Shown here: positions 1 to 64,000 of the stretch, in pieces
Layout of the letters: each line of letters begins with the position of its first letter
Position numbering within the stretch: position 1 is the stretch's first letter
Assembly (NCBI GenBank): GCA_022813865.1
Contig: JALDZX010000006.1
Coordinates: 558,001-622,000, forward strand
Direction of reading: 5' to 3'
Source: Xylographa opegraphella
Lineage: Eukaryota
Length of the DNA: 64,000 bases
The notes under the pieces: model-generated
The model's database searches: none
What the model was told of the DNA's origin: nothing
The model's input: only the letters and a program-made list of their open reading frames with translations
Program-made: the position numbers and the translations under genes

Positions 1-318
1 CAGGAGAGAACGGGGAGATGGGGGCTGAACGTAGGAACGAAAGGCGTGTAATGTGTTTGCGATGGAAGCGGTGGCCGCTATTCGAGGCTTTCTAGTGCTG
101 AGAATCAGTGGATAGAGGATTAGAAAACCGATCAGATGTGGAGCTTTTCCTTCCCGTGCCTGGACTGTTGACATTTTGCCTGGCAGACATCGGTCGTAGC
201 GTGGTGACCTCATCCTCATCAACGTCGACGAACGAAAAGGATTCACCGTATTCCGCATTTTACTTACACACACTCGCGCACAGCTCCAAGCATCATCGGT
301 CTCGTGTCAGCACCCACA

Positions 319-1489
319 ATGGCCGACATCCAGCGCTGGACCGTGACCGAAGTGAGCTCTTCCCGCATCCCACGCCCCGTGCGAAGCGTTTGGCTGATGC
401 GCTCTGCAGCCCTACCTCCATCTGGACTGTGGACTGGGCGAGGCGCCCTTCTACGAGGAGGCCGGCCACCGTCTACGCTTTGTGGACATTGTCAAGAAGA
501 AACTGCACGTCGTCGATCTCCACAAAGGGCCGTCGTCGCTGGTGACTGTGGACCTGCAAGATTCGGTGGGGTGAGCGACGAGTTCTACGTCATTGTGCTT
601 GTTGCTTGTTGCTTGTTGCTTGTTGCTTGTTGCTTGTTGCTTGTTGCTTGTTCCCTCCACTGACCAGTGCACCACCCGGGGCCAGGATCACGGCCGATGT
701 CGACGGCGCGGAAGGCGACGAGATCATGGTCGGGGCCAAGTATGGGTATGCGATCGTCAACCGCACGACGGGCGCGATGCAGTACCTGAGGAAATTCTCC
801 GAGGACCCGGAACAAGGGAAACGGTATGCTGCCTCGCCTCGGTTCGATGCTGGGGCAATAATGGTCGACCGAGGAAGGGAAAGGCTAACGCGTCCCTCAG
901 GATGCGGTCCAATGACGGCGCCGTCGATACCAGTGGACGCTTCTGGGTGGGAACCATGAACGACCCGGCGATCACGGATCCTACCGACGTTGGCGTGGTC
1001 TTCCGCCTGGATCCCGACCTGACATTGCATCGTATGATCGAAAAGGTCACCATTCCCAACAGCATCGGCTGGAGCGCGGACGACACGACCATGTTCTTCA
1101 CCGACTCTCCCACCAAAACCATTTCGCGGTTCGATTACGACGCCGCCAGCGGCAGCATCTCGAATCGGCGGCCCTACTTCACGTACGAGGGCGACGAGGA
1201 AGGCGCGGCTCCCGACGGCTTCGCCCTGGACGTGGAAGGATGCCTGTGGACGGCGGTCTACGGCACCGGCAAAGTGCTTCGCGTGTCGCCGGAGGGGAAG
1301 TTGATTGGGGAGATCAGGCTGCCGACGCGGTGCGTGACATGCCCTCGATTTGCCGGCGAGGATCTGTTCATCACCAGCGCGGCGGAGGAAGACCCGAAGG
1401 CGCATCCCGAGTCCGCCAAGTACGGTGGAAGCGTCTTCCAAGTGCACGTGGGCGTGCAAGGGATGCCGATAAGGAAATGGAAGCGTTGA
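319..1489 (+). CDS. SMP-30/gluconolactonase/regucalcin-like protein; exons approx. 319-351, 410-570, 686-823, 901-1489
   Basis: Spliced product has LGEAPFY, MRSNDGAVD..GRFWVGTM, VTIPNSIGWS, PDGFALDVEGCLWTAVYG and VTCPRFAG motifs typical of SGL beta-propellers; GT-AG introns join the frames. Confidence 0.9.
596..652 (+). repeat. Heptamer tandem repeat (TGCTTGT)n, about 8 copies, within intron 2 of the SMP-30 gene
   Basis: Directly visible; explains the spurious LLVACC/QQATSNK ORFs. Confidence 0.95.
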
Positions 1490-3522
1490 ATTGCCGTAGC
1501 CGGGCTCAAACCAGAAGGTCGTTTACATAGTACATAAGTTGCGATCACGTAGTAGTAGTAGTCGTGTGTAGCGAAGTGCCTCAACCCTCTGAATGTATGC
1601 CGACGCTTCCCGTCGGAAGCATCGAGTCGCTGTCGTCGTGCCACGCCCGTTGCTTTTTCTTCAGGAAGCTATTCCGTAACAAACTCGGGTCGCGCCATGC
1701 TGTCGAATCAAGTGTGCCGGCGTTGGCACTGGTGGCGACCATAGTCCCAAGTCCATTGTTGCAACTGTGGTAGTCGTCAATGCCACGCCCCCCCCCATCC
1801 AAACTTACCGAGATCTTGGGTCGCCGGCTACCACCGTAAGTGGAAGGGTTAAGTTCTGCACGGAGGCGCGCCATGAGGCAGCCGGCGTGAGACTAAAAAC
1901 CCACGCCTGAGATCCGAACAATCTTCCGACGGGCCCAAGGGCCAAATCTCGCGGCATCGGAATGGCTGCTTAGCGGGTGTCTTGGAAATCGAACTCCGGT
2001 CAAAACGGCGGTAAATCGTTCGTAGGAGGGAGGGTTTTCCCTTTCCGACGACGCACGAGAGTTGGCTTTGCTGCCTCCTGCATGGGCCGACTGGGACCGG
2101 AAACGGCGTGCATGCGCTCCGCCCTCACCGCTCTGCCACGGGCGGGCTATTACGGCGACGAAGGATTGGCGTCTCAGGCCAATTCATGGGTCCGTGCTTT
2201 TTCCCAGGCAAGCGAAATCGAACAGGCTCGCGACGAGTTGGCATTCACGGCTCTCTCGTGTCGTTGTGCTGTTGCATGAGGACAACAGGTGGAGTGGACT
2301 AAGCATCGCTAGAGCCTTTCTCCGGTATTACCTAAGCTACGACACATTAATTTGGGAGAAAACGGTGCATGCGTGCGAAGATCATAATGATTGGGAAGAA
2401 CCTTTATGATTGGACGGAGGTAGGCTTTTCGTTCAGGCGTCCCAATCACATTGGAAGTGACGTTTTTTGTTTTTCGACGACTTGTGCTTTGGGACCCGAT
2501 GGACGCTGGCTATATGCCTCCCCTTCCGGCCCCCCGAAATCGATCTTGGAATCGAGGACGTCGAGACTTCGATCCTCTCTTCCACCGACTCGAACTCGAG
2601 CCTGAAGGTAAAAATGTCTGCGTTCGCAGCACGAGCAGTTCTGCCCCCGAGTCTGGACGGGCGCCGAGATCGGGGAGACTGCGTAGCGAATGACTGCTTG
2701 TCGTGCAAGTGTCAGAGCGCTGGGGGGCCCCCATGTAGCAAGTCAGCAAGTAGGCGTTTTGAACGAGGGAGCCAAGGAGCCAATGCGACCAGCTGCCAGC
2801 CTCGTGGCAAGCCTGGCCAGCACGACATTTCGAACGGCACGCATCGCTCGCATGCCCCCCATCCTGCCACCTAGCCTATCTCGCCTACGTACTACGGTCG
2901 GCGCGTGGCCCCACCGTTCCGTAACTAGGGAGAGTCCCGGGATGGGGGGTGCATACGGTGTGGTAAAGGTGCGGCGAACGTCAAACGGGAAGGTAAGGTA
3001 AGTCAGGTAGGAGGTACTTGGGTAAGGTACCTTGAATCATCCAAGAGAGCAAGGCACACGACGACTACAGGGACAACTCACTGACGCAGCGTGCACGGCA
3101 TCCAAACGTCCAATCTTCCAAACTCTCTCTCCCTCGTGCCTGTCGATCGAACACGCCCGAAAGCAAAAGCAACGTCATCGCTGGTATTTATAGCGGACCA
3201 GGGCGTGGCAGCGAAATTGGCTGACCTCATTATTGTGTCGTTGAGCGTGTCGTGGTCCGTGGGGGGGGGGAGGGGGCCTGCTGCTGGTTGCCAACACATG
3301 ATCCATGCACTCAGTCCCATGTCCGTAGTATGTATGTACGAAGTATGTAAGTGTACACGTATGTATGTCCTGACTTTTGTACTGTGTACATTGCAGCATG
3401 CCTACTGTACTCTACTCGTGCCCACCTTCCTCATGCCCTGCCGGGACGTGTCGGCGGGAGACCAATCGCCAGCATCCGACGATGCGGCTACGCAGTAGAG
3501 TAAGGCGAGGTTGCAGGCAGGG

Positions 3523-3527
<5 letters not shown>

Positions 3528-3552
<25 letters not shown>
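3528..3552. repeat. (GGT)n microsatellite
   Basis: Directly visible. Confidence 0.9.
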
Positions 3553-3553
<1 letters not shown>

Positions 3554-3879
3554 ACAGCCGATGCCGCATCACGGCCCAAAACATACCCACACCCGGTGGA
3601 AAGTAAGTCAAAGGCCCAAAAGCTAGACGACAAAAAGATAAAAAGTGCTGACGGGGTTGAAATTAAGGACGGTGACTTCTCTCCTGCTTTGTCGCTAGCT
3701 AGAAGACGTCCACGGGGATAGTGCTGCGTGGGCATGCACACGATGATGGCAACGCTGCCGACACACCTTTACCTGACCTCACTGCCCTCACTCGCATTCG
3801 TGTGTTCGAGCCAAGCTTCCTTCAGGATCAGACGTGGAAAGCGGCAGTTGCAGCACACGCTAGCGATGACCTCATTTCC

Positions 3880-3930
3880 TAATCCCCCCCCCCCCCCCCN
3901 CCCCTAAATGCCCCCTAATGCCCCCTAACT
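3880..3930. repeat. Poly-C run (contains an N) followed by imperfect CCCCTAA repeats
   Basis: Directly visible. Confidence 0.85.
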
Positions 3931-4796
3931 TAAATCCTCCCCGGCGCTGAAGTGTTGGTTGGCTACAGCGCAAATGATGTGAATGCAATTGGATCCTGGC
4001 ACACGATTACAGTAGTTCTAGTCCGTTCATTTAAAAAGAAATGTGTGAGGCTTCTTTGGATTTGATGCGGCTTCGACTTACATGGGAATCCCATTCGTGC
4101 CAAGTCGCTTCTGGAACGAATAGCTGTTGTGGTGCGTATCTAGTGATGCGAGAAACACCAGTGGCCAGGCTGGACAAGGGCCTCGTTCGGGATCTCGATA
4201 AGTCGACGGTGCAGGCGGGTCACACCAGATCTCAGCGGCGAGCGAGACGGCGTCCAACGAGGCACTCGTGGGCAGTCAGTGGTGGTTCAGTGGAGGTGGT
4301 GCCAGCTGTCGGATGCGTGGCGTCGAGGTGTGCCATCCGAAGAAGGCGGTGAGGCAGCCCGAGGAGTCATTATGGCTTTTTAGTTCTACGATTATCATGA
4401 CTTTTAATACGACGTAGGGTGGTATTGTTGTGGACGACAAGTACTGGCGGCCGTGTACGGAGCACGATACCTTCCCTTCCCCTCGCAAGCTTTGTATACA
4501 TGACCTAAAATCGCCCGTGCGTCCGGAGGTAGCTCTCCACGTATACGACGGACAAGTAGCTGCACGGCGGCGCACGAAAGGGCATGCACGCATCATGCAT
4601 GCCCACCGTCGGGGAAAGCCAGCCGTCCGAGCTCTCCGTGCCTGCTGCACGGCAACCCAAAAGGCGGAACCCAAAGCCTCGACGCGCTGGTGGTTGGGAA
4701 TTGCCCAATGAGGACGCCGTCGCAACACGCTCGTCATGGGCCCAATGGCAAGCAGTCGGCCGCTTCAGGTGTGCCACCCCTTCCTCCCTTCCGGGT

Positions 4797-4834
4797 TTGT
4801 GTGTGTGTGTGTGTGTGGGTGGGTGGGTGGGTGT
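4797..4834. repeat. (GT)n plus (GGGT)n microsatellite
   Basis: Directly visible. Confidence 0.9.
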
Positions 4835-5355
4835 GGCTCTTCTGCATGCCATACATGGTACATAAGCTTGCGTGCTACGCTTGAGTAGGCGCCTACACTG
4901 GAGCTTTGCACTGACGCCGGCTTGCGTGGGAGAGTGTCGACAAGCCACGTGGGTGAGGCATCGCTTGGGCAGCCAGAAAGCAAACTTGCCATGGCCCAAC
5001 ACCGATCGATGCGCGTTGCCTCGCTGCCGTTCGCTGCAGCAGGCGGAGCCCGTCGGTCGTGAACCGGTTCTGACTCGCAGAGCGACCCGGCACTGGAGAA
5101 AGCGAGCCACGCCCCCAAGGACAACGAGGGCCAACCATCTTCACCGCCAGGATTGTAGGAAGGAAGGGGGTGGGACGCGGTCTCATCGTGGAGGCCAGGT
5201 TGGGACAGATTGTATCTGGCGGCTTTATTATTATGACTTGGGCAACCTCACCGGTGGTAGAACAGTGGAAAGGCTTGCCCAAGAAGCTTCCCAATTACCG
5301 GCGGTGGCTGTCCCAGGCCCCAAGCTTGGGATGTTGGAGCTGTTTTTGTCCGTAG

Positions 5356-5394
5356 AATAATAATAATAATAATACTACTAATAATAATAATAAT
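5356..5394. repeat. (AAT)n microsatellite
   Basis: Directly visible. Confidence 0.9.
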
Positions 5395-6891
5395 CATCCT
5401 TCATTTAGGGCACGGTACTTGACTCTTAGTCGTGTGTCATGTTCCTGGAAGCGATCATTCTCCTTCCATTTCAACCAGCCTCGCCACCGGCCGTTCAGCT
5501 GGTGGTACGGAGCACAGGACTACTTCTTATTATTCATCTCGCTATCGCGGCCCCCCAACGACGAAGAATGATGACCGTTCAGTCGATAGATACCTGAGAT
5601 AACAACACAGACCCTGCTGTCATCCTGCTACCGTGCACACGTTGGACCTCGCAGCCCCGTCATCCGGCGTAATTACGACGGTCTCTCTCCCACCGCATCC
5701 CCCTTCACCGCGATGGCGCATTTTGCAAAGCAACTTCCTTCTCCATCCTTGATCCCTATCCTGCCACACCCCCCGACACGCACTCGACACCACCACCACA
5801 CTACTTCGTACCCTTCTGTCACACACACTTCCTGCACGCAGAACAAGCAGGGCCAGCACGTTCTTCCATGGGTCGGGGCCTTCTAGTGAGACCCCCAGCA
5901 GTTCCACTGCCATGTTCCGTCATCCCCGACCACCGCCCACCAGCACTAACGCCGACCGTGGTCGCCTGTAGCGCTGGTGCTTCCCACATTTGACAGCTGG
6001 GAGCTTGGTCCGACAGGCCAGCCAACAAACTCGTGCGAGACTTTTCCCCCAGACTCTCAGACTCAGATTGCCAGGCCCCGGAGAGGCTTCCATGGGGGCC
6101 TGCGATGTTCACCAGATTTACTGATCACTCTCCCAGCACCTCCCCCGTTCCAGATCTCAGCAACCCTTCCCACCATCCCTCCCGAACGAGTATACAGTAC
6201 ACCGTACACCGTACACCCCTCCTCCCCCTTTGCGCCTCACTGTCATCATAAAGAAAGGCTGCCCTGCACGTCCCGTGTCTGCCTGTGCTGGCCCTCACCG
6301 CCGAACTCGCCCATTGAAAACCCGGAGCCTTTCAAAAACGGGGCGGATCGACAACCCCCAAGTGTGGAGGGAACCAAATATCAGACTGCTCGCCTGCTGT
6401 TGACCCGACCTCCGTCTGATAGACAGTAACACTCCCGTCCTTCGTCGGAACGAAGCAGCACCTCGCTCGATATCTTCGCCCGTCAACTCCCAGAAACACC
6501 ACTCGATTGCACGCATCGCCATCTCAGAGTGCTACGCAATGTGATTCGAGCACCTCGGCCGTCCTCCGCACCCAATCGGTCCTAAGCGAGTGCAACTCTG
6601 TCCAACGCTCAGCGCCAAAAACCGTGGGACGCCCCGTCGTCCCCCGTGACACTCGCCGTCGTGGCTGCCTTCCAAGTGAGCCCTCCGTCCTTGCCCAGTC
6701 CGCTTCCCTTTCCAGGACCGTACTCGCTCGCCGAGCTGGAGGAACGCATTGCCGAATTCCAGACCTCCGTGCAACGGTCGCTCTCCCACCTGCAGTACGA
6801 GAAGAGCCCGGGCTATTGGGAGGGGGAGCAATACCGTCAATGTTCCGCCAGCCGAGAGAATCAGAGCTTCCCGAGCCGGAATCCGCACCCA

Positions 6892-8469
6892 ATGTCGCAG
6901 AAGCCCGCTGGGTCCGGCCCTCAGCACACTCCTTCGTACCATGGAGGCGGCTCATCGTCAGCGAAAGATCCCCCGAAAGGTGCGTCCGTGGTCGGTGGCC
7001 ACAAGTTGCCATCTCCACCCGGCGGCGAGCATGCACGAGACGCGGCCGTGGCCAGCCCAGGTTCCACCGCCTCGTCGCGGACCCAACGGGCGTCAGCACC
7101 CACCAGTGAGATCGAACTCGCCGCGTCTCGCCCACTCAAGATGCATAACATCCTCAACCCACCGAACCTGGCGAACGAGATGCTCCGCCAGCGGGTGGTG
7201 TCACAAGCAGAGACTCCACCGACCGCACATGCCGCGCTGTCACAATATTCTTCCGAGCCCTCACCTGAGACTTCCAGCCGTGGAGCAACACCGGGCACGA
7301 TCCTTCCTCCCATGAATCTGTACTCGTCCTCCATCGTGCATGGCAACCGCCTGATGACGCCCAACTCGTTGTCGCGAGGGGGGTTTCATCCCGCTGGCGT
7401 CAACGTGCCGAGTGGGACCATTGACGCAAAAGTGTCCCCGTTCCTTCCCGTCGGGAGTCAAGCCTACAATCCTCTCCCCGCACCCGTCACGCACGCAATG
7501 CCGCCCCTCGGCACGACTCCTCCGATCGTTCCGAGGCCGTTGTATGGATTCCCTCCACAGCAGACACACACTCCTCCCGATCGCCGGTCCGGCGATATGA
7601 ACTCGCACGCACCCCCGTCGCAGAGCAACAGTCCGGCTACTTCGTATTCGTCGTACAGCCATCCGAGTCATCCTTCGCCGGCCCCTCAACACACCACGCC
7701 GACGACTCAGGGCCCCAAATCGATGTACTACTCCTCGCATGGGTCGGCCAGTGGGAGGGCATCGGTGGGACCACAAATCACCCTCGGGTCGGACTCCTCT
7801 TACGGTCCCTTGGCGAGTTCGGTTGGACAGAGTACATATCAACTCATGACGCTGGACACGGATCAAGGTCCTATACAGGTACCTGTTGACGTGCAAGCTG
7901 CATCGAAAATGGCTGACGAGAAACGTAAGCGCAACGCCGGTGCCTCGGCCAGATTTCGCCAGCGCCGGAAAGAGAAGGAGAGGGAGGCTTCGACCACGAT
8001 CACGAAGCTGGAAACTCAAATCCGGGACCTCACCGAAGAACGGGACTACTACCGCGTCGAACGGGACTATTTTCGAGGGATCGTGTACAGCACCTCTGCT
8101 CAGGCCCTCGTCGTGCCACGGGTTCCGTCCCCGCGGCTGCGCAAATCGTCCCAATCTTCGGCGGCAACGTCACGTGGCGATGCGCAGTGGGAACAGTCGG
8201 ACGATCGTGGTGCGCAAACGGGCAGGAACACCAGGAGGCGGATTGACTCCTTCACCCCCGCCTACGAGCTTCCCACGTCCGGCATGGCTCCTCCGAACCC
8301 GTCGCCGGCATACCCGAGTGCAGCGCCGTTCTCCCCTTTCCCCAAAACAGAACCTCGTGCCCATACGCCGCTCCAACGACCCTCCGTCCTCCCTGGGCCA
8401 CACCGGATGGGACCGTTTGATCCTGTGGGCCATGCCGGTTACGAGCGAGCGTGGACGACCAGTCAATAA
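6892..8469 (+). CDS. bZIP transcription factor with Pro/Ser-rich N-terminus; start uncertain (frame open from 6586, first ATG 6892, next ATG 7141)
   Basis: Basic region EKRKRNAGASARFRQRRKEKE followed by heptad repeat ITKLETQIRDLTEERDYYRVERDYFR. Confidence 0.9.
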   Translation: MSQKPAGSGPQHTPSYHGGGSSSAKDPPKGASVVGGHKLPSPPGGEHARDAAVASPGSTASSRTQRASAPTSEIELAASRPLKMHNILNPPNLANEMLRQRVVSQAETPPTAHAALSQYSSEPSPETSSRGATPGTILPPMNLYSSSIVHGNRLMTPNSLSRGGFHPAGVNVPSGTIDAKVSPFLPVGSQAYNPLPAPVTHAMPPLGTTPPIVPRPLYGFPPQQTHTPPDRRSGDMNSHAPPSQSNSPATSYSSYSHPSHPSPAPQHTTPTTQGPKSMYYSSHGSASGRASVGPQITLGSDSSYGPLASSVGQSTYQLMTLDTDQGPIQVPVDVQAASKMADEKRKRNAGASARFRQRRKEKEREASTTITKLETQIRDLTEERDYYRVERDYFRGIVYSTSAQALVVPRVPSPRLRKSSQSSAATSRGDAQWEQSDDRGAQTGRNTRRRIDSFTPAYELPTSGMAPPNPSPAYPSAAPFSPFPKTEPRAHTPLQRPSVLPGPHRMGPFDPVGHAGYERAWTTSQ

Positions 8470-8788
8470 AGCATAGATTCGAGTTTCGGTCGTGCCACGC
8501 TGCATCACACGAATAGGACCCCCAGGCCAACAACAAGACGATCTCTCCTTCCTTTTCCACGTCGATTTTCATCACTCTGCATGCGACTTTAGCGCTGGTC
8601 TTTTGGCGTCCCGTTCCATATACCCCCCGGTCGGCAATTCTGTTCAGCGTCTGCGTCTTGTGTGCCTTTGCGTCGTTTGCGAGCGATACCCCCCACCCCC
8701 TCGGATTCTGCTCACACGCTCCTTTTTGGCTTTCGCGCCTCGTCGGCTCCGCCATGTACATTTTTTATCCTCCGAGGATTTCACGCCA

Positions 8789-9270
8789 TCACATACATAC
8801 ATACATACATACATACGTATACATATCGACCGGTTGTCTCCATCAACCGGCCTGAAGAAAGGGGGGGGCGGGGTTGCGCGGGCTCGCTGTATATATATAC
8901 ACACATCTCAGTTTTCTGTTTCCTGGACAATTTCATTTCTCATCGCTTGGCGCTGTGCATATTTTCGTGGAGCGTGGCGTGGCGTGGCGTGGCGCGGTTC
9001 GCTTTCGGGGGGGCCAGTGCCAGAATCAAAAGTGCGGCGGCTGTTATTATTGCTTCTCGTCACTTGCGAGCAAAGGTCGGTGTGGGGGTTTGGGGTGGGG
9101 GGGGGGGGGCGCCGGGAAGGAACCTGGCACGGAGGCAGCATTCTGGGGACTTGGCGGGGTGGGGCGCGATGGGGGGTTTTAGATTCTGTTCGGAGGTTTT
9201 TTGTAATGCGGCTGTGGCAGATTGTTTGCGTGGGGGTGGGGGTGGGATATACATATATATATATATAAAT
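8789..9270. repeat. Cluster of simple repeats (ACAT)n, (GCGTG)n, G-runs and (AT)n downstream of the bZIP stop
   Basis: Directly visible. Confidence 0.85.
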
Positions 9271-9849
9271 ACAGATGACAGATGTCGATACATACAGACG
9301 GAATGGAAGGGGTGGGTTTTCGAGGCTGATGTTGTTGTTGATGTGGATGTTGATATTGATATTGATACCGCTCGCTACTTACCTACCTTATGCGTGCTAT
9401 ACCGCTGACGCACTCACTAAGGTAGGTCCTGTCGTCCCTCGCTTCCCTGCGCTGCGAGGCGTGTAGCGTACTGTACTGTACTCTGCCCCTGGCCCTACCC
9501 TCACGCACTCACTCCCCCCTTTGCCTTCCGAATCCGGCGAGACCTACCTACCCTCTACCCTCCCTGAAACCAGATTAAATAAAAACAGCAGACGGGGACC
9601 CGCGTGCATTCGTCCGTCCCGGAACAGTAGAATACAACCAACTGCGCGTTCTTGGAGGTCTTTTGCGGTTTGAGATGGTAGCCAGCTACTTTGCTGGTTA
9701 ATCCTGGGCGCGGGCTACGCAGCGAGGCAGCTTCGCCTTCGTGCCCTCTTGCGAAAGCCTACGCGCTCGATTGTTGGACTTTACCGCCCGGCCCGTCCGT
9801 CAAGAGCCGCCGCAGGCCTGCGCTATCGCGTTCGCGGGTGCGTGTATAT

Positions 9850-9985
9850 GGAGCGGAGCGGAGCGGAGCGGGTTGGAGCGGGTCGGAGCGGATAGAATCG
9901 GAGCGGATAGAGCGGAGTATGTCCCGTCTGCGGGTGGATGGGGGCGTATAGGTGGGAATGGTGGGAATGGTGGGAACGGTGGGAA
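9850..9985. repeat. (GGAGC)n and (GGTGGGAAT)n tandem repeats
   Basis: Directly visible. Confidence 0.85.
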
Positions 9986-11201
9986 GGGCAGCTTTTCGCT
10001 CGTAGGTGGGTGTGCTTGTACGGTAGGCATGTGGGGGGGGATTGAGGGGGTGGGGAGGGGCGGAAAGAAAGGGGCTGATAGGGCTTGACCGAGATACTAC
10101 CGGGGGAAGAGAGAGAGGGGAGGTTGACTCCTCGGTTAACCTTTCCGCTTGCGGGGGTGTCACCGCGCATGGCTGGGAGGTAGGTAGGTCAGAGGGGGCG
10201 GTATGTTTTGATAGTTATGCTATGTGTACTCCGCTCCGCGCACACATCTCCGCCCTACCACCCCCCCACTAATAACCCATATTCCGGCAACCAAAAAAAA
10301 CGTGGACTCGCGGGTGCGGTCCCAACTTCCGCCCTACTCGACTACTGCGGGGAAGCCCTTTACCTCTTATCTTATCTCCACTCCAACCCCCGACCTCACC
10401 AAACAGGCACGGGGTCCTCGTATCTCGCAGCGGCGGAGCGGACAGCGGAAATGTCCCTTTCGCGCACTTACGAACTGATTCCCAGCTTCCTACGCCTCTG
10501 GGATTGGGGATGGCGAGATGAGGTCGGAGGGGGGTGGATTTCGGTGGTGTTGGTTTTAGTGTTGGTTTTGTGTGGATTAAGGGAGAGAGGGAGAAAGGGG
10601 TTAGGAGAGGGGAGTGGGGATGAGTTATGGATTATACTCTATACTACATACCCTCCCGCGTGTTGCCTTCCGCCGCGTCTAGCATATCTCTATCGTAAAA
10701 CTCATGATTTCAACCTGACCGGATATGATCGTGCCTGCTACAGAGCAACGGAAAGGGGGAGGCATGATTGGAGCGCTGGTGCGGAGGAGATGCACGGTCT
10801 ATAGCTTCTTTATAGTGCCGCGCGGTGGAGACGAGGTGGTGGATACGGAGCGAAGGGGAGATCAATAGGTCCCTAGTAGATAGTCAGTTGAGCGAAAAAC
10901 GGGACACGGGTACGAGACACAGGAGACGTTTTTCGAACATGTTGTAAACACAGCCAGACACCGCACTTTGCACGCGGCGTGGGGAGAATGCCATACCGTC
11001 CGTCCACTTGTAGCTAGTCTACTTAGTCTGCCCATCTGGGTCCCGCTGCTGACGCATATTAAAAACCCTGCCTGAGCTATCCATCCACTTTAATTACATT
11101 TCTTAAGAAGTCAACCCACAACCCCCGGAGCTCATAACGACACAGTACAGCACAATAAAAACGGCGAGAATGCAAAAGAACCCGCCCTCACCCTACCTCA
11201 C

Positions 11202-11741
11202 TCACTCCTCCCCGCCACTATCCCACCCCGCCAACCCCTCCCTCACCATCTCCCCCAAACTCCTCACCCCGCCCTCCCCCCTTTCCCCCTCGAGCCTGAA
11301 CCTCCCCCTCACCAAATCCCCCAACCGCCTCCCCCCCTCCTCCCTTTCCCTTTCCACCATCTCCGCCCCTTTCCTCTGGCCCTCCCCTCCCCCACCCTTC
11401 CCCTCCACCTCCCTTAGCCACTTCCCGACCCCAACATCCCCCAGCCTCTTCCAGACATCGTACTCCGCGCGCCTCACCCTGCGCGGCCAGTCGCCGCGGG
11501 CGATCTCGTCGCGCAGGCGGTAGATGTGCGTTTCGATGGCGAGCGGGGAGGTGCCGCGTGCGTAGCTTGCGCCGCTGCGCAGAGTGGTGTAGAGGCGGGA
11601 TTCGGCGCGGTAGCGCAGGCAGGTGCGGCAGGAGGGGGAGGCGGCGAGGGGCCAGCAGGAGGGGGTGCAGTGCGGGTGGCGGGTATGGATGCGGTGCGTG
11701 CAGGGGAGGCGGTGGGTGGAAGAGGAGGAGTGGGAGGGCAT
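11202..11741 (-). CDS. Hypothetical protein (about 179 aa) with N-terminal Cys/His cluster
   Basis: ORF from ATG 11741 with strong C/G third-position bias; motif HRLPCTHRIHTRHPHCTPSC...CRTC; possible upstream intron with GTATGT donor near 11882. Confidence 0.5.
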   Translation of the reverse strand: MPSHSSSSTHRLPCTHRIHTRHPHCTPSCWPLAASPSCRTCLRYRAESRLYTTLRSGASYARGTSPLAIETHIYRLRDEIARGDWPRRVRRAEYDVWKRLGDVGVGKWLREVEGKGGGGEGQRKGAEMVEREREEGGRRLGDLVRGRFRLEGERGEGGVRSLGEMVREGLAGWDSGGEE

Positions 11742-12354
11742 GGGGAGGTGGGGGGAAGGGGGAGAAAGAGGGCACGCGCCTGGGGTTGGGGGCTGAGGGC
11801 GGGCGCGGACGGAAAGTGGTGGGTTGTCTATGATGTCGGTGGTGGTGGTGGTTGGACGTGAGGAGGGAGAGAGTAAACATACCTGACGTTTGGTACTTGG
11901 ATTTAGTAGGTGTGGGTGATGAATCATGGGTGTGGAGTGCGTGGTGTTTGCAGACGGATTGGTGCGCTAGGAACAACGGCGGTGGGGGACGTGTAATAAA
12001 AGAATGAACAAGGGGTTGGTGGAGGAAGTTCTTTGTGCGGATGAGACGAGGTGTTTCTATGGAAGAAAGGGGAAAATGCATTGTTTGGAGATTTCTTTGA
12101 TACAAAACGGGAATTGGAAAGAAGCTTTGTTCTCTTGTGGCGGAAAATGGCTTGGCCCGGATGCGCCATCGTCAGAGTTGTTATGCTATGGTAGCATGCT
12201 TGTCGGGTGAAGTTGTGGCCGAACTCGAAAGGAACATATTAGTGTCTTGGTCATCGCATTTCAAGAAGCACGTTGTATGAGGATGCCACTTCTGATTTTG
12301 ATGCGTGTTCAAATAGGCTGTTGGCGAGTTCTTGCCCTGATATTCTGCAGCTTG

Positions 12355-14197
12355 TCACATATAGCTAGCAAAAGGCAATCCTATTTTCTCTTTGATATAC
12401 TCAAGGACGCCAACGATCTGTCCCAATCGGTCAGCATGCTTCAAGGTCCGTTGACATGATCTAGACTTGCCTTTTCATCTTCGTACCTCCGGCCAACAAG
12501 TTGCAACGAAATCGGAGCACCCTGAAACTTCTCTGGGTCGTCTACGAGAGATCAGTGAGCTCTTGACAGGCGATGGATTAGCAGACTTACATAATTGATG
12601 GTTGAACTCATCCTTCGGATTCATAGGCTCATAGTCTTTATCGGCTGGATCGACCTTCGAATTAACCTTCGACACGGGAAACACAAGCGTAGGATAGTCA
12701 AGCAAATTCCACTGGCTAGTATAGCCCCAATATTTTGCTGAATTCAGAAGTGGCGCTACTCCTGGACCAACCGGACACAATATCACGTCTACCGCTGATT
12801 CAGGTTCCCCCTCTTCATTCTTTCCTGTAGCAGTCTCGTTCCAAACCTTAGCATAAGCCCGTCTATACTGCTCACGTCGACACTGCCAATACCATGTATC
12901 CCTAACACTGTGATGCTTGACATAAGGATTTTCTTTGATGATGAAATTGGACATTGGGCGCCAGGGTTCTCCAGATGCATTAATCGCGTCGGATTCCTCC
13001 TTCGCTCCATCGCAGAAGTATAAGCTGGCGATAATCTCCCATGCCTCGTCGTGTTTATATGGTTTCCAGTCCACTAGCTCAACGTCATTGATGCCTTTCA
13101 GTTTCTCTGCGACTTCTTTCAAGGCACGGGTGACCGGTGGATGGGGTTGCACTACTCCGTCATTCCAAAGTACTGCGATCTTTAAGGGTCTCCTCCCAAT
13201 ACCATTCAACTGATTGTCAATCCAAGGTATTGGTATTAAGGAAGGCTCGACCAGCCAGGGTTTTGCTGCGACAATTGTCCTCATGAATATTTTTATTCCT
13301 TCCAAGCTCGTACTCAGAGGCCCTATAACTGGTATAATATGTTCTGAACCGGCCATAGTAGCGCTTAATCCGTCAAATGGTAACCGGAAGCTGGTTGGAC
13401 GCAAGCCATAGACTCCGTTATTAGCAGCAGGACTACGAATACTCCCTCCAATGTCAGTCCCAATCCCTAGACAGCTACCTCGAAGACCCATCAAGGCACC
13501 TTCGCCGCCTGAGGAGCCACCTGAGGTCAATTCATGATTGTATGGATTGACAGTAACACCATATAGATTGCTGGATGTCTCCAAGTGCATCAAACTCTGG
13601 GGTTGTGTAGTGCGTACATAGAAAACACAACCCGCATTCCATAAGACCTTCAAGATATGAGCGTCATCTTCGGCTTTATGGTCCCACCAGCTAATGAAAC
13701 CGGCATTCAGACCAAGATCTTTCATTCCAATATGTTCTTTGACACTAATAGGCAGACCATGCAGAGGTCCAATGGGTCGCTTATGCTGCGCATAGTAGTC
13801 ATCGAGTGATTTAGCTCGCGTAAGAGCTCTCTCAGGTAAGAGCTCCGTAACACAATTGGCCTACGAACTTCAGTCTGGCTACTACCGAAGCCGTTCTATT
13901 GTATCGACTCACCAATTTTTGTGCAAGGCCGGCACGGCGAAGAAATGCCTTTGTAATGATAGTACTGGTCAACTCACCAGAAGCAAGCGACTTGAGCAAA
14001 ACTTCGGGCAACGTCTGAGTAATTTCGACTTCTTCTTTTGAGAGTAACTCCTGCGGTATCGAAGTCACATCTCGCGGCAGGTATTGCGGAACATCTGGGA
14101 CTGCCGGCTCAACACGCGCAATGCTTGCATCTCGATACTCCTGCGCGGTCTTCGCTACCACCTTCCAGCCCAATTTTTCTGAACTTGTCTCTGTCAT
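12355..14197 (-). CDS. Amidase signature family enzyme (acetamidase-like); exons 14197-13913, 13860-12591, 12541-12471, 12417-12355
   Basis: GPLHGLPISVKE, GGSSGGEGAL, GIGTDIGGSIRSPA, WNLLDYP and GAPISLQLVGRRYEDEK motifs; last intron is GC-AG. Confidence 0.95.
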
Positions 14198-14446
14198 TGC
14201 GAAAATTGTGATCCCCAGAGCTTTCAAGAGCGGGATACAACGAGGACGACATTGGGTTAGCCAGTAGATACTGATTGAGTCCTCTGCGGAGGAAGGAGGG
14301 GAAGCGCTATCGATGTCGATAAGGAAATTATGCAGTATCCTAGGCTAGGGGCTAGACTAGTCCACTTACACAAATATTTGTGCATGGATGTGTCTATGTC
14401 ATTGAATCGTGGAGCTCTTCGGCGAGCATCAAGGTAGACTACAAGA

Positions 14447-15094
14447 ATGGGCTCACTCTCTTCCAAGGCGACAAAGACTGCTGCTGGCGCAGCTCAACGC
14501 CAGTTTCCCAAGACTACCTCTCCCCCGAACCCCGCTTCTACCTCAATGGCTCCATCCCCTCCTCCAGGCCCTTCAGTCTATCCAAGGCAGCCGCATGCCA
14601 ACAGCACCCGAGACGACAGTAAGCTTCCCTCAGTTGCGAGTTTTTGTCAATTACTCATCTGTACAGCTATAAACCGTGATGCCGCCGATCCCGACTTCGC
14701 GCGTTCCTTACGCTCTCTAGGCCCAGTCACACCGTCGCCTACATTCTCGAACTCCTCCGTATTCAATTCTGCCCAGCAGAACACTTCCAGCTATCCTCCG
14801 CCCCAAATGTTTCCTTCGGCTGCCACAAATCCCGCATTACAGATCCTGGACGCTCGGAATCGTCTCACAGATGCTGCTGAGGCTGAATTCAGCGAAATGG
14901 GCAGGAGAGGATTTCAGGGGAAGCAATTTATGGATGTGGTGCTTATACGGCAAGCTTTGATGATGAGAGATGAGAAGGGGATGTCAGACACCGAGATTGA
15001 GAAGACACTAGGACTCAAGAATGGCGTTGTGGCACGATTGGGCAGGAAAGGCACCGTAGGGGATGTGTCAGTAGAAGGGGCTTTTGCCGGCTGA
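14447..15094 (+). CDS. Fungal hypothetical protein with N-myristoylation-like start (MGSLSS) and C-terminal HTH-like segment; probable 48-nt in-frame intron 14619-14666
   Basis: 215-aa ORF; IRQALMMRDEKGMSDTEIEKTLGLKNGVVARLG resembles a helix-turn-helix; GTAAGC...CAG intron. Confidence 0.7.
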   Translation: MGSLSSKATKTAAGAAQRQFPKTTSPPNPASTSMAPSPPPGPSVYPRQPHANSTRDDSKLPSVASFCQLLICTAINRDAADPDFARSLRSLGPVTPSPTFSNSSVFNSAQQNTSSYPPPQMFPSAATNPALQILDARNRLTDAAEAEFSEMGRRGFQGKQFMDVVLIRQALMMRDEKGMSDTEIEKTLGLKNGVVARLGRKGTVGDVSVEGAFAG

Positions 15095-15216
15095 CGAAGA
15101 TGCGCAATGGAACACGTCGGTCCCGGACTTGAGAAAGATTTCTGGATGCAAGGGAATTTCGGAAGCTATGCCAAGAACAAGAGATATATACACGTTCGGC
15201 TCCTTCTGTCAGTGGC

Positions 15217-16294
15217 TTACCATGCAGCATGCCCACCATCCATCCTCAGATCCGATCCTGTCATAAAGGACGATGCATCGCTAATGAGGAAGACTGCCGC
15301 CCCTCGATACTCTTGCGGCTTGCTGAGTCTACCGAGCATGTTTTGCTTGGGCCACTCTGTTCTTCGTTCGGGATATTGCTTGAAAAGCTCTTCAACCATG
15401 GCTGTGACGATATAGCCTGGAGAAATAGTGTTTACCCTTATACCATATTCTCCCCACTCGGATGCGAGATTTCTTCCGAGTTGTATGACACCGGCCTTTG
15501 AAGCGTTATACGCAGGACAGATGAGACCCTGGAACCTTCAGTTAATGGAAATGGCAATAATCGGATTTTGACCGTACCCTATTTGCTATTGTGCCGCTCA
15601 TACTTGCAATCATTACGATGCTCCCGCCATTTCCAAACTTAATCATCTGTTTTGCCACAGCCTGAGACGTCATGAATACGCCCGTGATGTTGACCTCAAA
15701 CATCATGTTCGCATCCTTTGCAGTATAGTCCAGCGCCGTTGTCTCTTGCTGTATACCTGCCGCAGCGATCAATCCGTCCATCCGTCCATGTTTCGCTCCA
15801 ATGTCGCTGACAACTTTGTTCAACCCCTTATTATCCCGAACATCAATCTGTCGGTACTCGAATGAGGTTCCGAGTTCTTCGCTGGCCCGCTTTTGAACAC
15901 GGTAGAAGTCTGGAGATGGCTCTGCAAGGCGGTCAAGAGCGTACACGGTGGCGCCAGCCTCTAACAAAGCTTCGGCTTGTGTCAGACCCAGTCCACGAGC
16001 AGCGCCAGAGACTAATACAACTTTCCCCCCAAGACTGAGCTCGGGCAGTCGGTTGGTGGAGCCCAGAGAGCCTACAGTGTCGACATTGCCTTCCAAATTC
16101 TCTGCTATTTTAGAGGGATTTGTGAATAAGTTTCGACTGGCTATACATGGAAGGCGAACTTTTGGTGAATTTTTGCTTGCAAAGGATGCCGTTGGCCAGT
16201 TTGTACGAAGGAAGGGGCGGCCAGCGTTGCCAGAAATTGACTGTGCCAATAGAGTGCGTGCTCCACGAGAGGTTTGCAGCAGCCGAGACTTCAT
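15217..16294 (-). CDS. Short-chain dehydrogenase/reductase (polyol/arabinitol dehydrogenase-like) with probable mitochondrial presequence; intron 15577-15529
   Basis: VSGAARGLG Rossmann motif, IASMSG, YNASK catalytic motif, TGSDLRMDGG; Arg/Ser-rich acid-free N-terminus. Confidence 0.92.
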
Positions 16295-17643
16295 ATCTTG
16301 AAGCTTTATATAAAGATCAAAGAAGGAAATGAAGAGTGTAAGGTGCTTGCCCAATCAATTCTGTCGCTCGAGGCTCAGCAGTAAGCTCTAGCAAGTATTC
16401 CTGATAGCGAGCTCCTCAGAAGCTGCAATTTGACACAACGAATAGATATCTCGCAGCGTCTTTCTTTGGCCTTTAATCAGTAGCAGTCGAATCGAGCGTT
16501 GCGAGCCGCCAATGACTCGGTATCCGATGGTCGTGAAATCCTTATGGGAAATTTCTCCGTACCGGTAAAACGAATATTTAGCCATGTCGAAGAACAGCAT
16601 GCGGGGTGGCGGGGAAGCTGTCCACGGCCGAGCCCTATCCTAAGCACGCAGGATAGTTTGTCTAGTTTGTTTGTTGCATGGCGGCCAGGCATGATATTCT
16701 TTCATCTCCGCATCCGTTCTGGAGAATTTACATGATCCAAAAGGAACGTATCGTGGCTGAGGACATGGCTGAATATTCATACACAAGCTCTCAATGGCAA
16801 GAAGGGACAAGCTGATAGTTCTAGAATCATAAGCTTGCGCAACTAAAGCTCCGCATCAATATCGATCCGTAAAGTGACAAGGCTCGACAGCTTAAATGTA
16901 CCGAGGTACGCAATAACCACTTGGTTCAGATTACGCTACAGAATCCTGCCAGAGACTTCGACCCTCACAAGCTACGAGGGTGTTGACGGTCGGCATCGCC
17001 GTTTCGCAGCTCAATTCCAAGGAGTCTTCTCCCTTGTGCAGCTCTCCCATCGTGGCTGAGTGGCTGGGAAAGATGTTGAAGAATGATGGGAGAATTGCAT
17101 TGGGGGTTTGGGGTATGTATTCATTCTCCTTCTTATCTCGTTTGATCCCTTTGGCGACCTGTAGCAACCGAATAGTGTTTTCGTGTTCGTTGATCAACAA
17201 GCCGTGGAGTGCACCTATACGTAGCGCAGGATTCCCTAGCTCCAGTCCGCAGAAACTTCAAAGAGATTTCAGTCTTCATACCCTTAAGGTTACTTCATAT
17301 AGCACATCGAGCAGCACACTGTATATCACATAACCTACAGATGGATCAGGGATCCTGAATTACTCAAGAGTAGATAACATTAAGAAATAGGTGCGAGTAT
17401 GTTTGGACAGCGTACAAAGCCGATGCTTGAGTTGATATCAAAGTGCGTGACGTGTGGTGCCAGTATGCTTGAATTGTCAGCAGAAGCAATGGCTATAGAC
17501 CCCTCGAAGACAGTGCCCTTGGGAGGGCACTTGCAGACGCGTGATGTCTGTGGTTTGCATCGAAGAACCTGCTCTGCGAAGTCTTGTTCCCATAAGTTTA
17601 AGACCACGGGACAGCCTTTTCTCCTTACAAATCTGCCAGAATA

Positions 17644-18668
17644 CTACCGCAAGCCTGAAAGTCTGCGCTCCTGGACTTCGCTCAGTGCTCTTATGCCACC
17701 GAGAAAAATTATCAGCCCTACCGCTGCCGCTGCCGGCAGTGTTTGGAACAGATTCCATGTCGTATAGTACATGAAGAAGACGCCCTCCATACTTAAGATT
17801 GAGCCGAAAAATAAACCATGAGATAAAAGGGAGTCCTTAAGCGCTTTGGAAAGATGGTTGACATTGGCTCCCAAAAAAAGCCACTATTATGTATAGGAAT
17901 TAGTTTTGTCCTTCGATACAAGATTGTCATACTCACAGTTCCCAGCAACACAGGAAGCGCAGCGAGCACAATCGCGGTAAAGAACAGTGATATGACCATC
18001 GGGGGGCTTTTGGGATCGGACTTGAAGATGTGATGAATTTCGGGAAGCTTTCCATAGCGAATTGGCTCCTCGGTGCTAGGTATAGGCTCGCTAGAATCCC
18101 GCTTGATTCTGATAGTAAATACCGCTTTGTTGTATGGTGTCGACGATCCAAAAGAGGCAATTATCAGAGATGCCATGAGATCACTTGAAGTACTCAGGAG
18201 TTGAGAAGGGATCTCCTTTTGTGTCTACACCTGTTTGTTAGTATCTCCAAGCACAACGACATCCCCAAGTGCCATACCAGTTCTAATTTTCCCTTCCCGC
18301 TATCTTTTATTGTGAGAGCGAACGAAGTCTCCAGGCCGGTACCTGCATCCTTGAGGTTGAGGAACGCCTGGTGTGGCCGCTTTGCTGTATTCCCATCCTT
18401 GGTTGTTAGAATTATCTTTAATGTATCGGATACACCTAATTGAATCGCTTGGGATAAGGGTTGGTTTTCCACCAGCCTGTACCGCTTAGCCAGTGTTCTT
18501 TCGCAGTCTAAAGTGGGATATTTACTTCTCTCTGGAGCCTGCGCCGACCCCTGCACCTTTGCTCTGGACCGTGACCGTGGCATCGGTGAATCCCCAAGCA
18601 GCACCAGAGACTAGAGAATTAGCTCCAGCTAGAATAAAGAGTGAAATGCCCAAGGCGGAGAAGCGCAT
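17644..18668 (-). CDS. SWP1: Oligosaccharyltransferase subunit Swp1/ribophorin II, multi-exon
   Basis: Signal peptide, KRPHQAFL, RYGKLPEIHHIFKSDPKSPP, three C-terminal TM segments ending ALSEVQERRL. Confidence 0.93.
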
Positions 18669-19348
18669 TGTGATCCGTGAACAGCTTGTGACGAAAGACT
18701 TGTTCACACAGCTTTTTGAAAGAGGAAACGTAACTACCTATGTCTACTAGCGCGCCAGGAACTAGCGAGACTCGTCAAGCGACCGGGGTTCTTTCGAGAT
18801 CACGAAAGCGCTTTTAGAACCTCATAAATTAAGTGTCTTGTCTATAGTCATTCCTGCACGCGCTGCTCATTTGCTTACAACTGCCGACTCGTATTTTGTG
18901 CTAAAAAGGATTGCCCAACTTGCTCCGACTAGCTAATGAAGTAGACATGCGCTGCCTGTGCTCAAACTCCCGAAGTTAGGGCAAGGGCCAGACCTGTCCG
19001 CACCGTAAGTCTCACTACATTTACATCAGCGATTCATTTCCGGTGTGAATTATGGACTAAAACGCTCGCAGTATACAGCCCTTAGTCTACCGTTGCGCGC
19101 ACTTTTAGGCGTTGACTTTGCATTGGGCTTACCAGCATTGAGCCGACCTTGACTCCAACCCTTCTATAGAACGCTGTTTCACTGGAGTGTTCATTTTCGT
19201 CGCTATTGACCGCCAAGAGTCTAGCTCTGCCTCACAGTCTTTCCATACCTACCTCCGAAAGCTCATTAGACGCCGTCTGCTCCTCAATAGACTTCGGGTC
19301 GCTTGATATAAACTTGAGCACAGGTCGGCTGCTGTACACTTTCCTACG

Positions 19349-21476
19349 ATGAACGGGGACACAATCACGGTCAACCCAACCGCCCACAAGGGCCATCGGG
19401 CCAAACGTATCAAAATAGAACAGACAGTAGCCAGAAGTAATGTCACCACTAGACGAACAGTCTCGGAACGCATGATCCGAAGTAATGCTATACATGAGAA
19501 AACAGCCGAATCTGTTCAAGACTCGAGCTCAAGTGGATTGCACAACACTTCGTTATCCCAAATTCACAAGGACTTCTCCACTGCACAATTTACAGATGTG
19601 CTACCAGCGAAGCATGCCAGTGGGGACGAACAGCATATCAGGGAATATTCACCACCGTCCACACTTTTCTTACCTAAGCTAGCTGTGCCAGGTAGCCGCC
19701 ATAGTCCAGAAATCTCCTCAAATATCGATTTCCAGAATGCTCCATCAGATCCGATAGAGCTGGCTTGGTGGGTGGCTCAGCAGATCACGCACTTTCACAG
19801 CAGCCAATCGGAATCACCAGAGGTAGTAGCCGACAAAGCAACACTTGGTGTGATATCGCATCCACCAGGAGTATGTACTCGTCGCTCGGATACCAACCTA
19901 GAGCCACTCCAGGTTGCTGAACGGGAGAGACTTCGAGGGGAGAATCGTGAAAGAAAAAAGCGATGGAGAGAAACTAATGCTGAGAGAAGTACGTAGAGTT
20001 TGATCACCTATAACAACGTCAGGACTGTCATAGCTAACAGAAACTATCTTTATAGACAAGGACAATGATTTGAAATGTCGTATCAACAAGAGGGCCAAGG
20101 CCAAATTCGGCATTGGCTCCAGTGCTGAGAAAACTGCATATGTTGAATCAGAATTTAACAAGCGTCGTAACAAACGCGAGAAGAAACAACGTGCTCGCGC
20201 AATGGAAGCTGGAGAGTTCCCAAGCTATGTTATTGCTCCTGAACTTGGCGATCGTATCTTCTCATCGCAAAATCCAGATCTATCAAGTCAAGTGCAAACT
20301 GCGGGCAATTTGCTCATGAATGCTTTGTTCGGTGTAGGAAGCGACGGCAATAAAAGGGCAACGGCTGAAGCCGCAGTCGCGCTACGAGCAGCCCTCGAAG
20401 ACGGTACCCTCGACTCTAAGCCGTTCATTGAAGCTCTAAAGGTTATGGCACTAAATGCGGAACTCATGCAAGGCATCAGGTCAAAGCTAGATGACGGAGA
20501 CGATGAAGATCATGAAGCTTTGAGTGGAGAAGAAAATGAATCTCAACCACTGCAATCAGCCGCAGGACACGAAGAATCTAGTACTCCCCAAAGCTCAACT
20601 TCTCAACAGCAGTCAAGTGAAATCATCAAAGCCCTGAATGCAGCAACCGCTCTGCTTAACCAAATGACAGACACAAAGGCATACGCATCGCCCTATGGCA
20701 ACCCCCCGCCTCCAGTACCAGCAGTGACTGAAGTTAAAAATAATAAAGCGACAAAGATACACGGGACTGATGCCACAAGCCCGCCCGATGACACTAATAA
20801 ACACGGTCTCGATCAATCACAGATCGATGCGATCCTCTCTTTAGCAAACGGCGGTTCTCTTACCGATGACGAAGACGACAAAACAATTGCCGACCCCGAT
20901 GAAGATAACGCTCAAGACCTTGGCCTATCTAGCATGCCACGAGTCGATATGGAAATCACTGCAACCCTTCAACGTATCATCGAACAGTTCACGACGGAGC
21001 GTACTGGTGTGCTAGCCTCGAGCGAACCACCAGCGGTCTCTACTGGCGACCCCGTAGCAGACGCTAATGGGTCGGTTGAGCAACAGGCTGTTGCTCTGAA
21101 TAAGCTCTATATGCAAGCCGGCGTTTCCATCAACACAATTATGCCAGCTGCACAGAGTCAAGCCATATCTCAATTCTTTGTAAATCTTTCAAACCGAGCA
21201 CGTTCATCTCCTCCGTCCGGTGGCATCAATCCTGCTCACGCAGGTACGTATGGTAATACAGCGCAGATGCAACAGAGAATGCTTGCCAACCCAGTAATTT
21301 TCGGACAGCCTCAATACCAACCACAGCATCCACTTCTGCCATCCGCACTTACACCAAGACCTACCGTTGTCGGGCCGCCCGTAAGGATGATCACCCCTGA
21401 AGAACAGTTGAAGATCAAGAGTTACGGCTTTCCTCCACTACCAGGATCTAGACCTGGTGCAAAGAGAAAGGTTTGA
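19349..21476 (+). CDS. DUF3020-domain (Spp41-like) nuclear protein; intron 19989-20055
   Basis: Splicing restores RGENRERKKRWRETNAERNKDNDLKCRINKRAKAKFG...EFNKRRNKRE, the remembered DUF3020 pattern. Confidence 0.8.
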
Positions 21477-22011
21477 ATATTGGGAATTATGTTGCAAAGT
21501 AATGTATCGAGTTTTGGATGCTAGACTATGTTTGTGACAGCGTGCGATCGTGGATCAGGGCTGGCATCGTGAGTAGGACGGTACCAACGCGACATTTGGC
21601 AAGCCCCGGATAACCGTTGATACTCTCTCATACCAGATGCCTTTCTTTGATGTAGTTTCTTGTAGTGTAATATTGGCAATGCTAAAAGCCTTAGCCTTAC
21701 AACTTCAACTTGAGAAACCTGAGAATATCCTTGTGTAGTGTTGTGAATTGCAAAACGCGATAAAACCATGACCTGATAACTAGGTACTAGTCGCTCGTTT
21801 ACATGTCCAACATGGATTTCGAAGCACTCGTCAAAGATTACTTGTGCAGAAATTTGGGGAAGCACTTTCTAACTAGTCGACGGGGATTATGAGAAGTCAG
21901 AAACGTCCTTGCTGAAAAACTTAATCATCATACAGTCTATCTGGTTTGCACGCTAGTAATGATATTGATACAGGTACGAAGTAACGCCCCAGTCCCGGCC
22001 GTGTTCAACTC

Positions 22012-22671
22012 CTAGAGAATCCTACAGCTGAATATGCAAACAATGCAAGCACCCACGCCGTGATCTGAGCAAATGTATGTATTGGGAATCCAGAGTCGTG
22101 TATGGTACCATGCTAACAAGCACCAAACCACATTCGTCAAATGCTCTATGTCTACCCTACTGTCGTTAACCTCTATGCCAATTTTTGAAGCGCTGTAGGT
22201 GGACGTACCAGGAGGAGGGATCTGCGACGATGGCCTCAGACCTGGTAGCATTGGCGCGGGATGATTATCTTTGGGAGTTGGACTGGATGCTTCCTTGTTT
22301 GGGGTTTCCGATGAGGCTGCAGGGTTCGGAGTGACTGCGTCTTTCTGTTTGGCACTCGCTGCTGCAGTCTGCTCGGGTTCTGCTCCGTCCACAATTTCTC
22401 CTTCTTCCTCGACTTCTTCGTCCATCTCAGCCACTTGTTGCTTCTTGGCTTTCCGTCGGGGTTCACTAACTACAACTATATTCAAATCAGCACGCTTTCC
22501 CTCAAATTGTTCGAAGTCTGCCGGAGGCTTCTGGTGGGTCTGTTTCAGGTGTGCGATATCTCCGGAAGTGCCATCTGTGTTTGCCAGAACGTTCTCTACG
22601 GTTTTGGGGCACTTCAGGCCATCCGCGAATGTGACTTTCTTCCTTCCTGAGGCGATTTTGGTGTCTGTCAT
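22012..22671 (-). CDS. Hypothetical low-complexity acidic/Pro-rich protein; true 3' end probably altered by an intron with GTACGT donor near 22208
   Basis: 219-aa ORF with good ATG context (GCCATGA); no recognisable domain. Confidence 0.45.
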   Translation of the reverse strand: MTDTKIASGRKKVTFADGLKCPKTVENVLANTDGTSGDIAHLKQTHQKPPADFEQFEGKRADLNIVVVSEPRRKAKKQQVAEMDEEVEEEGEIVDGAEPEQTAAASAKQKDAVTPNPAASSETPNKEASSPTPKDNHPAPMLPGLRPSSQIPPPGTSTYSASKIGIEVNDSRVDIEHLTNVVWCLLAWYHTRLWIPNTYICSDHGVGACIVCIFSCRIL

Positions 22672-22677
22672 GGCGTT

Positions 22678-23031
22678 CTACGTCGGTGTCTCTTGCAGAT
22701 CGGTAGGTGTTGGTGTTATCAAAAATTCAGGAGGAAAATCATCTTTCTTACCGCCTCGTTTGTTTTTCGAAAGTTTCTTGTAATTCTTTTCATCCTTGAT
22801 TTTCTTTTCGTATTTGCAGTAATTTTCATACTTGCCACCGCAGGCCCATTTAGAGCGAACTGGTTCATTTGATCTTCTGTTTTCCCAGCCTTTGCACATG
22901 TTCACACGCTCCTCAATGTTGAGCGGCCGTTTCTCCTCAAGTCCCGTCTTCTGAAGGTAATTACTACATGGGTACGGCTTGAGGATAGTGCACCTGCACC
23001 CATGGTATATGTATTCCCTTTTGCAACACAT
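22678..23031 (-). CDS. Small Cys-rich/basic hypothetical protein (MCCKREYIYHGCRC...)
   Basis: 117-aa ORF with an MC-x(n)-C-x-C start resembling small fungal Cys-rich proteins. Confidence 0.45.
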   Translation of the reverse strand: MCCKREYIYHGCRCTILKPYPCSNYLQKTGLEEKRPLNIEERVNMCKGWENRRSNEPVRSKWACGGKYENYCKYEKKIKDEKNYKKLSKNKRGGKKDDFPPEFLITPTPTDLQETPT

Positions 23032-23676
23032 CCCGAATCTCGACCCCGAGAATTTATTTTCTCTGTGTCCGATGTCTTCAGATACCTAGTACAATCAGTG
23101 AAACCATTATGTATATTATAAGATTGAAAACTGACAGTCAGATAAGGAAGGCAGTCTACCTGCGAGTCTTGAAAGTGTAACGGTCAGCAAAGTACAGCCG
23201 ACGGATGAGTTCCAGTATGCTACTGTGACATGGATTATAGGCAAAGGTATAGATTGGCCAGTGGTAGTAGTACCTTGTGCCGTTAAGTATAGGAAATCAA
23301 GTTTATCGTATGATAAAATTTTGATGTGTTAAGAAATGGTACGGTATCATGGTATGGAGTCTTCCGAGATGGCAGATCATAAAATGATTATCCGCCAGGA
23401 ATTTTGTGTAACAAAGCTTCGATGGCCACGAGAATGGGCTGGGACGCGCAGCGAGGGTATCTTTATACGTAGCAGAGTAGAGGTGCAGGCAAGCCCAAGC
23501 AATAGTGAATCTTAGGACCGGTGTTCCCAAGCCTGGCCATTGGTGCCGATTTCTCACTGTGAACTCACTCGAACATCAATAAGGTATCCTTGAAATCCAT
23601 TATCTTATAGCGAAACCCGTCCCGATAGCCGTGAACTCCGAGAAAACCTCCAACCAGACGCCGTCGTTGCAAGTAT

Positions 23677-24708
23677 TCACGATCCCACAGCATGCGCAAA
23701 GACCTTGGCGGCCAGCTGACTCAATAACCGTGCCTTGTCACCTTGCGGGAGCTCCTATGAAGACATCAGTGAATCCAATCGCCACTGCTATTGTGCTGCA
23801 AGAGGAAGATATTCACCTGGAATACGCTATACACGCTTTTGCCCCTCGTATCTCTTACCGCACCCAACCTGTTCCCCGCAACAGCTCCAGCGATCGCACC
23901 AGGGAAGTTGGCGACAATGAACCCCATGGCTCCTCCACTAAGCCCACCCACAACGCCCCAGAACTTGCTGGTTGGTGCAGCATGGTCTCCTTCAGCCATA
24001 CCCTCCTCTCGCAACATCTCTTCAAACACGCCGCCGAATTGATCGTTGCTGAACGTCTCTTCTTGATTCTGGGTCTTGGCGCCGCCACCAAAGCCGAAGG
24101 CGGACCATGGGAAGGAACCAGATGTCTTCGGATGATTACGAGGGATTTCCTCTTCCTCTGGATCGTCGGTGTTGAAGGAGGAAGAGTATGATGAGTAGGT
24201 GCGGGCAGAGTCATAGTCTCGCCGGCGTGAAGGGTCGGAGAGGGTATAGTAGGCATCGTTTATGCGTTGAAACTTCTTAGTCCGAGCGGGCCGCTCGGGG
24301 GAGTCGGAGGGGACGCGGTCAGGATGGGATTTGAGAGCCTGCCTGGATATGAACGTAAGAATCCTGATAGATATAGTGCAACAGGACGAGATGCTGACTT
24401 CTTGTAGGCATCGCGGATCTGCTGTTGTGTAGCAGTAGGAGAGACTTCAAGAATCTTGTCTAGGGCTTGTCAGGACTCTTGAATTACGAAGTCTTGAAGA
24501 TGGAGACGCACAGTAGTCGGGTAACGGATCTACACATTGCCAATGTCAGCATTTGAAGGCATGAGCTATATCAGGGCTTTATTTCCACGTTGAGTTGATG
24601 GCGTTTAGAAGCGCACGAGATTGGAGCACATCGCGTAGGAAGTCGCTCATATGATCGTCCTCATGGCATGATGGGATTGATGGACTGAGGAAGCCACTCA
24701 CCGGACAT
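23677..24708 (-). CDS. DnaJ/Hsp40 J-domain protein with C-terminal glycine-zipper-like hydrophobic segment; 7-nt and 18-nt first coding exons
   Basis: Spliced MSDPLPDYYKILEV...ALKSHPDRV...KFQRINDAYYTLSDPSRRRDYD; HPD motif; GAIAGAVAGNRLGAVRD. Confidence 0.9.
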
Positions 24709-25124
24709 TATACTATATGCCCAAGAGCAAAGCGAGGATGTGGTGTCACAGAAGTAGACTGCGATTTCTAGGATGCTTCGAGTTCTTCGCAGAAGGAATA
24801 CTAGACGATAACTGAATATGAATTGGACTCTAGCATATAATTTCATAGGCAAGGTGAACAAGAACACGACGATCAGGCTGTCACCTGGCAGCCTTGATAG
24901 CAGGCACTGAATGACGCATCTCGGCAGCGGCTCTGGCCCTACCTTAGGACCTATCCTAAGTACGCGCCGCGGAAATCGGGTTAACCCTGCATTAGTCCGC
25001 ATCAGATAATCCGCCTGTATCCCGTTAATGGCTGGAGGTTTGAACTTCGCTTTTTGGTCAAGGCTGGATCAAATGGGTGACTGTTCCTGATAGGCTATCA
25101 AGAAACAGAAAATCGGCTCCGCTC

Positions 25125-26379
25125 ATGGCAGTTTCGCCTTTGGTCATTCAGAATGGATCCGCAGATCCGAAGATTACGGCAGCCAAGGCCACGGCGCTGG
25201 CTGTCAGAACGAACAGCATCGCAACAAAAATGGTCGATACACAGTCGGAAAAGGATACGGGCCCAGAGCTAGCGGAACAGCTGAACGAAGATGAGAAGCA
25301 AAAATATGTCAAAGGTTGCTTCATCTGTCCATGACATATAGCCTCGTATTGACCAGCATATAGACAGAAAGGTGGGGGAAGGTACCTATGCTGTGGTGTT
25401 CTTAGGCCACTTGAAGGCCAACCCTAAGTCATTAGTGGCGATTAAGAAGATCAAAGTTATGACAGAGTACCAGGACGGACTATCTATAAGTGCAATTCGA
25501 GAAGTCAAGTTTCTACAGGAACTGTCACATCCAAATATTATTGCATTATACTCCGTCTTTTCCTCCAAAAATCAGAACCTCAACCTAGTCTTGGAGTATC
25601 TACCTCTTGGAGATCTAGAGATGCTCATCAAAGATACTGAAGGAGTTAGGTACGGTTCTGCGGACATCAAAGCCTGGATGGGAATGCTAGGGCGCGCAGT
25701 GTGGTTTTGCCACGAGAATTTTGTACTTCATCGAGACATCAAACCGAACAACCTGCTCATTGCCGCCGATGGCGAAGTGAAACTCGCAGATTTCGGTCTT
25801 GCCAGATCGTTCTCCGATCCTTACAGAGCCATGTCGCATCAGGTAATTACACGCTGGTATCGACCACCAGAATTATTGTACGGGACTAGGTTCTACTCTG
25901 GTGCCGTTGACGTGTGGGCAATGGGCCTTGTGTTTGCAGAACTAATCATTCGGGCTCCATTTCTGCCCGGTGACTCGGACATTCAGCAGTTGGACGTGAT
26001 CTGCAAGGCCATCGGCACCCCAACAGAGGAGAATTGGCCGGGAGTGACGAAATTACCAGACTACGTCAAATCCGACATTCAGCACCCTGTACAAGGTCGA
26101 GATTTCTATCTGGGCTTGTTTGGAACCGTCGGACCAGCGGGTGTTGATCTCATAATGTCGACGCTCGCATTGGACCCTCGGAAGCGCAGCACGGCTAAGC
26201 AATTCCTGAAACACAACTGGTGGGCAAATGATCCTCGACCGACAAGTAAGGAAGACTTGCCGAAGAAGGGAGGCGGCGCAAAGAAAATGGGTGATGATCT
26301 CAAGAGAAGAGGAGGAGAAGTTGAAGAACATCGAGGTGACAAGGTCGCCCGGAAATTGAATTTTGGTGCGAAAAGGTGA
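25125..26379 (+). CDS. KIN28: TFIIH/CAK kinase Kin28/CDK7; intron 25315-25363
   Basis: GEGTYAVV, DGLSISAIREVKFLQEL, HRDIKPNNLL, DFGLAR, HQVITRWYRPPELL, C-terminal VARKLNF. Confidence 0.93.
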
Positions 26380-28957
26380 CTGTCAGCCGGAAGTTCTCCC
26401 GAAGCATATGCTTTGGACAGGTTAAAGAGAGACGCGATGATCAGAACATGAAGCGTTGACGCGGTAATAATGGACCGTCACGATTGCCGCAGCAACCTAA
26501 AATCACAAATTCTGAATCAGCAAGGCTACAAACTGTACACGATCTGCAGATCCTTGGATGCATCTCTATTTCGTCTGTGGAGCCAAATACGTAAAAGTGC
26601 GTACATCCTAGCCACTATGTCTGAAACAGACAAGGAATACAGTGGGGTTGTGCGGCCACATAGAAGGCGGAAAGATAAGAGGCATTCCGCCTCCCGCCGG
26701 ACGTTGAAGTTATCGTGACTTCGGGAGCACTTGGCGGAAATACTAGTTGGGGCACAGGAAGCGGTCGAGTGAAGTCACTCGTTTGTTTGAATTGTTCTTG
26801 TTGGAGGCGTACACACCCTCACTTTACCCCGGACTGACAAGGTCGAGAGGGTGGGCAGATCTTGTCAACAGCAATGTCACACAGCCGTTTACCCTTTGCG
26901 AGTCTTCCCGAATGTCTGAAAGCATGTCCAGACTCCGGACTCCACCGGGGCTTGAACCTTCCTCCTGCGCTCACGGCAAGCCTTATTAGTATGTATGTAA
27001 TGATCACTATCACTATCACAGTCCGATCGTCCGACGGCGCACATTTGAAGCGTTAGGGGTTTTACATGCAAGACAGATTTGAAGAAGCTTTCTGGAGTAG
27101 TGGGCGCCACCACGGACGACCGAGAGAGTGCACCAACCTGGCAACCGTGGACGGCCGAGCTTGGCATGTCACGAAGCAGACGTGACACCCTCAAGCGTCC
27201 ACAGGTACCTTATTAACCGGCGTCGCACAGGACCGCCGGTGGACAAGAAGTCCAGGCGAGCAGTATCCTGCCATGCCCACATCGTTTCTGCGATGTCCAT
27301 TGACTGACAGAGAGAGAGAGCCTGGCGATCCTTTCGGATTAATTTCACTTGTGTCACGGATGGTGTTCTCCTCCGCGATCCCATTGGACGCTTGAACTAA
27401 ATCGAGCTGATATGTTCGCATTTGCTCCGCATTTCGGTGAGATGATTTTAGTGCTGGTCACCAGCAGCAAATTAAAATGAACAATGAACAATGAACAATC
27501 GATTATTTTCGGACTTCTCAGTTCTCCCAGCGCCGTTAATTGGTCTGGATGAGGCTGCGGATGTTGGCTACCTTTATGCACTTGGCTCCAAGGGGTTAAT
27601 GACGGGGGGGTGGCTAGGCGGTGATAGGAAGGGAGGCCCCTGGAGTGCCGCCCCTGGTCTGGTCAGTGCTCAAGCTCTAGGTAGAATTAGTGAGAGTCTA
27701 GAGGGAGAGGGCAAGGGAACAGGGATCAAATAGGGGCTCGGGATTTCTGGCAGTGCATGTACTAGATATCGTTTAGCGGGATCAGAGGGGACGCTCGACA
27801 GGGGCAAGAGGTGGATCCGACAGGGGCGAGATAGTGGGATGAGCCAGGCAATTCTATTCTGCCCCCCCCCCTCCGCTCCCCCAAAAGCTGCTGCGAGAAC
27901 TGGCGGGCGGTCTGCACTCTTGACGTCTGCGCGGGAGGCCAAATATTGCAACGTCTTTTTGCACCACGCCTAGGTTAGCGGACAGCAGATATATGTGTAC
28001 CACGCTCATTCATCTGTGAATCGGCCTCGATATCTGCGGTGAAACGTGGTGGAGGAACACTTGCTCCACGACCGCATTTGTCAGCTTCGGTCCTGGAGGC
28101 TTCGAGTTTGCTAATGCACCTAGCCCTGCACCTAAAGAGCAAACCGTATCGCTTCCGGGCCCAGCACTCTGGCTCTCCCACTCTCCATCCTCGTCTGCTC
28201 GCTGCGTCAAGTATTCAACACATGTAGTGACCAGGACTCCTCTACGCCGTAACCTGCCATCGCCGTCGTTGCCATCGTCCTTCCACTGCAACACGACCCC
28301 TCGTCGCGAACCCGCGTCACGCCAATCGCTCATTACATTCCATTGAGATCCCTACATCACCTACATGGGCAGCCTTGCAGCAGGCTACGCGGTCGTTCTT
28401 TACACCCTTCGACTCATCCGCACGATACCCCAGATCTCATAGGCCTCCCGAGGTCATCTGAGGTCGCCGGAGAACAGCCGGCAGCTCCCAGACCGATACT
28501 CACACTCACTCAGAGACCTACACGTTTCATCACACCTGCGCTTCGGTCGGCGATGCCATTCTCCAGATCTCTGTAGGCCATATACGACCAGCATACCGAA
28601 TTTATCTCTTGACTCAGTACATTACGAGGCAATTGAGTGCCCCAGCCATTGTCCAATAGAGTCGGACGGGGCAGACGTGCATAACCGAGCTGCAGCATCT
28701 CGCATCACTCTCTCTGCCAATATATTGGCCCTTCACCCGCCACACTCACGAGCTTTTTCGGAACAATCCCAGTTTGACAGGTCGGGTGGAGTACGAAGCC
28801 TTTGGAGCGTCTGTATCTGCGACAATTTTGTGCGGGCCTTTCGTGAAGAGATGGAATCATGAATCTCTCGAACTTCCATCTTGCCTCATCATCTCAGCCA
28901 GAAGCCTCAGTGGTTGCGATTTCGGCCGACGAAGGACAACCCTGTGTATCTTCGACC

Positions 28958-31900
28958 ATGGCGACAACTCTTCCGCGTCCATCGCAGCCGCCATTCGACC
29001 CTCCGACTTCTGCATTACCGGCCTTGCCACAGCCGAAGACCAGACGTAGCTCTACAAATCCCCAGGGCCGTCGAATCCCATCAGCCATCCAAACCCCCTC
29101 TAAATTGTCAATCCGCGCACCTTCGCGACCTGTAAGTCCTAGCGGTATTCCGAAACTACCTATCTTGTCGCCTTCGAGCAGCACCACTTCGTCCAGTACT
29201 GCCACTCTAGTTCCCTCCTTCAAGTCAGCTATTAGAACACCCTCAAGTGTTGGGACGGCAACTCCTGCTGGCCGTACCCAGCATGGCTTACGGGCGCCAT
29301 CAAGTTCAAGAACCGTCATCTCTGGAACGGGCCCGATACCTCTATATTCCAATTCTACGTCTCTTGTGCCCACGCTGAGATCCATGTCAGGCGCTGCCAA
29401 GGGCGACAATATCATTAGACGATCGATCAGTATATCGGCATTCCCACAGCCACCGACACCGAGTCCACGGATCGCGACTTTTGGCCGCCCATCGTTTGGG
29501 CTTCCATCTGCGTCCTCGCCTTCTGAGTCTAATCAGTGCGGATCTCCGGATTCGAGTAGTACTGGTGCCAGCTCTGCGCAAGTGCGCAGTCTAAGGCGAA
29601 AGAAACCAAAATCATCTAACGAATCGATGAGGAAAACATTCGCATACTCGAACAGCCCGACGTTGCTGAATGGGACCGGAGATGCAGTCTCAATATCAGC
29701 AGGTAGCGGAAAGCGAGGCTCCGACGGTTTCTTAAGCGTGACAACGCCAGGCCATAGTCGAACTTCTTCGGCCCAAGGGTCATACTCCACTTCAGCGACC
29801 ACGTTCGAGGATGTCGAGGAAGGCCCAGCAAGAGGTTGGGACGACACTCAGGATCTCGAAGCTGATAGTACCGGATTTTCTGAAAGTAGAGAAAACAAGG
29901 GTAACGTACTTGTCAGCGTTCGCGTTCGACCAGATGCAGGCGAAGGAAGAGATCAGAGAACAGATGGAGAGTGGTTGGTTGATGGTCGTAAATCGCTGGT
30001 AGCTTTCAGAGGTCGCGAAGGCGGAGATTATTACTATGGTCAGTCTTGATTGATGGATAGTACTCGAATAAGCTAATTTTCCTCATAGACAACGTCTTTG
30101 CAGCCCACGATGGTAACGAGAGGGTTTACGATGCAACCGCGAAGCGGTTAGTGCGGCAAGTCATGGAAGGTTACCACGGAACTGTTTTTGCGTATGGTAT
30201 GACAGGCACAGGCAAGACTTTTTCAATGAAAGGACTTACCACTTCACCCGGTATAATACCTCGAGCGATCACGGATATCTTTTCGTATATCCGCGAGACA
30301 CCCCATCGAGAGTACCTTCTAAGAGTGAGCTATCTGGAAATTTACAACGAGAAGATTCATGATCTATTGTCTGTGGTGGACACTTCTAATCCTCAAGAAG
30401 AAATCAAGCTTCGGGAAGACAAGAAGCGAGGAGTGTACGCTTCGCCGTTAAGAGAAGAGATTGTGCAGAGTCCGAATCAGCTTTTGCGCGTGATTGACCG
30501 TGGCGATAAAGCAAGAAGAACTGGAGAGACGCAATGGAATGCCCACAGCTCTCGAAGTCATGCTGTGGTGCAGATTGTGGTGGAAAGTAGAGAGCGTACC
30601 GTTGGCAGGACTTCTGGCAACGAAGATAAACGCGCTCCGCTTGTTGGTGGTGTTCGGGTTTCCACACTGAGTCTTATTGACTTGGCGGGATCTGAACGAG
30701 CGGCGGAGGATAAGTTGCGGCGGACAGAAGGAGCTCATATCAACAAAAGTTTGCTTACCCTCGGCAACATTATCTCTCGTCTCTCGGGAGGCAAGGATAA
30801 AGCTGGAAATCCAATCGACAAGGATGGGGTGCATTTACCATATCGCGACAGTAAGCTTACCCGACTGCTGCAGTCTGCCTTGTCCGGGTCCTCTCTCATC
30901 AGCATACTATGCACCATTCAGATAGGGTCGACGGGGAGTTCTGCCGCAGCAAACAATCACGCAGCCGAAACTCTTAACACGTTAAAGTTTGCTTCACGAG
31001 CGAAAAACAATATTGTAAGCCATGCAAAGAAAGTGGAAGAAGCCAATTCCCCAGACGCTGCGAGTGGTGCTCTTCTGGAGAGATATCGTATGGAGATTCA
31101 AGACTTGCGTGGCCAGCTCGAGAAGCAGACGAGAAAGCAAGCAGAAAAGGAGGAGAGGCTATTAGAAGAGAAAGAGAAACAAAGGCATGGAGAGACCTTA
31201 CTCGACATGCAGCTTGCAAGAACAGCGCTGAAGGAACGAATCGAGCACCTCAACCGCCTGATCATCTCTTCCCAATCTACAGGCGTTAATTCCGGTGGGA
31301 AGTTCTCTTCACTGAGCATTCATCCTCGCTTAGCAGCATATAACACAAGCGATCGTGGCTCTCGATCACTACGATCCTCGGCCAGCTTTTCGACTCTCCA
31401 TTCTACCCTCCGCCGATCAGGCTCAGGTGCTTCCACCGGCACCGAAGTCCCCGCTAACCACATCGAACCTCTGCAATCACCCTATGAGTTAGACGAGGAC
31501 GACACGATCGGCCCCTTCGCTGACGGTGAGGCTCCTCTCAGTACAGTAATTCAAAACCTACGCATGGACCTCACGGCTAAGAACCGCTATATATCGACTC
31601 TCGAACGTCGCGTTGATCAAGCCCGCCGCTCAAGTCACTCCCGCAGCTCTCTTGGTCCAGGCCCCACGGCCGCTCAGCACGAGCAGGCTCTACAAGAAAA
31701 GGATGCCACAATCCGTGAAAAGACTGCCGAAGTCGCAAAGCTGCGCGGTGTTCTCGAGGAACGCGACAGAGCACTTGCCACCCTACGCGCCGCTACCCAG
31801 CGTAGAGCCGCGGCTGAGGGCGTCGCTTCTCCTGCCGCTACCCCTACTGACACAACCCCCATCAGCACCGTCGCGCCCTTCGCCATTGGCCACAAAGCTC

Positions 31901-32256
31901 AGGACAGTAGCATCAGCAGCACTGCAACCTCGAACAGTGCTGCGCTTTCTCCCGTTGAGATCCTCTCCACGCCGAAACCTCTGTCGCCAGAGCGTATCCG
32001 AATCGGCTTCGGCTCTCCGGACCTGAGCCGCAACAAGCACCGCGAGAGCGTGGATGAGATGAGCCGCATGCTCGACCAGATGATCCAGTCCCGCGTCGAG
32101 CAGGGCGACCTCGTGCGCAGCCAGCGCGGCAGCGTCCACGCCAAGCATGAGCGCCGGAAGGAGAGTCTGGGCCAAGTCCCCACTGTCGGTGCGCTGGCCC
32201 GGGGTCTACGGCCCGAGAGCCAAATGGTGCCCAATCCCGAAACCCAAAGTCCGTGA
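28958..32256 (+). CDS. kipA: Kinesin-7 family motor (KipA/Kip2/Tea2-like); intron 30039-30088; start could be 28859
   Basis: Ser-rich N-terminus, NVLVSVRVRP, FAYGMTGTGKT P-loop, NAHSSRSH, LIDLAGSE, HLPYRDSKLTRLLQ, coiled coil with LARTALKERIEHLNRLI. Confidence 0.92.
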
Positions 32257-33063
32257 TAGTTTTACCTACGTTTCCCGCCCCCCCCCCTTCTCCGTGGTGC
32301 AGGGATATGAAAAAGTCTTGTTGTTTTAATGTAGTGCAAAGCACTACTGCGTATTGTTCTTTTGTCCGCCGATTGCTTCGATACCCCCTTACTTCGTTCG
32401 GCGCTGGGGAATCATGCGCTGTCGTCTTTGCCACGGTTTTTCTGAAGGCGGGAAAGGGGGGGGCGGCGGCTTTTTGAGCTTTTGTTGATTCTGCGTCGGT
32501 CGCGCGTTTGAGCGTGGGGCCCAGAGCGTGCTGCGAGTGAGCGTGTAATGAGTCGATGGGTACGTGCCAAGCGCCGAGAGCGGTGCTTGGATCCAGTGAG
32601 TGGGGTCGCGCCGTCCACGCGTGTGCTGAGTGGTGGGAGAGTCGATGAGCTGGTTATGCTAGCTTTGATTAATGGAGCTATATATTCTTTACAGAGAAAG
32701 GGTCTGCTCGTGCTGTGGTTGTGGGGTCGTGATCGTCATGATTTATATCCGGTTATGCTCGCTCGATGAGAGCGCTCCTTTAGGTTTACAGTAGAACAAT
32801 AGACATGTCCCCCGCCCCTCCTGCGATACCTTCCCTGGCTAAAGCTCTGGGGTCTCGATGCAGTGGTTTTTACTATATACGTAGATGGACTCGTTTCGCT
32901 CATTCCCCCCTCAAACGGCATTGCATACGTCTCACATGTAGCTCCTACGCCTCTCAACGACGCCTTTAGCAGATCATCATACAACACACAAGGTGACCAA
33001 TCTCAATCGTCCTCCGTTCAAACACCATCCCAAACGCGAAGCTCGTACGCCTCGCCCCATCAG

Positions 33064-34927
33064 TCAGCTCCCTTCGCCGACGTGCTCCACCCGTGCAATC
33101 GCCGATTGCTTCGCGTGCGTCGCACCAGCCTCCGCTCCCAGGATGGCCTTCCGGCGCGTGGCCTCGACGTCGAAAGCGGTCTTGGCGCTGCCGAAGACGA
33201 TTTCCATCTCCTCGAGGGAGCGGCCCGCGGTTTCGCGCAGGAACCACCACGCGTAGCCGATGATGGCGTAGTTGAAGATGCAGAACATTACAAAGGTCTT
33301 CCAGGCGCCGAGGTTGGCGATGGCGTGGGGGGTCTGCGCGTACCGGTTAGTGAGATGTTGTGGTTGGNNNNNCCAGGGAGGGGAGGGGCGCGACTCACAA
33401 TTTGGCTCATCATGAAGTTGAAGATCCACTGCGACGCCGCGCCGGACGCGACGCCGAGTTCGCGGATGCGGGAGGGGAATATTTCGCCGAGGTAGAGCCA
33501 GGCGCAGGGGCCCCAGGAGAGGTTGTATGAGATTGCTTCCAGGTAGACGATAGCGATGGCGGCGGCGCCGGAGCTGGTGATGGAGGTGGCGAGTGGGTTT
33601 GGGGGGAATTTGGCGACGATGATGGCGATGATGAGCATGCAGGTGCCCATTCCAGCAGCGCCACCCATGAAGGCCCACTTCCTGCCGATGCGCTCGACGA
33701 GGAACTCCTGAGTAAATTGGTCAGTATGTTCGGTTTCCACGGCTGGGGACTGTCTATGTAACCTGGAAGCAAAGCACAGAGATGACTTTGATGATCCCGA
33801 AAAAGCCGGTGATCAACAAATTCGATGTACCAGCGCCGACGGCAGCGAAAATCTGAGGGGCGTAGTAGGCCAGTGATGTATTACCGGTCAATTGCTGGCA
33901 TAACTGGAGAGTGACAGCGATGAATAATCGATACCGGTTTGATGGCAGATTGACTTCTTTCCAGGTAACACCCTCCGTGGCTCTGATCTCTTCTTCTATT
34001 CCCATGAGTATCTCGGCGAACTCTGCCTGGACTTCAGGTGTGTCTTCTCCGCGAACCCAAATGAGGCTGTTCAGGGCTTCTTCATTGCGTCCACGTTTTG
34101 CAAGCCAACGTGCGCTTTCCTTGATTAGTAGCATCCCCAATCCCACAAGTCCTCCTGGTACCATCTGCAAAGCTATAGGGATTTGCCATTGCCTCGTTGA
34201 CGGAGCTACACGAGCCTTTCACCAGAGGCGTCAGTTATGATGGGTTGCAGGTGCAGGGAATAGCTAACCTCTACTGCATAGTCAACCCTGATGAATGTCA
34301 ATCAGAGGATCTGCTTGCATCGAACTTGCACTTACCAATAGGAGACACAGACACCTCCAGCAAAGAACAGTTGAAAGCAGGAGCCAAGCCGGCCTCGAAT
34401 TTCTTTCGGACTCATCTCGGCAGCATAGATCGGTACGAGTACGGTCGCTGCCCCTACACCAAGACCACTGATGACTCTACCAACGTAGAAGAGCGATATG
34501 GAGTGACTATTCACAACTTGCATGATGGCTCCCACTTCGAAGACAATTGACGATACCACGAGGGACCATCGCCGTCCAAACCTGGCCGCGATTGGCCAGA
34601 TTAAAAAGCAGCCGAAGAAAGCACCGGCTTGAAGGACGCTCACAGCGTTAGAGTTGACGCTGGTTTGCTCGGCCTTGCCATATCGGAAATCGGCCTGGAA
34701 CGATTTGAGGGTCAAGATACCGCCGACTTAAGCGTTTATCAGCAGCGGGCTTTGGAAACTGCATTTCTCAAGAGGGCACCCAACTAATGCCAGTGTCGTA
34801 GCTAAACAGAAACGATCTTGTAACAAATTAGTTGGGTCGATGGAACAGCGTTGTCCTGGTGGGTATACCCCATGCAGCATATGCAGACAAGATATACAGC
34901 ACGAAAAGTCCCTATGGTGTGCCCCAT
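33064..34927 (-). CDS. MFS sugar porter (quinate-permease-like), multi-exon; assembly Ns at 33368-33372 lie in an intron
   Basis: FSYDTGI, RFGRR, AEMSPKEIRGRLG, KESARWL, QQLTGNTSLAYYAPQIF, ERIGRK, EIFPSRIR, ETAGRSLEEM. Confidence 0.93.
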
Positions 34928-35644
34928 CCTCACGAAGACAGTACAACAAAGCAAGCAGCGGTATTACCAGACAATGCGCTGAGGGAGAGAGGCGGAATGC
35001 TCGATTCGATAGTCATTGCACAGTCACACGAGTTGCGGGGAGAGCTTGCCATGTTGGGGTATGAAGGCGAAGATCGACGTGCATCACGAGCAGCTCTGTT
35101 AGTCGGTTCACTAATCATGCACAGCCAAGCATTCCATGTTCGATTCGCTGGGCAAGGTACGGAGTAGGTGGGCAGCAACATTTAATATTGTGACAGGAGG
35201 TCTCAGTGGTGGGGCTTCCCGTGACAGGAAGTCGATAGACCTGAGCCCCGTAGGAGTACGAAGTAGAGAGAAGAAACAGACAGGGCCAGAGAGATGCTTG
35301 CGGGCCGACAAGCTCCCGCCCCCAATGCGTTTGAAGCCGCCAAAAGGATCTTTACTACGTAGAAGCATACCTTTGGGTGGATACGTATCTCAACCAGACA
35401 CCGCCATCGAGGCTCTAAAACTAAGGTTACTTCACGACATCATTCGCCTTCTGACTCAGCTTCAATAAGGTAGTCATCTTAACTCGAAAATGACCCCAGG
35501 TCTGATCCGTCCGCTTCAAATGTCACGGAGATTATCTGGAATGCATCCGTGAAGCTCGACCGAGGTTGTCGCGATTCTTCGGTCCTGCCACCAAGCAGGC
35601 TGAATGTCACACCTGCCCACCAAAACGCTTGAGATCCTGCGCGA

Positions 35645-37969
35645 ATGTCTAAATCCTCGGAATTAGACTCGGAGCCTTTGGACCGCGCACCGACGCTCTC
35701 ATCACCAGTGCGCGTGGATGAGCCAGACCCTAGGCAAAGTTTGCAGCATGTGCTTGCTGCAGCTACCGACTCTACGACCAAGAGCAGTACTCGAGCAGCA
35801 CGGCTTGAACGAGAACGTTCTAGGCGCGATTCTTCGAGTAGCAAACCTACGGTCTGGATTCAGGAAGCAGTCAAGGACTATTTAGAGGATGAGAGCAGTG
35901 TCCGGAACGACTCCTACTCGAGGGCTGCTGATGTCAACCCGTCGCACACAATGACCGTTGCCCATACACGAAGAAATGCGAACGGTACGATCGGCTCTGT
36001 CTACTCGGGCAATAAGATACGACACTTGAAAAAGGAGGATGGCATACCCTTGTGGCGGAAAGACATCCAATATGCCTTTCTTCGTGCTGTTTTTGAAGAC
36101 ACCACTCCAGTCTTCACCAAATTTGCGGACAAGAAACGTGGACATACCTTTGCAGACATATACATTGATGCCATGGCACGAAGCAGCAAAACAAGCAAGA
36201 TATTGAAGGAGAAGCTGCTGGCAGAACGCGAGGCCGCTTTGAACATGGCAATGATTTGCCTCTTAGTGAACGTCGGGAGGATGAACACAACTCTTAATTG
36301 TACGTCGCGGAAGCAGCAGGTTACCAAAGGGTTATGCGCTAACCAACCCTTCAGTCTTTCCTGAAATGCGCGCCCAACTTCGTACTTATCATTCTATTCC
36401 ATGTTTGCAAGCCCACCAGGATCCAAACGCATACAAACAGCTCCAAGATGCACCTCGGCTCAAGTCTATCTTGAAAGGTGCTTGTGAGGATCCAGAGCAG
36501 CCCACCACGGTCGAGAAAATTGAAGCAGCTCCTATACCGCGAACAAATCCTGTGAACCTCATTTTTGTCCTGTCCCAATACGCTCCTAAAGTCTCGGAAA
36601 CCCACTTCTTCCAACCCCGGGACTTCTTTGATCTAGTCATACGAAGTACTCTCAGCAGCCGGAGCAGAGCCAAGGCGTTCCTTTGGCTGATTTGGTGGTA
36701 TCTCGAAAGTGACTTCTCCGCACATGACGCTGAGCACAACCCATTTGGGCCAGGGCTGCCGGGTGACGTTGCTGACAGTATGCCCGTCAAAGTACCTGCT
36801 TTTGATCATTTGACAGAGGAGCAAGCCAATGCTGAAAACATTGACACCTCGGAAGAAAAGGCGTATGGTGAAATGAAGAGACTGGAGCGGAAGAGAATCT
36901 TGGAAGAAGATGAAACAGTTGGACCACCAATGAAGAAAACTGCTCCCCGTAAGTGCCATAAGAGTCCCCCAGTTCCTACGCTCGTTTGTTTCATGGACGA
37001 GGAAGCACTTACTGAGTTTCGGAAGGTCACTCCGAGGCTATCGAGGAAAGAGCAGCCGCATCTCCTATCCAAGTAGATCGGACGCGCTCGCCTTCGCCTG
37101 CTGCTCCAGTATTATGGCTACCAAAGCCTACTGGTCGAAGTGGAGAGTCTCGAAAACTCACTGGATTCCGAACAGAGAACTCGGGTACAGGGACTCGTCA
37201 AGACTTTGAGAAGCAGCAACCAATGACTCGTCTGATACTCAAAACCGGGAAACAAGAGTCCTCCCCAATCCCACCTGGTGCTGGTCATCCTGTTATCCAA
37301 TCAAGCTCGACAAGCACAAGTCACCCGAGACGATCGCGGCCAGAAACGTCTCATCAGAAGGCTGTCAATCATAACCGCAAGATGCGAATTGAGAGTATCC
37401 TCCACAAAAAGCTGGTCAAATTGCACACTGACGTGAGGCGAAAGAAGCGGCGGCAGACCAGCACTTCCGTGTACACCGCGATGAGTCGGATCATCGATCT
37501 ACCGGATGATTATGATTCCGAAAGTGAAGGCGCATGGGGACCGGGTGGCCTGGTACCGAATCCGGGAGAGGAGAACGACTTTGCGGGAGAAGCATTGAGG
37601 CATAAGAAGGTCATTGATCGAGCTCAGAGACGGCTTGCACGTGCGGACAGGGGAGACCGACCACAACATGGCGGGCATGGCTCCCCAGGGCGGAAGAGGA
37701 GACCCGACATACGGTCCAAAGGCGGGCTACTCGCACTAGGGTTGTCTAGGGAGAATAGCAAGGGTGGAGAGGCTCGCGGCATACGGCACGCGGGCAGAAA
37801 CGAAGACCATAATGGAGAAGAAGAGACTTTGGACGATCTCGACCTTGACCTGATTGGAGAGGGCCGTGGGGAGGACCAGGGGGAGGACGAGTCTGCGGAC
37901 GATAGTGGGATGGATGAGACCGAGGACGGAGATGATAATACCGAGGATGGGACGATGGATGAAAGGTGA
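35645..37969 (+). CDS. IES1: INO80 complex subunit Ies1, about two introns
   Basis: KIRHLKKEDGIPLWRKDIQY, CLLVNVGRMNTTLN/FFPEMRAQLRTYHSIP, KQLQDAPRLKSILK, AFLWLIWWYLE. Confidence 0.9.
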
Positions 37970-38646
37970 TTCCTCTCATAATCCTCTGGGATACATCAAA
38001 CGGCCACAACTGCAGGATTTCAGGAATGGAACGGTGTACCACTGGGACGGTGTCTGGTCCGGCGTACAGCATAGCGAGGTCGCCGTGAACCACTGAAAGT
38101 CTCTGGCGGGTACCGGCTTGGAGAAGTCTGTTTGTTGCCATCGGCGTCACATCGGTTCAACATAGGTACCTCCTTTGGCGTCATCAGATGAAATGAAGCT
38201 TGTGAAACTATCCAACGTCATGTAAACTAGTCAATTGTACTACCACGACAAGTAAGAGCCTGTAGCCGTAAGAGGATCACAGTGATGAGCTGTCAACAAG
38301 TTCGCTGGGACGCCGACATCTGTGGGCTCTGTCCAGCCCTACCGCGCAAGCGCTGTGGATCACTTTCACATGGGCTTGGCTCGTCGCTTTTGGACTGTTC
38401 CCTTGAGGATCACATGCTCCGAAAAGCCCACCTCATGCTGGGCGGGCATTTGGCAGTCTTTAGCCTTATAGACGAATACTTGCAGTATACTTTACCCTCC
38501 ATTACTGGAAGAGCTCAATGTATAGTGGACAGGTCTTACTCTAGGCTGCCATTTGACTAGGTGGACCATTCTTCTCTCGTCCGCCGTCTCTGTTGAACAG
38601 GCATCCCACCCTACTCCACATCTTTTCTCTTGGAACCGCATTCATT

Positions 38647-39858
38647 ATGGGTGATAGCCTACCCCTCCTCCGCCCTTTACCGCAACGGGCCTTCCAAATC
38701 ACTCCCACCTCTACAGAACCGCCGTCGCCGCCAATGAAATCGACCGAGAATCATGACATATCATTCTTGGACGGCAAGTCATATGGCGGAGATGACATTA
38801 CTCCAAGCAGAACTCGCTCCATACTTAACCTGACATCTTCGACCCTATTTGGCATCTATTCGCCCCCAGAAAATGATGGGACTCGCTCAGGGTTCAACAC
38901 ACCATGGGGCACAGGAGCAATGACACCTGCAGGTCCGTATACTCCGAATCTTCAGCCAGCCGATGCGCAGAAACCGGCCATAGTCCGTGCACTCGAACGG
39001 GCCCAGTCAAGCAGTCCAGTCTCACATCATTCTGCTGGAGTTCTCGAGACTATCGTTTCGACCGCAGTGCGTATTGTGCTACTATTCGCATTTGGAGTGG
39101 CGTACGGTGTCATTGTGACACATCTACATGATAATCCACAGTTGGCGCCGGTGAAAGTTGGCGGCATCGAGCGGTACTCGTGGGCTTATTTGGTATTTTG
39201 GGGTGTGGCCGGAGTGGCATTGGGAAGCTTGCTACCGTGGGTCGATATTGTTTGGAAAGATGTGCTAGGGAATGGTCAAGAAGGCGAGAAGGACATACAC
39301 AAGCGGGGAGAGCCAGGGTCAAACGCGGCAGACGATCAACAAACTCAAGAGCCTGATGCCGGGTTTGGAAGCGGGCTAGGTGCTGATTGGCATCCAGTGG
39401 TGAGGAGTATTGGAGCCTTCATTGGCATAGCTTTTGCTATTGTAAGCGTTTTCCTTTTTCTGGTGTCGATGCGTCGCTAACAATGTAAATAGAGAAAGCT
39501 TCCCTGGCAATCGACATTACAGGTTTCAGTGACTTTGGCACTCGTCAACCCTGTGCTGTGGTATATCATCGACCGTTCACGACCCGGCTTTGTTCTGTCA
39601 GCAATTGTTGGTATCGCAGGCACTACTGTTTTAACAGCCATAAATCCTGAATTGGTTCCATCTCCAGCTATGCACTCGCCTCAAGCAGATGCTTCACATC
39701 CCGCTTACGGCAGCACAGAGATACCTTGGATTATCAGTCACGAAAGTATTGTCGTGTGGACCTGGGTTGCTAGTGTTCTATTCTGTAGCTGTGTGTGCTT
39801 TGGTAATATTGGGCGCAGACTGGCCTTGGCGTCACCTGGGTCAGGGAAAAGTGCTTAA
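38647..39858 (+). CDS. INSIG/Nsg-family ER membrane protein; intron approx. 39442-39491
   Basis: SRTRSILNLTSSTLFGIY, LFAFGVAYG, GSLLPWVD, VVRSIGAFIGIAFAIRKLPWQSTLQ, LVNPVLWYIIDRS, FGNIGRRL. Confidence 0.9.
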
Positions 39859-40105
39859 ATGCGACAACTGTCTACTCAATCAAGATACCCAACTCTGTTG
39901 CATTCGTCATAGGAGTCAAAACATCACATTATGCTTGCAAGTTGATATAAATTACATATTCAACCATGTATAGGGATCATAGGGTCTCATGAGCCATCAG
40001 TATGAACACATAGTATCAAACAAATTTCCCAACACCCATCACAGCTGCCAATTACGACGACGAGGTTCGCAAGCTGGAACACAACCAAACACCATATCAA
40101 CGAAC

Positions 40106-40335
40106 TCAGTTATGTACAGCTAATCATTGCGGCCCTCCCACGGATTTTTTTGGAATCCAAAAGAAAACACCGCACCCAAGATCGGCCGTCGTAGTATTAT
40201 TGCTCTCCATTCTCGTAGACGATTTCCGTAGGTCATGGAGATCAGACACCAGAGTGCAGACCGTCTCGCAGGAACGCTTTTATTGAGAATGTGGGTTTTT
40301 TGCGTTGTTCATAGGAGATGAAACGGAGAACGGAG
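40106..40335 (-). ncRNA. Candidate intron-encoded snoRNA-like RNA with multiple 18S rRNA-antisense segments
   Basis: Lies within GTATGT(40379)...TTCCAG(40074); 10-bp long-range stem, internal hairpin, H-box-like AGAGCA, terminal ACA and CUGA; four 10-14 nt matches to remembered 18S sequence. Confidence 0.5.
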
Positions 40336-40591
40336 CGAAGAGATTTTGATATACCGGTAGAAGACGCTAAGCTACATACGGAATAGTCGGTACCGGATTT
40401 TGATGGCACAATCCGGAGTTTATCAGATGCTTGTGTGTCAGAGAGCATGGAAGTTTCGCAATTGACATCGTGATCGAGCAAACCCACAACTGATGCGCAG
40501 AATCTGACATATTTCTACAAGTCTATGCTTCGAACACTAAAGTGTGCAATTGTCTTTTCAGATCTACTCTTGAGTACTACTTTTAATAAAC

Positions 40592-42576
40592 ATGGCATCC
40601 GACCAATCCCACAAGACAGGTGCGCCAATCCTAGCAGTGGTCACTAATGAACTGTCGCACCGACATGCTGACGCTACGGGGACAATGTAGCCATCCTGTC
40701 CGTTTATGATAAGACCGGACTCCTCGACCTTGCTAAAGGCCTTATACACCATAAGATCCGCCTTCTCGCATCTGGAGGCACCGCAAGGCTCATCCGCGAG
40801 GCCGGCTTTCAAGTGGAGTAGGTATATTTCTGCCATCCATAATTCACATTTAGCACAAGAGACAACCGACTGATTTACTTTTCATAGAGATGTCTCTGCG
40901 ATCACTCATGCCCCTGAGATGCTTTCGGGCCGGGTCAAGACACTTCACCCTGCAGTTCATGCTGGTATCCTGGCCCGTGATCTTGCCTCAGACGAGAAAG
41001 ACCTTGCGGAGCAGAATATAAACAAAGTCGATTATGTTGTGTGCAATCTCTACCCATTCAAGGATACTATAGCCAAAATCAACGTCACCATACCGGAGGC
41101 AGTCGAGGAAATAGACATTGGTGGAGTAACTCTTATTCGAGCGGCAGCGAAGAACCACGAACGGGTTACGATCTTGAGCGACCCTGAAGACTATGCTGGC
41201 TTTCTACAGGAACTCGGGAAAGGGGATGTAACAGAGAAGAGCAGGAAGCTATATGCACTGAAAGCATTTGAGCATACTGCAGACTATGATGCGACAATAT
41301 CGGATTTTTTTCGGAAAAAGTATGCGGGGAATGGCGAGCAGCAGATCTCCCTACGGTATGGAGCCAACCCACATCAAAAGCCTGCTTCGGCTTTTGTGAA
41401 AGGTGGCCGTTTACCATTCAAAGTTCTTAATGGAGCGCCAGGTTATATCAACCTACTGGATTCTTTGAATGCTTGGCCGCTGGTCAAAGAGTTAAAAGAA
41501 GCGCTAGGATTCCCAGCAGCGGCAAGCTTTAAGCATGTATCGCCAGCTGGTGCAGCGATTGGTGTACCCCTGAATGCGAAAGAGCGGAAAGTCTACATGG
41601 TGGACGACATTGAAGGGATCGAGAATTCAGGGTTAGCACAGGCATATGCTCGAGCAAGGGGTGCCGATAGAATGTCAAGCTTTGGAGATATAGTAGCGTT
41701 GTCGGACGAGGTTGACGTTCCCACTGCACGAATCATCTCAAAGGAGGTATCAGACGGCGTTATTGCACCTGGTTATACACAAGAGGCATTGGACATACTG
41801 TCGAAGAAAAAGGGCGGGAAGTATCTCGTATTACAAATGGATGAGACTTACGAACCACATGGAGTGGAAACCCGGACGGTTTATGGTATCAGCTTACGGC
41901 AGGGCCGAAATGATGTGAAGATCACGCCATCTGATACTTTCAGCGCAATCATTACTCCAAAGGACTCTAGTCCTTTACTGGAAGCATCGCTCAGAGATCT
42001 TACAGTGGCAACCATTGCTTTAAAATACACTCAATCGAATTCCGTCTGTTATGCCTTGAACGGTCAGGTAATTGGTCTCGGAGCTGGACAACAGTCCAGA
42101 ATTCATTGCACACGATTGGCCGGTGACAAGGCAGACAACTGGTGGATGCGTTTCCACGAGCGAGCGCTCGACCTCAAATGGAAGAAAGGCACGAAACGGC
42201 CTGACAAGAGCAACGCAATCGACATGCTCTGTAGTGGTCAAATTCCTAAAGAGGGTATCGAGAGAGAAGACTTTGAGAAGAACTTTGACGAAGTACCCAA
42301 GGACTTTTCAGAAGAGGAAAGAGAGGCCTGGCTGAAGAAGCTGAGTGAGGTCGCTGTCTCCAGCGATGCCTTTGTATGCTCCCAGCCAGACCCCAGCCAG
42401 CACACCGCTGACTTGAACAGTTCCCTTTCATCGACAATGTCTTCAGAGCTGCTCGCTCCGGAGTAAAGTACATAGCAGCGCCTACCGGTAGCCAGAATGA
42501 TCAGGCAGTCTTCGATACGGCCCAGATATTGGGTATTACGTTTGTGGAACAGAGTGTGCGGTTGTTCCATCACTAA
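40592..42576 (+). CDS. ADE17: Bifunctional AICAR transformylase/IMP cyclohydrolase (Ade16/17, PurH), three introns
   Basis: [85 protein letters not shown], ends RLFHH. Confidence 0.97.
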
Positions 42577-43165
42577 GGAAGGCTGTGCATATCTGCAAGG
42601 AATAGAGGACAAAGCTATTATAAGCTATGATAGATTCACGCTTCTATCTGGTCGCAAGGTACGACACATAGAAGGGATCGGGCATAGAAAAAAGCCTTAG
42701 ACAACTCCGTACAGCTAGAATCGCTCTTTCACGCAAAGTCTGGGGGCACAACTATGCGAATGCTAGTTGCTTGGCAGGATTCATACGCAAGTGATGATCG
42801 TACTGTATACCTTACCTATCTTCATTCCATGCTGTGATCTTCTCATGCAACCTCTCACTACACCAGTTTTCTAGTTCCACTATAAGTTACTCCGTAGACT
42901 TTAGCGCTATTACGACAATGAACGGCCTCTACTTATTCCGTTCCGGCGGCGCGACTTCATCAACTTCCAGGAGCAAGACAAATAATTTCGAACACATTAC
43001 ACAGCTCGACCACTGTGAACACTTCATCCTCACTCTCTTTTCTTTCCAGCTACTAGCAAACGTGGTGTCAGGGTGTCTGTTCAAATATTTCTCTGGTCAC
43101 TGTCGTCTTCCCATTTGACAACACAAAATTGTCGTGCATGAGCGCGACCAAACATAGTTGCAATT

Positions 43166-46100
43166 ATGGCGAGCGCTTTGCCCATTCGCTTTACTGAGCT
43201 TCTTCAGGTATGACTGATTCCGCTCTGCTTATAAGATAATGGGTAGCTAATCTACATCTTAACAGCTCACCCAAGTGAATATTCTTGTATGTCGATCTGA
43301 CAGTTCCAGGCAATCAATACAAGCTGACAATATCAAAGCCCTCGGCAATTGGTTTCAATTCATGTGTAAGCATTATGAATATCTACTATAATATCAGAAC
43401 ACTGACAACTACCTCAGACGCTTGAATCGGACGCCTTCATCTGCGTCCGCCAGAAAGTCAGCGAAGAAGCGCAACCTGAAGTGGTGATAATAAATCTCAA
43501 GAACGATAATGAGGTTATTCGACGCCCAATCAAGGCTGATAGTGCCATTATGCACTGGCACAAGCAGGTCATTGCACTCAAAGCTCAACAACGAACTCTT
43601 CAGATCTTCGACCTAGGCCAGAAAGTCAAGCTCAAGTCGACCATGATGAATGAAGATGTCCTATTCTGGAAGTGGATAAGTGTTGATGTTCTGGGTTTAG
43701 TCACAGAGACTTCTATATTTCACTGGAACGTGTTTGACGAGAATGAACCCGCACCCCTCAAAATCTTCGAGCGAAACGCTAATCTCAGCGTAAGCACAAG
43801 CTGTTGTTTCCAGTCAACCGTAGCTAACTAGTGGTACGTAGGGATGTCAAATTATCAACTATCGTGTCAATGAAGATGACAAGTGGATGGTGGTTGTGGG
43901 TATCTCACAACAACAGGGCCGTGTGGTTGGCGCCATGCAGCTCTACTCCCGGGATCGTGGCATAAGCCAGGCGATCGAGGGACATGCGGCTGCTTTCGGG
44001 ACAATCCATCTCGAAGGAGCCCCAGCTGACACTAGGGTTTTCACGTTTGCTGTTCGCACTGCTACGGGTGCGAAGCTGCACGTAGTAGAGATTGACCATC
44101 AGCAGGGAAATCCGGTATTCCCCAAAAAGGCCGTCGATGTCTATTTTCCTTCGGAAGCAACGAATGACTTTCCAGTTGCAATGCAAGTTTCGCAAAGATA
44201 CAGCATAATCTACTTGGTCACAAAGTATGGTTTCATTCATTTGTACGATCTTGAGACGGGCACATGCATTTTCATGAATCGCATTTCAAGCGAGACTATA
44301 TTCACGACGGCTCCAGACTCCGAATCAGCTGGAATAGTGGGTGTGAATCGCAAGGGTCAAGTTCTATCCGTCAGCGTCGACGAGACAACTATCATTTCTT
44401 ACCTCCTGCAAAATCCGGCAAATTCTACTCTTGCAGTCAAACTGGCTTCCAGAGCTGCGCTTCCGGGGGCGGATAGTCTCTACGAGCAGCAGTTTGAGCA
44501 ACTTTGTGCACAGCAAGATTGGGTAGAGGCTGCTAAGATTGCGGCAAATTCACCTCGTGGCTTCCTGCGCACCCCTCAAACTATAGAACGATTCAAGCAT
44601 GTACAGGCACAGCCAGGCAATCAGCTCTCAATTGTTCTACAGTACTTTGGTATGTTACTTGACAAGGGAGCGCTCAATCGTGTGGAGAGCATTGAATTGG
44701 TACGACCGGTGATGCTGCAGAGCCGCAAGCATTTACTGGAAAAATGGCTGAAGGAGAACAAATTGGAGTGCTCCGAGGAGCTGGGAGATATCGTTCGACC
44801 ACATGACGTCCCGCTTGCTCTCACTATCTATTTAAGAGCAAATGTCGCGCCTAAGGTCGTTGCAGGGTTAGCTGAGACTGGCCAATTCGATAAAATCTTG
44901 CCGTACACCAAGCAAAGTGGTTACCAACCTGACTATGCCATGCTACTCCAGAACATTGTCAGGGTAAACCCCGAAAAAGGTGCAGAATTCGCCACTGCTC
45001 TTGCAAACTCTGAAGGTGGTCCATTAGTGGATATTGATAGAGTTGTGGACGTCTTCCAGTCGCAAAATATGATTCAGCAAGCGACCGCTTTTCTTCTCGA
45101 TGCTTTGAGAGAGAACTTACCAGAACAAGGCCATCTGCAAACACGACTGCTCGAAATGAATCTGGTCAACGCACCACAAGTTGCGGATGCTATCCTTGGT
45201 AATGAGATGTTCTCGCATTACGATAAGGCTAGAATTGCGCAACTTTGCGAAAACGCACAGCTTTATCAGCGCGCCTTGGAGAATTCGGATGATCCTGCTC
45301 TAATCAAGAGAAACATTGTACGAACCGACAAGCTGACACCGGAATGGCTCATTTCATACTTTGGTACTTTGTCTCTTGAGCAGTCATTTGAGTGTATGAA
45401 TGAAATGTTGAAGGTCAACATCCGACAGAACCTACAGGCTGTTGTTCAAATCGCAACCAAGTACTCCGATCTACTTGGACCTACACGTCTCATTGAGATA
45501 TTCGAGAAGTATCGCACTGCTGAAGGACTATACTACTATCTGGGGAGCATCGTCAATCTAAGCGAGGACCCTGATGTACACTTCAAGTACATTGAGGCAG
45601 CAACGAAAATGAGTCAGTTCACAGAGGTCCAACGTATCTGTCGAGACAGCAACTACTATAATCCAGAGAAAGTCAAAAACTTCTTGAAAGAAGCCCGTCT
45701 TACGGAGCAACTGCCTTTGATCATTGTCTGCGATCGTTTCAACTTCATTCACGATCTTGTACTCTACCTCTATCAGAGCCAGCAGTTCAAATCAATCGAG
45801 ATATATGTACAGCAAGTCAACCCTGCACGAACTCCTGCTGTCATTGGTGGTCTTCTCGATGTTGACTGTGACGAGTCAATCATCAAGGGTCTTCTCCAAT
45901 CAGTCAATCCAGCCTCAATACCTGTCGACGAACTTGTGTCTGAGGTCGAATCGCGAAACCGGTTGAAGCTCCTCCTTCCGTTCTTGGAGGGTACTCTTGC
46001 GAGTGGGAATCAACAGCAGGCAGTCTACAACGCTCTTGCTAAGATTTACATCGACAGCAACAACAATCCAGAGAAATTCCTTAAGGAGAACGATCTCTAT

Positions 46101-48476
46101 GACACTTTGACGGTTGGTAAGTATTGCGAGAAGCGCGACCCCAATCTTGCGTACATAGCCTATCGAAAAGGGCAAAATGATTTGGAGCTGATAAACATCA
46201 CCAACGAGAATTCCATGTACAAAGCCCAGGCACGGTATCTCCTAGAGCGTGCAGATCCTGAGATATGGGCGTTTGTATTGAATGGCAATAACCATCATCG
46301 GCGATCGTTGATTGACCAAGTTATATCTACGGCTGTGCCTGAGTCAACTGAGCCGGACAAAGTTTCTATCGCAGTGAAAGCGTTCTTGGACGCTGATCTC
46401 CCCGCCGAGTTGATCGAGCTACTTGAGAAAATCATCCTCGAGCCGTCCCCGTTCAGCGACAATGGCAGCCTCCAAAATCTTCTTATGTTCACCGCTGCGA
46501 AAGCTGACAAAGGTCGGTTGATGGAGTACATTCATCAGTTGTCTGCTTACAATGCCGAGGAGATTGCAAATACCTGTATTTCTGTTGGTCTCTTCGAAGA
46601 AGCCTTTGAGATCTACAAAAAGGAAGATAATCATGTAGCTGCTACTAACGTCTTAGTCGACCACGTTGTCAGTATTGACAGGGCTCAAGAGTATGCAGAG
46701 CGCGTAGAACTGCCGGAGGTGTGGAGCAAAGTCGCGAAGGCTCAACTGGATGGTCTCCGCGTTACAGATTCTATCGAGTCTTACATCCGAGCTCAGGACG
46801 CTGGCAACTATAACGAAGTCATTGATATCGCTACACATGCTGGGAAGGATCAGGATCTTATCAAATATCTGCGGATGGCACGAAAGACTCTGCGAGAGCC
46901 TGTGATTGATACTGGTCTTGCATTCTGCTTTGCTCGCACTGATCAGCTCAGTGAACTTGAGGACTTCTTACGCTCCCCAAATGTTGCCGATATCGAACGA
47001 TCTGGTGACAAAGCTTACGAAGAAGGCTATCACCAAGCGGCAAAGATTTTCTTCACCAGTATCTCCAACTGGGCAAAGCTTGCCACTACTCTTGTTCATC
47101 TCGAGGAATATCAAGCTGCGGTCGAATGCGCACGTAAGGCTAACAGTGTCAAGGTGTGGAAGCAAGTCAATGAGGCTTGTATAGCCAAAAAGGAGTTTCG
47201 TCTGGCCAAGATATGTGGTCTGCATCTCATTGTGCATGCTGAAGAGCTGGCCGACCTTATTCGCCAATACGAGCGTGCTGGATACTTCGATGAGCTTCTG
47301 GATCTGCTTGAAGCTGGTCTTAGTCTGGAGCGAGCGCACATGGGAATGTTCACCGAGATGGGCATTGCACTCTCCAAGTACCATCCTGAGAAGGTCATGG
47401 AACATCTCAAACTCTTCTGGTCGCGCATCAACATCCCCAAGATGATCAAAGCTTGCGAAGATGCGGCGCTTTGGCCAGAATTGATCTTCCTCTATGCACA
47501 TTACGACGAGTGGGATAATGCGGCATTGGCCATGATGGAGCGTGCCGCCGACGCATGGGAACATCACTCATTTAAGGACATCATCGTCAAAGTAGCAAAC
47601 CTCGAGATCTACTACCGCGCACTCAGCTTCTACATGGCAGAACAGCCTTCGCTTTTGACAGATCTACTCCAGGTGTTGACGCCACGCATCGACGTCAATC
47701 GTGTGGTTCGTATGTTTGACAAATCAGACGACATGCCGCTCATTAAGCCATTCCTCCAAGCTGTCCAGACGCAGAACAAGCGAGCTGTCAACAATGCCAT
47801 CAACGATCTCTTGATTGAGGAAGAGGATTATAAGACGCTGAAAGATTCTGTGGAAAATTACGACAACTACGATCCTGTCGAGCTAGCCCAGCGACTGGAA
47901 AAGCATGATCTCGTCTTCTTCCGCCAGATTGCGGCCAATATCTACCGAAAGAACAAGCGCTGGGAGAAGTCAATCGCCTTATCAAAGCAAGACAAGCTCT
48001 TCAAGGATGCCATTGAGACTGCGGCTTTATCGGGCAAGAGCGACGTGGTGGAGGAACTTTTGCGATATGTACGTCAACACTACGTCCATAAATATGCACA
48101 TTACTAATTGATGTTATAGTTCGTTGACATTGGCAGCCGTGAATGCTATGTTGGCATGCTCTACGCTTGCTACGACCTTATCCACCTTGACGTGGTAATG
48201 GAGATTTCCTGGCGCCACGGCCTGAACGACTTCACCATGCCCTTCATGATTAATTTCATGAGCCAGCAGGCTTCAACTATTGAGTCTCTCAAGCGTGACA
48301 ACGAAGAGCGAAAAGCTCGTGAAGCAAAGGAACAGAAAGAGGAAGACAATACGCCAATCCTGGGCGGCTCCCGACTTATGCTCACCCAAGGCCCCGCTGG
48401 CAATGCTCCGTCTCCAGTGTCATACCAGCACACCAATGGTTTCACACCACAGCCAACGGGCTTTCGCGCTTTCTAG
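43166..48476 (+). CDS. CHC1: Clathrin heavy chain; exons 43166-43207, 43266-43286, 43339-43365, 43418-43789, 43842-48068, 48120-48476
   Basis: LPIRFTELLQL, TLESD, RRPIKADSAIM, DFPVAMQVS, TKYGFIHLYDLETG, CHCR repeats, GKYCEKRDP, LERAHMGMFTE. Confidence 0.98.
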
Positions 48477-49017
48477 ATGACTGGGTTCTGTCAACGAGAT
48501 TTCAAAAACTGGCCGGACTGAAAGAAGGGACCAGATAATGGGGGTGAGTACCTGACGCGCAACGACCTGACATATGATCAGCCGATGTGTGCCGCTTCTG
48601 TTGTGTATGTAGCACTTCTACTAACCAATTGGATTAGTTGCTGAGCCAGCGTGAGGGCCTGGCATCTATCCTAGCTAAGCGTATTGTCTAAAAACCCTGA
48701 GGGGGAAGCAAGAGGCTTCGGGTTTGGAGCTCTTACGGCGTGATTTGTACACTAGTGGTCGTAATCAGAACATGAAACCAATGCCTTAATTTATGCCTGC
48801 AGATCACAATGATTATCAAGAATCTCTGGGCAATGCGTAAGGTGCTATTCAAAGCTGCCCTCCATCTGATGTGACTTCTGTGATTGCCTTGTGTACCTTC
48901 CCGGACAACAAGCCACCAAACCCCCTTGTTGTTGATATTGGTCACAAAGCGATTACTTCCAGCAACGCAGCAATGGGAGATCAAGACCTAAGCTCCACTA
49001 CTGACACAACAGATCAT

Positions 49018-49564
49018 ATGAGGCCTTTACTTCACCCGGCCAGATCGAAGCACACCCATACATTCAATTTTCTCCATGGCCCGCGGTGACAATGCTCACA
49101 ACTTTGGCCCCCAGTTCATGGTTTTCGAGCACTCTTCCAACCGAGCCCTTCAAGACCTTCTCCCCGGCGGAAAATTCGTCTTCCCAACGGCCAAGCGGCG
49201 TCGCATGGCCGCCAGTAAGCGGTGATTTTGCGATAGAACTCTCGGAGATGGTGCTGACCGTCCCGCCATCGGCGCGGTGGTCGGGATGAGCGGCTGGCTA
49301 CCTTTCCGCAAGCAGATCGAGGATATTATGAGTGCAGCGAAGGGCAGCGACCTGGGAGATGACTCTTTCGATCGAGGCGACGCCTCGGACTCGGCGTCTA
49401 CGACCGGCAGAGAAGTGCAAGCTGTCAATTACCTCCGAGAAAACGTCAACCTGCTTGTTCTCGCTGCTGCTCAGACGACGGCTGCTTTGTGGACGCCGGT
49501 GTTCTTGGGCCACGGCACCGCTGATTTGACGGTGTTCTGCACACTTACTCGGCTATCGCTCTGA
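49018..49564 (+). pseudogene. Decayed phospholipase/carboxylesterase (acyl-protein thioesterase-like)
   Basis: HTHTFNFLHG(+1 frameshift)RGDNA...KFVFPTAKRRR, in-frame TGA, then AVVGMSGWLPF...TPVFLGHGTAD; the GxSxG nucleophile region is absent. Confidence 0.8.
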
Positions 49565-50603
49565 GTTGGCTGTCAGAATAAAGATTTTAGTAGATATTGC
49601 TCCCAGTCATCAAGGAGGTTAGATCCCAACAATTTCATCGTGAGAATGACATATATCGCATCACCATCCACACGGACGGTTTTCCACAATCACACAATAC
49701 TGCAGCATGTTCCAGCCTCTGGCTCGCCTCGCTCCAAGCTCCATCCCCGGCTACAGCGCCCGCAGCTGATCAGCCATCTTGATATCCCACCAAGACCCAT
49801 CATGAACTGCAGCTGATACACTGGCGGTCGAGAAGCAGGGTATCCTCCACGGATTCCCGTTTCGAAGTCTTCAGAGCTTGTCTACCGAGCTCGCGCTATA
49901 AAAGCAAGTGGCGTTACATGCACAACTTGATGAGGAGGATTCACTCGTGCCTTCTCCTCGGTTTGCTTTGGCCAATGGTTCGTGGAGCAGTCAGTCGCGC
50001 TGCCGATGGAGTAGATGGGTTTGCATTTCGTCTCGGGGATTGGTGGAAAGCTGTAGAGAAGCTGGGAAGGGTCAGCTTGGAGTTCCTCGTTCTTGAGAGG
50101 TCAGCCTTGACCTTGCCCTATTTTCTGCAAACCAGCACCTCGATTCATGTTGAGTTAATTTAGAACAGCACAGAGCATAGTCGTCGCAGATGGTAAAGCT
50201 GTGGAGGGTCCTTCTGCGAATCATTCCCTGAGACGATTTTGGCTCATCGATATTCCTTTGGATAAGGGAAGTAAGGTGACGATGCAGTCGTTGCTGGCGG
50301 CGGAAGTTCATGGAAGCGGTTAAGTTACAAGAGAGATACTAGCAGTCGGTGTTTCTGGTGGTCAGGGGGTCGGAAACCGTGGCTGACGCTCTGAAACGGA
50401 ACGATGTGCTTGAGCAGCTGTCCTCAAAATGTTGTAGAGTTCGTTGGGCTGTATTGTATACATAGAGCGAGAATCGAGGTATTGGTTGCATAAACAGATG
50501 AATGCAAGCTCTTACTGGCGATCTTGTCGGATTAAAAAGGTATTAAGTCTCGATTCGATCGCAGCCGTCAAATCACTGAGCCAACAACCTCCGCGCCTTA
50601 CCA

Positions 50604-53600
50604 TTACATGAGGCTGCTCCTCCCTCCAATCTCCATTCCACCTTGGCCACTAGGCATCTCCCCATTCCTCCCTACTTGGAACTCCCTGTATATCCTCCCC
50701 AGCTTCCTCCTCTCGTCCGTGCTGATAGAGCTCCTCGTGGTGGATAGAGAAGCTGTGATGTGGCCCCATCGAATCACCACTTCCGGGGTTTTCCCCGCGT
50801 CTGTGCTGCTCTTTTGTTGAAAGCCGGAATCTCCACCATGACGCGAAGCCCGTTCTTTCCGCTTAGCCAGCTTTACAGCTTCAAGCTTAGTGATGAGAGC
50901 AGCGCGCTCGGCGATCTGTTGAAAGCGGTTGATGCCCGAAATAGCGCGCTCAGCAGCTTCGAGACGTTCTTCGTCTTCGCCAAATCGAAACTGTACAAGT
51001 TCTCTACCCAGAGCTGTTACGGAGGGTGATCGCCTAGACTTCTCTTTGATTCCATTCGTCAATGGTGTGCTACCCTTGTGATCACCAAGAACATCGTGGA
51101 TGGCTTCCAAGTGGGCATTGTACACTACAGCTTGGAGATCGGCTCCAGAATAGCCATCTGTTCGGTAGGCTATTTCAACCAGATCCCTTCCTGATCCCTT
51201 CCCATCTAAGACGTTCGGGTCGATCTTGAGTTTCGTGCTCAAAGCACGCAAAATATCAAGGCGGTCTTCCACGTTAGGTAGATCGCAGATAAGCGATTTG
51301 TCTAAGCGTCCGGGACGTAATAAAGCAGGATCGATGAGATCAGGTCTCGATGTCGCAGCAAGAACATAGACACCAGAAAGGCCTTCAGCGCCATCCATTT
51401 GCGTGAGAAGTTGATTGACGACACGGTCAGTAACCCCTGTAGAGTCGTGGCCTCGCTTAGGCGCAATACTATCAAATTCATCGAAAAATAGTACGCATGG
51501 CCTGGCCGCCTCTGCTCGTTCGAACAAATCTCGTACGCTCTTCTCGCTGGCACCAATATATTTGTTCAATATCTCAGGGCCCTTTACACTTATGAAGTTC
51601 AAACCGCATTCACCAGCCACGGCGCTGGCCAGAAGTGTCTTGCCACAACCAGGATACCCATATAGTAATAAGCCTGACCGTAATCGAAGTGGGCATTGTG
51701 CAAAGATTGGAGCATAGGTAGTGGGATATTGCAGAGTCTCCAACAGGATTCTTCGTGTTGCATGAAGACCGCCAATTGAGGCAAATGTCGTTGAAGATGA
51801 CTGCAGCGTAAAATTTCTCAGGGACGCTGGTATGAATCCTTTTAGTGCTTCAAGGAAATTCTCCTTAGCGAGATGGATACTGGATGAAGTATTCAAGTTC
51901 GATGTGTTCTTAGTACACATTATGAGAGCTTCGTTTCTTGCGCGAGAGACCAGTAAGACCAAATCCCCAGGCATGTAACCGTCTGTAAGTCCTGCAATTT
52001 CGAGAAAGTCAAGTTCACGGGCGAGTACGAAACCGCCATCTTCTCCTGCGGATGCTGGACGACTGCTCGGTAGAGATCCGTCCATCCAGCCTTTATCATC
52101 TGTAGACAAGGAATGGCCGTTAGTCCCAAAAGTTACCGAATGACCACCTTCGCTTAGCGTTGTAAGGAATTCTAGGATGTGTCGTCGGATATCCTTTGTC
52201 GGGGCCTTGAGATTCACAATCTCACGCACAACATTACCACCAATGATTACAGAGTTCAGAGCATTCTTGCTCTGTGCGGTTGCTAACAGGGTGACTTCAG
52301 ATTCTGGTCCATGATATTGACGAGCAATGGAGCGAATCAGTTCGCTCAATTGACGGCTCTTTCCATTCTCATTACCAACTTCCAGCTCCGTCTCTACCGG
52401 ACACAGCTTATCCAGATCATCAAGAATGACCAGAGAGCGGCCTCCCATACGAGCAGCCCATGATGCTGCCATGAAGACTCGGTCAAACGTCTCTTTAACG
52501 GTAGAAACACGTATTTCATCACTGATGAGTTTTCGACATGGGAAATAAGAAACATGACAGAAATGCTTTCGACGAAGGGTATCACCAACGACTAACGCAG
52601 ACGAGGTTTTACCAGATCCTAGACCACCACTCAAAAGTACCGATGAATGATGGAGCACATGAGAAGTGACTTTCGATAAGACACTATCAATTCCCACTAA
52701 TATCGGGATTGTAAAAGAAATAGACTGAGCATCTGTACTTGGTGCTTTGTGAAAGTCTATAGGATTGGTCGTCTCATGTTGAATATCGATTTTGGTATGC
52801 GTCTCACTATCACCAACGAACCACCGGGGTCTCGGTTTATCCTCCTCGAAAGCAATTCCAGGGGGAGTAAAACGAAGGATTCCTCCATCCCATGACGGTA
52901 CGGACCCAGAAGCATCGGACTTCGGCATGATGAACCCGTCGGTAATGGGTCCTTGCAGTATACCATCGTTGCCACCAAAAATAGTCAAAATCTTCTGAGC
53001 CGCCGCATCACGGCCAGCTTTACTTGTGCCTCCAAGTTTGAGACCTTCCATTTGACGCGAGCTCGATTGAGTGAATGGATACAACTTCAAGCTACTCACC
53101 ATAGAGCTATTTACTGGACTAGATGGTACCTCGAGCTTTACTATCCCACCAGTCATGTTGTCCGCTCCGAGTGTAGCGCACAACAAAGAGCTAAGAACAA
53201 CATGTTGGTCATCCGGAGCACTCTCCCAAGCCAGAAGTTTAGCTACAACCTTGGTTGCATATTTCCCAACATCACTGTTCTCCTGGTCCCTCAATTTTTG
53301 TTGCTGCTGAGGGTCCATGGGTATGCGTAAACCTGCTGGATCCACTATTGACACACATATCCATTCGCAATCTGTGAACTTCTTGCGCTGAAGGACTTCT
53401 TGATCAACCCAGACTTTCAACCCAACATCAGTAGCAGCAGGTTCTTCATCGTCAAACCAGTCTGCACTGATTGCTCGACTTACACCCCTAAGAAATACAA
53501 AATGGCGAGGATTGGCGTCGTCATGGCGATGGTTATAACGACGACTTGTCCCTGAAGAGCTTCTGGGCCCGGCGCTCCGTTGGCTAATACTTGTATTGCT

Positions 53601-54483
53601 GCGGCTTTCTGCTATGTGGCCACTAGAGGGACGAGGTCGAGTCTTTTCAGCAACTATCACTTCAGCATCAGGATCAAGCTTTGCAAAGGGGGCTGAGGAA
53701 GGTAGGGGTGGTGTGAGTGAGGTTATAATAATGTTTGCTGTAGATGTGGGTGATAGATGTAACGTTAGTGGATGAGCTTGTTGTAGTTGAGTAGGTGGTG
53801 TGCCTGTAAAAGAGGGATTCGGTAATGCTCTTATTTGAGCGACCAGATTCACTTCCAAGAAGGTTGCATGGAGCTCGATGACTGTTCAAGGTTAGGGGGC
53901 CACATAAACCCGCAGCCAAGGGGCATACTCACTTTCCCAGTCAGCGGGGGTAAGAGGCTCAATGTTGACAGTGTGCGCCAGTGGGGGATCAAGATGCATA
54001 AGAATGCCGACCTGTGTAGAGATCAGCCCCAGCCCTGACATGTTTCCCGAACCGGCTGACCTTTTGACCCTCGGCAAGCCCAAGCATTTGTCCAAAAGTT
54101 GCATCTACCTCTACGACCCCTGTATCTTGCTCTCTGGATGACGCATTTCTCGTCTGCGCTCTCGCCATTGAAGTCTTAGCTCTTCTGTGACTCGCCATAC
54201 CGGTCCACCCAACGAATGCGCATCGCGGAGCATTTGGGACATTGGAGCTCTTTGTGGATGAGACATTTGGACGATATTGGAGCTCGACGATGACGTTTTG
54301 AACTACCTTACTCGGATTAGTAAGGAATGCACAGTTATATAGAATAAAGCTCATTGAGAATTGCTGTCCTACAGTATTTGCATTGACCAGTGCGGTGACA
54401 AGTGCAGCCGGAAGATTGACCAAACAATTCCGAAGCTGCACAAAGCCAACTTCAGCAGCGGTGACAGATCTCTTCGGAGCCAT
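50604..54483 (-). CDS. PEX1: Peroxisomal AAA+ ATPase Pex1, about three 5' introns
   Basis: LRNCLVNLP N-terminus, IEPLTPADWE, D1 GGLGSGKT, D2 [44 protein letters not shown]. Confidence 0.97.
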
Positions 54484-54610
54484 CTTAATGAAGGCAGCAC
54501 CAGACGTTTGTAGAAAACTAGTAATCCCATATCAAGTGGACATGAGGTAGAGTACGGTGCCGGAGCTATGTTTTCCCATAGTGAAACACGTACTAGGATA
54601 CGTACAAGGA

Positions 54611-54623
54611 TTCGCGTCGCGTC
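54611..54623. promoter_or_regulatory. Double MCB-like element (TTCGCGTCGCGTC) in the PEX1/MCM7 divergent promoter
   Basis: Tandem CGCG cores about 150 nt upstream of the MCM7 ATG. Confidence 0.55.
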
Positions 54624-54766
54624 TACCGAATCTTTGAATCCAATCTAGCTCAACGCAGCCGGCTTCACAGCGACAATATCTTTGCAGCGGTGCCTGAGAT
54701 CCATATACGAAGTATTTTTGCGCAATACCTTCAGTAATAAGCTTTATTATTCTCTGTACAAGAGCA

Positions 54767-57431
54767 ATGGCGCTGCCGACAGCCCGCCCACCAGTGGATT
54801 ACCAGCTCCAGCAGCGTAGGTCCATTCTCGCCTGCACACACTGAATAAACCTAATCTCTCATCATAGCTGCATTTGAAGACTTTTTGTCAAGTTTCAAGT
54901 CTTCAGCCTCAGCCTCAGAATTATCCGCCACAAATGCGCTGCAAAGTCTCAACATTGAAGAAGATCACCTGAGCGATGAGTACGATTTTATGGACGATGC
55001 CGCAGATGGAGCCGTGCCTACAAGGTCATCTCAGCGAAGGGGTGCAGACCGTGAACCTAAAAGGAAGTACATGGGGATTCTGCAAAAAGTAGCAGATCGA
55101 CAGACGTCAGAGATATGTATAGAGCTCGATGATCTTGATATCGTCTGTCTCGCTGCCGCGTTTCTCATGGTGTTGACTGACTCTTCAGTAGTACGAGAAA
55201 AGCCTTGGCGACGACGAAGGATTGAAGCTTGTAGAATCCATCGAGCGAAATGCGAAGCATTACGTCGAATTGCTCTCACAAGCTGTCGACAAAGTTATGC
55301 CAAAAGAAACACAGGAAATCTCGTGAGCTGACTTGTGGAGAATACTTTGTATAAAAAGTGCTAACTTCAAAAAGTTTCAAGGATGATGTGCTGGACATCA
55401 TCATGTCTCAGCGGGAGAGAAGAAATGCGACGATGATTTTGGCTGCCGACAATGACCTCGATCCATCTCTCCCGTCCTCAATCTTTCCCGCTGAGTTGAC
55501 CCGCCGTTATACCCTTACCTTCAAGCCGATGACACCCTCAGGGTCCAGCACTGACCGCAACTCAAAGGCGTTGGCCGTCCGAAATGTAAAAGGAGAGCAC
55601 TTGGGCCATCTGATCACGGTACGAGGCATAACAACTCGGGTATCTGATGTCAAGCCTGCTGTTCAAGTGAATGCTTACACTTGTGATCGATGTGGCTGTG
55701 AAATATTCCAGCCTGTGACCGCGAAGCAATTTACGCCAATGGTCGAGTGCCCCTCTGATGATTGTAAGAATAATAACTCGAAGGGTCAGCTATTTCTATC
55801 GACCAGAGCGTCCAAGTTCCTACCATTCCAGGAAGTGAAGATACAGGAAATGGCTGACCAAGTACCTGTTGGTCACATCCCTCGAATGCTCACAGTTCAT
55901 TGTTATGGGACATTAACTAGGCAAGTTAACCCAGGAGATATTGTTGACATTGCCGGGATCTTTCTCCCCACGCCATACACCGGTTTCAAGGCCATACGCG
56001 CTGGCCTTCTCACAGATACATATCTTGAAGCTCAGCATGTAAATCAGCACAAGAAAGCGTACGATGATCTTGTTGTAGATGCAAAAACTTTCCGGCGCAT
56101 AGAACAATACAAGAACTCCGGACACATGTATGAGTATCTATCTCGGTCGATCGCACCCGAGATCTACGGACATCTGGACGTAAAAAAGGCTCTCCTATTG
56201 CTCCTCATCGGTGGTGTGACCAAAGAGATGGGTGACGGGATGCGAATCCGTGGGGATATCAATATATGTCTCATGGGCGATCCCGGTGTAGCAAAATCGC
56301 AACTGCTCAAATACATCACGAAAGTCGCACCGAGAGGCGTATACACCACCGGTCGTGGTAGTAGTGGTGTTGGTCTCACTGCTGCTGTCATGCGTGATCC
56401 TGTCACAGACGAAATGGTACTTGAAGGAGGAGCTCTCGTGCTTGCAGATAACGGTATCTGTTGTATCGACGAGTTCGACAAGATGGATGACGGAGACCGT
56501 ACCGCAATCCACGAAGTGATGGAACAACAGACAATCTCAATCTCAAAAGCTGGGATAACAACCTCGCTCAACGCCCGCACATCCATCTTGGCTGCAGCAA
56601 ATCCACTGTACGGCCGCTATAACCCCCGGATTTCTCCTGTCGAGAACATCAATCTCCCTGCAGCTCTTCTCTCTCGTTTCGATGTCCTCTTCCTAATGCT
56701 CGATCAACCCTCTCGGGACGCAGACGAAGAGCTTGCACAGCATGTCACTTATGTCCACATGAACAACAAACACCCAGACACTGAAGGCATAGTGTTCACT
56801 CCTCACGAAGTCCGTCAATATATTGCCCAGGCCCGCAGCTGGCGCCCCACTGTTCCAAAAGATGTATCTGAATACATGGTCGGAGCTTACGTCCGCATGC
56901 GGCAGCAGCAGAAACGCGATGAGGGCGGAAAGAAGCAGTTCACGCACACATCGCCTCGTACGCTGCTAGGTATCCTCCGTCTATCACAAGCCCTCGCGCG
57001 GCTACGGTTCTCAGCGCAAGTAGTGACCGATGATGTGGACGAAGCGCTACGGTTGATTGAAGTCAGCAAATCGAGCCTCTACAATGAAAGTCGGGCTGGA
57101 GGCGACCAAAGCCCTAGCTCAAAGATTTATAACCTGATTCGAGCGATGAAAGACAGTGGGGCTGCAGCCGTAGGAGATGGTAGCAGAGGGGAGCTTAGCA
57201 TCAAGAAAGTGAGGGAGAGGATCATTGCCAAGGGGTTCACGCAGGACCAATTTAGCCAGGCGTTGGATGAGTATGCGATGCTGGATGTAAGTTTTTGTGT
57301 CGACATTTTAGCGGAATCAGTGCTGACATGTGCTTCTATAGGTATGGCAAACAGCTGCGGAGGGTACCCGGCTTGTATTTATTGAAGGTGATGAGGATAT
57401 GGACATGGATGACGGTGATGATATGTTTTGA
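54767..57431 (+). CDS. MCM7: DNA replication licensing factor Mcm7, about four introns
   Basis: [15 protein letters not shown] zinc finger, [55 protein letters not shown]. Confidence 0.97.
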
Positions 57432-57699
57432 TATTTTAGATTGATGACGTTGTTCCTGTTTTGAGTAACGTATTCCACCGCGGCACTCTGACGATAGACG
57501 ATACTGCTGTAAGTGCTGCGAGCCTTCCGAGTTAGAACAGTATACTAGGATCTCGTATCCATCTGGACAAGTGAACAAGTCTGCCCGCGAAGTTCTTCTA
57601 TGCCCAAGAATACCATTAGATTTTCCTATGCTCTTCAAATGCCGTGATAACAACCTTCTCCCACAGAGTACTAAACAAGCTCAGATGATCGTAAGTCCC

Positions 57700-58643
57700 A
57701 GCCCCAAGCAAATAGCGAAACGGCCAAATTTGAGTAGTGGAAAGGCTGCGTCTTCCACTTCCATGCGTTTTGTCGAGCATACCGTGGTATTATCCCCGAC
57801 TCGGACTAACATTTCATCAACGAACTCTGTAATTCAGCTCACCTCTGCGTCACCGCACGGATTGCAAATCGCCATCACCATCGCCGAGCTCATTGCATAC
57901 CGATAGTGCACTTTGTGGATCAGCTTGGTGGAGAGTGGCGAAGCCGCTAGGTTCTTAGAGCAAACAACCGTTGACCATAGGCTCCGAGAGGAAAGCTGGA
58001 TTGCAGCGTGAAGGACGGTTCCTACGCACTGTTGCTCTGCATCCATCTTTACATCAATGAAGGTGCGAAGGTTAGGACCTATCAAGCCAGATATCAATTG
58101 GGCCAGCAGTACCTGTGAATCTCATGAGCATCTCTTTACTATCGTCAGCTATATAGTCTCCTGTCCCGAATTTGAATCGGTAATTGAAAACCCCAACTGC
58201 GGTTTTTCAATATGAAAAGAGACTTCCGCAGTATAACCCGCTTTGCTCGTGTAAGCCAGACTTCCGGTAGCCCACTATCGAAGTCCTTCTTGATTTCGCT
58301 TGTAAAAGTTCCAGCTTGGCCCTTCAGTACAAGTAGCTTCTTCTCCACTTCGTGTTGATCAGAGGTTTTGACATCACGGTACGTGTCAAGCAGACCCAAG
58401 CTGCTCGAAAAGGAGACTGTATAATCTTGACGTTTTCAGTTCCATGAAGTTTGGCATGCAATGTTTACTGTAAGTATGGACCCATCGCTTCTTCTTCTTC
58501 TTCTTCGTCTTCTTCTTCTGGCTAAGTCCAAGTGGTGGCTGCATAGGACCCGCATAGCTGCGGAGGATGAATAGCGGAATGAAATGATCGTGTTCCAGCC
58601 TTTCAGGCTTTGGTCGAGCTGCTGGAGTCGACGAAGTGGCCAT
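57700..58643 (-). pseudogene. Decayed DUF4238-family gene
   Basis: HDHFIPLFILRSY near the N-terminus, then frameshifted GLLDTYRD..QHEVEKKL..KKDFDSG..VWLTR..LRKSLFILK and NLRTFIDVKMDAE fragments; no continuous ORF. Confidence 0.7.
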
Positions 58644-60050
58644 AAGCCAACAAATCTACTATACTGAAAGTCTCAGACATACAACAAGGACGATGCTGCT
58701 GTATTCAATGACGGATAGATAATCGGATGTTGCGCGAGGCTGCAGCAAACCCATTGTCACTCCGGCGGTTTTACCGAACATCTCACGAGCTCTGCCGATA
58801 ATATTGACGCTGGCCCGTCAAGCAACGAGCTATCTAGACTATATGTGACCACCGAATACCGCAGGCTGCAGGCCCGGTAAATCTATGTGTGAGATGAAAA
58901 CATAACTCGGATGATGGATTTCTGGTATAGAGCACGAGTGAACAGCCTCATTTATTAGCCGGACACGGTTAGGCTCAACCGGGCCAAGACATTCCCTGGC
59001 CGACCCCCATGGAATACTAATAAGTGCTCAGACACGTCTCCCAAATCGGGTTGAGGACTCCGCTGCTAGTCCTTCGTAATCACTTCATGTCTACGTATGC
59101 GAGTGGCCCCCATATGCCAATGCATCCAATTCAAATATCTGAGTAGGGGAGTCCCGGCAGTCACCAATGTGAGACTAGAATGTCGCAGACTTTTTGTAGA
59201 AAATTAGTGGATAACTATCCATCTGAGCGTCCAGCGAGTGCAAAGTAATTCCCAAAGCGTAGACGCTTCGTTTTGAGACCTTGACTAAGTTCATCGGTAG
59301 ACGATCCGAGCGAAGTACGTGGACCGTCAAGCGCGTTTCTCTAATATCGAAGCTGTCGCATGCAAATCCTACAACAGTCATGAGGACTCCACACGCAACT
59401 GCGCTGCATCTTGCCCCAGGAAACGCCGTTGGTCTGCTTCCCCGTCTATCGCCGCGAGATGAAATAATCTCTAAATCATCGCTACCACAACAGATATGCC
59501 CTCTTGTGCTGCGGACCAACTGGGTGGCCACATATGGCAGACCGTAGCTTTTTATGTGAAAAGACCCCGGGCTTACCGACAAAACAAATGGCGCAACGTA
59601 TGAAAATCTATCTGAGTGCGAAAATTAGTCGTCGAAATGCCAGAAACCGATGACAATGCCACCGTAGTGAGATGTCGCTGATACAGCTCATTTATTCGGA
59701 TGAGGGGGTATCAAAGTCGTCTCGTCTCGCACCAAATCCGAAGTTGAGCTGGATAAGCAGAACCCAAGACGCGATGAGACCGAAGACACAAGCCAACGCT
59801 ATCTATGGCATCATTTCTCGCAAATAGAATTCGTCGCCTCATTTTGTCATCCGGTGCTGTCGATGAAGCATTAGTAGTTCCAGTATCCCAAGCCAGGATT
59901 GTAAAGGGCTTCTGCAGAAAAAGATGCAAAAGCAAAAATCAGAAAGTGCTCGTTACCGTTCAAGTGAATGTCATCGACTCCGTTAGAGAATACTGGCGAA
60001 CGGATCCAGTCCCTAACCGTGTACTGAAGACGGTACAGTCACAACATAAA

Positions 60051-62277
<2,227 letters not shown>

Positions 62278-62988
62278 TTAGATTGGATTGTCAGCTTTCA
62301 AGACTTCACTCAAGATATCACTCTGATAAGGCCCACTCCGTCCAGATAAGATCCAATACTGCGTGGTGAGAAGCTTGCAAGGTGAGATGACCTTTCTCGA
62401 TATCTGGGAATTCCAGACGCTTTCGAAGAGTCTAAAAACCGAGCAACAGTATCGAAGTAAGATGAAATCGAAGTAAGAAGAATGAGTGTCCTTGCTCTTC
62501 TATATCTGCAGGCAGATATGAAGACGAGGAGGGTATGAAGCGGAATGAGTATGAGAGCAAACAATCTGCTAGACCGTGCCCTTGAGTTGTTGATGTGTGT
62601 GTGTGTCGTAAGGTTGGGTAGTGAATCTCAGAAGTTTTTTTCGGAGTTTCTGGATGAACTACTGTTAGCGGACGGGAAATAGTCACTTCTCGCTTATCCG
62701 CCCGGTGAATGTGGCTAACAACCGACTAGCGGGACTTAAGGGGACCGTAGAGGCAAAAGGGGCAAAATGTAAATCCTTCTTAGGGAGTGCATTGGTCTTG
62801 CTGCGCTGCCTTTTCAATGTTGAGTTTACCCATATATGGATCACTGATTATTACAGAAGGGACCATGCGTCAAGTCCGTACACGAACTCGATCCTGGGCA
62901 GTCTTGGCAAAAGTTGTCAATCGAGTACAATGTACAAGAAGATTATTAAAGATGACACCCGATGGTTCATTGATGTTATGAATTAATG

Positions 62989-63221
62989 TTATGCTGGAAA
63001 ATTCTCTGCCGGATTACCAGCTCTGCTCCTCATCTTGAAGTAGATAGCGATGACACCAACAACAACCCCGAAAAAGGTAACCTTTTGTAATACCTTCCCA
63101 CCATCACTTGGAGTGATCGGGGCATCTTCGAGAACAACATGCTCGGCTTCTTTAAGTGCGTTCGGCTTTGTTACGTCCAGTTCGTCACCATCGATGGCTG
63201 GAAGAACCGTTCCTTCAAGAT
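62989..63221 (-). CDS. Putative alternative last exon of cyclophilin B encoding an acidic linker, TM helix and basic tail
   Basis: In frame after G|GTATTC donor (63305) and GCTGAT...ATAAG acceptor (63222); encodes ...KVTFFGVVVGVIAIYFKMRSR...FPA*. Confidence 0.7.
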
Positions 63222-63285
63222 CTTATGGAAGTATCAGCGATTCAAAAGCTCACGAAGGACGCGGCAAAGTATGAAGCGAGCCGAC

Positions 63286-64000
63286 CTAAAGCTCTGCCCG
63301 AATACCTTCTTCGATCGGTAGCTCTCCACTCTTAGCGATCTTCACTGTTTTTACCGGCTTGTCTCCCCTAGCTGTCTCTACATTCTCGACAATCTCAACA
63401 AATTCGTAGCCTTCCATCACCTCTCCGAATACTACGTGCTTTCCGTCAAGGTGACTGCAAGACTTCATTAATGCAAGAGTAGAAGCAGATTTGTGGGTAA
63501 GAACTTACGGGGTTGGAACAGTGGTGATGAAGAACTGGGATCCATTGGTGTCCTTTCCGGAATTGGCCATGCTCATTGTTCCCTTTTTGCTATGCTTTAA
63601 TTTGAAGTTCTCGTCAGGGAATTTGGCGCCGTAGATAGACTTCCCTCCAGTGCCTAAAGAATGTCAATCACTCACATTCGTTGAACTTGGGGGCTTCTTG
63701 CCTACTGACCGTCACCCATAGTAAAGTCTCCACCCTGGATCATGAACCTCTTGATCACACGGTGAAAGGTCGAGCCTTCATAGCCGAATCCTTTTTCCCC
63801 TGTGCATAGCGCACGGAAGTTCTCCGCCGTCTTGGGTGTCGTCTTGCCATAAAGGCCAATGACAACTCGTCCTAAAGGCTCATCGCCATGAGTCAGATCG
63901 AAGTAGACCTGTAATGACAATGAGTAAAGGATTTCCGTCTCGAGTTCATTTCTCATACCTTGCTTGTAATCTTGGGTCCTTTCGTAGCTTCGGATGTCTG
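63286..64000 (-). CDS. cypB: Cyclophilin B (ER peptidyl-prolyl isomerase), 5' end outside window; introns 63958-63909, 63709-63654, 63508-63455
   Basis: [71 protein letters not shown]; ends IRAEL (HDEL-like). Confidence 0.93.

Follow-up and report, generated by a model that had tools for sequence, protein, structure and literature searches.

The INSIG-ADE17 interval contains a curated Rfam RNA

The window, by which we mean the whole 64,000-nucleotide stretch of Xylographa opegraphella DNA analyzed here, carries INSIG at 38593–39858 and ADE17/AICARFT at 40919–42466, both on the plus strand. Between them, about 250 bp from the INSIG stop and on the strand opposite to both genes, lies a structured RNA. 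Searching the minus strand against Rfam yielded a match to RF01496 (Afu_182) at 40314..40112 with 119.9 bits (E 2e-21) over model positions 1–195 of 195, the gathering score of this family being 65 bits. The RNA is already known and catalogued as a curated Rfam family. An earlier note on this DNA had called it unannotated and new, and neither description survives the match, a strong Rfam hit being the outcome that the note itself had named beforehand as removing the novelty. It saw no convincing open reading frame in the region; the only ORFs that overlap it have no Pfam match.

The order INSIG-RNA-ADE17 matches the published position of afu-182, which supports this identity: Table 2 of Jochl 2008 places Afu-182 between Afu4g07680 and Afu4g07690, and the A. 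nidulans homologue is given as 240 bp past the insA stop (Poudyal 2026). ADE17 is divergent from the RNA in 20 of 32 orthologue loci. The window RNA is thus like afu-182 (RF01496; Jochl 2008; Poudyal 2026) in its full-length, above-threshold match and in position, orientation and size class. It differs in that the window is not from A. fumigatus and that a published afu-182 primer does not match it exactly in the distal 5' hairpin. In Jochl 2008, the Northern signal lies at about 300 nt and the cDNA measures 219 nt; the signal exceeds the approximately 203 nt predicted here, the ends at 40312 and 40110 being set by family conservation. The label in the literature that we consulted is an sRNA of unclassified type or an lncRNA, whereas we resolve the RNA as a predicted H/ACA snoRNA with the features collected in Table 1.

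Table 1. Features assigned to the minus-strand RNA and its upstream region (window coordinates)
Feature	Position	Strand	Basis or remark
Predicted mature H/ACA snoRNA, afu-182 orthologue, snR10-like	40110..40312	minus	about 203 nt; from AUGAACAACG to ACA + 3 nt
5' leader, single-stranded, AUGAACAACGCAAA	40299..40312	minus	upper-case in both Rfam consensus lines (RF01496, RF01258)
5' hairpin	40208..40291	minus	covariation, anchor-based counts, per-sequence folds
5' hairpin, lower stem	CAUUCU 40291-40286 with AGAAUG 40213-40208	minus	
5' hairpin, internal loop strands	AAAAGCG 40281-40275, AUCGUC 40223-40218	minus	
5' hairpin, upper stem	UUCC 40274-40271 with GGAA 40227-40224	minus	followed by variable distal stem-loop
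CCAUGAC, counterpart of the yeast snR10 7-nt processing element CCAUGAA	40232..40238	minus	
H box AGAGCA in hinge	40201..40206	minus	AGA invariant, 33/33
3' hairpin with predicted pseudouridylation pocket	40116..40189	minus	RNAalifold: 19 pairs, 13 with compensatory changes
Guide strands of 3' hairpin pocket	UUGGGUG 40179-40173, CAAU 40129-40126	minus	
ACA box	40113..40115	minus	exactly 14 nt after guide strand, 33/33 (ACA 32, ATA 1)
Region of four 18S-complementary blocks	40186..40251	minus	window species only, among sequences examined
Block 1	40251-40240	minus	12 bp, 2 G-U, with 18S 996-1007
Block 2	40233-40221	minus	13 bp, 1 G-U, with 18S 1767-1779
Block 3	40209-40196	minus	14 bp, 1 G-U, with 18S 1556-1569
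Block 4	40195-40186	minus	10 bp with 18S 1005-1014
Promoter-like elements (putative function)	40342..40370	minus	TATATCAAAATC 40353-40342 (about -41); TTAGCGTC 40370-40363

Covariation defines a two-hairpin H/ACA structure

We collected homologues from metagenomes with a fetch pattern of two consensus stretches (ATGAACAACGCAAA and GCAATGA), both outside the four 18S-complementary blocks. Because these stretches formed the pattern, their invariance in the resulting set is by construction, and the same holds for that of the leader, which is part of the pattern. Of 86 loci recovered, 51 were accepted as homologues with the filter CTTGGGTGC and reduce to 32 distinct sequences (33 with the window); no one-mismatch variant of the filter occurs among the 86, and the 35 discarded loci carry at least two mismatches to it and lack an internal CCATGA. 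All 20 orthologues tested pass the Afu_182 gathering score (86–144 bits). The same model found no match in five prokaryotic assemblies with contaminating eukaryotic rDNA.

A hand-written structure of 29 pairs in four helices is paired in 93.6% of cells across this set, compared with 81.0% for shuffled sequences and 34–51% with slid partners. Changes on both sides are seen in 18 of the 29 pairs, and none of 500 shuffles scored as high on any measure. In helix 1, four of six pairs have changed on both sides, and one pair of helix 2 is C-G in 17 sequences and U-A in 12; helices 3 and 4 are 93–98% paired. RNAalifold recovers the 3' hairpin unaided. It missed the 5' hairpin on the MAFFT alignment because the variable region was misaligned, and this hairpin was therefore tested by anchor-based counts and the hand-written structure. 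Folding the sequences singly gave the same 5' hairpin layout in most members.

The hinge carries a full ANANNA H box in 16 of the 33 sequences, the window's AGAGCA fitting this form, and the sixth base is A only in those 16. The ACA box is independent of both fetch pattern and filter. The H-box-like AGAGCA (40206–40201) and the ACA (40115–40113) that the earlier note had singled out are probably the real boxes of an H/ACA RNA, and its call of a minus-strand structured small nucleolar RNA is supported. The helices that it had drawn fared less well: a 10-bp stem of CTCCGTTCTC (40335–40326) with GAGAATGGAG (40214–40205), including one G-U, and a CGGCC (40188–40184)/GGCCG (40134–40130) stem can both be formed at these coordinates, but neither is a covariation-supported pairing.

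The 3' hairpin is predicted to guide modification of the LSU A-loop

The guide strands of the 3' hairpin imply a target ATTG-NN-CACCCA, which has a single match in a 3585-nt fungal LSU stretch where 0.005 would be expected by chance, and none in 18S (five complete sequences and one partial) or in five rDNA loci; these LSU and 18S sequences come from fungi other than the window's organism. At LSU model position 2932 of 3401, the target base stands third in the 5-nt loop UGUUC, and the target of yeast snR10 is U2923 in the A-loop (Liang 2010). By complementarity and geometry, the 3' pocket leaves the A-loop third base (yeast Ψ2923) as the first unpaired base, in position for what would be its pseudouridylation.

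The 5' hairpin was also considered as a second pseudouridylation pocket. Neither the target that its conserved loop strands AAAAGCR and AYCGUC imply nor a loosened form of it matches the SSU, the LSU or three partial rDNA loci (covering upstream spacer, SSU, ITS/5.8S and the start of the LSU), and a second pocket was rejected.

The RNA resembles yeast snR10

A second Rfam match, to the full model of RF01258 (snR10), was found at 40306..40110 on the minus strand (37 bits, E 1.5e-6), below the gathering score of 70 bits. All 20 orthologues likewise match the full snR10 model, with sub-threshold scores throughout (30.7–61.4 bits, E 2.4e-10 to 8.4e-3), and the 40 orthologue matches at E ≤ 1 all belong to these two families. 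Given the sub-threshold scores, we call the RNA an snR10 homologue or orthologue on its functional features and not an RF01258 member as curated; the snR10 clan in Rfam does not include Afu_182.

The consensus lines of RF01496 and RF01258 have in common AACGCAAA, CCAUGA, UGGAGA, GAUCUUGGGUGC, GCAAUGAU and ACA. Of these, AACGCAAA lies in the leader of the window RNA and also starts the yeast snR10 consensus. Like yeast snR10 (RF01258), the guide for 25S Ψ2923 and a helper of 18S processing, the window RNA has a two-hairpin H/ACA layout with the ACA 14 nt past the guide and CCAUGA in the 5' hairpin. Both consensus sequences have the same guide strands, GAUCUUGGGUGC and GCAAUGAU, and the predicted target, the A-loop third base, is the same. 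In contrast, the window RNA spans about 203 nt against 245 model positions, and its 5' hairpin is built otherwise except for CCAUGA. This element is exact (CCATGA) at its place in 25 of 33 sequences, the remaining eight having mostly near variants, and is placed beyond the upper stem in most sequences when these are folded singly; its seventh base is C in the window versus A in yeast. In yeast, a stretch complementary to the 5'ETS overlaps the element. We found no convincing rRNA partner for the leader, and searching the leader, the CCAUGA region and the loop strands against rRNA returned only G-U-rich matches of 8–9 bp, which is chance level.

Members of the snR10 family have been reported from Pezizomycotina before: Nc_HACA_13 of Neurospora crassa matches snR10 (Canzler 2018), and a published table assigns the 188-nt Trnc_1472 of Trichophyton rubrum to RF01258. 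Compared by their descriptions, these filamentous-ascomycete matches are consistent with the window family. Yeast snR10 takes part in 18S/40S maturation (Liang 2010; Martin 2014), so that the role in 40S assembly suggested by the earlier note has a counterpart at the level of the family.

The other H/ACA RNA considered was snR30/U17, for which Rfam gives no match at E ≤ 10 in 39950–40500. snR30 uses two conserved 18S-pairing motifs in the loop of its 3' hairpin; unlike this, the 3' hairpin loop of the window RNA is a canonical predicted Ψ pocket for the LSU. The two are alike as H/ACA RNAs, snR30/U17 acting in 18S maturation by base pairing without modifying the 18S (Liang 2010; Martin 2014).

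Promoter-like elements are shared more widely than a 5'-splice-like signal

An intron within a non-coding host had been proposed on the strength of GTATGT at 40379–40374 and TTCCAG at 40079–40074. Both are present on the minus strand, but a 5'-splice-like hexamer GT[AG][ATC]GT within 110 nt upstream was found in only 2 of 33 sequences. Common instead are a TATA-like box and a pyrimidine tract, the latter running up to the 5' end of the RNA in nearly all sequences. By eye, elements resembling (A/T)ATATCAAAATC and TTAGC(C/G)GTAA can be seen again, at an unchanged distance, in about nine of the closer orthologues. On the 5' signal, the intron reading is not supported.

The 18S-complementary blocks are not shared by the orthologues examined

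The earlier note centered on four adjacent segments antisense to 18S rRNA, read as the working parts of an intron-encoded snoRNA of atypical kind or of a chaperone for 40S assembly; the three 18S regions concerned correspond to about 996–1014, 1556–1569 and 1767–1779. Real fungal 18S does allow these pairings (numbering follows the fungal sequence L023, our 18S sources being eukaryotic rDNA that contaminates prokaryotic assemblies), and all three differences from the 18S do become G-U pairs in the minus-strand RNA. Blocks 1, 3 and 4 also match an Aspergillus-type partial 18S (L006); the block 2 target is present in one of five complete 18S sequences, and L006 stops short of that end. Together, blocks 1 and 4 cover a continuous 19-nt 18S stretch. 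Multiple contacts would have a precedent in yeast snR10, which has several segments complementary to pre-rRNA as well as 18S CLASH hybrids (Liang 2010; Martin 2014), although only one of five such segments mattered in yeast (Liang 2010).

How unusual these matches are depends on the measure. Duplexes of at least 10 bp with no more than one G-U number five, which 48 of 500 dinucleotide shuffles also reached, and this plain count is ordinary. The local cluster, in contrast, covers 48 of 70 nt, a density that 0 of 3000 shuffles attained (maximum 45), and two duplexes of at least 13 bp occurred in 1 of 3000. Among all 70-nt stretches on either strand of the window this one ranks first, but unrelated stretches reach 43, 42, 41, 40 and 40 nt, and the cluster is no clear outlier.

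Not one of the 32 orthologues retains any of the four blocks. The longest orthologue duplex is 8 bp into zone A of the 18S and 10 bp into zone B, the latter formed by the conserved stem/loop TACGGAAATC; another of 10 bp into zone C is formed by the Ψ guide strand, an element other than the block. Blocks 1 and 4 fall in the most variable columns, where column identity with the window is down to 0.21 (block 1) and 0.41 (block 4) compared with 0.63 for the remaining RNA. On the 18S stretch that they share, the order of these two blocks is permuted, a pocket topology of no known guide. Block 2 coincides with a conserved loop strand and the 3' side of a covarying stem, and block 3 is conserved only at UGGAGA (lower stem and H box), most of it being variable hinge. 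The Rfam Afu_182 consensus (other Aspergilli) differs from the window at the blocks too. With 5'-splice-like signals in two of 33 sequences, we consider it very unlikely that the RNA is an intron-encoded multi-site 18S guide or chaperone. The blocks sit mostly in freely varying stretches of the RNA. Most likely, they arose by coincidence in this one sequence.

A further reading is a gain restricted to this species or lineage. The distal 5' hairpin and hinge of an snR10 orthologue may have acquired extra pairing to three 18S regions, and the snoRNP would then tether or chaperone pre-40S folding besides its conserved A-loop guide function. We retain this reading, improbable as we judge it, because the closest fetched orthologue is only 74% identical to the window RNA, the cluster tops the window and yeast snR10 contacts pre-rRNA several times.

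The CCG of helix 45 falls within the 18S stretch paired by block 2, and the RNA might be viewed as a box C/D or mixed-type guide, for example of the acetylation type for that CCG. The C'-like AUGAUUA (40127–40121) and CUGA (40109–40106) noted earlier are present, and sR12 at E 7.2 is the only C/D match in Rfam. The AUGAUUA, however, consists of the invariant Ψ-guide strand and the covarying lower stem, and the CUGA lies beyond ACA + 3 and is seen in the window alone, none of the 32 orthologues having it in the aligned tail. No terminal stem joins a C box (RUGAUGA) to a D box (CUGA), and block 2, fully paired across the CCG, would leave no target base exposed. The conserved boxes of an acetylation guide are absent. 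The probability of a C/D-type or mixed guide is, in our estimate, close to nil.

A proposed function, and implications for afu-182

Taken together, these data suggest, with a probability that we put at about 85%, that the minus-strand RNA at approximately 40312–40110 is the orthologue of A. fumigatus afu-182 and a box H/ACA snoRNA homologous to yeast snR10. On this reading of the sequence, the RNA would be driven by its own promoter, divergent from ADE17. As sequence and covariation show, it folds into two hairpins split by an AGA(NNA) H box and ends in ACA. The internal loop of the 3' hairpin would pair with LSU rRNA on either side of the A-loop third base (UG[U]UC, yeast U2923), allowing the H/ACA pseudouridine synthase to convert this base to pseudouridine. 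The 5' hairpin would guide no modification. It carries the conserved CCAUGA, which yeast requires to process its 18S rRNA normally and which, by homology, may have that function here.

The 2008 survey listed afu-182 as an 'entirely novel ncRNA' without annotation (Jochl 2008), and it was later studied as an lncRNA in the azole response and thermal adaptation of a human pathogen (Poudyal 2026; PMC13015456). That work favors an RNA that regulates RTA1-family and other transcripts apart from ribosomes, with H/ACA-like features that are incidental or serve a secondary role. In A. fumigatus, deletion or over-expression alters the sub-MIC azole response and RTA1-family transcripts, the level of the RNA drops on azole exposure, and a deletion phenotype in A. 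nidulans is related (Poudyal 2026); a preprint ties the RNA to thermal adaptation (PMC13015456). An snR10 identity, moreover, gives no obvious prediction of these azole and RTA1-family phenotypes, published as lncRNA regulation (Poudyal 2026). Against this, an H/ACA function explains every conserved element (the covarying hairpins, guides for a unique rRNA site and the ACA at 14 nt), some 200 nt is the lower bound of the lncRNA definition, and transcriptome changes can follow secondarily from altered ribosome production or function. We therefore regard a regulatory lncRNA acting apart from ribosomes as quite unlikely. The snoRNA alternative was not considered in the two 2026 afu-182 texts, where the words snoRNA, nucleolus and ribosome occur 0 times. 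Within the full-text literature searched, afu-182 and snoRNA co-occur only in the 2008 survey, and none of the papers with snR10 and Aspergillus is an afu-182 paper; a placement of A. fumigatus snR10 at this locus may already exist in published supplements.

Judged from these sequence features, the azole-response 'lncRNA' afu-182 appears to be snR10. If so, the snR10 clan would seem to be the place for Rfam RF01496, and the afu-182 phenotypes would most simply be read via the ribosome, with the efficiency of 40S production as one of two routes. Yeast lacking snR10 is cold-sensitive (Liang 2010), which fits naturally with the link between afu-182 and temperature. An snR10 identity would thus provide a concrete, testable mechanism for the phenotypes of afu-182.

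Identity of the RNA

Across the whole window, the only match at Rfam's curated gathering threshold was to family RF01496, Afu_182, with a score of 119.9 bits (E 2e-21, full model). The RNA, which the earlier note had called unannotated and could not assign to a named family, is therefore already known, as afu-182, and the Rfam scan proposed there confirmed the RNA while removing its novelty. It lies between INSIG and ADE17, and two minus-strand ORFs that overlap it gave no Pfam match. In Aspergillus fumigatus, afu-182 was cloned 17 times, gave a cDNA of 219 nt and a Northern signal of ~300 nt, and was mapped between Afu4g07680 and Afu4g07690; the same study found it to be conserved in three further species, A. 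niger, A. oryzae and A. nidulans, and gave it no annotation (Jochl 2008). It is now treated as an intergenic lncRNA beside insA that modulates the azole response (Poudyal 2026), and it has also been tied to thermal adaptation (preprint, PMC13015456). The A. nidulans homologue is placed 240 bp past the insA stop (Poudyal 2026), and the 3' end of the window RNA lies ~250 bp past the INSIG stop. The window comes from a relative and not from A. fumigatus itself, since a published afu-182 primer departs from its sequence in the distal 5' hairpin. The ~300-nt Northern signal of A. fumigatus exceeds the ~203 nt predicted here.

Features of the RNA and its locus (window coordinates; 18S positions in the numbering of L023, a fungal rDNA contig)
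Feature	Position	Strand	Detail
Afu_182 match	40314-40112	-	RF01496
INSIG	38593-39858	+	flanking gene
ADE17	40919-42466	+	flanking gene
GTATGT	40379-40374	-
TTCCAG	40079-40074	-
Upstream elements	40342-40370	-
Loci with both upstream elements			L054, L056, L057, L059, L061, L063, L071, L077, L125 (metagenome); same distance as window
Ten-bp stem	40335-40326/40214-40205	-	one G-U
5' leader	40299-40312	-	contains AACGCAAA
5' hairpin, lower stem			CAUUCU/AGAAUG in window; elsewhere CACUCA/UGAGUG, CACUAA/UUAGUG or CACUCG/CGAGUG
5' hairpin, large internal loop			conserved strands AAAAGC and AUCGUC
5' hairpin, upper stem			UUCC/GGAA in window; elsewhere UUUU/GAAA or UUUU/GAGA
5' hairpin, beyond upper stem			internal loop with CCAUGA, then hypervariable distal stem-loop
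Processing-element counterpart	40238-40232	-	CCAUGAC in window
H-box-like element at start of hinge	40206-40201	-	AGAGCA in window; opening AGA invariant (33 sequences)
ACA	40115-40113	-
3' hairpin			covarying lower stem; invariant strands UUGGGUG and CAAU; covarying upper stem
Apical insertion, 3' hairpin	40141-40166	-	UUGGAUUCC, A-run, AAUCC
Block 1	40251-40240	-	12 bp, 2 G-U; 18S 996-1007
Block 2	40233-40221	-	13 bp, 1 G-U; 18S 1767-1779
Block 3	40209-40196	-	14 bp, 1 G-U; 18S 1556-1569
Block 4	40195-40186	-	10 bp; 18S 1005-1014
18S zone 994-1016			longest duplex in orthologues 8 bp; scattered short matches
18S zone 1765-1781			longest duplex in orthologues 10 bp; TACGGAAATC, stem/loop element
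18S zone 1554-1571			longest duplex in orthologues 10 bp; Ψ guide strand, different element

Complementarity to 18S rRNA

Four blocks of the RNA had been proposed as antisense to 18S rRNA, and we tested the pairing on real rDNA from other fungi. The source was a set of at least 49 contigs from assemblies of prokaryotic genomes that carry the eukaryotic 18S motif, probably as contamination; among them are tandem fungal rDNA units on a 24-kb contig of a MAG labelled Bryobacteraceae (L023, L025, L039) and contigs from several Streptomyces, Nocardia and Pseudonocardia isolates. Five carry complete fungal 18S genes, and a further one, L006, has a partial 18S to which both A. fumigatus 18S primers given in a preprint match. 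Each of the four blocks forms the proposed pairing with real fungal 18S. L006 pairs with blocks 1, 3 and 4 and ends short of the block 2 target, which is present in one of the five complete sequences.

Shuffled controls, a check suggested by the earlier note, gave a divided answer. Counted simply, duplexes of 10 bp or more (no more than one G-U) were unremarkable: there were five, a number reached by 48 of 500 dinucleotide shuffles. Local clustering was unusual: 48 of 70 nt were covered by 18S-complementary duplexes, a coverage reached by none of 3000 shuffles (maximum 45), and one of the 3000 contained a pair of duplexes that were each 13 bp or longer. With both strands scanned, the locus is the window maximum for 70-nt coverage, followed by unrelated stretches at 43, 42, 41, 40 and 40. 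Stretches with 41-43 nt covered by duplexes of at least 10 bp (2507-2576, plus; 4663-4594 and 41698-41629, minus) were taken as chance background. Once the search space is allowed for, the 18S cluster is the window's best yet not a clear outlier.

Orthologues and conservation of the blocks

Metagenome contigs were scanned with a pattern from two consensus stretches outside these blocks, yielding 86 loci. Homologues account for 51, each with an exact CTTGGGTGC, and comprise 32 distinct sequences; the other 35 have at least two mismatches to this nonamer, no internal CCATGA and a bacterial-looking sequence. The two groups separate cleanly, so that no variant homologue was left out. Invariance of the two pattern stretches within the set is by construction, since they were used for fetching. 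The orthologues are 52-74% identical to the window (nearest, 74%), and each of 20 that were scored with the Afu_182 model exceeds its gathering threshold, with 86-144 bits.

Block 1 belongs to the distal stem-loop of the 5' hairpin, which is hypervariable; its columns have many gaps and an identity of 0.21 to the window. Block 4, in the variable hinge, has 0.41. The conserved part of block 3 is limited to UGGAGA, from the lower stem and H box, and block 2 combines one side of the covarying upper stem, the 3' strand, with the AUCGUC strand of the loop, which is conserved. The window also departs from the Rfam consensus, which derives from other Aspergilli, in three of the blocks (1, 3 and 4). 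For each 18S zone we took the longest duplex, allowing one G-U, that any of the 32 orthologues can form, and the long duplexes of the window were not kept. The window alone has two duplexes that reach 12 bp; one orthologue has a single duplex of this size, at an unrelated site, and duplexes of at least 10 bp number 0-5 per orthologue, about the shuffle expectation. With the blocks mostly in variable columns and their duplexes not kept in these orthologues, none of which is closer than 74%, a multi-site 18S antisense function is not supported.

Two hairpins and a probable independent gene

A hand-written two-hairpin structure of 29 pairs was tested on the alignment of the window and its 32 orthologues against 500 shuffles and slid partners. 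Cells were paired in 93.6% of cases, compared with 81.0% for shuffles and 34-51% for slid partners; 18 of the 29 pairs changed on both sides, and no shuffle reached any of the measures. RNAalifold alone recovered the 3' hairpin, and compensatory changes are seen in 13 of its 19 pairs. Every sequence has ACA (32) or AUA (1) at exactly 14 nt downstream of the guide strand, and this box was part of neither the fetch pattern nor the filter. The H-box-like AGAGCA and the ACA noticed earlier are both present at the stated positions; the full ANANNA form is found in only 16 of 33 sequences. At the apex of the 3' hairpin the window has its own insertion, a 9-nt insert in the Rfam alignment, which folds into a small hairpin.

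The remaining elements of the first description are present, but their interpretation found no support. GTATGT and TTCCAG had been read as intron ends; of 33 sequences, two (the window and orthologue L102) have a hexamer resembling a 5' splice site in the 110 nt upstream. The ten-bp stem draws on the pyrimidine tract that precedes the RNA's conserved 5' end, and nine contiguous pairs form in only one of 32 orthologues. Pairing of CGGCC with GGCCG is without covariation support, and AUGAUUA and CUGA do not support a box C/D reading. Neither the intron-encoded nor the box C/D reading is thus supported.

About nine closer orthologues share, by eye, a TATA-like (A/T)ATATCAAAATC at about -41 and, at about -60, a TTAGC(C/G)GTAA-like element, and five distant ones (L055, L076, L110, L129, L131) have CACGTG in their place. 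The pyrimidine tract runs up to the first base of the RNA in nearly all sequences. These elements look like a conserved snoRNA promoter, and we infer from their sequence that the snoRNA has its own promoter, back-to-back with ADE17. ADE17 is upstream and divergent in 20 of the 32 distinct loci, and INSIG is downstream and convergent on the RNA 3' end in nine, so the ADE17 link is kept more widely. In the window, snoRNA and ADE17 diverge from a short common spacer (40312-40919). In the part that was translated, the upstream ADE17 exon (~40690-40810, plus) lacks an in-frame ATG between the preceding stop and its end, and the start codon is probably in a further small exon.

Relationship to snR10

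At a permissive threshold the locus also matched RF01258, yeast H/ACA snoRNA snR10, at 37 bits (threshold 70; E 1.5e-6 to 2.3e-6, full model), and the only other family was sR12, at chance level (E 7.2). All 20 orthologues likewise matched RF01258 (30.7-61.4 bits), with no third family among their 40 matches at E<=1. The RNA has AACGCAAA, CCAUGA, UGGAGA, GAUCUUGGGUGC, GCAAUGAU and ACA in common with the snR10 consensus. One of the two mapped functions of yeast snR10 is that of its 3' hairpin, which directs formation of Ψ2923 in the 25S rRNA A-loop (Liang 2010). The target implied by the pocket strands here, ATTG-NN-CACCCA, occurs once in a fungal LSU (0.005 expected by chance) and is absent from all 18S sequences and rDNA loci searched. 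Its first unpaired U is position 2932 of 3401 in Rfam's LSU model and the third base of a 5-nt loop, UGUUC, closed by UGGAU/ACCCA; the predicted guide target has A-loop geometry, nine off the yeast numbering.

The other function is in 18S rRNA processing. CCAUGA, the core of the 7-nt element on which it depends in yeast, is found unchanged at the corresponding position of 25 of the 33 sequences. For the conserved 5' loop strands there was no canonical Ψ target in the rRNA sequences searched, in agreement with yeast snR10, whose 5' hairpin guides no modification. The single-stranded 5' leader with AACGCAAA is shared by these fungi and the consensus of yeast snR10, which is unusual for an H/ACA snoRNA, and no convincing rRNA partner for it was found. 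Pezizomycotina members of the snR10 family are already in print, namely Nc_HACA_13 (Canzler 2018) and, as a second, T. rubrum Trnc_1472. By its snR10-defining features the window RNA appears to be an snR10 orthologue, though it scores below the curated RF01258 threshold.

A link between afu-182 and snoRNAs was not found in the literature searched. Only this is of wider interest: an RNA under study as a drug-response lncRNA carries every hallmark of a ribosome-modifying snoRNA.
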